Assembly: GCA_951406725.2 (NCBI GenBank) | Contig: OX597820.1 | Span: forward strand, 50,158,001 to 50,222,000 | Origin: Octopus vulgaris | Taxonomy: Eukaryota | DNA: 64,000 nucleotides | Reading direction: 5' to 3' | In this document: piece after piece, positions 1 to 64,000 of the stretch | Layout: every line of letters begins with the position of its first letter | How positions within the stretch are numbered: the first letter of the stretch is position 1 | Notes under the pieces: model-generated | The model's input: only the letters and a program-made list of their open reading frames with translations | The model's database searches: none | What the model was told of the DNA's origin: nothing | Made by a program: the position numbers and the translations under genes

Positions 1-140
1 CGTCAAACTTACACTGACAACTTGATTGCAGACACTGGCCTGAAATACATCCAGGACTTCGAGTCAGTGATGATGGACCGAGAAGTGTGACAGGCAGACT
101 TCGTTGCTGCGGCCCGATTTAGAAGCTGGCCGTAATAGCA
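1..140 (+). mobile_element. 3' end of RTE/RTE-X-like LINE ORF2 (fragment)
   Basis: Frame 1 reads RQTYTDNLIADTGLKYIQDFESVMMDREV*, matching the typical RTE C-terminal 'Y.D.L..DTG....M.DR..W' pattern; stop codons and a short taa-rich tail follow. Confidence 0.55.
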
Positions 141-331
141 ATAATCCAATATACTGGTTCAATTCTATGTCTAACTGAGATTTTATCGTACCAAATGCTA
201 AATACTACGAAATAAATTTGTTGTTTGGATTTTTTCTGTTGCTGTAACAGTGTTGAATAAAAAAAATGTTTCAGTTTCTGTCAAATTTGGTGTACTGATG
301 TAGTTTTGTATGCTAATTATGAGAATGAAAA

Positions 332-563
332 AGGCGGTGAGCTGGCAGAAACGTTAGCACGCCGGGCGAAATGCTTTGCGGTATTTCTTCTGCCGCTGCG
401 TCCTGCGTTCAAATTCCGCTGAGGTCGACTTTGTCTTTCATCCTTTCTGGATCGAGTAAATAAGTACCAGTTACGCACTGGGGTCGATATAATCGACTTA
501 ATCCGTTTGTCTGTCCTTGTTTGTCCTCTCTGTGTTTAGCCCCTTGTGGGTAGTAAAGAAATA
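332..563 (+). mobile_element. tRNA-derived SINE, family A, with Tx1-like 3' tail
   Basis: Head ggcggtgagctggcagaaacgttagc, B-box-like gttcaaattcc, body gaggtcgactttg.ctttcatcc, tail tagccccttgtgggtagtaaagaaata; many copies in the window. Confidence 0.85.
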
Positions 564-569
564 GGTAAT

Positions 570-735
570 TCGTCTGTCTTTACGTTCTGAGTTCAAATTC
601 CGCCGAGCTCGACTTTGCCTTTCATCATTTCGGGGTCGATAAATTAAGTACCAGTTGCGTACTGGAGTCAATCTAATCGAATGGCCCTCTCTCCCAAAAT
701 TTTGGGCCTTGTGTCTAAAGTAGAAAAGAATTATG
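570..735 (+). mobile_element. SINE family A, 5'-truncated, alternative tail
   Basis: ttacgttctgagttcaaattccgccgag...aagtaccagttgcgtactgg, ending gccttgtgtctaaagtagaaaagaatt. Confidence 0.75.
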
Positions 736-1289
736 GGAATGAGAATCATTTTTGCCATAAATTAATACATAAAATGTTAATAGATTTCAGTTTGTAAATT
801 TTAGGTAATTTTAGCCAATGGAAAGTCACAGTCACATTTGTGCATGTTTCCATAGTAACAAACCAAGGCGTTGTCTTCTTAAAACTACTACTTATATTTT
901 CTTTACTTATTTATTTTGTTTGAGTACCTATATTCTGAACATACATTTTCGAATCTTTGCTGAAAAATTGTTTACATGAACTGAACTATTCCTACAGTAT
1001 AATGTACAATTATTTTTTCTGTAATTTTTCGAAAAAATTGATGAAGAATTTTATGTTGTTGGCTGTTGGAAAGTTTGTTTTGCATTATTTTACTAGTCAG
1101 AAAAAAACTTATGGGACATTTCTGATGCTGTCACAGTTTTTGAAATTTTATAATTAAGTGAAAATGTTCAAATTCGGTGTAGTGATGTAAATTCTAATGC
1201 TAAATCTAATTTTATTATTCATTTGTTCCAGAAAAGTTTTGGAAAAATATTCACTAAAATTATAGCTCCAGGTTATCCTTTGATCGGAT

Positions 1290-1670
1290 TGACCCTAAAC
1301 TTCAATCCTAAACATTAACTCATAACCTAAACCCTAATTTTAACCCTAGAGCAAAACCCAAAACTCTAATACTAAACCCTAAAATCCTAATTCTAATCCT
1401 AAACCCTTACCCAAAACTCTGATTCTAATCTAAACCCTAAAACATTCATTCTAACTTTAAACTCCAACGCTAAACTCTAATTGTAACCCTAAACTTCAAC
1501 TTTGAACTCCAGCCTTAAGCCCTCATTCTAACCCTAATTCTAGCTTTAAACCTCAACACTATCTCTAAATCCTGAACTCTAATTGTAGCTTTAAACCTCA
1601 GCCCTAGCTCTAATTCTAACCCTAAGTCTCAAACCTAATCCAAAATTCTAACCCAAACTCCACCCAAATC
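1290..1670. repeat. Degenerate telomere-like (CCCTAA/AACCCT)n tract
   Basis: Repeated aaccct/aaccctaa/ctctaa/ttctaa units over about 380 bp. Confidence 0.7.
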
Positions 1671-1779
1671 ACAGATGTATTGCTACAACTCAAAAGAATA
1701 CATACAACATAATACAAAGTAAAAGTTGGTGATTTTTCAGCATCCCAAAAGATGAACATTTTGGGGGCTACAAATATGG

Positions 1780-1922
1780 ATTTCAAATTTTGGTTCTAGG
1801 CCAGCAATTTAGGAGAAGTGTAAGTCACTTACATCGATCCAAGTATTCAACAGGTACTTATTTTATCAACCCCGAAAGTATGAAATGCAAGTCGATCTCG
1901 GAGACATTTGAACGCAGAACCC
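1780..1922 (-). mobile_element. SINE family A, degenerate
   Basis: Reverse complement of the family A body (ggtacttattttatcaaccccgaaag...atttgaac). Confidence 0.6.
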
Positions 1923-2429
1923 GGAAATAGTCTTTTGGGCTAGAAATATTAAAATACTTCGGTCCCAACTACGACAAAATTTCTATAACACCTCAGTGAG
2001 ACTCACAAAAGTGTTCGGATTCTACAACAGTGACAGGGACAGTACTGCTAGTTGATATACGTAAACCTTAAATTTCATCCACGAAACAATTATCAGGTGA
2101 CGGTTTTGTGCATGTATTTTGGTCATTCGGCGCTCGAGTGACATCTAAATCCTTTGACTTTTTCTTTAAAGACCCAGTCTCCTCATTCTGCCTCTTCTAA
2201 ATAATGCAGAAGCATCCAGTTCCTGGTTCTTGTAGCTATCAATCTAACTCACTCACTTTTCATCATTTTGCCACTTATACTGAATGCATTCTTCATGCCG
2301 TATGCTAACCACAAATTTTAATCTATCTCTCTGGAATTCTCTTCCTTCCCATGCATATTCTTCCTGGTGCCAACAATTCTAAGTTGCTTTAAAAAGAACG
2401 CCAACGACAGTGATTTTACTAGATTTGGA

Positions 2430-2765
2430 GTGTTTGTAAAGCTTCCGTCACTAAACCAAAATAATAAAATAAAAGCTTAGTTTCTGCTCCCTGACATCTC
2501 TTAAAAACATCGCGGGTATCGCTAACTCTCCAAATCTCTATCATCTTCATTCTATAGCTTTTTTCTAGTTGGCAACATCTTCAAATAGTAACTCATTGTC
2601 AACTTCCCTCCATTTTGCGCTTCTCTTTCTTTTGGACCAGTAGGGGCATCACGACCGGGTGGAGTCTGGCATTCAACTCCATTGCTCTCTGAATGTCCTG
2701 TATTGAGTACGGGAGCTCTGGCGTCTTGAAAAATTAAGGAACTCTTCCCGTTAACGCCATTTTCT
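2430..2765 (-). mobile_element. Decayed N-terminal part of an R4/Dong-like non-LTR element
   Basis: Minus-strand fragments KWREVDNELLFE..KSYRMKMIEIW..DVREQKL..WFSD resemble the N-terminal KW...YRKRM..W...EQRL motif of RLE-type elements; frameshifted. Confidence 0.35.
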
Positions 2766-2859
2766 GTGTTAATATTGTTTTACATCATTATAAAAAAATG
2801 AGAGTTACGTGTTATAGAGTTTACTACCCACGTGTGTTTAGAATAGTGAGAGTGTCATG

Positions 2860-3060
2860 TACAAATGTTATCCCAAGTACATCAGCAGCTATAAACTCGA
2901 ATGCCAACCCCGTAAAACATACAAAATCACTTATTTCATCGAATTCGACGGATGAAAGGCAAAGTTGATCACGGCGGAATTTGAACTCAGAACGTAAAGA
3001 CGTGCGAAATACAGTAAGCATTTTGCTTAGCGTGTTAACAATTCTGTCAGCTCACCGCCC
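2860..3060 (-). mobile_element. SINE family A
   Basis: gatgaaaggcaaagttga..ggcggaatttgaactcagaacgtaa...cagctcaccgcc. Confidence 0.7.
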
Positions 3061-4289
3061 GAACAACAACAGCAGCAGCAACAACAACAACAATAATAAT
3101 GATAATTACCAACGTAAATCTACTGAGACATGAAAAAAATAGTTCGCTGGTAATAGTTCTGGAGGCCCACGAGGTAGAAACTTCTTTTTGACAGATGTAT
3201 TAGTCACAATAGACAGTCATTTATGTATAAAATGAATTATCGAAATATAAAAACGTGGAAATAGAGCTATCCATTATGTGAGTATTTCGAATAGAAACAA
3301 TCTCTAGGTGCCTTCGGAATTGCTAATGCAGACAAATACATCACTTCACCATCTTCTGAAATGTTAAGAATTTTGATTTCTAGCATGAGCAAACAAGCTC
3401 AAATTTTAGGGATATATATACTGGGTAAGTTATATTTCTTCTTTAAGAATTATATATGAAGGCGAGATTTAAACTCAGAAAAAATGCCGTTCTACGAATC
3501 CACTGTCCTCTGAAATAATTGCTTCTAATTTAGGTACTAAATTTTTGATACATCCCGCAACCACAATTTTCTCCTTCGCCGAATCCGACCCATAATCAAG
3601 CCTTTAGCTTTTTGTATTCGATATTTTGTCGAGACGGCACATCATTTCATGCGTTTCTGTGTGTCTTTGTAAAGTAGTCTAAATTATTTTCAAATTATTC
3701 TTTGTTATTTCCAAATTATTTTTCATGTATTGAAAAACTACATTGTTCTTTTAGGAACGAGGTCACTTTCTGATTCTTTCACTGTAAGTACTCTTTCCAC
3801 ATTTCCAGGAGAGAGATGCTACATTGAAATATTTTTAACAGAAGACAATATTTTTTCATAAAATAGAAACGAACGAATAAAGGGAAGAAACTGTATCTAA
3901 CCAGGTGACATATGTCTATACATTTCGAAATAATCAGCATGCAAAATAATTCCTTCCCACAAAAAAGAAAAAAAAACCAAAACAAAAAAAGAGAGAAAGA
4001 TTTCCTTTGAGTAAAACTTAGCACAACTCAAATTTTCTTGGATGGGATCTGAAATACTGCTGTTCGTATATAGATGCAAATACTTGTGCATACGTAATGC
4101 GTGTACATTATTCATGAAGCTTAGTATAAATATAGCGTATGTGGATTGTTTTCAGCAGTGTGTATGGAATAGTGTGTGTCGATACCTTGCTATGTATGCT
4201 GAAATAGTAAAAATGAAGAGGCAATATAGATATATGTATATGCACGCACACAAATATGAATATATATATATGTGTGTGTGTGTGTGTAG

Positions 4290-4343
<54 letters not shown>

Positions 4344-4911
4344 CAGACTTATCTATAAATTAAGGATTTATTCCCCGAGATAAGAGAAAAATAATAACTA
4401 TATGCTATATTAGCATCGATCTGTCATCAGTTATTCAGCATTGGAAAGTTTGCTATGCTGCATAACTGGCAATGTTCCATTGCTCAGAGCGAAAATCCCA
4501 ACCCCGCTACTTTCTTTAAATCTATCAAAAGAAGAAAAAACATAAAAACAAAGCATAAAACAGCAAATTTTCAAAAGACCTACAGAAGGCAATATACAAA
4601 AACAAACATGAAAACATAAACTGTTTTTAACCCAATAAATAATATATTGTTTATTACATTGTTTTATATGCGATACTTTAATATTCATATTCATAATCTT
4701 TTTTCATTATTATAGAGTATTTCAATTTTATTTATTGCAGAATATCTTGGAGCAGTCTTTTAATGATAAGACATATACTAAAAGTAAAGTAAAATGAAAT
4801 AAATGTAGGCAAATATGAGCGAACGAAAGAAACGATAAGGAGAATTATTCATAAATTTTTGTCAAAAGAAAAAAAGTTTTATTTCTTCAAATGAAGTAGA
4901 AAAATAATAGA

Positions 4912-4971
4912 TGATTAATATATACATATATATATATATATGTATATATAATATATATATATATATTATAT

Positions 4972-5003
<32 letters not shown>

Positions 5004-5004
5004 G

Positions 5005-5047
<43 letters not shown>

Positions 5048-5098
5048 TACACACATATATATATATATACATATACATACATATATATATATATATAT
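4912..5098. repeat. (TA)n microsatellite, representative of many (e.g. 9763-9900, 21550-21830, 41588-41790, 46365-46850, 62860-63168)
   Basis: Dinucleotide arrays seen directly. Confidence 0.95.
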
Positions 5099-6164
5099 GA
5101 GAAAGAGAAAAAGATAACAAGGAAAATACGAAGCATACATTAACTAGAACTATATTTCATCTTAATGAAATAATTTCTGGGAGTATGAAATTTATTGGTT
5201 TCTTCAAGAGATACTTTTATTTCTCTATTTATGTTTCGTATGCATGTCCTACTCACCCTCCCTCATTCCTAGCTTATGTGCTTCTTTTACTAATAATGCA
5301 TTCTAACGCAGACACGAAGCCATTCGCACACATTATGTGGAGAGACATAGATGATTAAATCGACCTCAGCTTTTCATCGATACTTATTCAATCGACCTAC
5401 GAAGGACGAGAGCCAAATCGACCTTAAATGGCATATGAATTGAGAAATCTACAAAAGGTCAAATTCGCATTTTATTCTTAGAGGGTCGATAAATTAAATA
5501 ACACTTGTTATCTTTGCTGTTTTGCCGAAGGCCTATGATTAAAGAGTTCTATCTGTTACCATCCCGTATTTACTTTTCAGATAAAACAAGCACACACAAA
5601 CCCACACATACACACATACACACAAAACACACATATATGACTAAATTCTGAAATAGAGTGAGATTGGAGAGGGATTATTAGTTAGTATAAGTCAAGGAGT
5701 GTGGTTTGATGTATTCTTTTCTCTCAACTTCAAAATATGTGTGGTCTCGTGCCAAAACTGGTAATTATCATTCTTTGTGATATAGGTATGTAGAATCAAC
5801 AAAATGAATTAAAGCCATGTAAGTCATACTCTCATGCATTAGAACAACGAAGCCTGCAATATTATGCACAAGACAATGCTATTCTACATAGGTGCAATGT
5901 ACATTATACACTGATGGCACGTATATAGCGGCAATGTATACATAATGGCAATATATAGTGCCACGTGCACTGAAGTATAGACACGAGAAAGAGTATCGTA
6001 GATTAGAGACACATACATTATAGTATTGTAATTTAGAGCCAAGCATACGCTGGAGATCCGTACATTGTCGCAGAATTTGTATTATAAGCAAAAGATAGTA
6101 ATCATCTACACCAGAAGCACATATATTGTTCTCCTGCACACCAGAGCTATGTAATAATGATAAT

Positions 6165-6383
6165 TGTTACAAATTTTGGCACAAAGTGAGCAATTTCGGG
6201 GGAGGAGGTAAGTCGATCACATTGACCTCAGTGTTCAACTGGTACTTAGTTTATCGAGACTGAAAGGATGAAAGGCAATGTCGTCTCGGCGCAATTTGAC
6301 CTCAGAACATAGTGTTTTGAACGGTCGGAATGCTGCTAAGCGTTTTGCACGGTGTGCTAACGATTCAGCCAGCTCGCCGCCTT
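6165..6383 (-). mobile_element. SINE family A
   Basis: Reverse-complement copy ending ccagctcgccgcctt. Confidence 0.75.
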
Positions 6384-6509
6384 ATGCAATTGTAATATGA
6401 TCACTGGAGGTACATATTCTAACATTGTACATCAGAGTTGGTTACATTGCTGTATTGTACATCAGAGACATATATATTGTAGTATATACACTAGGGATTG
6501 AGATTTTTG

Positions 6510-6790
6510 TGGGGCATTTTCGTCCAAGTCGCTTATCATCTGGCGACACAAAATTCAGATGTGCATCTAAGATGGTATTCCAATAGCCTACTAGTATTGA
6601 AAACAGGACACTCCAAAGAAAACCTCCAGGTGCCTGAAGAAATTTGACCACTGTCACAACTTTTCACGTCCAGGACTTCCAATTTACAGTCTACGTCAAG
6701 GAAGATCGATGTCATCTCAAGGATCAGGCCGCTTCGAAACATCGTCTTCCTATCCCTTTCCCAGTAAGAGTAGGAGATGTAAAGATCTTA
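6510..6790 (-). mobile_element. Decayed Tx1/L1-clade AP endonuclease fragment
   Basis: Frameshifted minus-strand peptide FRSGLILEMTSIFLDVDCKLEVLDV...FFRHLEVF...ILVGYWNTILDAHL, matching the APE 'D..GR.V.LDV' and 'LVGDWN..LD' motifs. Confidence 0.55.
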
Positions 6791-6914
6791 GTGTTACCAA
6801 ATGGAAGTTGCTAAGGAATTTTGGGGGGTTTCCGAAACCAGCTAGATTAGTCTACATAAAACTTTGGGAAGTTTTTTAGGAGCCGACTGCTTACTGCTTA
6901 CTGGCAAAATATCC

Positions 6915-7099
6915 AGAAAGAGTGAGAGAAAGTTGTGGTGAAAGAGTAAAGCGGGGTTCACTCCTCTCCCCCGCCGGAGGCTCGTAGAGCTTAGGTGTTT
7001 TTGCTCAATAAACACTCACAATGCCCGGTGTGGGAATCGAAACCGCGTTCTTACGACCGCGAGTCCGCTGCCCTAACAACTGGGCCATTGCGCCTCCAC
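6915..7099 (-). mobile_element. tRNA-derived SINE family C
   Basis: Reverse complement of ggaggcgcaatggcccagt.gttagggcagcggactcgcggtcgtaag..cggtttcgattccc. Confidence 0.8.
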
Positions 7100-7442
7100 T
7101 GTTGCTGCTGTTGCTGATTGTTTTTGCTACTGCTGTCATTGTTGTTGCTGTTGTCATGTTTTTTTGTTGCTGCTGTCATGTTTTTTTGTTGTTGCCGTTG
7201 TCGTCGCTGTTGTTGTTGTTTTCGTTGCTGTTGTTGCTGCTGCTGCTGCTGATGATGATGATGCTGTTGTTTCTTGATTGGTGTGCAAGAGGTTAAGAAC
7301 GTTACTCTTATTAATGCTATCGTTGCCGTTACCGATATTGATTTTCCTTTTGTTGTCATTCATGCACTGCTTCTAAGAGTCAGCATGTGCGGTCCAGGTA
7401 TTACAAAGACGGGCTGGATTATGTTTATAATGAAGCTGGTAT

Positions 7443-7780
7443 GAAGGCGCGTGGCTCAGTGGTTAGAACGTCGAGTTTACGATCGTGAGGTTGTGAGCTC
7501 GAATTCCGGACCGGGTTGCGTGTTGTGTTCTTGAGCAAGACACTTTATTTCACGTTGCTCCAGTTCACTCAACTGTAGAAATGAGTTGCGACGTCACAGG
7601 TGCCAAGCTGTATCGGCCCTTGCCTTTCCCTTGGACAACATCGGTGACGTGGAGAGGGGAGGCCGGTATGCATGGGCGACTGCTGGTCTTCCATAAAACA
7701 ACCTTGCCCAGACTTGTACATCAGAGGGTAACTCTTTAGGTGCAAACCCATGGTCAGTGTCTGACCGAGGGGGGTCACCA
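7443..7780 (+). mobile_element. tRNA-derived SINE family B
   Basis: A-box tggctcagtgg, B-box-like gctcgaattcc, body gtgttcttgagcaagacactttatttcacgttgctccag; paralogs at 51810-52136 and 62040-62358. Confidence 0.85.
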
Positions 7781-8247
7781 TGATGAGTGGTACAATTGAT
7801 TCTTCTTGCTAAATTGTAGCTGAATTTGATAGTTGGCATTACTCAATGCATTCGGAGTATGATCGATCCCATTAAAAAACAAACAAACAAACCCATTAAT
7901 GATATGCAAAATTTGTACGATTTGAGAGAAATTTTAGTGGTCTTCATCTTCATACAGTGAAGAAGGGTCCCTTTTCGAAATTCTAACCAAAATTTGCTGC
8001 AGTAAACAAATTGATTTCAACAAAATTTAACAAGTATTAATGGACTGACAAAATGTAAGACCATCCCAAACAGAAGAAAAACAACAACAATACTAACAAT
8101 AATAACATTAACAACACCAGAATTAACAAGTGCAAAAATAACTGTTTTAACATTGGAGCTAAACTCCGCCTCTATCAGAAGAATGTAATCGATTAAATCA
8201 CATCAATACTTGGTTGAAACTTATTTTGTAGAGCCTGGGATGTTGGA

Positions 8248-8289
<42 letters not shown>

Positions 8290-9034
8290 GACGGAGTTTG
8301 AAACCAGGATGTAAAGTGGTGTGATTGAATAATCCTGTCGTTCTACCGATTATGGTAATTTGCTTTCTAAATGATAAAACATTTATAATATTACTACATA
8401 CATCAACAGAAGTTACTATCTTTATTAGTATTGTTGATATAATCATCATCATTGTTATTGTCATTAGCACCTTGAGTAGCAGCAGCAACAGCAGCAGTAG
8501 TAGTAGTAGTTGTAAACTTTATAACACCGTGAATAAATCAAAATGATGATGATGATGATGATGATGGTGCTGGTGCTGGTGCTGGGAATAACGTTGATGA
8601 CGACGTTGATGAGATTTTGATGTGGAGATGATGACGATGATGTTTTTATTTTATTTTATTTACAAGAGCATTGAAGATTAAATATTACAATGCATGTACA
8701 AACTGTTCCATCACAATGCTATACGAGTTAACAAACACAGTTTGTTGATTTCAAATGCCAAGCGTTTAATATTGTTTTATTTTTTAAATGTTACAAAATA
8801 GTAAATAAAAACTGCTGTTCGATAAACCATTGGCGGTCTGTGAAAAAAAATTTAAATAAAAATTTATACATTCGAACAGTTTCGATATTTTTTCTCGTTT
8901 CTCCGTAGCATACGATCTTATTACTAATTTTAGATGTTAGTTGTATATCTACCATACATCGAACGAAGATGGCACGTCATGCCATGTCAGATGAAACTAA
9001 AATGGAGCTTTAATCATTGAAATTAAGTTGTCGT

Positions 9035-9440
9035 TATTGCTTATCATGTACTTGTTTCAGTCACTGGACTGCAACCATAATCGGATACCACTTTGAAGAG
9101 TTTAACTAAAAAACGATTCGAACCAGTAATCATTTTCTTTAAAGTATGGTGCTAATTCTATCGATCTGTTTTGCTGAACCACTAAATTAAGGGACATAAG
9201 CAAAGTAACACTAATATCCACGTAGTATTGGGGAAAAAATGCAAGCAAAAAGGCAAATGCGAGCACGCACACACAAATACATACAAACACAAGATGTGCT
9301 TCTTTTAGTTTCCTCCTGCCAAATTTCATGATTCGGTCATGATCCGGTCATGACCCGGTGTCATAACAGTAGTCAGTTGCCTTATTTGCCTTGCAGTTGA
9401 ACTGAACCTGAAACTACACGGTTGAGAAATGAATTCTTAC
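9035..9440 (-). mobile_element. SINE family D, degenerate
   Basis: Reverse complement of the family D tail (cttgtttcagtca...) and body. Confidence 0.55.
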
Positions 9441-9639
9441 CAACAATACTATGGCAGAATTCGAGATAAAAAATTGGTTTGTATGGAAGAGAGAACTATT
9501 GATGTTGGCAGTTGATCTTTCGATGAACCAAGGGAACTATTATTTTTCATATTACTGATGCCAATTATTTGACGCAGTTCCTGACAAACCATCGTGATAT
9601 GTTCAATGACAGAGCTGAATTTGAACTGAGAATGTACGA

Positions 9640-9795
9640 AAGTGGTTGTGTGGTAAGTAGCTTGCTTCCCAACCACTTGGGAAAAGTGTCTTCTACTATA
9701 GTCTCCGGCCGACCAAAGCCTTGTGAGTTGATTTTGTAGATGGAAACTGAAAGAAGCCCGTCGTATATATGTATATGTATATGTATATGTATATA

Positions 9796-9854
<59 letters not shown>

Positions 9855-10090
9855 GTGTGTATGTGTGTGTGTGTGTGTGTGTGTTTGTGTGTCTGTATTT
9901 GTCCACCCAACATCATTTGACAACCGTGGCTGATGTATTTGCGTCCCCGTAACTTAGCGGTTCGGCAAAAGAGCCCGATAGAATAAGTGCTAGGCTTACA
10001 AAGAAAAAGTCCTGGGGTCGATTTGCTCGACTAAAGGCGGTGCTCCAGCATGACCGCAGTCAAATGACTGAAACAAGTAAAAGAGTAAAA
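9640..10090 (+). mobile_element. SINE family D with internal (TA)n/(TG)n microsatellite
   Basis: gtggttgtgtggtaagtagcttgctt...gaaagaagcccgtcg[microsatellite]...ggtgctccagcatg.ccgcagtcaaatgactgaaacaagtaaaag. Confidence 0.8.
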
Positions 10091-10504
10091 CAGGAACTGA
10101 TATGGTAAGCATCCAGGTTCCGACGATCCAACAATGCTACCAATTTATTGTCTTGGACTGGAATTATTTTCATCGTAGCCGAGAAGAGAAAATGCAAAAT
10201 AAACATTAGAGGGTTCAAAACTCAAAACTTAACACTCTACGTAACATTCTAAATATTCTAACTATTTCTCGCTTATAGAATTGCCGACAAAATGTGAATA
10301 CCAGTATGAAAGGAGGAGGACACAATCTCTTTAAGTTCGTTCTGAAAGATTGATATTAGCCATTAAAAAAAAAAGAAGCAAACAAAGCGCTTGTTAATTT
10401 TTTATAGTGTCGAATACTATAAAACGCCAACATTTTTCATCTCAAGCTGCAACTTACTGACACTGTTAAACTGTATCGAGTCTCATTTTGATGAAAAGTA
10501 TTGC

Positions 10505-10720
10505 TAACAAATTTTGGCACAAGGCCAACTATTTTTTGGGAAGAGTAAGTTGATTACATCAACTCCAGTGCTCGACTAGTGTTTATTTTGTCTACCCCGA
10601 AAGAATGAAAAGCTAAGTCGATATTTGAACTCAGAACGTAAATACTAACGAAATACCGCTAACCATTTTATCTAGAGGCATTTTGCTCGGCTGCTAACAA
10701 TTCTGGCTGCTCACTGCTTT
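10505..10720 (-). mobile_element. SINE family A, degenerate
   Basis: ttttggcacaaggcc...ccccgaaagaatgaaa...tttgaactcagaacgtaa. Confidence 0.6.
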
Positions 10721-11229
10721 ATTTTGATGAAAAATATCGACATTAAGACGTAGAAATTGTTAAATTATATCAATTAGATATATTATATGTAATAATTATC
10801 TCTCGTATACCTAAAATTGTAAGTATATTTCTTACTAATAGGAACAACTATTGTTGTTGATAATTGGGTCGTTAGTTAGCATTTGTACAACAATATTAGA
10901 AATGAAATCAAATTTCGCTTCAGGATTTCATATCTCTCGGTACTCTACTAGAGTACACACACAATCTCTCATATAAACATACACGCACACATACAAATAC
11001 ATATGTACACACACACACAACATATCACGTACACACTATGCACATATACATCTACGTTTTCTTCTAGCAAAATTTTCTAACGGCCCATTACATTTTGAAA
11101 GTTTTGTATTACTTTTTTTTATGAAATTGACCTGGGCAACCTACTTCAGTCTCAGGCACTTTTCTGGGGATAAGCCATTAAATGTGGTTTCCTCCTTTTC
11201 CCTTTCATTATCAGGTACATAAATACCGT

Positions 11230-11480
11230 CGAGAATTAATAGGCATTGCTGTAAAAACAAAAACCTACTATCCCTTATATTCGCCTTCACTTTGTCTCAC
11301 CTTCCATAGCGTGCAGTAAATACTACTTTGAACCCTTCATGCCAGAACTGCAATCCTTTGAACTTCGCTGCCCGCCCACATTCTTCATCAAGTCGTCGAC
11401 TTGCAAATATTTCGCATGAATAACAACTGTAGCAATCTCACCAATCTGGCTAAAGGTATTACTGCATCATTTCTCTCGGG
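11230..11480 (+). mobile_element. Decayed CR1/L2-group LINE ORF2 3' end
   Basis: Peptide ARTAIL*TSLPAHILHQVVDLQIFR resembles the 'PRT..LWNSLP..V......FK' C-terminal LINE motif. Confidence 0.45.
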
Positions 11481-11879
11481 ATAATGTATGTTTCTTTTTT
11501 TTACATTTGCAAGAAAGCTATAAAGAAGTTATGATCGGTATTTCCAACTGTTACATTATTACAAAGGCATAATTACAAACCTTGCTTTAACTTTGAACTT
11601 GATTCTCTTATAGGCCTCTGGGAATTTAGTCAAGGTGAAGTTGAAATTAAGGTCAGTGTTTTCCTGTTAGATAAATGATACATGCAACGTAAATAAAGGG
11701 AGAAGGAAATGACAAAGAAAAGGAAAAGCTCGGGTGTAAATGAAGAAAAAAATAAAAGGAAATATTAACATACTGCATTTCCTACTTTATTGCACCAGAG
11801 TAATGTGTAAGAAAGAAGTTTATAGAATAGAAGTTAACTATAATGATGAAAGATTAAGAGAAAGGAATTGTAAGAGAGT

Positions 11880-12065
11880 CGGGAAAATGTCTTGTTGCAT
11901 TTAGTTAAGTCTCTATGATCTGAGATCAAATTGCACCGAGGTCAAGTTCGCCTTTCATCCCTTTTGGGTCGATGAAATAAAATACCAGTGAAGTAATACT
12001 GAATGTTTTAATCGACTATGCCTTTCCTTGAAAGCTGAGGCATTGTTGCTATGTTAGAAATCAAT
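11880..12065 (+). mobile_element. SINE family A, degenerate
   Basis: ctgagatcaaattgcaccgaggtcaagttcgcctttcatcccttttgggtcgat. Confidence 0.6.
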
Positions 12066-12965
12066 GTTAAAGAGAATAAAAGAAAAGAATATGAAAAATG
12101 AATTTCGAAGATAGGAAAAACGGAGAAACTAGAAAAATACGTAACACTAAGAAGAAAAAATACAAAAAGAAAAAAAACAAAGACAAGAAACTAAACAACA
12201 TAGTTTGTGCGAAGAGATTTCTCTGATATGCTATGAGGCAGAACATTAAACATAGTGGAGTTCTAAGTAGAATATATCTACGATGAATTACTTTGATGAC
12301 AGCTCTGTAAAGACAGCCTGTTCCTGTTACATGTGTAGTAAGATCGACAAAATTATTCTTCATAAATTCAGTGTCTAAACATTACTGATTTGTGGAGTTA
12401 CATGGAGCAGTGGTTCTCACACTCAGTATATATCTGGCTCTCAATCTAGTCCACGAAGCTCAACTCGTTACCTTCTGTTACCTAGCGAGAAAGATGAAAC
12501 GATTTTTGAAGATTTCAAGAATTTTGTATAATTTTTCCTTCTGTCATAAAAATGGAAATACTTATAGCAATTTTCCTAAAGTTGTCATTGCTACGTTTTC
12601 AACTTCATAACAGCTTCGTTCTTATTGCTCCTTTGTATTTTAATTGTCATTTCGGTCTCTGATTTTTATTGGCTGTCTTCCTGTATGTGCTGACATGCGA
12701 GCTATTGTTTTAGAAAGTTGCGGGTTTGAGAGACATACCGCTGAAAGGAAGATAAGAAGGAGACATGTCAGCATATGTGAATGATGTAATTACAGTGATG
12801 TCTGGTACTGCAGCAATTGAAGGAGCCAGTACTTTTTTTAGAGGAATAAGTGGCAGTGACAGGGACAACCATTACTTCTGATAAGTGCGTAGAATTGAAA
12901 CTTGGCACCTAGTTTAGCTGCTGAGAGTCCAGCGCCCATCAGACCGCACAACAAACGGAACAAAC

Positions 12966-13301
12966 TTATGAGCAAGCTAAGCACTCTTTCTTAGAAATAG
13001 CTCGAGGTGAATCTATACCTAAAAGTTTGGTAAGAGGTGGCAAACGCGTGCATCGCCTTTCCACTATATTATTGCTGAAATGTCGTCTAGTGCTCCAGTT
13101 CGGCCTTTTTGCATCTTTTGGAAGGGACGAATTGCACAAATTGCGTATTGTATTTCGAGCTAATAATCTCTGTGTAAAATGCCTGGTATGATGTCCCCGG
13201 TGATGCCTAGGTATGCACTGAGGCTGTGGTATCTGAAATATCTGTAGCGAATCTAGATCAGCATCCAGATGCCGTTTGCTAGGAGAATTTTCAATAGAAT
13301 C
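12966..13301 (-). CDS. Candidate terminal coding exon of an unidentified host gene (111 aa)
   Basis: T-rich acceptor ...ttgtttcag| then a phase-0 open frame DSIENSPSKRHLDADLDSL...RLPPLTKLLGIDSPRAISKKECLACS* in non-repetitive sequence; no recognisable domain. Confidence 0.3.
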   Translation of the reverse strand, partial: DSIENSPSKRHLDADLDSLQIFQIPQPQCIPRHHRGHHTRHFTQRLLARNTIRNLCNSSLPKDAKRPNWSTRRHFSNNIVERRCTRLPPLTKLLGIDSPRAISKKECLACS

Positions 13302-13413
13302 CTGAAACAATTTTCGAATACACGAAAATGAATTTGTCAAAGAAAAAAACCCCCAAAAAACAGATGTCTTTGCTAACATTACAAGCAATATAATAATAAT
13401 AATAATGATAATA

Positions 13414-13454
<41 letters not shown>

Positions 13455-13496
13455 AAGAAGAAGAAGAAGAAGAAGAAGAAGAAGAAGAAGAAGAAT

Positions 13497-13709
13497 GGTT
13501 TCAAATGTTTCCATAAGAGCAGCAATTTTGAGGGAGTTGATGAGTCGATTACATCGACCCAAGAGTTTAACTGGTAATTATTTCCTCAACCTCGAAAGGA
13601 TGAAAGGTAAAGTCGACCTCGGTGGTATTTGAACTCAGAACGTCCCAACGGGTGAAATACCGCTAAGCATTTCCTCCGCGTGCTAAAGATTCTGCCAGCT
13701 CGCCACCTT
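13497..13709 (-). mobile_element. SINE family A
   Basis: gaaaggatgaaaggtaaagtcgacctcgg..atttgaactcagaacg...ccagctcgccacc. Confidence 0.75.
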
Positions 13710-13724
13710 AATAATAATAGTACC

Positions 13725-13822
13725 AGTGTGGTGAGAAGCTTGCTTACCAACCACATGGTTCCAGGTTCAGTCCCACTGCGTGGCACCTTGGGCCGACCAA
13801 ATCCTTGTGAGTGGAAACCGTC

Positions 13823-13873
<51 letters not shown>

Positions 13874-14100
13874 TGTATTCGTATGTCTGTGTCTGTCACT
13901 CCCACCATCGCTTGACAGCCGATATTGTTGTGTTTACGTTCATGTAACTTAGCGTTTCGGCAAAAGACAGTGATAAAATAAGTACTAGGTTTACAAAGAA
14001 TAAGTCCTGCGGTCCACTTGTTAGACTAAAGGCGCGGTGCTCCAGCATGGCCGCAGTCAATGACTGAAATAAGTAAGAGATTAAGATAAAAGAATAATAA
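13725..14100 (+). mobile_element. SINE family D
   Basis: gtgtggtgagaagcttgcttaccaaccacatggttccaggttcagtccc...ggtgctccagcatggccgcagtc. Confidence 0.75.
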
Positions 14101-14457
14101 TAACAAGAGCACTCATAGAGCGCAAACCTACGCCGAGGAAACACCAACATCTTCTCAACGATTAGTCAGAGACGATTTTTAAAATGAAAAGATTTGAAGT
14201 AAACTCGACTGCTCTCACAAACAAGGATACTAAAAATGAACCCGACCGTTCTCAAAAGTTAAGTAAAAAATAAAAAAAAAACGAAAAATAATCCAGAATC
14301 TTTGTACCCGATCGTGTCAGTCACGAGGTCAAACATCACTGAAAGCTTCATTCGAATCCATCTAGTGGTTCTTGGGATATCTTATTCATGGACAAACAAG
14401 CAAACAAATGCGACCGAAAACAATATGTCCTCCGACTTCGCTAAGGCAGAGGTAATA

Positions 14458-14512
<55 letters not shown>

Positions 14513-14513
<1 letters not shown>

Positions 14514-15190
14514 TTCTGTCCTGTGCCTACACCAAACGAATATAAAAGTCGCCACGATAGGGACGGACAGTATTTACATTGGAAAATATGGAAACACTAC
14601 AAAATCAGCACTCCTGCTTACTGGTATGAACATCATCTTGATTCAGTCGTTGAAGGTAAAAAAATTACTATCCTCTGGGATTTTCCAGTCAACACTGACA
14701 GAACAATTCAAGATAATCGACCACACATAATTATCAAAGACGAGGAAGAAAATACTTGTTGATTAATAGACATAAGTGTTTCCACTGATAAAAATATATC
14801 TGTCAAGGAATTTGACAAACTAAGTAAATATAAGAACCTAAAAATTGAAATACAAAAGATGTAGCATCTTAAAACGCGAACTGTTCCTGTTATTTTAGGT
14901 GCACTAGATATGAGAATATAGGAATATCAGAAACATCTAGATAAGATCCCAGGAGAACCATGTCTCAGAGAAATCCAAAATATTGTACTGTCAAGAACTG
15001 CCCATAGCCTTAGAAAAAAACCCTGTCCATTTGAATGTCTGTTTCGTATTACATGAAGATATTTCGCTACCTCCCTTGCCCAAGATTTCAGTCATACTGT
15101 AGCATCTCTTATCCTTCACTCGCCCCAGGACGACGCTGCGAGTGTCTCGGCAAGTGACTGTAACACACATGCAGATTAAAAGTAAAATAA
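14513..15190 (+). mobile_element. 5'-truncated R4/Dong-clade non-LTR retrotransposon (restriction-like endonuclease domain plus 3' UTR)
   Basis: RHDR.GQYLHWKIWKHY...WYEH...ILWDFPVNTDRTIQDNRPHIII...LIDISVSTDKNISVKEFDKLSKYKNLKIEIQKM*HLKTRTVPVILGALD, with in-frame stops; abuts (TAA)n. Confidence 0.8.
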
Positions 15191-15221
15191 CAACAAAAAC
15201 AACGACAAAAACACCACCACC

Positions 15222-15253
<32 letters not shown>

Positions 15254-16854
15254 CAACAACACCAACAACAACAACAATGATAATAATAATAATGCTGATA
15301 ATAATAATTCATAGGGTGTTTTATTGGTAGAATCGGTAAAATAAAAGACAAAATGATCTATCGTATTTAAATAATTCCATTTGTATTGACGAAGGTGAGT
15401 TTGCCTATCATCCTTCCGAAACGCATTAGTGTTGGTGTACATTCGAGCAATTGTACACGTAATCCAATAAATGCAATCTTGTTCCTAATTTGGAAGTACT
15501 TATTGTGACTCATTTATAAAGGAAGCGGATGTTGTCAGGTCTAGTTGAATAGCAGGTGAATTGTATTACAGTGTTTAGTTACGTCACTTAACGGGTCTCA
15601 TTATTCAGTTCCACAAAGATTTTTGTTGTTGCTATAGTTGTTGCTATTATTATTTGTATTAGTGACATATTGAATATCACAGGAGATATATTCTCGAACT
15701 TATAACACGTATAAAAGGTCGTAACCAAAAGCAAGTCATCATCAGAGATTCGTATCTATCACATAAAGGAACAATTCCGGAGAAAATCCATAATTCTCTC
15801 GCAAGCTCTAAATATATTGAATGTGTATGTATTAGAATATAACAAAAATAGTTCCCCATCACTTCCGACGATAAATATTCCGTTGCTTGATCCATTGAAC
15901 TGTCAGGTCATTGAATAGCCATGTAAGTGACTAACTATTACATACCACTGAATCGCATACTATTTAACGTAATTCTAGGAGTGATACTATATAGTAAAAC
16001 TTGTTCTATACATTAAAAGTATAAACAGACGAGCTTTCTTGCACGCTAACTACTACAATATGCGATTCAAGAGTCTCCGTGGAGTTGTGGAGGTTAGAGC
16101 AATGGCAAAAAAGCCTAACCCATGATATAATACCGTGTGGACGGAGTCGGGATTTTATGAATTTAAAGCGAATTTCTTACCCATTTGTCCTGGTTCCCTT
16201 CACACACCACGGATTTTTGTCAGTGAACAGGTCGCGGTCTTAAAGCGACGAAAATATTTTGACAAATTAAACTTAAATGTTGAAGTGAATCGAACGGCTT
16301 TTGTGTGTTTCTTAAATGGCTTACAAACACCTTCCACGCTGCAATTGTATATATATATCTTTATTTATATAAAACTGAGAATGTGTGTCTGTGTGTCTGT
16401 CTGTCAGTGTGTTTCCCTAAAACTTGAGAACTACACAACCAATTTCATTCAAATTTTACACATGTCTTACTTAGGGTCCATGTAGTTTCATGGGCAAAAA
16501 AATGTTCAACTTCTTGCCTAGAGCAAGCCCATAGCAATATCATATCTTCTCCACTATTTCAGTATTACGTGTTAAAAGTTAAACAAAAACATTTCTCTAT
16601 TTTATGTCAGATACTTTCACTTTAACAATAAAAATAATAATAACAATTGAATTATATATAGTAAGTAATAATTAAAATCAAACTAAAGTATAATATATAA
16701 TCGTAACATAACAGAAGTAAAAATAGCAATTGGTATAAAATTGCATCAATGACTTGAACTTGAATAAGTGGTTTCACATGAATGAGAATAAATTAAAAAT
16801 AAAATTAGCGTGCAGAAATGGAATAGTCCAGATGGATAATAAAAAATTAAATTA

Positions 16855-16901
16855 AAGAAAAGACTATTGTCTATAAAGTATACAATGTAGAGAAAAAAGG
16901 T
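16855..16901 (+). pseudogene. Left half of an older ORF1 relative (KEKTIVYKVYNVEKKG)
   Basis: Colinear with DKRTIVYRVCANERKR of the young ORF1. Confidence 0.55.
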
Positions 16902-16918
16902 CGTTTTTTTTCGGCTCC

Positions 16919-18652
16919 GTGTTTTTTTTTCGGCTCCTGAAAATTCGGTAAAAAAGAACAAAAAAGGTTGTTGTTGTTGTGGAAATTCTGAACGGCGTTG
17001 ACGCGGTTTCGCGTTTCGCTCGTTCAGCGCGTTACACTTTTTCTGTTTTGGCGGCCGTTTTCGGTCTGTCAGACAGAAGGAAATGGACTATGAGTCTCTA
17101 ACAGACTTGTCCACGACGGATGAGGAACTGGAACAGGCAATTGCAGTGAAGCTGATGGAGGAAAAGGCTGGAGTTTTCGAGTCTTTATCGGACTTGTCTA
17201 CGTCTGAGGAGGAGCTAGAAATGGCAGTGAGGAAAATGGATCAGAAGCTGGGTTATACCTATGCCGGTGTAACCAGGAGGGCGGAGGAGAAAGGGGTCGA
17301 CATGGCCAAGTTGCCAAGTTACCAGAAATACATGGAAAAGGAAAGCGGTGAGGTGGAACTATCACCGACACCCAGGAGAAAAGAATGGTATGACAAGAGG
17401 ACCATTGTTTACAGGGTGTGCGCAAACGAAAGGAAGAGGGTAGAAGTTGTATCCATGGAATGGATAGAGGAAGCCCTGCGAAGAACTGAGGAGGAAATAA
17501 ATTTTCTGACTCGAGGATCCAAGTACGGGACCGTAGTTGTGCACTTTAAAAGTGAATCTGCAGCGAGGAAGATGGCAGCGAAGGCGGTGAAGTCGGAAAA
17601 GGTAACACTGTTACCTACGTATTTAAACAGGAGGATTACACGAATAAGGGTGGAGGGAGTGCCACCAAACGTGGAGGCAGAATGGATTGTGGCGGCTGTG
17701 ATCAGCGGCCACGAGGACGAAGTGGATATTCTCCATGCCTCGGTTAAGTCCGAGGGCTGGAGAGGCGTAACAGTGGAGCTGAACGTACAGGCAGAGACCG
17801 AGGTACTGGTGGACCTGACGGAAAGCATCAGACTGGGAGAAGTGATCATGAGAGTGTGGGTGGAGGGCAGGGCTCCACGTTGTTACAAGTGTGGCCTGAG
17901 GGGTCACATAAGAGCCTTCTGCCCTCCCCAGGGAAAGAAATGGATCCCGAACCAGAGAGAGAGAAGCAGAAACCAGAGGAGAAGGAAACAGAGGAAGAGA
18001 ATACACAGAAATGGAAGGAAGCTGGAAGTAAGAGGAAGAGAAGAATATGTGGAAAAAAAGAAAATAATATGGAACTCCAATCTACCCCAAAACCTCCCAC
18101 ATCCTCTGAGTCCCACCCTATCCATGCAGACATTGAACCCACCCGCTCCCCCCCAACAAGAAAACAAAAAAAAAAAAAGAATACACACACACAAGAGATT
18201 GAAATCGAACCCAGGCCGTACATTTGTACTATGACTGAACAGAGGGAAGTTAAAAGTCTAATGGAAGAGTATAAACGGTATGATGTTGGAGAGACTAGGT
18301 ATGCTGTGATTGAAAAAAAGAACATAGGTGAGTTTATGGGGAGGTGTGAAAGGGAGAATTGGGAGGTGAAAGATATAAGAATGAGCGATGAATTCGTGGA
18401 AAATATGAATGAGTATTTCGGAGTAAGAATGGATATGGAATTTATTCGTATTGGCAAAGAACATTCAAGTGACTATGAAAAACAAAGGACAGGTAAGTGA
18501 TGCTGACGGACGGGGCCGTTGGTATCGCTTTCATTTTATCATTTTTTCGTTTAACACTTCATGTTCATATAGTTTAATTATAATGTTCTATGTCCCCATG
18601 TTTTGTGATGTCCGGCACTCTTCGTAGCCCCTTAGTGGGTAATAAAGAAATA
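16919..18652 (+). mobile_element. ORF1-only non-LTR retroelement, copy 1 (HAL1-like)
   Basis: About 1.73-kb unit: T-rich 5' end, one gag-like ORF, 3' tail tagccccttagtgggtAATAAAgaaata; near-identical to 18653-20383. Confidence 0.8.
17083..18500 (+). CDS. LINE ORF1/gag-like nucleic-acid-binding protein, about 472 aa, one frameshift near 17925
   Basis: RRM-like region plus CX2CX4HX4C knuckle CYKCGLRGHIRAFC (17881-17922); a poly-C run one C shorter than in copy 2 splits it into track ORFs 17083-18234 and 17856-18500. Confidence 0.8.
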
Positions 18653-20383
18653 CGTTTTTTTTCGGCTCCTGAAATTCGGTAAAAAAGAACAAAAAGCGTT
18701 GTTGTTGTTGTGGAAATTCTGAACGGCGTTGACGCGGTTTCGCGTTTCGCTCGTTCAGCGCGTTACACTTTTTCTGTTTTGGCGGCCGTTCTCGGTCTGT
18801 CAGACAGAAGGAAATGGACTATGAGTCTCTAACAGACTTGTCCACGACAGATGAGGAACTGGAACAGGCAATTGCAATGAAGCTGATGGAAGAAAAGGCT
18901 GGAATTTTCGAGTCTTTATCAGACCTGCCTACGTCTGAGAAAGAGCTAGAAATGGCAGCAAGGAATTTGGAAGAGAAGCTGGGTTATACCTATGCCGGTG
19001 TAACCAAGAAGGCGGAAGAGAAAGGGGTAGACATGGCCAAGTTGCCAAGTTACCAGAAATACATGAAAAAGGAAAGCGGTGAGGTGGAACTATCACCGAC
19101 ACCCAGGAGAAAGGAATGGTATGATAAGAGGACCATTATTTACAGGGTGTTCGCAAACGAAAGGAAGAGGGTAGAAGTTGTAACCATGGAATGGATAGAG
19201 GAGGCCCTGCGAAGAACTGAGGAGGAAATAAATTTTCTGACTCGAGGATCCAAGTACGGTACCGTAGTTGTGCATTTCAAAACTGAGTCTGCAGCGAGGA
19301 AGATGGCGGCGAAGGCGGTGAAGTCAGAAAAGGTAACCCTATTACCTACGTATTTAAACAGGAGGATTACACGAATAAGGGTGGAGGGAGTGCCACCAAA
19401 CGTGGAGGCAGAATGGATTGTGGCGGCTGTGATCAGCGGCCACGAGGACGAAGTGGATATTCTCCATGCCTCGGTTAAGTCCGAGGGCTGGAGAGGCGTA
19501 ACGGTGGAGCTGAACGTACAGGCAGAGACCGAGGTACTGGTGGACCTGACGGAAAGCATCAGACTGGGAGACGTGATCATGAGAGTGTGGGTGGAGGGCA
19601 GGGCTCCACGTTGTTACAAGTGTGGCCTGAGGGGTCACATAAGAGCCTTCTGCCCTCCCCCAGGGAAAGAAATGGATTCCGAACCAGAGAGAGAGAAGCA
19701 GAAACCAGAGGAGAAGGAAACAGAGGAAGAGAATACACAGAAATGGAAGGAAGCTGGAAGTAAGAGGAAGAGAAGAATACGTGGAAAAAAAGAAAATAAT
19801 ATGGAACTCCAATCTACCCCAAAACCACCCACACCCTCTGAGTCCCACCCTATCCATGCAGACATTGAACCCACCCGCTCCCCCCCAACAAGAAAACAAA
19901 AGAAAAAAAGAATACACACACACAAGAGATTGAAATCGAACCCAGGCCGTACATTTGTACTATGACTGAACAGAAAGAAGTTAAAAGTCTAATGGAAGAG
20001 TATAAATGGTATGATGTTGGAGAGACTAGGTATGCTGTGATTGAAAAGAAGAACATAGGTGAGTTTATGGGGAGGTGTGAAAGGGAGAATTGGGAGGTGA
20101 AAGATATAAGAATGAGCGATGAATTCGTGGAAAATATGGATGAGTATTTCGGAGTAAGAATGGATATGGAATTTATTCGTATTGACAAAGAACATTCAAG
20201 TGACTATGAAAAACAAAGGACAGGTAAGTGATGCTGACGGACGGGGCCGTTGGTATCGCTTTCATTTTATCATTTTTTTCGTTTAACAATTCATTTTCAT
20301 AAAGTTTAATTATAATGTTCTATGTCCCCATGTTTTGTTATGTCCGCCATTCTTCGTAGCCCCTTAGTGGGTAATAAAGAAAT
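18653..20383 (+). mobile_element. ORF1-only non-LTR retroelement, copy 2
   Basis: Direct repeat of copy 1 at 1731-bp offset, same 5' end and AATAAA tail. Confidence 0.8.
18814..20231 (+). CDS. LINE ORF1/gag-like protein, about 472 aa, one frameshift near 19905
   Basis: CCHC knuckle at 19612-19653; an A-rich run one base shorter than in copy 1 splits it into track ORFs 18814-19965 and 19962-20231. Confidence 0.8.
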
Positions 20384-20680
20384 CACATGGAGGAAAGCAC
20401 CTTCGAAAAGTGTCTTGGTGCGACTATGAAAGATATCTAATCAGAGGCGGTAAATTCGCCACAATAGAAGCAAGGTTCGAGTCAACGGAGCGTGCAAGGG
20501 AGTACTCGACTCGAACTTGCAAAGTGAAAATATTTTATTTTTACCTTTATATCTGGGACGTAGGACGTCCCGGATAAAAATTTAAAATGTTCCCCCCCCG
20601 GAAGTAGAGGTAGGCTTGATTGTAGCCACACTTCTATACACGAGGGAGGACAAAATACAATTGATCGAAATTACAAGAGA
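20384..20680 (+). pseudogene. Right half of the older, decayed ORF1 relative
   Basis: Frameshifted MEESTFEKCL..YLIRGGKFATIEARFESTERARE..LQSENILFLPLYLGRRTSRIKI*NVPPPEVEVGLIVA aligns to FLTRGSKYGTVVVHFKSESAARK..VKSEKVTLLPTYLNRRITRIRVEGVPPNVEAEWIVA. Confidence 0.7.
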
Positions 20681-20875
20681 CGGGCTAACAATTCCAGTCT
20701 GTTATATATTTTGAGTATTGTTATCACTAGCGATAACAAGATATAACTTTGTATTTTGTATTTCATGTGTAGATGTATATATATATATAGATGTACATGT
20801 AATATGTACACATATATAAACACATATATACATGCACTAGCACTATGACCCGGCAACGACGGGTCTGTAATGCTA

Positions 20876-20928
<53 letters not shown>

Positions 20929-20931
<3 letters not shown>

Positions 20932-21500
20932 AATAAGACAAGGCTGAAAATGCTTAAATAATTTATAATGAAATACATTTTGTAATGGTTAATAACGGTT
21001 TCAGAGTTTTCGACTTTTTCAGCAAAGTGATGAAATGAAATATTTTGTAAATATTTCCTTAGTCTTCAAATAGATAGGATAGCCGCTACTACAGCGTCAC
21101 ACCATTCCCATCGTTTCCTCCCCCTCCTCATTTCCCTCCTCCTTCTTTACCTCCTCCTTGCTCGGCTGCTGCTGTTTAAATCACTAAACTTCTGAACCAA
21201 ATATTTCTCTGCACACATAAACACTCTTTCTTCAGATCTGCTACTACCTACCGAGCCTCCATAAAGGAAAAGAAAGAGACAGAAAAAAGAAAATGTGCTG
21301 CCTATTTGAAGACCATGGAAATATTTACAAAACATTTCATTTAATGTTTTCTTCAATTTAATTGTTTTTCTTATTAATTAATATCCACCTTTGTTTTACT
21401 CTTTGTTGACGAAGTCGAAAAGGCTGAAACCGGTACTAACTGTTACAAAATATATTTCATGATAAAATCATTTAAGCATTTTCTATCTTGTCTTATTTTC
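20929..21500. mobile_element. Inverted-repeat element (Penelope pLTR-like)
   Basis: Arms about 20929-21080 and 21297-21500 are reverse complements; hammerhead-like motif at 21403-21438. Confidence 0.55.
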
Positions 21501-21546
21501 ATTATATATATAGATATATCAACTCGTATGTTACTTTTCAACCTTC

Positions 21547-21644
<98 letters not shown>

Positions 21645-21713
21645 CATACATATATAAATATATACATATATATATATACACACACATATATATATATACA
21701 TATATATATACTT

Positions 21714-21755
<42 letters not shown>

Positions 21756-22874
21756 TGTGTGTGTATGTATTTGTGTGTATGTATTTGTGTGTGTGTGTGT
21801 GTGTTTGTATGGCGTATGTACACATATATATGGTAAGCGAATTAAAAACCTGTAGAAGGAGAATCGGCACGTAGGATTGGAGAATGCGTAAAGACGAGTT
21901 GGAAGATTTTGTCTTCCGAGGCATATCACCATGCAGATAAAACCATCAAATCCATGCCTAATCCCATTCAAGGGAAAATTTTTTTTCTCCTATCAGTTCG
22001 TGTCATAGAATGTGGATTCAACTCAATAAATAGAAGAAGGTTTGAATAATTCTGATTTCTGGTTCAACTTAAGCACGTTACTTGTATGGAATATAACATA
22101 ATTTGCTGAAGGTCTTGCATCAAATCTTTCACGTCTTCATGCCGGTTCACAGTTCAATGAACTGCTATGCAACTATACACGAGCTTTCGAAAATATCTCA
22201 CAGGCTTATATAAAAGTGAGGTTTAAGATGGGAGTATAGAAGTATTATCATCAGCTAATGGAATTAATAATCTCTTGATGTATAGAAAATGGAATAAATA
22301 GGAATCTGATAGAAACTTTAGAATTCGTGTGATTTCCTTTCATTGCATTTTGGGAATTTTATTCAATTAATTTTCACCAATCAAGACAGCTATGAATTTA
22401 TCGGTTTTTAATCATTTTAATTATTTCTGACATACACAATGTAAACTGAAAAATGTAGTCAATTCAATTGAGTCCAACTCGAGGTATTACTGGTGCTGGC
22501 TTAGCAAACGATATGAAGAAAAAGTAAAGTTTACCTGGGTAGGAAAGGATAACAGAGAGCAGTATAATCTCATTAATTTTATCACGGATTTTTACACCAC
22601 CAAGATATAAACTCACTTTTTTACAGAGAAAGGATTGGGTTATGACGTGATGTGAAAGCATTTTGCTATCTTTGACTTTGAGCTTTGCCGATAGAATACA
22701 TATTACTGCGTATCAGCAAAATACACTACAACTTCGGAATTTGTCTGTGATTTCAAATCCACTGATGAAGGTTACACCCAGTAATGTATACATACAGGTT
22801 GATGAGCGCGTACATACATACATACATACATACATACATGCATACATACATACGTATATGTGTGTGTGTGTGTG

Positions 22875-23255
22875 TGGAGGAGCAATGTCCCAGTGGTTAG
22901 GGCAGCGGACTCGTGGTCGTAGGATCGCAGTTTCGATTCCCAGACCGAGCGTTGTGAGTGTTTATTGAGCGAAAACACCTAAAGCTCCACGAGGCTACGG
23001 CAGGTGGGGGTAGCGAACCCTACTGTGCTATTTCATCACAACTTCATCTCATCCTTTCTTCCTGTTTCTGTTGTACCTGTATTTCAAAGGGCCAGCCTTC
23101 TCACACTCTGTGTCACGCTGAATCTCCCCGAGAACTAATTTAAGTGTGCACGTATCTGTGGAGTGCCCAGCCACATGCACATTAATTTCACGAGCAGGCT
23201 GTTCCGTTGATAGGATCAACTGGAACTCTCGTCGTCGTAACCGACGAAGTGCCAC
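22875..23255 (+). mobile_element. SINE family C
   Basis: ggaggagcaatgtcccagtggttagggcagcggactc...gtcgtaaccgacgaagtgcc. Confidence 0.85.
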
Positions 23256-23755
23256 GATATATATATATACATATATATGTGTGTGTGTGTCTGTCTGTCT
23301 GTCTGTGTATGTATTCTGTAAATAATAATAATAGTATTTTATAAGCTTAAAGATTATAAGCGATCACCGCGCAATGACTAAAGAAAATAGTCTAATAATG
23401 GGACATATAAGGCCTCGACAGAAAAATAGTAGGTTTTTCCGTATACGTGGAAATCGACACTGCTTAACAAAACGCTGATAATATGAGTGGGTTATATTAT
23501 TTTAGAGAGCCAACCAATTTTTGAAAGACATGTACCTCATATGAAGCATGAAATACCAATTACATTTTCTGTGTGTATTATCACTGATATGCAGCTCAGA
23601 TTACTTTCACTAGTTTATTTGCTAATATGATGATTATCTTTAAACCGCTTCAAGCATACAACGGTAGTATTGAACAGCTACCAAGCACAAAAATTTGTGT
23701 AACTAGTCGCACCTATCCATACATACATACGTACGTACGTACATACATACATACA

Positions 23756-23789
<34 letters not shown>

Positions 23790-26460
23790 CATACATACAC
23801 ATATAATTACATACATATGAGATATGTAACTTACTGTCTAAATACCAATATCGAGAAATTAGGCTTCTCAAAACCAGAAAGGGAAAAACTAATTCGAAGA
23901 TTACAGATCTATCACTGGAACTGGAAAAAATCTGTAAAATTTTCCAGAAGTTTATCATTTAGATATATACGAGCATATCTAGATATGCAACTATATGCAT
24001 AAAACTACATATATAAAGCAAAACATACAAACGTGCACACATACATACAAGCAAACATACTCTGTTGTTGTCGTTGTGTTGCAAGATGCCTGATGTGAAG
24101 TCGTGTGTTGAAACAGATATAGTTGTATTTCGGGATGGTAGTCATGTTACTTAGATGAACATGACTTTTGTTGTTTGAGCCCTACTAGAACGGTAAGAGG
24201 TAGACCCCCTACTATAACTTATATGGGTAGGAGTACCTCTAGAGAGATACGGAACGGGTAGACCAGAGCTGTACGGACGCACGAAAACGACGATCAGATT
24301 AAAAAGATGATCGCACATGCGGTGGGTGCGAGTACCAAGACCACACTCAAGGGCCACATATTTAAGCTTAATAACAAGATATACGATCAACAGGAAGATG
24401 CAGCCATCGGTGCCAGTTTCGCTGGCGTCAGTGGAAACATATATTTGCTGACGTCAGTGAAAACATATATCGTTCACCCTTAAATCGACGAATTAAAAGA
24501 AGAAACTGGAATTTCGAGAATTATCTGTTTATTTTAACAAGCAGGGATCAACTTACGGAAAAGAGTGTTGTAATAGAAAATATGATTTCGCAAACATAAC
24601 GAAAATACAACTTTGCACAAATCGTTTTAGGAGCGAGCTCAATAAAATTGTGGAAACGTTGTATCTTACTTAGACAGATAATATGACATTTAATGAACAA
24701 TAACGAATACACACTAAAAAATTGAGGTACCCTGATGTATTTAATACTACACAAATATTTTGAATATTTTCCCTCGAGACATGGTCGCGTTTCTGCCACA
24801 AACACAAGAGTAAAGTAATAGATTGTATTTGATATTAGAATAACAGAAATAAACTAGTAGACGGTAAAGATGTGTATTGTTATAAGGATAATGAACAATA
24901 TAACTTCGTATAAAAACTTTGCACATACGCATACACACGTATACGTGTATTTGCGTATGTAATATAGAAATATGCAAGAATGCGTATATAAATATATGTT
25001 GATTGTCCCCATTTACATATTCAGACGCATATGTTGATGTATATATATACACACACACACACACACACATTAATATATAACGTACTAGTATAATGATGCT
25101 TGCATAGATATATGTGAATGAAAATTTCCAGATATATGTACGAATATATCAATATCTGTATGTTAACACTTAACAGCTATGTGAGAAACTTTGGTAACCT
25201 AGTGAATAATTCTATAGATCTATCTCACTCATTTCTCTTTCTCCCTCTATATGTATTTGCGTATGTATGTAGTTATATAAACAAACATATACATACATAT
25301 ACATATATATACACAAATACATACACACTCACACATAATTTAGATATGGTGTGTGTATCTGTGTATACATGTACACATCCTTCATAAATCATTCTGCAGA
25401 CATCAGAGTTATGCATGTGTAACAGATTGTTCATGATTGTTCGGCTGTCATTAGGAAAATGTATATTTTTTCTGACATTAGTTGACTGTTTGATGTATTC
25501 CATTACTAATTGTGACACAATATACGCATATTCGATAAAAGGTATTTGTTTGCCAGTGTGTGTACTTGCATTTGTGTATATGTGATTTCATATCTGTGTG
25601 TGATTTTATACGTGTGTATACAGGTGTGTGTCTTATTGAATATAAAAGACTATAAGAATTGTAGTCAGAATATGTCCTACCTTAAGAGAACTGAGATGGC
25701 TGAGTGGATACAGTAACAGAGAACCATTTGAAATGTTAGCAGCTCCTGTATTGTCACAAGAACAACGATCTTCCTGACGGCAGGCTACTTAGCTCTCAAA
25801 TAACATAATTCATGTTGCCCTAAATAAACCGCTTAGGCACTACAAAAAACAAAAGAAAACAAAACAACTCCCTCTCCAAAAAAACTCCACCTCTTCCCCC
25901 CAGAAGAAACAAGAAATAACTGCTTTTGTATTTTGTGCCTGAAAGCTTTGGGGAAGCAAGGGATATCACTCAGATTCTTCTAACACAACCGTTTAAACTC
26001 CCATTGTAATGATTTTTGATATTGTTCTTTTTGCTCTTGTTGTTATTGTTGTTATTGTTCTTTTACTTCTCTTCTGCTACAGCTGCTAAATATGACAAAA
26101 AATGTTACTGATAATAACGCTGGTGCTGAAGCTCCTAGTATATATACTTATATAGGCAAGATAAATGAAGGCGCATGAGCTAAGCGTTCGGTTCACGATC
26201 ATAAAGTCGTGGCTTCGTTTTCAGGACCTGAAAGTACTTTGTACCCGCGAACTAAACGTTTCATTTTAAGTTGATTCTTTCTGCGTGGCTGAAAATGAGC
26301 ACCGAGTGAGTTCTGTTGCTGTTATATCCTTACGCCACCAATACCGCAGTATGGCTGATATTGTCGACGATTATAACAATACAAAATAGAAACAGCGGTA
26401 ATAACAAACACGTAGCGAACTAACGATCAATATTTCCAACATATTAACTTGAACTGTTAA

Positions 26461-26524
26461 CTGTACCTTGACTTCGAAGACCAAACTACGAACTGCCGAA
26501 TACGTCAGACCGCTACTATTTATA
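26461..26524 (-). promoter_or_regulatory. Candidate TATA/Inr core promoter with short first exon
   Basis: Minus strand TATAAATA (26524-26517), Inr-like cAGTT exactly 30 nt downstream (26494), donor-like AAG|GTACAG at 26467/26466. Confidence 0.25.
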
Positions 26525-28122
26525 TGAAGTGGTCCCGTCTGTTCTCGTCAAAGCGTGTCGTACCCACGCCACAACATCACACCTTTTGAGATTTCGTGTT
26601 CCGAAGTAATAAAGACATTTTATTTGCTATTATTATTTTTTAGTAACTTTTACGCTTGAGCCTTAGCTCAATGTGTTCGGTCTCCCTCCGTTTCAGGTGA
26701 AGTGTCAGTTATATATCCATTTAGCTAGTTTTGTAATTTGTCTCTCTCACAGATACCCGCACTTCAACGACACATTGCACAACATATAGGTACTGGAACT
26801 CCATAATGGGGTTGTACTCTTTTCGTTTGGGAAAACGCAGTTGTCCATGTACGGAATTACTGATACCGTTGTTTGTCGTGTGTTCGTACTCTGCTAAATG
26901 AACGAAAGTCATGTTATCATTCATTATGAAAAGTGCGATTCTCTAAAAGTCAGTATAGGCTGTGTTCTCTAAAGAGAAGACGTATATTTTTGGGTGGAGA
27001 ATATATTATTCGCTATAAGAGAAGTACTGTTATGTATAAATGAAATTAATGCATAGCACTTAAAAATGATCTCACACAGTCCTTGACAAATGTTTCATTA
27101 ACAAAGTACTTGATAAATGTTTCATTAGCCTGAAGTTAATCCTGTTCTTTGTAAAATTACTGTGCTAAATACGACCACTATTGCCGTATCAATTACCACT
27201 ACTCCCATCACCTTAATTTCCACAACTAACATATGTGACAACAACAACTACAATAGTGACAGCAAATACATCTTCGACGTCGATTACAATATGTGGTTCT
27301 GCAACTTGTTGTTCACACTTAACTTTAACTTCCTGATCATATTTGATTGTTTTGAATAAATATTCATGCGACTCGTATCTATTCGTATTTAGTCTCGTAG
27401 TCATATTACCCACCACCAGGGCCTTCTCAGCAGCTTTGGGTGAGGACAAAGCTAGGTAATTTAACTGATATTGCACAATTAATCAGAACTTGCTTTCGAA
27501 TTTGCAATCTGCCAATGATATCTGTGGGAAGTTATTTATGAAACTATTCATTACTATTCTTTTTCTTTCATCTACTATTATCTGGGTTTTTTTCTCTCTT
27601 TGACTTGCAGTTTCCAGTAATAACTATTGTCTTCTATATTATAGCAACACTACGTAGCGACAGTCCATTTCAATATCACGTGGAGTATTCTACCAACTTA
27701 TGCAGAAAGAGTGTTTTATAGCAGCAATGAATCGAACTTCTAGCCCGATATTTGCAAAGCAGCGCGGAACAATATTGGTGACCATAACAAATAAAGACTG
27801 AAAGAAAGAAATAACGTGTCAAAATTAAAGCAACTCAAAATGAAACATTGAGTGGGAGATATACCGATATCTTGGCCTACAAGAGTGACCAAATAGCCCT
27901 CAAATAAAATGTAAATATTTTAACAGAATATAATGTGAAAAATGTATTCGGAATACACGAATACCAAGGGAGAAAATCAAATGACTTTCACGTTTCACAA
28001 GTCTCCTGAGCGCCGGGTGAATACAGAAAGAAATGCCACACAAACATACAAACATGCCCACCCACCAACACACTCACACCTATTCCCATTTATTGATATA
28101 ATCATACATGCATATATGCGTG

Positions 28123-28185
<63 letters not shown>

Positions 28186-28652
28186 TGAGAAAGAGAGAGA
28201 GAGAAGTAGATAGATAGGCAATTTGGCACATAGATAGAGACAGATAAATAGAAATTGACCAATACCAAGGGAGAAAGTGACATGATTTTCACGGTTGGAA
28301 TACCAGTGGTCGTTGATCGTTCATGACTGCTCTTTCAAGACTGTCGTGGTGTTAATCGACTGAAACAAGTATAGTAACTGTCTGTTTGAATATTAGTAGC
28401 CACAATAAAAGTTTATATTGACATATGTGTACAACGTGAATATTGCTGCTCTAGGCAAATAAGGATAGTAGCAAGTAAGATAGTTGCAAGTAAGCAAGCA
28501 ACGGTACTGTGTGGAATGACATTTGAATGGAATACAATCATCGTATAAATGACACTATATATATAAGATTGTTAAAAATGATCTCACAAAGTCCTTGATA
28601 AATGTTTCATTAACAAAGTACTTGATAAATGTTTCATTAACCTGAAGTAAAT

Positions 28653-28885
28653 GGCGGCGAGCTGGCAGAATCGTTAGCACGCCGGGCGAAATGCGTAGCC
28701 GTATTTCGTCCGCCGTTACGTTCTGAGTTCAAATTCCGCCGAGGTCGACTTTGCCTTTCATCCTTTTGGGTTCGATAAATAAAGTACCAGTTTCGCACTG
28801 GCGTCGATGTAATCGACATAATCCCTTTGTCTGTCCTTGTTTGTCCCTTCTATGTTTAGCCCCTTGTGGGAAGTAACGAAATATA
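28653..28885 (+). mobile_element. SINE family A, young, Tx1-like tail, with TSD
   Basis: Complete head to tail; tatatatataagattgtta duplicated at 28556-28574 and 28886-28904. Confidence 0.9.
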
Positions 28886-30430
28886 TATATATATAAGATT
28901 GTTACACATAAAGAATAGACAAGGATTTATGTTGCATCACTATTTAAAAAAAAAACGTTAAAGAAAATTTTATCATTCATTTGAATATGCTTTCAAAGGT
29001 TTTCCACTCAACTGTATGGTATATCGAAATTATACTGTAATGCGAGATTATTCCTTTCAATTTCTGGTTGACGATACAAGAATGGATTTCAAGATATGCC
29101 ATGTATTCATATCTGTGACAAAAAAGGCCTGTGTACTTCGTATAATGGAACCTATGTTATAGGTAATAGTGACCTAAGGAAGAAAGAAGAACAGCAGTTT
29201 GTGAATGGAACTTCAGTCAAAGATAAGGGTGTGTTTGTATTTTGTTAGGAGTTATATGTATTTAGGCTGAAGAAACTTTCAGAATGCAAGGAGGTGAATA
29301 GGTATATTAATAATGTTTTGGGTTGTGACATTAGAGTGCCTACTTTATATAGCTGTATTGAGAGACATGTATATTCTGAAGTACTTTAAACCATAGGAAG
29401 TTATGAATAGAAAATTTGTAGTAATTAATTTAGTGAGGATTGTCGGATGATTCATAAAACTGGCTTGTGCTATCAGCACTTAGTTACATATACGGTATAT
29501 TATCAGCCAGATAAACATGTTACATTTTATATAAAAATATTAAACACACACACACACACACATACATACACATACGGGCAATTAATCTGTCTAGAGAGGG
29601 GAAAAGGGGAATAGCTAGGAAATGGTTACAATTAATTTTATTTCATATGAAATTTGATTTTAAATAAGATGCAATTATATATTTAAGACCTTCAATATTT
29701 AGCATTGTAGAAAGAGAAAGAAGCCCTTTTAAGCATCATATTCTTTAATATCAGCAAATACAATGCAGAAGCTCATATGCAATTAAACATTATTTCCGCA
29801 CAAATTAAGGATACAAAAGTGTATTCTTTCATTAAATAAGTATCTTAATCAAAAATTTAATCACGTAAAATACACATACGAAAAAAGATTTATCTGAGAT
29901 AGAAGTGAAATTTTAAAGACGTTGAACTGGGTTTCACGTAAATGCAAGATATCAACAGTCTGACATGCAATACAGCGTTTATCTAACGCAAATTTGTTTT
30001 TTACGAAGCAAATATACATAATTCATATTTTATATAGACACAAAATAAGGTATCGCAGATGAGTAATAAAGTTAGTTAAGATGATGACTGCATAAAACTG
30101 GTCAATGTTTTAACAAGTCCTCATAAACAAAGGTATGCAAATATATATTCGCGCGCACACACACGCACACACATATACACACATATTATCACATACTTTG
30201 CCAGCATGGAGGAATAATGTCTTATGTTGCAACAGGAACAACTGAACAAATTTGCACAAGAAGTACAGTTTATGGATCACCCCACACCATTCAAAATTGC
30301 ATGTGTATCTGTATTTATATACAAATATTTGTCTATATATACAAATATCTATATTTCCATCTATCTATCTTTCTATTTATCTGTCTGTCTACCTACCTAG
30401 TTCCCTATCTGTCTGCCTCTCTCTCTTTCT

Positions 30431-30495
<65 letters not shown>

Positions 30496-30498
<3 letters not shown>

Positions 30499-30727
30499 AG
30501 GCGCAATGGCCCAGTGGTTTATTGAGCGAAAACACCTAAAAGCTCCACGAGGCTCCGGCAGGGGGTGGTGATCCCTGCTGTACTCTTTCACCACTCTTTC
30601 TCCTACTCTTTCTTCTGTTGGCCTGCTCGCTTAGCCAGCGGGGTGGCGTCATTCGAAGGCTAAAACAATGCGAACGCATTGTGACCAGCGATGTGTAACA
30701 ACATCTGATGGTCTGGTTGATCACGTG
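30496..30727 (+). mobile_element. SINE family C with internal deletion and alternative tail
   Basis: ggaggcgcaatggcccagtggt joined to ttattgagcgaaaacacc...ggcctgctcgcttagccagcggggtggcgtc. Confidence 0.75.
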
Positions 30728-30965
30728 ATATATATATATATATACTCATATGCATATATGCATGTATGTTCATATCAATAGATGTGATTGGGTGTGAGTG
30801 TGCAAGTGGATGGACATGTTTGTATGTTTGTGTGATATTTCGTTTTGCATTCACCCAGCGCCCAGGAGATATAGAATGTGAAAGTAAACTTTATGCTTGT
30901 AGATGTAGGAATTGGAGCGTTGCGGGATGAAACTAACTACATATTGTTTCGTATTTAGCCAAGTG

Positions 30966-31207
<242 letters not shown>

Positions 31208-31217
31208 ATATATGTAT

Positions 31218-31500
31218 ATGTTGTCGTATTTAGGAATGGTCATTTTGCCAGTTTAACCAATAAAAACACACGCACTATATATTTGGTGTTTATTTGCTTC
31301 AGCGTTATTTATTTTTTACATTAATCTTAATCTTATTTCAGCCAGAGTTCTTTCGTCACACTTCTGTGACCCCATCAGTGGTCTTTTGCTTTCTTTCTTA
31401 TTTGTGTAACTCTCCTTACTAACGGTCAGCCATTTTGTATTTTGTATTCCTATTGTATGTGTCTTCATTTGCGCATGCGTATACCTCTATGTGTGTCTAT
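31218..31500 (-). mobile_element. Penelope-like terminal repeat remnant
   Basis: Minimal hammerhead-like motif on the minus strand at 31342-31381. Confidence 0.4.
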
Positions 31501-31629
31501 GTTTAGTTAGTGTGTGTGTGTGGTGAAGTGCCTGTAATATTTGTATCTCCTGTTTATACACCTTGGTGTAATTTGTTTTTGTTCATCTTTTATTTTGTTC
31601 ATGTGTTTACACCTACTTATTATTTTTAC

Positions 31630-31701
<72 letters not shown>

Positions 31702-32688
31702 GAAATAGAAGAGTGCCATATCATGCGAAATTTGTTGAACAATATTTCGGCATCTAGCGTGCCTTCCACAGGTTCAAAATTACATGTCAGTTTACTTCAC
31801 ATGATATGGCACTCTTCTATTAATACATAATTAATACATAATTTACTATAATTACTCAATAAACAACACGAAGCGTTCTCTAGAAGAAACATAAATGCTA
31901 TCGTACCTTTAGATTCTTCCAATGTCCAAATGCAAGTAAAATCAACTCACATGTTTATAGGTATCCATGGTCGTTAAAATATACGTACGTTTTTTTCTTC
32001 TCTATCGGCATAAGCTAGGTAGCTGCAATAATATTTTTATAAATTAAAAAAAAATTTAATTTCAATTTCTAATCTATAGCGTTTTTAATTTTTAATTTGT
32101 AATCTATAGCCGTTTTAATTTTTAATTATTAATTCTTAATGTTTATTCTTTATCCATTTTTTGATCTTATATATACTCCCTCAAGTTAGGCATCTATTTT
32201 TACTATCCCTAGTGACCACTTAGCGAAATTTTCTTTCTGAGCACGTCGAACCTAAAATTTACAATATAGAATTGATAGACAGAAATACCATCCTCCTCCA
32301 CTTTTCCAAATCCCTAACACCTGACCTCTGAACCCGAAATGACACAAAGAATAATATTGGCATCTTAACTTTATCTTATTTCAAAATTTTATATTTTGTA
32401 TTACTTTCGCTCTCATAATTCTTTCCTACACCTATCCCATTAATTTTTTTCTCTCTTTCTCCTCTCTCTTCTATTCACTCACTCATAACCCATATATGTC
32501 TATCGTAGTGCCTGCCTTTCTCTCTATATATACCCACGTGAACCATTTTCATACTAGCTAATCAATTAATTCTATTTCTTCAACATAAACGCAAAAGTCA
32601 AAATACTGCCAAAATGCTACCTTGATTTACCTGGAATTATACTTAAGGGCCTATACCTTCACGGAAGTACCCTCTGGAAGATGAGCTT

Positions 32689-34500
32689 CTAGGCTCAAAT
32701 TATAGGCAGACCTATAAACGACAAAAACTATAGTATAAAACTATTATTGTAAAACTATAGGCAGAACTATCGACAAGCTATAGGCAAAACTATAGGCTAC
32801 AATTCAGCCTATAGTTTTTGCCTCTAGCTTCAGCTTATATTTTGCCAATATTTTTTGCAGCTATAGTTTTGCTGCCTAGAGTTTTTGCCTATAGTTATGT
32901 ATTTAAGTGAACTTTTCTACCCTTTAGATTTTAGCCTATAGTTTTGCCTAACTTCAGCCTATAGATTTTCTATAGTTTTAGCCTATTGTTTTTTGTCGTC
33001 TGCCTATAGTTTTTGTCGCCTATAGATTTGCCTATAGGTTTGGCATATAGTTTTGCCTATATTTCTGCCAATAGTTTGCCTATAGTTTTTTTGAAAAACT
33101 ATAGGCTGAAATTACTATAGGCGAAAATCTAACAGCAAACTATAGGCAAAGTATGGGCATGAGAACTATAGCCAAAACTGACAAAAAATATAAGCTATGA
33201 GGCCAAAATATAGGCAAAACTATAGGCTAAATTCAAATACATAATTATAGGCAATAACGATAGGCAGCAAAACTATAGCCGCAAAAAATATTGGCAGGCT
33301 GAAACTAGAGGCAAAACTATAGGCTGAAAGTATAGGCAAATTATACCTGGCCTCAAATTTTGTCGCTTATAGATTTTTGTCTATAATTTGAGCCTATATC
33401 TTTTGTCGACTATGAAATAGTTTTAGACTATAAAAATAGTTTTAGACTATAGTTTTATATAGGTCTGCCGCTTTGCTTATATTTATCGCGTATTATTTTG
33501 TCTATAGTTTTGTCGCCTATAGTTTGCTATAATTTTGTCTATACTTTTTGTAGCCTATAGTACCAGCCCGTTCATTATAGTCCTGCCTATCATTTTAGCA
33601 TATATCTTTGCCTATAGTCCTCGTCTAAATTTGCCTAAAGTTTTTTCACCTATTGCTTTTGTCGCTACTGCCCTTAGTTTTAGCCTATAGTTTTGCATAT
33701 GTTTTGCCTATAGTTTTATCTATAGTTTTTTGCCTATATTAATTAGACTAGTCTGCTTATAGGTTCTGTCGCCTATACTTTGCCTATAGATTTAGCCTAT
33801 AGTTTTTGTCTTATCGTAATTTCAGCCTATTGTTAACCAATAGTTTTTTCACCTAAATTTTACCTTTAGCTTTAGACTATAATTTTGCCTATAGTACATT
33901 CTGCCTAGCCTGTAGTTTGTCTTTTGTCTAGAAATTTCAGCTTTTATCGCCTATACTTTTTCAAATTTTTTTCGCATAACTCTTTGCCTATAGCTTCGGT
34001 CTATAGTTTTGCCTATAGTTTATCAAACGTGAACTTTTCTTCCCTATAGATTTTAGCCTATAGTTTGCCTATACGGTTTCACGTATAGCTTTGGCCTATA
34101 ATTCTTGCCTATGGTTGGCTTTAGTTATTCATATATTATTTATCGAAAGTGAACTTTTCTTCCCTATAGATTTTAGCCTATAGTTTGCCTATACGGTTTC
34201 ACGTATAGCTTCAGCCTATAATACTTGCCTATGGTTGGCTTTACTTATTCATATATTAGTTATCAAAAGTGAACTTTTCTTCCTTATAGATTTTAGCCTA
34301 TAGTTTTGCCTATATTTTATCTTCTTGTTTATATATTTTAGCTTATAGTTTTGCCTATAGCTTTTAGCGTATAGTTTTTGCGATTTTTAGCCAATTTTTT
34401 ATCAAATATATTGTTTTATGATATAATATATATATTTATCAACTATTTTAGCGTATCTTTTTTATGGATTTTCGCCTATATTTTTATCGCCTTATATTTT
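32689..34500. repeat. Degenerate (TTTTGCCTATAG)n-type satellite with fold-back inversions and a 120-bp higher-order repeat
   Basis: Dense gcctatag/ctataggc units switching strand; 120-bp tandem units at 34021-34140, 34141-34260 and 34261-34310 (partial). Confidence 0.85.
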
Positions 34501-34510
34501 CTTTCCTTAT

Positions 34511-35468
34511 ATTTTTGCAGATGATTCCAAGCTACTGAAGGTCATAAATGAGGCGAGTGACCGGACATGCCTTCAGTCAGATCTACTGGCTGTTATCCAA
34601 TGGGCAGAAAAAAACAATATGCTGCTGAACGAGGATAAATTTGAGTTAATCCACTTTGGAAAAGAGGATGCCCTGAAACTCCCATACTCCCTTCCTTCAG
34701 GTGAAACTCTCGCGGCGTCCAACAACATCAGAGACTTGGGAGTAATTGTGGACAACAACATAAGCTGGGCCACTCATATAAACACCAAAGTTGACATGGC
34801 CCGCAGAATGTGTTCCTGGATTCTCAGAACTTTCCAGTCGAGAGATATCCACACCATTATCCTTCTCTTCTCCACTTTTGCCCGACCCCACCTTGTTGTC
34901 CACTGTGGTCTCCCCACACAATAAAAGGTATCATAAAAGTTGAAGCACCTCAAAGGGCAATCACAAAAAAGATAGATGGCATGACAGGCCTCGGCTATTG
35001 GGGTCGACTAGAAAAGCTAAAACTTTATTCCCTCCAACGTGGTCGTGAGCGCTACATCATCTGCATGATGTGGAAAATATTCCATCAGCATTGCCCAAAT
35101 GATGTTGGCATCACCTTTAAGGTACATCCAAGGCTTGGGCCCCGTGCCATCCGCCCAAAACAAAAATCGCACTCTCATCTCATAACAACAATACGGCACT
35201 ATTATTTCACCTCAATTGGCCCCGCTCTCTTTAACATTACACCAAAACACATTAAAACAGAAACTGACCCTATAGGGTTCAAGAAGTCTCTGGACAGATT
35301 CCTTCAAGAAATAATCCCGGATAAACCCCCTACACCCAGATATGTCTCTGTAAACAATAACTCTCTACTTGAGTGCCCAAATTCTGACTTGAAAGACTTC
35401 ACCAGGTGGTGCTATTAAGTTAGACATGGCCTGGGCCAATAATGGCCGAAACCTATCAAAGTATCAAA

Positions 35469-35470
<2 letters not shown>
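34511..35470 (+). mobile_element. 5'-truncated CR1-type LINE (RT C-terminal half to 3' end)
   Basis: IFADDSKLLKVI...LQSDL..VIQWAEKNNMLLNEDKFELIHFG...RDLGVIVD...LKLYSLQRGRERY; tail (tatcaaag)2. Confidence 0.9.
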
Positions 35471-35522
<52 letters not shown>

Positions 35523-35557
35523 ATATGTATGTGTGTGTATGTATGTATGTATGTATG

Positions 35558-35591
<34 letters not shown>

Positions 35592-35599
35592 TGTATGTA

Positions 35600-35795
35600 T
35601 GAGTTTGTGTGTGCTTGTCACTTCTCCGCCGCTTCACAACTGGTGTTGGTGTGTTTATGTCTCCGTAAGTTTGTAGTTCGGCAAAAGAGATCGATAAAAT
35701 AGGTGCCAGGCTTTAAAAAAGTAGTACTGGGGTCGATACATTCGAATATAAATTCCTGAAGGCAGTGCCTCAGCATGGCTGCAGTGTGATGACTT
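35600..35795 (+). mobile_element. SINE family D 3' part
   Basis: ggtgtgtttatgtctccgtaa...cggcaaaagaga.cgata...cagcatggctgcag. Confidence 0.6.
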
Positions 35796-36508
35796 GTGTG
35801 TGTGTGTGTGTGTGAGTGTATTTGTGTGTTCAAGTGCATGTGTGAGCTCATATAAGTATGTATATGTTTATATATATATATATATATATATGTATATACA
35901 TGTGGCTCTATACCAAAATGTATATCTGTGCGTGTGTATTTGTGTATGCATGCGCGCGTGCATATGTGTTTGTGTGTGTGAATGTATTCCCCAACCAATT
36001 TTTAGAATATGTTAAAAACGTCTCTGTATATTGTCATTTTATTTCTGTAATTACGTATGTAACCTAAACTGTCTTATCACTATTCATAATTTAACCGCTG
36101 TTTAGTATTAACAGTGGCATTATGTTATAAGGAAGTGACTTGAAAAAAAGAAACATATATCTTGTTATTTACATATACAATAGATTATATTCAACATATT
36201 CTCAACTTCCGAAAAGTAAGAAACAAGAATACGGAGCTTTATCGAAATATATATACCATAAGAAAAGGATAATCCGCCAGTTTCATGCAAAATTACTGTT
36301 ATAATATGAAAAAAAGAAACAAGAACACGGGTATATTAACCTCTTAAAGGAAAGATTGCATGCAAGAAAATATTGGTTCTATACCTAATATCTTTGGGAA
36401 AATTTTTTTTCCCTAAACCAATAGGTATATCTATTATGCATATAATCTGTATTCAGTTAATAGGAGAAAAGAAAATGGAGAGTTGAAATTTAGTAATTAT
36501 TTATTAAT

Positions 36509-36674
36509 AGGCGTAGGAGTGGCTGTGTGGTAAGTAGCTTGCTTACGAACCACATGGTTCCGGGTTCAGTCCCACTGCGTGGCACCTTGGGCAAGTGTCT
36601 TCTACTATAGCCTCCGGACGACCAAAGCCTTGTCAGTGGATTTGGTAGAGGGAAACCGAAAGAAGCCCGTCGTA

Positions 36675-36737
<63 letters not shown>

Positions 36738-36975
36738 ATGTGTATATGTTTGGGTGTCTGTGTTTGTCACCCCAACATCGTTTGACAACCGATGCTGGTG
36801 TGTTTACGTCCCCGTAACTTAGCGGTTCGTCAAAAGAGAGTCCGATAGAATAAGTACTAGGCTTACAAACATTAACCTCTGGGGGCGATTTGCTCGACTA
36901 AAGGTGGTGCTCCAGCATGGCCGCAGTCAAATAACTGAAACAAGGAAAAGAGTAAAGAGTAAAGAGTAAAAGAGT
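36509..36975 (+). mobile_element. SINE family D, full length
   Basis: aggcgtaggagtggctgtgtggtaagtagc...ggttccgggttcagtccc..., tail (aaagagt)n. Confidence 0.85.
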
Positions 36976-37293
36976 AATAGAATGATACTTCATACTTCCT
37001 ACAGTTGTTTCAATTGTACTTATTAAATAAATTGCAATTTTATGCTTTAAATTTGCATTTATAAAGTATGAACACAATATCATCAGGGAAAAAGATATAC
37101 AATAAAAGATTACATGTTGAGCTTTTAGTTTATTCTGGCAGATTAAGTATATGGAGTTACTATATCTTTTACTTTTGTATGTGCGTGGGGGATAACAGAT
37201 TTATCTGAATATAAGGAATAAAGGAAAATAAATAAGGTAGAATAAAATGAAATATGAAAAAGTAAATACGATAAAAATTAAAAAAATATGTAA

Positions 37294-37326
<33 letters not shown>

Positions 37327-37330
<4 letters not shown>

Positions 37331-37567
37331 GTCAAAACTACTAAAATAAACAAATTGTACCGAATGCAAAACTTCAAAGCGAGTTATTTAAAAACAGAAT
37401 TTAGTTACATATCACCTGTGATTTCGCAATCAATGCAGAATATGCATTCTATGCTCTTCAGTGCAACGAACTCAACAGGTGATATGTAACTAAATTCTGT
37501 TTTTAAATTACTCGCTTTGAAGTTTTGCATTCGGTACAATTTGTTTATTTTAGTAGTTTTGACTGCA
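37327..37567. repeat. Near-perfect 240-bp inverted repeat
   Basis: About 100-bp arms tgcagtcaaaactact...cacctgt and acaggtg...agtagttttgactgca with a loop of about 40 nt. Confidence 0.9.
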
Positions 37568-37987
37568 AAAGTCCCTCCTAGCGTGTGGTACCTATGAATA
37601 ATAGTACCCTCTATATAATATAAATAAGTATTTTCAAAGTTGAAAAAATTTACAGATTTTTTCTCTTACGAGGTTTTTCACGCTAACTACTGATAATTTC
37701 TTATAAAGATTTTATACTTATTTTTAAATGTGTGTGCGTATGTGTGTATGTGTGTGTGTGTGTGCATGCGTGTATATGTATGTGTGTAAATATATATATA
37801 TATATAACAGAATGTCACAAACTGTGGTATACATATAGGGAGAGCATCTCATGTATATGCACGGTGCTAAAACACTTAGAAGTGTTTCATTGGCAGTCAA
37901 AACTCCTGAAACATCAGCGGTGAATTGATAAATCCAACGTTCTACAGATTTGCACGTTCTCTTTAGGAAATACTTGCTCTTGATGTA

Positions 37988-38200
37988 AGGTGGTGATCTT
38001 GTAGAATCGTTAACACGTTGTGAAAATGCTTTACTGTATTTCCTCCGACTTTACGTTCTGGGTTCAAATTGTGGCGAGATTGACTTCGCCTTTCTACCTT
38101 TCGAGGTTAATAAAATAAATACCAATTGAGCACAGGAGTCGATGTAAACGAGTTTCCCACTCCATGGTATTACCTGGCCTTGTACTAATATTTGAAACGG
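37988..38200 (+). mobile_element. SINE family A, degenerate
   Basis: aggtggtgatcttgtagaatcgttaacac...ttacgttctgggttcaaatt. Confidence 0.6.
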
Positions 38201-39966
38201 ATATACTTACTACTGATAATAAACAAAATCGCCGAAATCTATTATTATTCTCTTCATAACACTGTTTTATTTCTGTAGCAAAAACTTTGAATTGTAAACT
38301 ATGATGTGCCATGCTGTAAAAAGACCTGATTTACAGTTTCAACCCCTAGTTGGATAGCATAGTGGAATAATGAATAATATATAAGAGGTCATAATTTTGT
38401 CGATTTTGTGATGTTGCTTAACACGTCTAGATTATATATTTAAGGTTTTTATTCAGAAGCTTTAGATATGTAATTATTTGCTTCAGAAAATGAATGTCGT
38501 CTAACTATGCAATTATTCTTAGAAGTGTTCTCTGGTAAGTTCGTTCGCTCCTATCGTTGGATGATTCTAAAACCATTGTAAATATTCATATTGGTATCCA
38601 AGGAGAGAAAGAGAAAGAAAGAGAGAGAAAGAACAAGAGAAATAGATAGGAAGAGTTGGAGAAAGAGAAGGTGAGAGAGAGCGAGAGAGTGAAAGAGAGA
38701 GATGAACACAAAATTCAACTCAATTGTGAATCCAAATTCAAATTTATATTCGCTTCTATAACATCTAAGCAGATTCCTTATAACTGATTCCATCTTTGTT
38801 TCTTAAAAGTGTGCTGAATGCATTATGTAAAAATGAAAATATTGGAATATCATATGCGGGGCATCATTTTCGGAATTCTTAAAAACATAGAATAGTATAT
38901 CTACGAATCAAGCAAATAAGAGCCATTAAAATAGGTAAGTGGCCTCGACGTAAATATTAATCCCGCAAATTTGAGTTTGTAGTCATCGGAGTTTATATGT
39001 GAGACTAGCAGTATAAAAATGTTGTTAAATTTGTAGATTAACACTCGCACGATTTTCACTAAGAAAAAAAAAAGTTTTTTTTTTTTGCGTGGAAACAACT
39101 ACTCTGGCATCCTAATATGCTACAAAACCCATTTTGTGATCGGTGAAACGGAGTGTGGTGTGGTGGAAGCCTCGGAAATTGTACCCATTTATATTGTGTA
39201 ATTCACTGACAAACTGTTACCTACCTCTTTGTTGTTAAATAAATGCATTCTCAAAAAACACTTTTTTACTCGGCGTAAAATAAAAACAAAACTCTTTCGC
39301 ACCCAAAGTAATGTGTGTGAGAGAGGGGGGAGAAAGATGAACGATTTGAAATATATAAATGATTTAAAATAAATATATTGTAATTGTTGTGTGATAAAGT
39401 ATATATACTATGATTATAAAATATAGTGTCTTTCAAAAACTTCCTAAATTTTAACACTATATCTCGTGTTTAAGAAAAAAAAATATTTTACATTTTATTT
39501 TTTATGAACGTCGTCACTTACTCTCTCCCTCTCTCTATCTCTCACTTCGTCTTTCCCTTTTTTTGTTTAGACGCTGTAAAACTCTCTGCCTGTCTTCCAC
39601 TTTCCTTTACCTTGATTTTTTTTTGTTAGACGCTCTCACCCACTCTTGCTTACTCATACTTTTTCAATACTATTTTTGTAAGACGTTGCGAAACACTATA
39701 CATCAACACACACATACATCAATACACAACTTCTCTCTCTCCTTCACACACACACTTTCGCTTGGCTATGTCTAGAAGGGACTTAACTCATGTTATTAAC
39801 CTTCAAAACAAATAAAAACTATGGCTGAAAATAGATTTTCACCGCTATCCGCGAATGCCTCGGGAAAAAAATAAGTTGACAAAACCCAGATATGATGTTG
39901 ACGAATGTCCTCCTAAAATTGGAGCGACATGCGTGCTAATTTGTGGACGGGCATAAATTACAATCA

Positions 39967-40045
<79 letters not shown>

Positions 40046-40227
40046 CATGCCTTTTATAGATACAGATTATAAGTAATGAACTGATTGTTCTCAGTAAATC
40101 CGCCAGCTTGGTGACTGTGTGTGCGCGAGTTTGCGCGCGTATGTGTGCTTGCGCGTGCGAGTGTGTTCGTGTCTGTATGTGTCGATATGCTTATCTCTCT
40201 CTCTCCAACTCTCTTAATTTGTACACA

Positions 40228-40295
<68 letters not shown>

Positions 40296-40734
40296 CGATT
40301 GACCAGTTGAAATAAAGTAATCACTGGAACTATTACATCGACTACAATATAAACATTTGAGTAAAGAAACTTACATATTGTTTGTACTGCAGAACCTTCA
40401 TTTTATTACCTCTGGACTCGGAAGCAAAACAATTTCAGTACCTTGCAAAGAATGCCGAGCATCATCAATACTACTAGGGAGAGCCCGATTTCTTAGGGTC
40501 TACTATAAAAAAAAACCCACACACGCCGGTCAATTTTTTGTATCCTTGCAGCCATCTAATCAAATTTCAAGCATCTGCAGCCACAGGAGTAAATGGAGTC
40601 AATGTTTTGCTAGATATCTTCTTTGCTTTCCGTTTTCGCATCTCTCGTATATTTCTTCGCCATTCTTTCTATAGCTGTTCCGCTCGCGAATCCTCATGTC
40701 TGTCTGTCTGTCTTTATGTATGGATGTATGAATG

Positions 40735-40788
<54 letters not shown>

Positions 40789-40858
40789 CGGAGTAAACAC
40801 ATAAATGTGAAACAAGGTGGAAAAAAGAGTACTCAAATACCAGTGGTAGAGTAATTTA

Positions 40859-40914
<56 letters not shown>

Positions 40915-40979
40915 CGTATGAATATATACTAGAAGTATGCATTCATAAATATATAAGTGCACATGTATAGAAATAGATG

Positions 40980-41031
<52 letters not shown>

Positions 41032-41586
41032 CTATCTCATCTATCAGTTTATATTAACTGACCATTTGAGAACACGTTAAACCGTATGAAATTTGAATAA
41101 AGCAATATGGTTATTCGTAAACGTCATTCAAACGAGTGAAATATCTCCAGTGCAGCAAAAAGATTGCTTTATACTTTGACAGCTGATGTATTTAACTGAC
41201 TTAGCGTTTATAGTGAATTTACAGTACTTTATATATCCTATATAAATTCTTATTTAGAATGACATTGTACAGTACATAGGTAGTTTAACCGAAAGATTAA
41301 ACACAGACAGCGAGAAGTTCGAGCGATAGAGGAAGAAAGATGAAAGAGAATGATATAAAGAGAGACATTAGACACACTTCTCCTCCTAACTATTACCTCC
41401 AAATATGACAAGCTTTATTATTTCGGGTAAAAGATTAGTAAAGAATTGGTATTTCTGACAACATAGTATACATACATACGAAGAGATTAATATTTCTTTC
41501 ATCCTTGTATGTCACTAGTTTCTTAAATGGAAAACTTTGTAGACACAATTCTCGTTTCTCGCTCTCTGCACAAAGGGACTTACAAA

Positions 41587-41727
<141 letters not shown>

Positions 41728-42592
41728 TATATACATACATATATATATATATATATATACATATATACATATATATATATGTATATGTATACGCTTACTT
41801 GGCGTTTAGACTTTTGAATTTACCTTAAAAGTATAAACAAAACGGGCGATGGTAAATATATATATACGCTACTGACGTAAAGACCAATGCGACATTTTTA
41901 CGTTAGTAAACCAAATAAATAATGACTATAAAGGAAAAGAATGAAAATTCTTTATGCTTTTATAGAAACGAAATGGTATTTAATGGCAGAAGAAAGAAGG
42001 TATGTAGTAATATGTTTACTGAGTAAAGGAGAGTGAATGAGGTTAGTGGGTAGGAATATCAAAAATGCGGGAAAGAACGATAAGTAGCAGCGCTTCATAT
42101 TCGGTGTGTGTGTGTGTGCATTTGCGTGTATGTATGTGTATCTATGAAAGCTTCTGATTTTGAGTGTGTATCGTATTTGTGTATGCGCGCGTGTGTGTGT
42201 ATGTGTGTGTTTGTGTGTGTGTGAACAGACCAATATGTAAATGTGGGTAAGGGAGTGAAAGAACATTGCTGGGGGGAAGTGTGTGCCGGAGTATGTGTCA
42301 GAGTGTCCTAATGTTAAATGAACGGCTGTTAGCGCCACGGGGAGAGAATAAGCCCTGTTTGAAAATAAGTATGCTAACCGTGTTTTACCGCGTTCTTTGA
42401 AGCAGTCTATTTGCATATATGTATCACTTAGGTAAATGGTCAACAAACTGGACTTCTAATTGAGTAGATATGCAATTTGTAAAGATAAAAAACACAATAT
42501 CTTAGAACAGCTGTTTTAAATTTCAATAATTATCATTTCGTCTATCTATAAGTATGATTTTCATAAATATTTGATTTCTAATATCTTCTTGT

Positions 42593-42895
42593 GGAGGCGC
42601 AATGGCCCAGTGGTTAGGATAGCGGACTTGCGGTCAGAGGATCGCGGTTTCGATTCCCAGACTGGGCGTTGTGTGTGTTCATTGAGTGAAAACGCCCAAA
42701 GCTCCATGATGTTCCGGCAGTGGGTGGTGGCGACCCTTGTTGTACTCTTTCGCCCCAACTTTCTCTCACTCTTTCTTCCTGTTTCTTGAGTAACGCTGCG
42801 ATAGATTGGCGTTCCGTCCAGCTGGGGGGAAAACGCATACGCCATAGAAACCGGGAAACCGGATCCATGAGCCTTGGTGAGGCTTGAAAAGGCCG
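42593..42895 (+). mobile_element. SINE family C, third tail type
   Basis: Family C head followed by gtaacgctgcgatagattggcg.tccgtccagctggggg...agaaaccgggaaaccgg. Confidence 0.8.
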
Positions 42896-43254
42896 AAAAA
42901 AATCTTCTTATCCTCTTAGAATAGCATATCCCTTTTAATCACAACATTTGCACATTATTTCTGTCAGTTTGGTCAAACGTGCGACATTACTTTCATTTAG
43001 CAATATTTTTCAATACGCAGATTTTCTATTCTCTTTTGACAACTATCTGTCAGCTAAGCTCAGAACTGTTTTCATTTGCTCATGTTTCTTTTGAAACTGA
43101 CTATGTAACGCATTTCGCAATTACCATTTTCATGTATTATCTTTCTTTATTCTTTTATCCTTCTACTTCGTTACAGGCTGGGCAACATTCATATATGTCT
43201 ATATCTATAGCTTTGTGCGTATGTCTCTCTCCCGCACTTTTTCCTTCATTACAC

Positions 43255-43420
43255 ACACACTATGGAATTCTTTCAGTTTCCTTCTACAAATGCACAGACA
43301 AGACTTCGATCGGCCTGAGCGTATTTTAGAAGACACTTGCCCAAGGAGCAACGCATTGCGACTGAGCCCCAAAGCATATGAATGGGAAGCAGACATCCTA
43401 CGACACAATGACGGCTGCAC
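43255..43420 (-). mobile_element. SINE family D 5' part
   Basis: tttcagtttccttctacaaat..acaag...agaagacacttgcccaagg. Confidence 0.55.
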
Positions 43421-43422
43421 AC

Positions 43423-43468
<46 letters not shown>

Positions 43469-43910
43469 TAGACCTCTGCTTTCGGTAATTTTTACTGAAA
43501 CAGTCTACATCGACTATATCGCAACACTGTTCTATCAAGCATACAAAATAATTCTTATGCATAAACCTACTAATTTCATACGGTCCATCTCTTCTCCAAA
43601 AGGTTTTAAAAAGTGGCGGCATATTCAAAATTTGAAATCATGTTTCGATTTAATTTGTTTCTAAAATTACTGAAATCATCCCTGATGAAATTATCTTTCT
43701 TCACATTCCACATTTCTCGTTCACTTTTTGCTCTTCCCAGCAAAGCCTTAATCTTTGTCATATAATATGTCACGCATTCTTTTAATTATGGACCGCATAT
43801 CTTATGAAATGTGGAAACATAAAACGGAATTACTCAAGTGGTAAATTATCTGTGAGCTTTTCATCGTCACTAGTTTTAATTTTTTTGCATTATATTGTAC
43901 ATATACATAT

Positions 43911-43963
<53 letters not shown>

Positions 43964-43988
43964 ATCTATGCGTATATATATGTACACA

Positions 43989-44055
<67 letters not shown>

Positions 44056-45509
44056 ATACGAAGTGTATTTATCAAATGTGTACACAATGTTGTGTCGAGC
44101 GAACCTGACTTATGTTCCAGTTAAGTGATTCTAATGGATTGATGGATCCTGATTTAACTAGTATGACTCGTGTAATTTTCTTGCCGTTTTAGATACAGTT
44201 CAGTAGCTGCTAAAATTTCCTTTCAACGCTTTAAAATATTCCTTTGATAATATTGTTCGTTCCGTTAAAGGAAGCCTTTCATTTTCCCGACTTCTCTTTG
44301 ATCCTTTATTTTAAGTATCCTATTACTGTCTTTATATCATATTTTTCTCTAATTTCTAGCTTATTCGTAATGCTTCATAGGTCTTGTTTTCACGATTCGT
44401 TTTAAGATTAAGGAAAATTTACTCAGATACATTTCCATACCTTTAATAATCCTTACATTCATATTCCAACATGAAAACGTTATTTCCAATTTCCGTTTAT
44501 ATTCAACACAAGTTTTTTTTTGTTGAATGTTTAAGAAATACGTCACGATTTTTATTCCCCACAAAAAAGGAAAATAAATAATAAAAAAACAGGAAAAAGA
44601 AGAATTATGCATATTTTGTGAAAACATCTTTAAAAATGTTAAAGTTGAACAAACGCTGTATGAGAAAGTCTTTAAACAGTAGTATTGATAATTTCCAAAG
44701 CTTGCATATGTCCACATGTATCTATGAGTGGTTTTATGGAAGCGGTTATACCAGTTACAAACGGAATGATGAACCACAATCTTATATTTTGATAGCAAGG
44801 CTATTATAATGCATTTCATTCTTTTACATCTGTTAGGCACATCAATGTAATAATTCGGTATAGCTATGTCTTGCTCGAATAGCTTAGGAGTTCGCTTCGC
44901 AGTCACACAAAACGCGCAAGTATCAGAACCAGACTTCGGGCGAGTAAAACTGGGGAGACCGAAATTGTGCAAAATGCTATCATAATGAAATGCACCCCAC
45001 TCTGTCGGAGGATAACACGAAAGATACACATCTACGGAATGTTTACACATCTGTGGTATATCCAACCCTAATACGCCAATTCAGTGATCTGAGTATTTCA
45101 TTTGATGGATTAGACTTATCAATCAAAGGTAGTGGCCTATATTTAAAGTTACAAAGAATTGCTCATTACCAAATTATAATATACGCAAAAGAGCATGCCT
45201 TTATTTAAAGGTTATTAGTGTAGAGGTGCATGTAGAACGGTTTCGTCACATTAATACAATACCAAATATACTCGGTAAGGATCGTTGCGAGACATTATAA
45301 TACAATATGGCGAATTGTTTCAGGAAATTCACAACACAGGCGATATTTGTCATCTACCATATAGGGGTTGTGATGGTTGACTGGACCTGTCTTGTATTAT
45401 GAATGGTGTTTCTTTTGTTGTTCTATTCAGATTGGATTTGCTTCTTCCTCAGACAAGAGCTGGTACTATTTAAAAGAATTCTATATGTGCCATTCAGTGA
45501 CTAGAAATA

Positions 45510-45722
45510 TTGGTTTCAAATTTTGACACAAAGCCAGCAGTATCGGGCGAGGGAGTAAGTCGATTACATCGATCCTAGTGTTCAACTGGTTCTTATTTTA
45601 TGGACACGGAATGGATGAAAGGCAAAGTCGACATCGGTAGAATTTGAACTCAGAACGTTAAGACGAACGAAATACTGCTAAGTGTTTTACCCTGTGTGCT
45701 AACGATTCTACTATCTCACCGT
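45510..45722 (-). mobile_element. SINE family A
   Basis: gatgaaaggcaaagtcgac..atttgaactcagaacg...tgctaacgattct. Confidence 0.7.
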
Positions 45723-46358
45723 GTAACTTGAATATTGAAATATTGACCATTGTACTTTTACGGTCGTTTACTTGCATTGCTTTTCAATATGTTCGACTTT
45801 GCTTCAGCTTAAAATTTTAGTCATTCGAAAAAAAAAAAAAAACGAAATAATCCTCTCTATTCAGGACAGTTTTGTTATTTTAAAAAACGATTGCACATAA
45901 TCAGTTATCCATGTATTTAGTAGTGCTTTGGAATTAGGTCCACTGAGTGATACTTCTGCTGCTTGAGATGATTAGCAGACATAACGGTCGCTTTTTCAAC
46001 AGTTCACACAAAAGTAAAGAGGAGAAAAATCTTGATAGATTATTTATTAAAAATGACCAGATAGGCTTACATTCTTTTAGAATGTAATTTCAAATTAGGT
46101 TTCGCACACATGCACACACACACACACGTATATGTGTGTGTGTTAAGTTGTTTCCATGTTTAGTTACGAAAAAAAATTACATTTATCTGCCGAATTAGTC
46201 TATACTTTTGCAGAGTACAAATTTATTCTTAAACAAGAATGTAGTTGACAATGTCATCGAAGTTTCTACCAGTAAAGCCAATAAGTCCGGTATTATCTGC
46301 ACAGCACGAAGTAAGGTGAATAAAATCAAAATAAGTATCGATATCCTGTTGATTATTT

Positions 46359-46407
<49 letters not shown>

Positions 46408-46436
46408 TACCAGAAAAAAATATATGTATATATATG

Positions 46437-46493
<57 letters not shown>

Positions 46494-46508
46494 GTATATA
46501 TATGTATA

Positions 46509-46601
<93 letters not shown>

Positions 46602-46673
46602 TTGGTAGAATAAAAAATTGATTTAGCATTTCTAAATTGAATTTTCCCTGTAAGTTTGGAATAATATTCCCTC

Positions 46674-46731
<58 letters not shown>

Positions 46732-48632
46732 CACATATACATATACATATCCATTTATATATATATACATACATACACACACATATATGTGTGTGTATAT
46801 GTGTGTATGTGTGTATGTATGTGTGTATGTGTGCGTGTGTGTGTAAGTGAGTATGTGTTATACATATGGATTTATTTTATTCATAACTTTCTGTTGGCAT
46901 CTAAGAATTGACGATCGATACATAACAGTTCATTCGAATATATTCAGCAATACCACGTACCAGGTGCACTTGTGAGTTGGAGATTTAATGGACAACAATA
47001 ATTACCATTTTTATCTACTCTGTTAGTTTCATTAGCTTCCTAGTACATATGCTTTCTGTGGAGATTAATCACTGTATATATAAAACCGATTACGGAGTGT
47101 AAGCTGCAATATTTACTACAGTTATAGCGTTACGATCTCTAGGCATTAGGAATGCAAAATAAATCGCCAAGAAACCGAAACTATTGTATGACCGGCTCTA
47201 CGGATGAATTGATATCACCCAATATATGTTGTTATTGAATTTAAAATTTGTATTAACTACTGCAAACTGTTCATTTCTTCGCCATTACATGCACGAAAGG
47301 CTTTACTTTACATACATGCTCATATATCTTTAGGAAACGTGATTTGGAGAATAATATTACTGGTTTTTGAACATGACACATAATGATGATCATATTGCTG
47401 TTGGTGCGATCGAAGGAGTTTTTGCTAATAGTGACTGGAAGGATGTCATATGGGACTTGAGTAAGTGCTGGTGTTTCGAGTTTACGTACCAGTTGGTAAA
47501 TGCAGAGTATTTTTTTTTACAGTGAGTGTTGTTTATATTGTTTGATATATGAATGACTCTTCATGTAGTACATAAATTGTATGGAAAAGAGACCAGAAAT
47601 TTACTTCTCTGGTGGAGATGGTCTTTGACTTTTTCCTGTACTTGTGTAGCATAATAACAGTGTATGTAGATAAAGCTTTATTTCGGAGAGTAACAGATGT
47701 TTACAGGTTAGTTGATCATAACTATGTAAATTATTGCTTTAATGTCAAAAAGCGTGATGCTAATCCAAGTGATTTCTTTGGCTTACCAACTCAAGTAAGA
47801 GCTATCAACTAACGAACAGTGGCTCACGTTTGGGATATATTGATATCTTTAATGTTTAATGGGAAACATGACGGATTACCGAGGGTAAGATCTGGATCCA
47901 GAATATATTGTTTAAAGATGTCGAAAGGAGTCTAATGGCGCCGGTTACTTTTCCTGGTCGGAATGATCGAAAGAGATTTTGCTTACACTGCTTGTGAGCA
48001 CACGAATTACGATGAGTGGATGACAAATAACATTTCTGAGAACTGAGTGAGTGCACTTTGGTGAAGTAGATATTTTTTTTCTTATATTTGAAATAGATGA
48101 AATATAAACTAAGTACCGATTCAGTAACATCGAAAGATTTGTATTTTATATTTGCATAGGCTGATGAACATTATATGGCCGAGCTGTTACACGCCCTGCT
48201 ACGTTTTATACATGGTTATGTGTAAGATTTGAAGTTATTAGAACTATGGCATTTCAAAGTATACTAGAATTGAATGCATTTACATTTCTACCCATTGTTC
48301 GTTCGATGAGGGATATATTTTCAATAGCTCGATGGAGCAAAAAATGAATAAATAAATAACGATATAAATATATAGATATTTTCAGTGTCTAGAAAGTTAA
48401 GTTCGAATATTCCGTATGGGTACCCTCCTGCTGACATATTGATATTTAAATAAATAACATACACACACGCACACACACAAGCGCACACAAACACACACAC
48501 ACACACACATACACACACACGCACAAACACACACACACACATATATATATATACATACATGCATATATATATATATGTATATATATACACACACACACAT
48601 ATACATATATATATAGATATATACATACATGC

Positions 48633-48685
<53 letters not shown>

Positions 48686-49065
48686 CATATATACATATAT
48701 TTATAGATACACAGACACACACACATACAGACACGTACATCCATATATATATATATTTATGTATATATGAGTTTGTATATATTTATCCAACTCTTTCTAT
48801 ATAAAACAAAATGTACATACATATACAGACAGACATACATGCACACACGTGCATACATATAACTGGATTAGTTGTAGATCAGTATCCATGGGTTTTTCTG
48901 TGCTCTCTCTCCTATGTTGTTTCCGAAATGGCAAGGTATTTCACATATCATGTTCTCCTCTAATTGAACATCTGATAAAAATGTTTCCGATACTATGCTG
49001 CGATTGAGACATGCGAAATTCAGGTGATATAGAGTTTGTGGTTGTTCCTTTGCGAGTAAATGTGT

Positions 49066-49144
<79 letters not shown>

Positions 49145-49308
49145 TTGAGCATAAAACAAACGCAGGCGTTTAAGATTAGACTGAAGAATTCTGAGGAATT
49201 CTGAAATATAGACTATATTGGTTCTTTTGTTTACAAAGCGGAACAGTTTCAGGGAAACTCTTGCTAACGCTACCTATCTATCTGTCTATCTATATATCTA
49301 TCTGTCTG

Positions 49309-49456
<148 letters not shown>

Positions 49457-49499
49457 CCTATCTATCTATCTATCTATCTATCTATGATTTTCTTATGTG

Positions 49500-49715
49500 A
49501 AAGCTGCAAAAATATCACAAAAAAATGCTATTCAGAGTTTCATGTTCCCGTCTGTCGAGTGTTTGAGGTCAAGAGTTCTTGATCACAATTGCCCGACGAA
49601 CGGGAACGTGAAACTCTGAATAGCAATTTTTTCTGATGTTTCTGCAGCTTTAATGAAAAAGCACATATTCGAATACTATTTTGCCACCACGTTTTACATT
49701 CATGTGCTTACTCGT
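49500..49715. mobile_element. Palindromic Penelope-like element with hammerhead-like motif
   Basis: Inverted arms 49501-49560 and 49590-49651; its distal segment recurs inverted at about 40787-40857. Confidence 0.55.
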
Positions 49716-50073
49716 GTATGTTTGAAAACACATGCGCGCACACACACACACAAACATACACATGAATTAATGTTTGTTTTTACGGTCAGTTAAGATAAAA
49801 ACAATTTTGCATTAATCTGATTGACTGATCTATAATTTTGTAGAATAGAAATTTATTGGTCTTAAACAAGAATATTCTTTACAGTGACTTCGAAGCCATC
49901 GTCAGATTGCCGTCCAACGGTAGCATAGCAGGTCGAAACTTCCAAGAGATTGTTAAAATCATTCTTGTATAATAATAATAATAATAATGATAATATGTGT
50001 GTGTGCGTTTCTTTATTTATTTATAATGGCGTTTTCCCAATATAGCAGCAGCTCTCGAGATGAAACTATATGT

Positions 50074-50137
<64 letters not shown>

Positions 50138-50613
50138 GTATATATGTAAGCATGAATGTATGTATGTAAGCATATATATGTGTATGTGGTTATGTATATG
50201 TATATGCGTAAAAAACTGAACTACTTACATATGGCGTGGCTCGGTCATCTGAAGCTTGTGGTAGATTTTTGGGGTTTATAATGATGTCTGTGTTAACAAG
50301 TCTGGTACAGATTTTAACAACAGTAGAGGCAGGTATAATTATTGTAATAATAGATCAGGTGATGAGAGAAATAAAAGTAATTGTAATGGTGGAATAAAAT
50401 AAGTACAGATTTTCAACTGTGTCTTCAAAGTAGGATATCGAACTCGCACAGCACCATTACCAATAGACTAAAGGCCATTTACACGCTCAAAATTGTAAAC
50501 TAATACCAATATTTTTTTTCCAATTTATGAAGAGGCGAATGTGTTCAGATCTGAAGGCAGAAGTTGAGCTGAAGTATACAATTTTGGTTGCCTTAGATGT
50601 GTAGTCTTCTTGG

Positions 50614-50935
50614 CGAAGGAACGTGGCATAGTGGTTAGGGTATTAAGCTCACGATCGTAAGGTTCTGCATTCAATTCCCGGCGGTGCGTTGTGTCCTTGA
50701 GCAAGGTACTTTATTTGATGTTGCTCCAGTCCACCCAGCTGGCAAAAATGAGTAGTACCTGTATTTCAAGGGGCAAGTCTTATCACCTTCCGTGTCACGC
50801 TGAATCTCCCTGAGAATTGCATTAAAGGTACACGTGTCTGTGGGGTACCCTGCCACTTGCAATTTAATTTCATGAGCGGGCTTTCCGTTGATCGGATCAA
50901 ATGGAACCCTCGTCGTTGTAACCGACGCATTGCCA
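50614..50935 (+). mobile_element. SINE with family B head and family C-type tail
   Basis: gaaggaacgtggcatagtggttagg...gtccttgagcaag...gtacctgtatttcaagggg...gtaaccgacgcattgcca. Confidence 0.75.
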
Positions 50936-51809
50936 GCTAGTTACTTAGTTGTCTTTACGATAGCTAATACAAGATTTTCTTTTAGATATTTATGTGACGT
51001 GGGGAAGATGATACAAAGTCGAAGATCAAACCATCAACTTGTTCCAGACAATTAAATTCCATAACCATTGCGATACTCTTGCCCTCAACACCACTCCAGC
51101 ACCATTTAAAGTAAGCCACTACCATTTCATCTGACCGCAACGTGATCAAAAGATTAATGCAGCTAGATAAATGAAGCGATGGAAAATGAGAAGTTCGATC
51201 TAGTCTCGTGTGGATAAATAGCTGTAATATAATGTTGAACGTTGACATAAAATATACCATGAGATTTTAAACAATTTTTTTTTCCTTCAGATAAACACAC
51301 GTCAACAGTCAGAAGCTAAAACACATACACTCACACTCAGAAATACAAAGACGCACTCACTCAAAACTCAAACATATACAGAAAAATACATACACACGCG
51401 TATATATATATATATATATATAGGTCTGTGATTGTATTTCTCTTTCTCTCTCGATATATATATATATATATATGAATGTATGTATGTATGTATGTATGTA
51501 TGTATGTATGCATGCATGTATGTGTCTGTGAGTGTGTTGGTAGGTGCAGGGGTTGGGGTAGTTATGTACTAAGTAGATTAATCCTTACCACATGGCTCCT
51601 AGTTCAATACCACAGCGTGACATCTTCACAAGTTGTTTTAACGTTAACCTTGGGCCGGCTAAAACGTCGTGAACGGAGCATGGAGATAAACGGATATAAA
51701 TCATTCCCAATATGTAAGTTAACATAATTTTGTATATATATATACACATATGCTTGTGTGTGTGTGCGCGCGCGCGTGTGCGTACGTAGGCGCATAATGC
51801 TGAGACCCC

Positions 51810-52136
51810 ATTGAGTCATGACTGACCATGGGATTGCACGTAGAAAGTTACCCTCCCAGGCACCAGTCCAGCCAAGATTGTTTATGGAAGACCAGCAGTC
51901 GCCCATGCATACCAGCCTTCCCTCTTCACTCCATCAGTGTTATCCAAGGGAAAGGCAAAGGCCGATACAGCTTGGCACTTGTGACGTCGCAAGTCATTTC
52001 TACAGTTGAGTGAACTGGAGCAACGCGAAATAAAGTGTCTTGCTCAAGAACACAACACGCAGCCCGGTCCGGGATTCGAACTCACAACCTCACGATCGTA
52101 AGCTCGACGTACTAACCACTGAGCCATGCGCCTTCA
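51810..52136 (-). mobile_element. SINE family B
   Basis: Reverse complement of 7443-7780, ending aaccactgagccatgcgccttc. Confidence 0.85.
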
Positions 52137-52500
52137 AGGGCATAATGAGTCCCTATATAAATATACATTGGGAATAAGGAACTAGACGAGGATAAACCAA
52201 AGGGGACAAATAAAAATGTCAGAGAATCTAAAATCTAGAGAGAAAGACCGCGAGAAAAAGAACAGATAAAGAAATTTTGCCATAATGCCGTAAATCTGTG
52301 AAGTTAGCGGCCTAATGTGCTCTAGCCATATTCTGAAGCAACGACTCGTACAACAGCAGGCTTAAATACATATAAGCTCTCTCTCTCTGACTATTTCTCT
52401 CCACACACATATACAGCCACAGACACACCTATATATAGATATATCTTTTAAATTCGTTTATAGTAACGTTAAGGATATGCAAATAAAGCTCCTATTTTAT

Positions 52501-52844
52501 TATGGGGAGAATTCACGAAAAAAAAAACAACAACAAAAGAGGAAGACAGGTGGTGTAGAAAACAAACATATATTAGTATAACGCTTTGAGCCTACGCTCT
52601 TCCACAGAAAGGAATACAGAAAGAAACAAGGAGAGAAAAATATGTGAGTAGTCGCCATGATAGATCGGTAGCCACTACATACATTATTTTCTCTCCTTCT
52701 TTCTTTCTGTATTCCTTTCTGTAGAAGAGCGTAGGCTCGAAACGTAAAAGACTTTTTCAATTCCCGAGCGTTATACGAATACATCTGTTTGTTTTCTACA
52801 TCACCTGTCTTCGTCTTTTGTTTTATTCGTGAATTCTCCCCATA
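52501..52844. mobile_element. Palindromic Penelope-like (inverted pLTR) element
   Basis: tatggggagaattcacgaa... and ...ttcgtgaattctccccata arms, centre about 52660; hammerhead-like motif at 52715-52750. Confidence 0.65.
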
Positions 52845-53473
52845 TATCACACGCTCACGTAGTTGCACCAGTTGATCCTGTCTCCTCTTATCACCCACGA
52901 ACTTTTCCACTGGACTTTCTACCTTTCTACCCATTACGGATTCTCTTTTGGACTTTCTACACTCCGGCTGCACCTCTCCTACCTATTTTATTATGCCCGC
53001 TACCGCCATATCTTACTGACTAGTGAGTCAGTTTTTCAGGTTTCATCATGGTTATACTGATATAATGCCGGATAAATATAATGATAACAATTATTCCAGG
53101 ATGGAATTTATAAATATTTAATACATCGCTACGCACGTTTCCACAAACCACACATTAACATCAGAGTCCGTATCCTTGGGATGACTACAGTATAGTCCGC
53201 ATTATCAGTGGGCATCGAGTTGATCATCATCATTGATTAATTTCTTCAGGCAATACTGCATCAGTGGTTGAATCACAGAGGGATGTCTATCCCTTCTTGC
53301 CAGTCTGAAGACCAATCTATGTATGCATGTATGTATGTATCGATCTATCTGTCTATCTATCTATAAGTGTGTGTGTATGTGTGTGTCTGTATACGCACAT
53401 ACACAGTTGTATATACACATATATGTGTAGAAGAAAGAAACCCATACACACGTCACGTACAAACACAGTTATA

Positions 53474-54719
53474 TACGTGAGTCAACTGAAAAGTTCATAG
53501 ACTGAACAGAAACTCGGATGGAACGCGACCAAATGAGGTTTATTTTTCAACATAACTGTTCCTGCAGTCCTTACGCTTCTTTAATTGGTGTTGCAGTGCT
53601 TGGATCCCTTTGGTGAAGAAGCTTTCAACATGTTAAAAAAATTCAGCAAATATGACTTTATCATCACTACGATACATATTCCTAACCAAGTGTTTTTCAT
53701 GTTGAGAATAGAGGATAGTTACATGTGTCTATATCAGAAGTGGGATCAACCAATGCAAAGCCACAAACATGCACAGCATTAATTGAAACCAAGAACATGT
53801 ATGCTGAAGGTTTGTCCTGATGGAACAAGACCACTTTTATCTGCTACCTTGCGCGTTTGGTGTTCATAGCTTTTCGTAACTGTCTCAACAAGCTGGCACA
53901 GTACGATCCATTGATGGTGTGAGCATTCTGAAATTAGTCAACAAACACAATGCTTTTAGCATACCAACATATTGTGGCCTTCCCTGCATATGAAATGATT
54001 TTGATCTTTTCTGAAGCAGGCGAGGAGGGGTGCTTCAATTGCATGAATTGTCTCCTTTTTACCTCAAAGTGATGAACCCTACACTCATCATAGGTTCTGA
54101 AACGATCGAGGAAACCAACTGCATCTGCCTCAAACGTAGTCAAATTTTCCCGTCATGTCATCTAACTGGTGCACTTATGATCAGGTGTCAGTAGACGTGG
54201 TAATAACTGAACAGACATCTTCGTTTTGCAAAGTTCATGGAGCAGAATACTCTCGGCATTTTCAGAGTATATACTAATGACATTTGTTATTTGATTTATA
54301 ATTTACCGACTGTCATCCCTCACCTTGTGATGAAAAAGATCAATAGTTTACTTGGTGGTGACAGCTGCAGGACATCCAGACCTTGGTCATCTTCAAGACT
54401 GTCAATCCCCTCCTAAATCCAGCTGCCCACTATGCACTGATACCAAAGCAGAGAATTCAACCTATAATGTAGCAATCATGCAACCATAAATGCCCTGATG
54501 GGCATTTGATAACACCACGATGCCAAATTGTGTCCATTTTGAAGAGAAGTTGCTATTAGTTACGTTTGAAGTCTTCTTTGAACAGTCGGATGTCAGTTAA
54601 CCCGGAAACAAACTATGCCATTATTAATGAGAAGGTTTGAAATGAATCCATGCAAGATGTTACAGCGCAAGCGTTACTGCTTCATAATCAACCTATGAAA
54701 TTTTCAGCCCATCATCGTA
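53474..54719 (-). mobile_element. Decayed mariner DNA transposon with TIRs
   Basis: TIRs tacgtgagtcaactgaaaagttcatag and its counterpart tacgatgatgggctgaaaatttcatag (revcomp), TA ends; transposase remnant FLDRFRTYDECRVHHFE..QLKHPSSPA..AGKA..W.AKSIVFVD..HTING. Confidence 0.85.
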
Positions 54720-54933
54720 TCAGCATGTGTGAGTGTGTGAAAGTATGTGTGTGTGTGTGTGTGTTAGTGTTAGTGTATGTATGTATTGTGTACACACGCA
54801 TACACACGTATATGCATATGAACTATAAGTAATCGTATAGACATACAGATATATTTCCTGTGCGCTTAAACGAGGTATACAAACACAAAGTACCTGCCTA
54901 CATACCCACATACCTACCTACTTACCTACATTC

Positions 54934-55014
<81 letters not shown>

Positions 55015-55999
55015 AATCATTCTATCCATCTATCCATCCATCCATCCATCTATCTATATATATATATATTTAGCTATCTATCTGTCTGTCCATCTAACAC
55101 ACTGTCTATATCTCTGTAATGTATCAAAAAGACAGTGTATGTGTAATATGAAGAGAAGAAAGCAAGAGAGAGAGGGAGAGAGAGAGAGAGAGAGAATAAG
55201 AAAGAGAGTGAAAGGAAATAAAAGGGAGAGGAATTAAAATAGTTAAATTGTTTTCCCATTATTTAATATTCTCCCTTCCATAATCTCACCTCCCCACTTT
55301 TACACACATACACACACATAAACACACACTCACACGCACGTACCCACACCCAAACACATTTTCCTATATATACACACATTTTTCTATATATCTTTGCGAA
55401 TGTATGTGAGATGCAATTAAATTTCAAACGCTGTAAAATGAGGCACAGGAACAAAGCAATATAAAGACACTTAGTATTTATCCAAAGAGAGGCCGCATGT
55501 AATACGTTTAGTCATAACCGTGAATTTTTAATTGCAAAAAATAATCATTTATTCCGTTAGGGTCGTAAGTGCAACTGAACAAAAAACAGCCTGTTTCTAA
55601 AGAGAGATTATCATCTTTTTCGTTTCCCAGTTAACACAAATTAGTTTGCTAATGTCCATGCATACATGCATACATACATACATACACACACACACATACA
55701 CAGACACATACATACATACATACATACATACATACATACATGTGTTTGCGTGCGTGTCTGTGTTGTGTGTGTATGCATGCATATATATATATATATATAC
55801 TTAATTCTATCGTATTGAATTAACTGTTGCTGTTCAAATGAACGTTAACACAGCTCCATATATAAAGTCTAAATATAGTGGCATATATACAAACATACGT
55901 ATGTACATATATTCGTACTTACATACACACATATATGAGCATCTATACGTGCATATATATATATATATATATACACACAAACACACTCACACATGTATA

Positions 56000-56125
56000 T
56001 ATGTGATCACATGATCATGTGACCGACCAGGCTATCAGATGTTGGTACACATCGCTGGTCACAATGCACTTCGCATTGATTTCGCCTTCAAATGACGCCA
56101 CCCCGCTGGCTAAGCGAGCAGGCCA
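56000..56125 (-). mobile_element. SINE tail fragment (same tail as 30615-30727)
   Basis: gtgaccgaccagg.tatcagatgttg.tacacatcgctggtcacaatg...gacgccaccccgctggctaagcgagcaggcc. Confidence 0.65.
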
Positions 56126-56239
56126 TTTATATATATATATATTTATATATATATATATATGTTAATAAAATAGAACATATGCGTATATATAAACATATAT
56201 GTACGTACCTACCTCTACATGTACATATACACGCATATA

Positions 56240-57000
56240 TGTGTACAGGACACCAAAAAGACGTCGAACACATAGAGAGACGAAAAACATAGACACAAAC
56301 CAAGGAACAGGACAAGCAAAAAAAGGGATACAAGACAATTAGCACAACGAAAAATCCCCTTCTTCAGTCGCTAAGGTTTCATCTACTCTACGTTTCGAAG
56401 GATAAAAGCGAGACGTATCTTCGAAGAAACTTCCTTCCTGCGAAAAGCAAATCAATTAAAATTCTGAGATCTTTTCGCAGAGGGGTAAAAAATGGTAAAA
56501 AAAAAAGGAAGACAGTAACGACAGTACAAACATATAAACAGTACAAAAATATATATAAACAGTGGAAAAATAAATATATAACAGTGAGAGACAGGACAAG
56601 GAGAACAAGATGAGAAGGGCTGTTTACGCCAGACGAAAAAAGTATTGCAAACGCTGGATTATAGTGGACGACGAGAGAGCAGGAATGTCGACCAGTGGCC
56701 TTAGAAGGCGGGCGAGAAAAGACAGGATAGCAGTTACGACGGAAGTATCGTCGCAGATGGACGACGGGAATGGGGGAGGAGGAGCACGAGGAAGAGAGAG
56801 AAGAAGGGGAATGGTGCGAGGAGACCATGAAGAATGGTGAGGGGGAGAGAGAGAATGAAGAATGAGAGAGAGAGGAAGAGACAAGTTAAGTGAGGGAAAA
56901 AAAGACGAAAAAGGGAATGGGATAGAAAGAAAGAAAGATGCAGAGTCGCGTGAGAGTTAATATCAAGGCTAACTTGATAAACAGAACAATCTTACTTAAT
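56240..57000 (-). mobile_element. Possible Penelope-like remnant
   Basis: Minus-strand SLVVHYNPAF-like peptide and ctgaagaag...cgaaacgt pieces; heavily decayed. Confidence 0.3.
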
Positions 57001-57034
57001 AGGGTGCGTGCGTTTGGTCGTATAATATGTTAAT

Positions 57035-57084
<50 letters not shown>

Positions 57085-57236
57085 CAAAAGTGCAAGTTCT
57101 AAAATCTCTGTAAGAGATCACGGCAGTTGTTATACTAACAAGTAATGTTCCTTAGCCACTTCAACATGGCTGTCCGTTCGAAAGGATTTCGCTATAAATA
57201 CATATATATACATGTAATGCACACACACACACGCAC

Positions 57237-57280
<44 letters not shown>

Positions 57281-57660
57281 ACGCGGTACTCACATTCGAT
57301 TAAAATGGCTTATTGATGTATTATGTTCCTCTTTTTCTCTGACGAGATGATTGCATTGTCTTACATTAGTTATATTCCACCCGGAATAATCTCAATGTTT
57401 TTTCCGGAAATGTATATTGGAAGTATAGATGATTTGAATAACATATGCGTTTGACTACATATCTTAACTTATCTATGTCATACAAAAACATTTCACTTAA
57501 CCCTGGATTTTCTACTTTTTTAAGTAGGATGTAATATCTTTGGCACTTGTGTGAATTTTTGCTACCCTAGTAACTATTTACATATTTTTTCTTTGTTAGA
57601 TGTACACATTGAATAAATAAATAAATATATATATATATGCATATATGTATGTATGTATGT

Positions 57661-57724
<64 letters not shown>

Positions 57725-57987
57725 GTGAATGCAAAAACTAATATCTGTGTGTCAGTGTGTCACACTTCCACCCCCTTTCTCACTATTCATTGACACTCCT
57801 ATTATTGCTCATGCTGGGGTGAGAGTAATAGTAGGCATAGAGACGGTTAGGGCGGTGGCGAAGACACACAGGGACTGAGAGAGAAAGAAAAAGAGAGGGA
57901 GAGAAAGAGACAAAAAGAAATTTAGGGAGAGTTGACGTTGTTCTAATTAAAAGTGGTAGTGTTCATGGTAGTAGTAAGAGTAATAAT

Positions 57988-58048
<61 letters not shown>

Positions 58049-59392
58049 TGGGTATGCGAGAGAAAGAGGAACTGAACACTGAACTAACCAACTGAACACA
58101 ATTATTTTACACATATATTTAGCCTGTTGTGATGGCAATGGGCTGATAATAGTAGTATGAACTCTAGTTGAGACAGAGGTGTAGGCGGTGGTGATGAAGC
58201 TGGTGGTGATAGCCGAGGCGGTCAGGAATGACGGTAAGAGTAACTGATGGGAAAGACAATGGTGATGGTGGTAGAGGGAAAGGTGGCAAAGACAAAGGTA
58301 TTGATGGTAGTGGCGCCAGAAGTCCGAATGGTGTGTGTATGGCAGATGTGGGGTTGGTGGTACTGTTGTTCATCATGCAGCTTTGCGATAAGTTCCAAGT
58401 GAACAAATTACACCATTGTTTTGATGAAAATTGTTCATTGCTTGAAAAATATTTTCAAGTTAAATAAAATGTCATATGTACTCAATCCCAGTTACATACT
58501 ATTGACCATAAGGTAACATGTTAACAAGAGCTGCTTTACAATTCTCCAAGAAATTTCATATTCGGACACAGTCGTTAAATAATAGGTGAAAGGTTTTCAC
58601 GTTTGATTGTCAGAGAGGTTGACATATCAGGATATTTGGGATGAGCTGAGGGCTTTAGTAAGAGAATTATTTTCAGTTCTATCGATAATAATGCATTAGC
58701 ATCGTATTTACAACTCTTTATTACAGTTGTCATGCAAAGTCCTATTTCATGATATCCACTAGATTCGAAACAGGAAATTGTAACAGCATTCTTACAATCA
58801 GTTACAATCCAATTGGGGACCGGGTTCATATACATGATTAAGATATTTAATAACATTGCTTGACTGAGCCGTTTAAAATATTGAAATAGACACACCAAAG
58901 ATGAAGTTAATAGCTCAGAAATACAATATAATTTTAATAAGAAATATATATTTCATGAAACTAGAGGACATACATAAGGAAGTTAGCAAGATCTGAAAAT
59001 ATGCTCTTGCTACTTTGACCTTGAGTCTACTGAATCAATGAAAATATTACTGTAAACATTCCCAATATGCTAAGATTGAAATGATTCGTGCAATCAGCAA
59101 TTCTATTCCTTCTAACGAGAGCGAATGTCGATTGCGGTATTTGGATTTAATTAGGCTTCGACTTTGTCAGTTTCGTCAGTTAGACAACATCAAATTGCTT
59201 ACTCAATTGAATGTTATATGTTAGGAAGTTCATCATAGGTCGGAAACAGTAACGTCACTGAATCTAAGTTTAATGATTAGGGTGATCTATTTAAGGGATT
59301 AGAAACCTTTCAGGTCATTTAACAAAAGTAAAATTCCACTTGATGTTTCTATTATTCTCCTACTACTTCTACACGTTTTATGTAGAAGCATG

Positions 59393-59495
<103 letters not shown>

Positions 59496-59621
59496 CAGTA
59501 AAGAGTCTAAAGTGAATCGATCGGTGTACAGGGATCTCCATTGACCACTGAAAGTACAGAACTTATTATAACAGACTGAAGTAAACATGTACGAATTATG
59601 CGTGAATTTGGAAACAGTGGC

Positions 59622-59719
59622 GTGTGAAATTTTGTAAATAGAATTATAAGCCTCTAACGTATATTGACTAAAGTCAATATACGGTGATGGCTTGTAATTC
59701 TATTTACAAAATTTCATAC
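59622..59719. repeat. 98-bp near-perfect palindrome
   Basis: gtgtgaaattttgtaaatagaattataagcc..cgtatattgact-aa-agtcaatatacg..ggcttgtaattctatttacaaaatttcatac. Confidence 0.85.
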
Positions 59720-60732
59720 CGAAGTATGCTGATGGAAATACTCAGCACATTAAAATAGACGTAATCGATGGAGAAGCTTTGGACATTATTTTGACATGTT
59801 ACAAAAATGAAATAGCTGAATTAAATCGTTTAACTTCGGACATATGTCTGAATAAGAAAGGGAATGGCCTTTGATCATAAAAAAAATTAAGAAAACAGTA
59901 GCTTAAACCATTGAGATTCAAAGACACACGAAACCAAAACACTTAATGCAGACACAGACACACATAGAACACATTAACTCACACACACACACACACACTC
60001 ACACATCAGGAGTGTTGGAATATGCATTTTATAAAATGCTTATAATCACTAATTTTGAACAGATGAATAGAAAACAAGTTTTTTTTAAAACAAAAAAGAA
60101 ACACGAGCTAAGTTTCTGCTGTATCCCAGACACAGTATTACAGATTACGCTAAAGACAAACAATCTTTCTCTGCATATAAACACTTAGGTACAAGAGTGA
60201 TTGTGTGGTCAAATATCTTTTCTTCAGAGCGACGTAGTTTCGAGTTGAATCCAGCTGCGTGTCTATATATACACATACATATTTACATGTGTGTATCTTT
60301 GTCTTGACATTATCCAATAGATGTAAACGAGCCTAAATATCTCAGAAGAGACGGTTAGGATCTAATCATCCACGTGGAAATAGTTCCTTACTCGGAAGCG
60401 TTCAATGTTCGTAACAGTAATGGCGACGTGAAGTAAAAAAAAAAAAAAGTGCCTCAATGAATTTTGCGAAGGGAGACATTACGTCGACCTTGTGAAGTGA
60501 CAACATTTGGGAGCAGAGGTGTAAATGGTTGTAGACAAATATCTTCTAGAGGACCATCATAATTACCTGTTCTCTCATTCTGAAAATTTTCAGGATCCGT
60601 CCGTCCAGCCCCTTGCCTTTTACTGTCAAATCAGTCTCAGTATTAAGCACATGGAAAGAGGCATCTTAATACATATTCACACACATTTACACATCTATCT
60701 ATCAATCAATCAATCTATCTATCTATCTATCC

Positions 60733-61490
<758 letters not shown>

Positions 61491-61503
61491 TTATCTATCT
61501 ATG

Positions 61504-61887
61504 TGGAGGCGCAATGGCCCAGTGGTTAGGGCAGCGGACTCGTGGTCATAGGATCGCGGTTTCGATTCCCAAACCGGGCGTTGTGAGTGTTTATTGAGCG
61601 AAAACACCTAAAAGCTCCACGAGGCTCCGGCAGAGGATGGTGGTGATCCCTGCTGTACTCTTTCACCACAACTTTCTCTCACTCTTACTTCCTGTTTCTG
61701 TTGTACCTGTATTTCAAGGGGCCGGCCTTGTCACTTTCTGTGTCACGCTGAATATCCCCGAGGACTACGTCAAGGGTGCACGTGTCTGTGGAGTGCTCAG
61801 CCACTTACACGTTAATTTCACGAGCAGGCTGTTCCGTTGATTCGGATCAACCGGAACCCTCATCGTCGTAACCGACGGAGTGCTTCC
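61504..61887 (+). mobile_element. SINE family C, full length
   Basis: ggaggcgcaatggcccagtggttagggcagcggactc...cgtcgtaaccgacggagtgc. Confidence 0.9.
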
Positions 61888-61981
61888 ATTCATCTATCTA
61901 TCTATCTAACTATTTATCTACCTACATACCTACCTACCTACCTACCTACCTACCTACCTACCTACCTACCTACCTACCTAC

Positions 61982-62017
<36 letters not shown>

Positions 62018-62039
62018 ATACCGCTGTCGATTATTAATG

Positions 62040-62358
62040 ATCATGAGATTGCACCTACAAAGTTACCCTCCAAGGTACATATCCGGATAAGATTGTTTAT
62101 GGAAGACCAGCAGTCGTCCATGCATATAATACCCCCCCTCTCCACGCCACCGACATTTTCCAAGGAAAAGACAAAGCCAGAATCAACTGGGCAATAATTA
62201 CATAATTACATTGCAGCTCATTTCTAGAGCTGAGTGAAGTGGAGCAACTGAAATAAAGTGTTTTGCTCAAGAACACAGCACACAGCTCGGTCCTGCAACC
62301 AATCTCACTACCTCATGATTGTGAGTCTGACACTCTAACCACTGAATTATGCACCTTC
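62040..62358 (-). mobile_element. SINE family B, degenerate
   Basis: gattgtttatggaagaccagcagtcg...ttgctcaagaacaca...taaccactga. Confidence 0.7.
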
Positions 62359-62377
62359 ACACAGACACACACACATG

Positions 62378-62445
<68 letters not shown>

Positions 62446-62862
62446 TACATGCATGTATATACATACACGTAATGTAACACTGATTCTTATTGTGTGTAAC
62501 ACTGTATGTACATACATACATGTATATACATACATGTATATACATACATGTATATACATACATGTATATACATACATGTATATACATACATGTATATACA
62601 TACAAGTATGTAACACTGATTCTTATATATTTATATATATTATATGATTTTTATCTATTTATTTATCTTATCATATTTATATATTTCGAATTTTATATCC
62701 GTTCTGTAGAAATAAATGAATATATGAATATATGTATGTATTTGATCTTTGTATCTGGATCTTAGTAATGTTCCTTTAGTTCCTGCTCGCATTTCCTCCG
62801 CTCATATTGAGAAGTGGTATACATACACGAATATACATACAAACATATCTGTTTATACATTC

Positions 62863-62912
<50 letters not shown>

Positions 62913-62913
62913 G

Positions 62914-62959
<46 letters not shown>

Positions 62960-62960
62960 C

Positions 62961-63015
<55 letters not shown>

Positions 63016-63085
63016 GGTATATATATATATATATTCATACATATACATCCATACATCCATATATACACACACATGTATACATACA

Positions 63086-63171
<86 letters not shown>

Positions 63172-63173
63172 AA

Positions 63174-63391
63174 CGCGGCGAGCTGGCACAGAAACGTTAG
63201 CATGCCGGGCGAAACGCGTACCCGTATTTCGTCTGTCGTTACGTTCTAGGTTCAAATTCCGCCGAGGTCGACTTTGCCTTTCATCCTTTCATGGGCGTAC
63301 CAGTTACGCACTGGGGTCGATGTAATCTACTTAATTCGTTTGTCTGTCCTTATTTGTCCCCGCTGTGTTTAGCCCCTTGTGGGTAGTAAAG

Positions 63392-63395
<4 letters not shown>
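63174..63395 (+). mobile_element. SINE family A with Tx1-like tail
   Basis: gcggcgagctggca...ggttcaaattccgccgaggtcgac...tagccccttgtgggtagtaaagaaata, inserted in (TA)n. Confidence 0.85.
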
Positions 63396-63437
<42 letters not shown>

Positions 63438-63589
63438 ACATATATATAGATAAATACATACACAGACATGCATACGTACTTACATACATACGTGTATATA
63501 TATATATATAAACACACACATATCCATCTATCAACAACTCCCCCTCCTTCTCCCTCTTGTTATATATATATATATATATATTGTGTGTG

Positions 63590-64000
63590 TGTAACCATTC
63601 AGAGTCACTACACAAAGAAGATAGACTCCCTGAAGAGGAGACGAGAGAGATATGCACTGCTACACATATGGAAATTTTGGAGGATCTAGCTCGAAATTTC
63701 GGATTTGAAAGCTACAACAATCCCCGAACAAGAAGGCAGTGCACAGTCAGTACGAAAGGTCCCATCTTCTCCATCGAGAATACAAACCCAATATTGTAAT
63801 AGTTTGGGATTCAAGGGACCACAACTTTCTAATGCCCTACAACAGAACGTCAAAGATCTGCGAGCTGTGGACATGGAAGTCTTCAAAAAACTTCTAGACA
63901 TTTTTTTTATATCTGCAAAACGGGATAAACCCACGTTGCGGCAAGAGGCACAAAGAAAAGCGGTAACGTCGAACTCACTACTTCACGACCAGTAATACTG
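63590..64000 (+). mobile_element. Decayed CR1-type LINE ORF2 C-terminus
   Basis: [39 protein letters not shown]...VFKKLLD..DKPT..SNSLL; homologous to 34940-35370. Confidence 0.75.

What the first reader, a model, noticed from the sequence alone, without database searches (positions are those of the whole stretch)
18600..18652. Same 3' tail on the ORF1-only element, a SINE family and a Tx1-like LINE
Seen: element tail tagccccttagtgggtaataaagaaata (ends 18652; also ends 20383). SINE A tail ccttgtttgtcctctctgtgtttagccccttgtgggtagtaaagaaata (ends 563, about 28882, 63395). LINE tail ccttgtaacttgtcccatctgtgtgcagccctgtgtggccaataaagaaac (ends 61490). All contain a small gccc...gg(g/c) stem-loop before (A)ATAAAGAAA. 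Known: SINEs share 3' tails with their partner LINEs in stringent L2/CR1/RTE pairs; this is less often reported for L1/Tx1. Inference: one Tx1-like RT mobilises both a tRNA-SINE and a protein-coding ORF1-only element through a common stem-loop.
Basis: partly seen in the sequence, partly recalled or inferred. Interest (0 to 1): 0.7.

Follow-up and report, generated by a model that had tools for sequence, protein, structure and literature searches.

The report
Octopus half-LINE and SINE share tail
In an octopus genome, a jumping element that codes only for an RNA-binding protein, a short SINE repeat and an L1-type LINE end in related 25-45-base tails with no poly(A), so the first two likely borrow the copying enzyme of this LINE lineage, a tail-sharing partnership rarely reported for L1-type elements.

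Summary
Observation confirmed. The six named sites share a tail and no other place in the window does. The genome is Octopus. The 1.73-kb element codes a two-RRM + CCHC protein and carries no ORF2 remnant. Its two tandem copies show dN/dS 0.23 (p 2e-5), and run contigs show many near-identical copies, so it is likely a mobile ORF1-only family. The LINE stub is 73% identical to the end of an APE-RT-zf ORF2 closest to human L1; Tx1 versus L1 was not tested.

The SINE shares its hairpin with the element and its upstream tail with the LINE. Element-LINE similarity vanishes once the terminal 10 bases are removed (p about 0.75). The 3-4-bp stem has no compensatory change. A sister LINE family is the likelier partner than this very LINE.

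Extra finding: the tandem sits inside a high-copy Helitron-like element that carries a decayed ORF1 of the same family. Verdict: new variant of known kinds (HAL1/HeT-A-like element; SINE-LINE tail pair); interest 0.5.

The parts
16900..18652 (+). ORF1-only element, copy 1 (5' end GTCGTTTT..., ORF1, 152-nt 3' UTR, tail)
   Evidence: 96.5% identical to copy 2 over 1731 nt; 5' junction with the host repeat from empty-site joints
17083..18500 (+). ORF1-like gene of copy 1 (RRM-RRM-CCHC), one base short in a C run near 17926
   Evidence: AlphaFold model mean pLDDT 91.7, tandem-RRM fold matches
18606..18652 (+). 3' tail of copy 1: hairpin GCCC-CTTAGT-GGGT, then AATAAAGAAAT, no poly(A)
18653..20383 (+). 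ORF1-only element, copy 2, joined head-to-tail to copy 1
   Evidence: run contigs match it with 0-1 other letters over 583-993 nt
18814..20231 (+). ORF1-like gene of copy 2, one base short in an A run near 19902
   Evidence: contigs with one more A there are present in 4 of 4 runs
20337..20383 (+). 3' tail of copy 2
16358..16899 (+). 5' part of the high-copy host repeat (Helitron-like: starts TC after an A); ends in ORF1-like codons (seen by eye only)
   Evidence: depth and joints 16899->20384 in 4 of 4 runs; ends; translation
20384..20876 (+). 3' part of the host repeat: decayed ORF1 fragment of the same family (20425-20681), 6-bp hairpin (20847-20865) 11 nt before CTAG, followed by T
   Evidence: profile hits iE 4e-7 and 1e-15
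329..563 (+). SINE with tail type A (hairpin GCCC-CTTGT-GGGT)
28653..28883 (+). SINE with tail type A
   Evidence: A-box-like motif at 28663
63172..63396 (+). SINE with tail type A, inside a (TA)n tract
60844..61490 (+). 5'-truncated L1/Tx1-type LINE: ORF2 C-terminus (stop ends 61031), 459-nt 3' UTR, tail with GCC-CTGTGT-GGC hairpin, inside a (TATC)n tract

Best explanation
An octopus element that codes only an ORF1-like RNA-binding protein, a SINE subfamily and an L1-clade LINE end in related poly(A)-free tails, and the element and SINE are likely copied in trans by the reverse transcriptase of a sister family of that LINE, which is predicted to recognise a small CU-n-GU hairpin about 12 nt from the RNA end. 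Shown: shared tails; no ORF2 between ORF1 stop and tail; ORF1 under purifying selection between the two copies; many copies in the species; no poly(A) and no target-site duplication outside microsatellites; the same SINE head and body also occurs with a different tail. Inferred: (1) the element arose by internal deletion of ORF2 from an L1/Tx1 LINE and kept its promoter, ORF1 and tail; (2) the SINE took its tail from the same lineage by template switch; (3) ORF2 binds the hairpin and starts reverse transcription at a fixed point just after AAAGAAA; (4) ORF1 is kept because it packages its own RNA; (5) the tandem arose from two different master copies, by a second insertion or a template jump, inside a Helitron-like repeat, with loss of about 7 target bases.
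For: Tail statistics and uniqueness. ORF1 fold RRM-RRM-CCHC; 347 relatives at E<=1e-3, with named ones from Octopus and Argonauta. No ORF2 remnant in the element's last 480 nt (best E 0.063, opposite strand). Contigs of two other studies run from ORF1 through the stop into the tail (X1 20171-20458; X4 19619-20413). dN/dS 0.23, Fisher p 2e-5, over 278 codons. Each copy is broken at a different homopolymer, and contigs with the extra A at 19902 occur in 4 of 4 runs. In run X16 one element contig has depth 4653 against 18-30 for diverged-relative contigs, suggesting more than 100 near-identical copies (rough). LINE stub 73% identical to P0153, whose cluster-mate P0154 has APE+RT+zf-RVT and scores 185 bits to human L1 ORF2p against 72 to R2. 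3 of 10 SINE copies carry tail A and 7 a different tail on the same body.
Against: Element-LINE similarity is not significant without the last 10 nt. No compensatory change in the hairpin; the LINE breaks one pair in the shared register. In 60- and 120-nt context the hairpin is weak in the LINE (pair probability <=0.11) and in SINE 63395 (<=0.22), though strong in copy 1 (0.87-0.99). No full-length LINE with the element/SINE tail was obtained. One X1 contig leaves ORF1 at 20200 into 255 or more unlike letters, and 927 loose ends were not shown, so an ORF2-bearing form is not excluded. dN/dS in the C-terminal parts is not significant (0.40 and 0.74). The ORF1-to-LINE link rests on one gene model (P0002).
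Confidence: 0.55

Rival explanations
1. One reading: the very LINE family seen at 60844-61490 supplies the reverse transcriptase for both the SINE and the ORF1-only element through one stem-loop.
For: SINE-LINE similarity extends about 45 nt and survives removal of the end and the hairpin. All loops begin CU and end GU. P0002 joins this LINE's ORF2 end to an ORF1 of the element's family.
Against: Element-LINE p about 0.75 without the last 10 nt. The hairpin register and loop differ. P0002's ORF1 is only 29% identical to the element's and does not group with it in the tree. O. vulgaris has 80 L1-Tx1 families (PMC13282606 supplement), so many sister partners are available.
Confidence: 0.2
2. The tail is shared by descent only. 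It is kept as a 3'-end formation or stability signal (AATAAA), and the reverse transcriptase is relaxed and needs no hairpin.
For: AATAAA is in the element and LINE tails; folding is no better than shuffles; no covariation. Crocodilian SINEU is thought to be moved by Tx1-Mar with no shared tail found (PMC4494074).
Against: None of the six insertions has a poly(A) tract, and all end within 1-2 nt of the same position. The SINE has AGTAAA yet keeps the hairpin. The SINE's other tail type also forms a 4-bp stem around CTTGT (23 of 28 cells paired against 6-15 when slid; register set by eye).
Confidence: 0.18
3. The ORF1 element is not itself retrotransposed now; it spread as cargo of the Helitron-like repeat or by local duplication.
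For: The host-to-element 5' junction occurs at depth 214.5 in X16 (several copies' worth) and in X1. The host already carries a captured ORF1 fragment.
Against: That junction's depth is about one-twentieth of the element's (214.5 against 4653 in X16). The two tandem copies differ with dN/dS 0.23, unlike a neutral local duplicate. One X1 contig joins the tail to a different sequence.
Confidence: 0.07

Closest known systems
ORF1-present non-autonomous LINEs: HAL1 (L1 clade), HeT-A (Jockey), Ag-Sponge (CR1) (PMC5786205 passages; PMC5753468 passages)
   Same: Keeps the 5' end, ORF1 and 3' end of a LINE and lacks ORF2; depends on an autonomous partner
   Different: ORF1 is RRM-RRM-CCHC (Type I), not the Transposase_22 type of mammalian L1 ORF1 (PMC5203782 passages); no poly(A); shares a sequence tail with a SINE; found in a mollusc. 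The listing read names no Tx1-derived case.
SINE/LINE tail pairs (Ohshima 2012/2013; PMC3747384 Table 1; PMC3472496 passages)
   Same: About 45 nt of shared 3' end with a predicted hairpin; SINE body with swappable tails
   Different: That survey found only 3 SINEs with L1-clade tails (ZmSINE2, ZmSINE3, SINEX-3_CR), all green plants or algae; no Tx1 and no octopus entry. The maize case has compensatory changes; this one has none yet.
SINEU and Tx1-Mar of crocodilians (PMC4494074, parts 1-3 of 5 and passages)
   Same: SINE thought to be moved by Tx1; tandem insertions; insertion into a DNA transposon; target-site loss as well as duplication
   Different: SINEU ends in poly(A), no LINE sharing its 3' end was found, and the link was made by target preference. 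Here the link is a shared tail without poly(A).
Stringent L2 LINEs ZfL2-1/ZfL2-2 (PMC4176376 passages)
   Same: Works like: ORF2 is predicted to bind a 3' stem-loop whose loop sets specificity
   Different: Different clade; there the hairpin was tested by mutation, here it is only predicted

Membership tests
ORF1-only non-autonomous LINE (HAL1/HeT-A/Ag-Sponge type) | Encodes a LINE ORF1-type protein | tested here: met
   RRM-RRM fold with CCHC knuckle; zf-CCHC in 18 of 42 aligned relatives at E<=0.1; this is the Type I ORF1 layout (PMC5203782). No Pfam ORF1 family passes its cut-off.
ORF1-only non-autonomous LINE (HAL1/HeT-A/Ag-Sponge type) | No ORF2 between ORF1 and the 3' end | tested here: met
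   152-nt UTR; no ORF2 hit; X1 and X4 contigs bridge stop and tail
ORF1-only non-autonomous LINE (HAL1/HeT-A/Ag-Sponge type) | Multi-copy dispersed family | tested here: inconclusive
   High depth and diverged relatives indicate many copies, but their places could not be mapped; no genome held
ORF1-only non-autonomous LINE (HAL1/HeT-A/Ag-Sponge type) | Mobilised in trans by a named autonomous LINE | not testable with these tools
   needs a genome census or an assay
L1 clade in the broad sense (L1/Tx1), for the LINE | APE endonuclease + RT + C-terminal zinc finger, RT closest to L1 | tested here: met
   Via close relative P0154; the window holds only the last ~60 aa
Tx1 clade, for the LINE | RT phylogeny groups it with Tx1/Keno/Kibi/Koshi | not testable with these tools
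   no Tx1 reference sequences could be fetched (searches found no loci)
Tx1 clade, for the LINE | Target preference for repeats or microsatellites (common, not universal) | tested here: inconclusive
   LINE inside (TATC)n, one SINE inside (TA)n, element inside a Helitron-like repeat; too few sites
Stringent SINE/LINE tail pair | 3' sequence shared beyond chance | tested here: met
   SINE-LINE p 0.0005-0.002 without the terminal 10 nt; element-SINE p 0.006-0.009; element-LINE not met on this test
Stringent SINE/LINE tail pair | Hairpin supported by compensatory changes | tested here: inconclusive
   0 of 3 hairpin pairs have a both-sides change among six tails; six closely related tails give little power
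Stringent SINE/LINE tail pair | Tail needed for retrotransposition | not testable with these tools
   bench assay
tRNA-derived SINE (Nin/Deu type) | tRNA-derived head with A and B boxes | tested here: inconclusive
   A-box-like motif found, strict B-box pattern not found; ARAGORN and Rfam found nothing
tRNA-derived SINE (Nin/Deu type) | Nin/Deu central domain | not tested
   label recalled from memory; no reference sequence available; tRNA-Deu SINEs are abundant in octopus (PMC8967140)
Helitron, for the host repeat | 5' TC, 3' CTRR with a hairpin shortly before it, A|T target (hallmarks recalled) | tested here: met
   TC at 16358 after A; CTAG ending 20876 before T; 6-bp hairpin 11 nt upstream. 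One copy only; no autonomous partner examined.

The most novel reading that the evidence does not exclude
Octopus carries an L1/Tx1 lineage with fully stringent, poly(A)-independent 3'-end recognition, the first such animal case in the papers searched. It feeds two kinds of parasite at once, a protein-coding ORF1-only family and a SINE, and the ORF1-only family inserts head-to-tail and by preference into ORF1-bearing repeats, here a Helitron that then amplifies and expresses it.
Probability: 0.25. Interest if true: 0.7.

Novelty: new variant of a known kind. Interest (0 to 1): 0.5.

Why it matters
Ohshima proposed that L1-clade LINEs were once stringent and relaxed to poly(A) recognition in mammals and plants, but the tail-sharing L1 cases he listed are only green plants and algae. 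A young, multi-copy animal L1/Tx1 system with three naturally varied tails and a known full ORF2 relative would make that idea directly testable by tail swaps. It would also add an L1/Tx1-type ORF1-only element to the short list (HAL1, HeT-A, Ag-Sponge) and name the likely engine of one octopus SINE subfamily. Each ingredient is of a known kind, and Repbase or Dfam, which could not be searched, may already hold these families.

Tried and rejected
No genome was held, so no census of copies and no full-length LINE. Tail patterns found nothing in viral contigs or metagenome contigs. Locus searches with P0154 and P0085 found no relatives; the ORF1 alignment was too divergent to search with. ARAGORN and Rfam gave 0 hits. 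The Atlas gave no usable hit for the ORF2 stub. For ORF1 it gave CCHC clusters at 0.92, commonest in molluscs and arthropods, and ZCCHC3-like clusters at 0.89, a lead only. P0153 had no PDB sequence match. L1 ORF1p did not appear among the listed fold matches, which does not exclude kinship. Four look-ups in earlier findings were empty. One search put the second SINE tail one column out of register; its pairing counts are void and one search replaces them. The 6-versus-0.02 count was not used as a p-value, as the pattern came from the tails. Plain post-insertion duplication of the tandem was rejected on dN/dS. Other ORF2 remnants (12366-13292, 6514-6742) keep no tail. Bao and Jurka 2010 was not held.

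Full report
Setting. No genome was held. The named relatives of the element's protein come from Octopus sinensis, O. vulgaris, O. bimaculoides and Argonauta, so the window is taken to be Octopus.

Observation. A pattern built from them hits exactly those six sites, and an independent scan with the three family tails found no seventh. Against 2000 dinucleotide shuffles all 7 cross-family pairs are significant over the last 60 nt (p 0.0005-0.0025; pairs chosen after the fact, p uncorrected). The sharing is mosaic. Without the terminal ten bases, SINE-LINE (p 0.0005-0.002) and element-SINE (p 0.006-0.009) remain, while element-LINE does not (p 0.74-0.77). Upstream of the hairpin only SINE-LINE remains. 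Among 212 A[AG]TAAA sites, the best non-self matches to the element tail and to the LINE tail are the SINE tails; for SINE 563 an unrelated GT-rich site ties with the element. None of the six insertions has a poly(A) tract, all end within 1-2 nt of the same point, and no target-site duplication was found outside microsatellite flanks.

The hairpin. The element has GCCC-CTTAGT-GGGT, the SINE GCCC-CTTGT-GGGT and the LINE GCC-CTGTGT-GGC. RNAalifold predicts the 3-bp stem with no both-sides change, and the LINE breaks one pair in the shared register. Whole-tail folding is not better than shuffles (z -1.84 to +0.99). Pair probabilities are high in copy 1 in all three contexts (0.84-0.99) but fall to 0.11 or less in the LINE and 0.22 or less in SINE 63395 in longer contexts. 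The stem is plausible, not shown.

The element. Two copies lie head-to-tail (16900-18652, 18653-20383; 96.5% identical). Each has one long ORF broken by a single missing base at a different homopolymer. Contigs with the extra A at 19902 occur in 4 of 4 runs, nearly all the depth in X1 but about a third in X11 and X16; an intact protein of about 472 aa is inferred. The model of the core (pLDDT 91.7) matches tandem-RRM proteins (73 Foldseek hits at E<=0.001; best Z 9.3 over 81 residues, rmsd 2.5) and is followed by a CCHC knuckle. This is the Type I ORF1 layout (PMC5203782, passages). There are 347 relatives at E<=0.001. No ORF2 remnant lies between stop and tail, and contigs from two other studies bridge stop and tail. 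The copies differ by 20 synonymous and 17 non-synonymous changes over 278 codons (dN/dS 0.23, p 2e-5); the two C-terminal segments are not significant. I infer that the copies descend from two masters whose ORF1 was under selection. Twenty of 24 listed runs hold the stretch or part of it, most of them only guessed to be RNA, so transcription is suggested but not shown. Depth of 4653 against 18-30 in X16 suggests more than 100 near-identical copies; the tool warns that depth is no copy number. Three loose ends show variant tails of related subfamilies; one X1 contig leaves ORF1 at 20200 into unlike sequence, and 927 loose ends were not shown.

The host. Both flanks belong to one very high-copy repeat. 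Joints 16899->20384 (the empty site) occur in 4 of 4 runs, in X11 with 7 letters between, so insertion likely removed about 7 bases. The repeat runs from 16358 to 20876, starts with TC, ends in a hairpin and CTAG, and sits between A and T; these are Helitron hallmarks as I recall them. It carries a decayed ORF1 of the element's family (iE 4e-7 and 1e-15). A host-to-element 5' junction without copy 1 occurs in 2 of 4 runs (X16 depth 214.5, X1 156.8). One X1 contig bridges the tail into the host; the X4 contig has only 30 letters beyond it, one short of the tool's bar.

The LINE. The stub's 59 residues hit P0002, and P0002's first 40 residues led to P0153, 73% identical to the stub. Its cluster-mate P0154 (1148 aa) has APE, RT and zf-RVT domains and scores 185 bits to human L1 ORF2p against 72 to R2. 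So it is L1 clade in the broad sense; Tx1 was not tested by phylogeny. P0002, an O. bimaculoides gene model, joins this ORF2 end to an ORF1 of the element's family (29% identity, E 9e-18). That suggests adjacent copies, but it is one model, and that ORF1 does not group with the element's (tree of 26 selected rows).

The SINE. Of 10 aligned copies, 3 carry tail A and 7 a different tail after the same body, as expected if tails are swapped with partners. The second tail also forms a 4-bp stem around CTTGT with an inverted stem (23 of 28 cells paired against 6-15 slid; register set by eye). A tRNA origin and a Nin/Deu body are recalled labels, not confirmed.

Mechanism. Best reading (0.55): a tail-recognising L1/Tx1 ORF2 of a sister family copies both the element and the SINE, starting at a fixed point without poly(A). 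Rivals: this very LINE does so (0.2); the tail is mere descent with relaxed recognition (0.18); Helitron carriage (0.07).

Known systems. ORF1-present non-autonomous LINEs are HeT-A, HAL1 and Ag-Sponge (PMC5786205, passages; PMC5753468, passages). Ohshima's survey lists only three SINEs with L1-clade tails, all plant or algal (PMC3747384, passages and Table 1; PMC3472496, passages). SINEU is linked to Tx1-Mar by target, with no shared tail found (PMC4494074, parts 1-3 of 5 and passages). Loop specificity is shown for ZfL2 (PMC4176376, passages). O. vulgaris has 80 L1-Tx1 families, 13 recently active (PMC13282606, part 1 of 3, passages and its one supplement); that supplement holds no sequences. 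PMC4758252, PMC5804259, PMC4824008, PMC8967140 and PMC3531059 were seen as passages only and did not describe this pairing. Ten searches showed no report of an octopus Tx1-tail SINE or ORF1-only element. The library lacks most subscription journals, Ohshima and Okada 1994, Repbase and Dfam, and the other papers' supplements were not read; any of these may already hold these families.

Verdict. Real, partly as interpreted; a new variant of known kinds; interest 0.5.

Noticed in passing
window 16358-16899 + 20384-20876 (+): High-copy Helitron-like repeat (about 1.04 kb empty) carrying a captured, decayed ORF1 fragment of the element's family; run contigs also show a variant lacking about 300 bp of that fragment (joint 16899->20684) and, in X1, another tail-bearing sequence joined at 20689.
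   Followed up: partly
window 564-719 (+), 1768-1920 (-), 6160-6383 (-), 10496-10670 (-), 13494-13709 (-), 37975-38204 (+), 45507-45721 (-): Same SINE head/body with a second tail whose hairpin has the same CTTGT loop but an inverted stem (TGGC/GCCA); homology with tail A unknown.
   Followed up: partly
window 18652-18659; run X1 loose end: An X1 contig joins the element's tail to a different sequence that also begins CGTTTT, hinting at head-to-tail joining between related families, as does gene model P0002.
   Followed up: no
window 12366-13292 (+) and 6514-6742 (-): Old, broken L1/Tx1-type ORF2 remnants (RT/C-terminal pieces out of order; endonuclease piece); no tail preserved.
   Followed up: partly
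window 34427-35470 (+): Broken RT remnant of another LINE (CR1/L2-like by recall; Pfam RVT_1 only E 0.096) with an unrelated 3' end.
   Followed up: no
window 563/564 and 61490-61503: Tail-bearing copies abut other retroelements: SINE 563 is followed directly by a truncated SINE, and the LINE is followed after about 12 nt by another SINE family. All six tails lie on the + strand.
   Followed up: no
protein P0121 (MetaClust): Gene model with an ORF1 fragment of this family between Helitron helicase-like and PIF1 domains, a second hint of an ORF1-Helitron association.
   Followed up: no
run X16 contig on 17335-17442: One diverged contig shows a dense run of A>G differences; in a DNA-type run this may be a copy retrotransposed from edited RNA, or just a diverged relative.
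   Followed up: no
window 56250-56930: GA-rich repeat-like stretch with a long stop-free frame on the minus strand; not identified.
   Followed up: no

Follow-up and report, generated by a model that had tools for sequence, protein, structure and literature searches.

Within the 64,000-nucleotide stretch of Octopus vulgaris DNA that was analysed here (the window), two similar units of about 1.73 kb lie one behind the other, and the locus raises the question of what kind of element they belong to and how they came to lie side by side. An earlier note on this DNA, made from the letters alone, had taken them for two complete copies of an ORF1-only, HAL1-like retroelement of probable Tx1/L1 origin. 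According to our analysis, it is likely that they represent a multi-copy element, with one copy nested in the other, and that this element, which encodes an RRM-RRM-knuckle protein and no reverse transcriptase (RT), is a non-autonomous LINE derivative, the tail of which would recruit the ORF2p of an autonomous, probably Tx1/L1-type LINE. The positions of the features are collected in Table 1. Statements cited by PMC number refer to the accessible parts of the respective papers.

Table 1. Features of the two units, their carrier and the related repeats, in positions of the window.
Feature	Position	Strand	Remarks
Helitron-like non-autonomous carrier	16358..20876	+	about 1.0 kb without insert; end features
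Degraded ORF1 relative, left part (target of copy 2)	16860..16899	+	translation similar by eye to the RRM1 start; empty-site contigs connect it with 20384 onwards
Left target-site duplication of copy 1	16902..16918	+	identical to 18653-18669; within head of copy 2
Copy 1 of ORF1-only element	16919..18652	+	1734 nt, within head of copy 2; exact 17-bp duplication at its bounds
ORF1 of copy 1	17083..18500	+	one base short in C run near 17926; reads 383 aa, followed by a C-terminal piece of 186 aa
3' terminal tail of copy 1	18625..18652	+	26/28 identical to a SINE end; without poly(A)
Copy 2 of element	18653..20383	+	older insertion; initial 19 nt at 16900-16918, so that it starts at 16900
Right target-site duplication of copy 1	18653..18669	+	exact 17-bp match to the left one
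ORF1 of copy 2	18814..20231	+	one base short in A run near 19900
Two tandem RRM-like domains, predicted	19099..19605	+	residues about 96-183 and 184-264; AlphaFold2, Foldseek, VIA
Single CX2CX4HX4C zinc knuckle	19609..19656	+	residues 267-280; sequence, Pfam zf-CCHC
3' terminal tail of copy 2	20357..20383	+	25/27 identical to SINE ends 537-562 and 63370-63395, E 6e-5
Degraded ORF1 relative, right part	20384..20690	+	tblastn 32% over 66 aa, E 2e-7; family HMM iE 1.8e-17 and 4.5e-7
5'-truncated LINE 3' end, candidate partner type	60852..61490	+	C-terminus of 59 codons, UTR rich in U, related tail
SINE copy with the shared tail at its end	63172..63396	+	other copies at 331-563 and 28654-28883

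Layout and insertion history of the two units

The two units described earlier were recovered by alignment, whereby positions 16923-18651 and 18655-20383 lie head-to-tail on the same (+) strand and are 96.5% identical over 1731 nt; copy 1 and copy 2 differ at 57 positions. The units are GC-rich and the surrounding window is AT- and microsatellite-rich. The 3' UTR comprises 152 nt with AATAAA close to its end, which agrees with the AATAAA that had been placed about 150 nt past the stop, and it leaves no room for an endonuclease (EN) or RT between ORF1 and the 3' end, as had also been claimed. Of the 152 filtered window frames of 62 aa or more, 123 were scanned with Pfam, which yielded neither an EN nor an RT domain.

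In order to follow the insertion history, data of four runs (X1, X2, X3, and X21) were aligned to positions 18592-20860, whereby the nature of X2 and X3 as RNA is a guess only. X2 and X3 contain a copy-2-like monomer, the left end of which is the window's left flank and the right end of which continues into 20384 onwards. This monomer has one other letter than copy 2 over about 940-990 nt, where copies 1 and 2 differ at 40 sites. Empty sites, in which both flanks are joined with 10 other bases between them, were present in three of the four runs aligned (40 contigs of X1, one of X2, and two of X3), and thus the insertion of copy 2 cost an older ORF1 relic 10 bp. In X1, 11,380 contigs with many variants aligned to the region and the majority letters were copy-1-like at 10 of the 12 variant sites checked. 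The summed contig depth of X1 amounted to 1.6e5-6.5e5 over the unit compared to 30-60 for rare pieces, which is not to be read as a copy number. The earlier note had named a single-locus unit, and copies that run on into an ORF2, as findings that would speak against its reading; in X1 the family is multi-copy, with two insertion events documented, and one X3 contig that spans the 3' junction (20171-20458) enters the flank without any ORF2. An X2 contig at the same junction has 30 flank letters only, which is under the 31-letter rule of the tool. A finding against our reading comes from the raw-read run X21, which carries the same species label: only 2 of 12,895,792 reads aligned, both less than 90% alike, and the depth was zero even on the carrier flank, so that X21 either stems from a different species or lacks the family.

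The note had further proposed to look for target-site duplications. Copy 1 is bounded by an exact 17-bp pair, whereas copy 2 shows the 10-bp target loss instead. Because of the copy-2-like monomer with the same flanks, the empty sites, and the copy-1-like letters of X1, two insertion events are resolved: copy 2 inserted first, with loss of 10 bp of its target, and its head was later the insertion site of copy 1, which belongs to another subfamily. Since the duplicated 17 bp are the family's own head, a dimer formed by template jumping could look alike. A simple tandem duplication was ruled out by the 17-bp duplication together with the copy-2-like monomer that has the same flanks.

With regard to the reading frame, the description as complete copies turned out to be wrong, as a one-base loss breaks the ORF in each of them. 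From ATG to stop both copies measure 1418 nt, which is not divisible by three, and each window copy reads 383 aa; by arithmetic, restoring one base results in 472 codons. An extra A behind 19902 is present in contigs of X1 (36), X2 (1), and X3 (1), and therefore a frame of 472 aa is likely typical of the family, with the breaks in the window likely being copy-specific or assembly errors. No indel of the C run is listed in the run contigs aligned to copy 2. Thus, the ORF of about 472 aa that had been claimed is backed by contigs of other runs, but it is not what either of the frameshifted window copies encodes.

The encoded protein, its selection and the Helitron-like carrier

The protein features of the earlier note were largely confirmed. 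The acidic N-terminal motif is duplicated (residues 4-19 and 33-48), and the CX2CX4HX4C knuckle is evident from the sequence, with only a weak Pfam zf-CCHC match for the window proteins (E 0.05-0.07); among the aligned members, 23 of 125 match zf-CCHC at E<=0.05. The RRM-like region was resolved into two predicted RRMs. The AlphaFold2 model, which was built from an alignment of 125 sequences, has a mean pLDDT of 88.4, its top Foldseek matches are tandem-RRM proteins (E 7e-5), and VIA-align of the model against the La RRM gave a Z of 9.3 and an rmsd of 2.5 with 81 aligned residues. The predicted layout would thus be that of a type I ORF1 with two RRMs and one CCHC knuckle. The combination of RRM and CCHC makes up the type I layout of ORF1p and is consistent with Tx1 in non-mammalian animals (PMC5203782). 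The C-terminal domain of 101 aa was modelled with low confidence (pLDDT 61.5) and gave no fold match (best Z 3.8) and no match to the C-terminal domains of relatives. In the Atlas, mollusc CCHC clusters score 0.93, and RBD_ZCCHC3 (ZCCHC3-like) clusters score 0.89, which is below the threshold of 0.9 and serves as a lead only. The Pfam family RBD_ZCCHC3 is absent among the best 25 of the 44 families listed for the alignment, and the window proteins have no Transposase_22-type Pfam match at E<=1.

A search with residues 1-291 against 1.84 billion representatives identified 355 protein clusters at E<=0.001, a few of which (e.g., P0001 and P0015) align by knuckle repeats only. Thirty of the relatives were looked up; for 16 of them the named source is Octopus vulgaris, O. 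sinensis, O. bimaculoides, or Argonauta hians, and the identity to relatives among octopods is only 20-59%. Logan contigs with seven looked-up relatives are 1.3-2.4 kb long, and four of one cluster measure 1.85-1.93 kb, which is element-sized; short contigs are common anyway. A word-index protein search gave no match, the relative P0089 was absent from metagenome contigs, and fused ORF1-ORF2 proteins of 1508-4305 aa were not found, which is weak evidence. Between copy 1 and copy 2, pN/pS amounts to 0.25 for codons 1-280 (Fisher p about 2e-5) and to 0.13 for the region from RRM1 to the knuckle (Fisher p about 3e-5), and therefore the ORF is under purifying selection. Taken with the 17-bp duplication, the empty sites, the variants, the lack of an ORF2 past the 3' junction, and the octopod relatives, this supports the central claim of the note, namely that of an ORF1-only, non-autonomous non-LTR element in an octopod.

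The whole locus lies within a further repeat, which the earlier note does not mention, as it does not mention the nesting and the sharing of the tail. Helitrons begin with a 5' TC, end with a hairpin that is followed by CTRR, and are inserted between A and T. By these generally known features, the carrier has Helitron-type ends, with TC after A at 16358, a hairpin at 20847-20865 (z -3.09; none of 200 shuffles folds equally well), and a CTAG in front of T at 20876. The inner part of the carrier is high-depth in X1-X3, and part of the copy number of the family may be due to the carrier. It might be that the unit is a one-off, internally deleted LINE relic, the copies of which were for the most part carried along passively by the Helitron-like repeat without forming a self-sustaining family. 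The monomers of X2 and X3 do have exactly the carrier flanks, the depth of X1 over these flanks (0.3-1.2e6) is equal to or above that over the unit, and no many-contig loose ends occur at the unit ends among the X1 rows listed. However, copy 1 has a 17-bp duplication of its own, differs from copy 2 at the 57 positions, and shows a pN/pS of 0.13-0.25 relative to it; therefore, lineages with a selected ORF moved separately. The majority letters of X1 are also copy-1-like and thus unlike the carrier monomer. Overall, we consider a spread as mere cargo unlikely.

The 3' tail and the source of the reverse transcriptase

The AATAAA of the units is part of a terminal motif that is common to the element and a SINE, and neither copy has a poly(A) or other A tract at its 3' end. 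A loose version of the motif occurs six times in the window (in both units, in three SINE copies, and at 61466-61490), whereas 40 simulated sequences contained it 0.025 times on average, a contrast that is overstated because the motif was designed from these same matches. The SINE presumably has a tRNA head and a Deu-domain; ARAGORN found no tRNA. A search of Rfam gave 0 matches. At 61466-61490 the motif ends a LINE fragment, which we take to be the C-terminus of a Tx1/L1 ORF2. Its tail is identical to the element tail at 18 of 22 nt (pairwise E 0.008), and its peptide is identical at 23 of 24 aa to an O. bimaculoides gene model; the 59-aa fragment has no match in Pfam, PDB, or the Atlas. The motif is absent from the two other LINE-like 3' ends at 34427-35418 and 63500-63992, which we assume to be CR1-like. 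In five tails the hairpin had z values of -1.9 to +1.0 against shuffles and thus no excess stability, and the tail pattern gave 0 matches in viral contigs and 0 in metagenome contigs. In one X1 contig the tail is followed by an extra GAAATA, which hints at a short terminal repeat behind the tail. A full partner ORF2 was found neither in the window frames nor in the searches of protein, viral, and metagenome contig data.

SINEs and their partner LINEs usually have 3' tails in common (PMC4494074). The suggestion of the earlier note that the RT is borrowed in trans is strengthened by the shared tail; we infer such borrowing rather than observe it. Its second suggestion, a Tx1/L1 origin of the parent, is plausible from the type I layout, the putative Tx1/L1 ORF2 end of the LINE fragment at 60852-61490, and the Atlas lead of 0.89, which is below threshold.

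It could also be that the same mechanism operates with an RT from another clade (CR1, L2, Nimb, RTE, or Dong-R4) and that the tail was gained by template switching. Type I ORF1 with RRM and CCHC is not confined to Tx1, the tail is without poly(A), and its match to the SINE (25/27) exceeds that to the LINE fragment (18/22). In bivalves, SINE tails trace to CR1, CR1-Zenon, L2, and Nimb (PMC11481361). On the other hand, the sole LINE end of the window with the motif looks Tx1/L1 ORF2-like and both presumably CR1-like ends are without it, so that a partner of another clade appears quite improbable. That the units are a domesticated, tandemly duplicated host gene of a ZCCHC3- or L1TD1-like kind would be in line with the purifying selection, the ZCCHC3-like Atlas clusters, and the annotation of relatives as host genes, but this is contradicted by the empty sites, the target duplication, the retroelement tail, and the many variant copies, as well as by the lack of introns, the breaks in both copies, and the low identity of relatives among octopods; it is hardly to be expected. 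The same applies to a tandemly arranged gag-only element of the LTR or Penelope-like type, to which the knuckle, with its PDB matches to retroviral nucleocapsids, and the head-to-tail look might point, since the predicted fold is RRM-RRM and not capsid, a unit has no terminal repeats, and the tail is common with a SINE.

Proposed mobilisation and relation to known elements

For the non-autonomous LINE derivative that we favor, mobilisation would start with transcription from the unit's own 5' UTR, likely by Pol II. The ORF1p would then bind its own RNA in cis and form a particle, as the fold and the purifying selection suggest; a role in cis is assumed because a purely passive passenger would not show purifying selection. 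A partner ORF2p would recognise the terminal motif of about 27 nt, the sharing of which with the SINE is observed, and target-primed reverse transcription would leave behind either duplicated target bases, such as the 17 bp observed around copy 1, or a short gap in the target, such as the 10 bp missing at copy 2. Locally, copy 2 would have entered the ORF1 relic inside the Helitron-like repeat, the composite likely spread with its carrier, and copy 1 later entered the head of copy 2.

ORF1-only designs are known from other organisms. HAL1 carries a 3' poly(A) tail, whereas the octopus element is without poly(A), has its tail in common with a SINE, and resides in a mollusc. In addition, the ORF1 of mammalian L1 is of the Transposase_22 type and that of the octopus element of type I (PMC5203782). 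By its ORF1 type and the missing poly(A), the element is thus not a strict member of HAL1. HAL1, which arose several times in mammals (PMC5753468), is nevertheless alike in being non-autonomous, in encoding ORF1p only, in keeping the LINE 5' and 3' ends, and in using ORF2p in trans (PMC5753468; PMC5786205). Further ORF1-only LINE derivatives are HeT-A (from Jockey) and Ag-Sponge (from CR1), besides HAL1 (from L1) (PMC5786205). HeT-A and Ag-Sponge share with the octopus element the bipartite design in an invertebrate (PMC5786205), but they derive from other parent clades, and the octopus element is without telomere context and owes its head-to-tail look to nesting. TRE5-A.2 of Dictyostelium is also without ORF2 and depends for its mobilisation on the ORF2p that an autonomous partner supplies in trans (PMC5633606), which would be the case here as well; TRE5-A.2 targets tRNA genes, whereas the octopus copies hit other repeats with no single target motif seen. 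The design thus arose repeatedly (HeT-A, HAL1, Ag-Sponge, TRE5-A.2). Tx1-clade LINEs have an ORF2, which the octopus element lacks, but its type I ORF1 layout is consistent with Tx1, and in Xenopus, too, a non-autonomous DNA transposon serves as insertion target of Tx1 (PMC4494074). SINEU families end in poly(A) (PMC4494074) and the octopus element in a short conserved motif. In our best reading, the element would work like HAL1, HeT-A, and Ag-Sponge, with Tx1/L1 as the candidate parent clade.

A published annotation of O. vulgaris contains 13 L1-Tx1 families with recent activity, and the accessible text of that paper makes no mention of ORF1-only families (PMC13282606). In line with the earlier note, which knew of no description of such a family in molluscs, the openly accessible literature yielded no ORF1-only mollusc family, and it yielded no Tx1 partner for an octopus SINE; both are absent from the accessible parts of PMC4824008, PMC4758252, PMC11481361, PMC11203168, PMC3747384, PMC9115989, and PMC10294476. 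Repbase, Dfam, or the Zenodo library of PMC13282606 may already contain this family. The mollusc case is thus one for which we found no published report.

Beyond this locus, it is conceivable, though we hold it for rather doubtful, that octopods harbor a radiation of ORF1-only elements, which would compete with a SINE for one Tx1-type ORF2p via a short non-poly(A) tail, nest in each other's heads, hitch-hike in Helitrons, and escape RT-based annotation. The 355 related clusters and the element-sized Logan contigs bear on this reading. With the octopus element, molluscs and probably a Tx1-type parent would join the known range of protein-coding non-autonomous LINEs. Such families would go unnoticed in surveys that rely on RT (e.g., PMC10294476), and in Octopus proteomes their ORFs appear as uncharacterised host genes. 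The LINE, the SINE, and the ORF1-only element with one tail would constitute a natural three-way system, in which the tail serves a SINE that has no protein and the element's ORF is under purifying selection, so that it may be asked why a parasite would keep ORF1.

The shared tail in SINE and LINE copies

The ~230-nt SINE is abundant in the window, where about 10 partial copies occur in addition to those listed in the table, and its full copies end in the same tail as the ORF1-only element. Its middle part looks like a Deu domain. A related tail closes a truncated LINE copy, and a second SINE-like repeat begins near 61505, directly after this LINE 3' end. Two further LINE fragments, which we take to be CR1-like, gave no Pfam match at E<=0.001. 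The inverted pair that is also listed probably represents two copies of another short repeat.

Repeat features in the window
Feature	Position	Strand
SINE, ~230 nt	331-563, 28654-28883, 63172-63396	
LINE 3' end, 5'-truncated, within (ATCT)n tract, related tail	60852-61490	+
LINE ORF2 C-terminal fragments, without shared tail	34427-35418 and 63500-63992	+
Degenerate minisatellite, 12-13-nt units, 120-nt higher-order repeat, about 2.5 kb	32000-34520	
Inverted pair, 256 nt, 93% complementary	7442-7697 and 51881-52136	

ORF1-family pieces in gene models

In the gene models P0027, P0067, P0082, P0095, P0132, and P0152, pieces of the ORF1 family are joined to host or other-transposon domains (integrase, LDLa, zinc-finger, and WD40). 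These fusions are likely annotation artefacts due to intronic insertions.

Variation among element and carrier copies

Compared to copy 2, the monomer, a copy-2-like single unit found in sequencing runs X2 and X3, has a 10-nt insertion at 18680 in its 5' UTR, and its right flank in X3 shows a 22-nt deletion at 20407. In one X3 contig, which departs from the window sequence behind 18659, the same T-rich start comes directly after the tail and leads into 255 nt of a different sequence. This hints that tails abut heads of related elements at other places. The Helitron-like carrier, the repeat surrounding copies 1 and 2, also has other copies, in which there is either a SINE-type tail, at 20689, or an internal deletion; these sequences depart from the window before 20689 in run X3 and before 20684 in run X1. 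Thus, the carrier is multi-copy and polymorphic.
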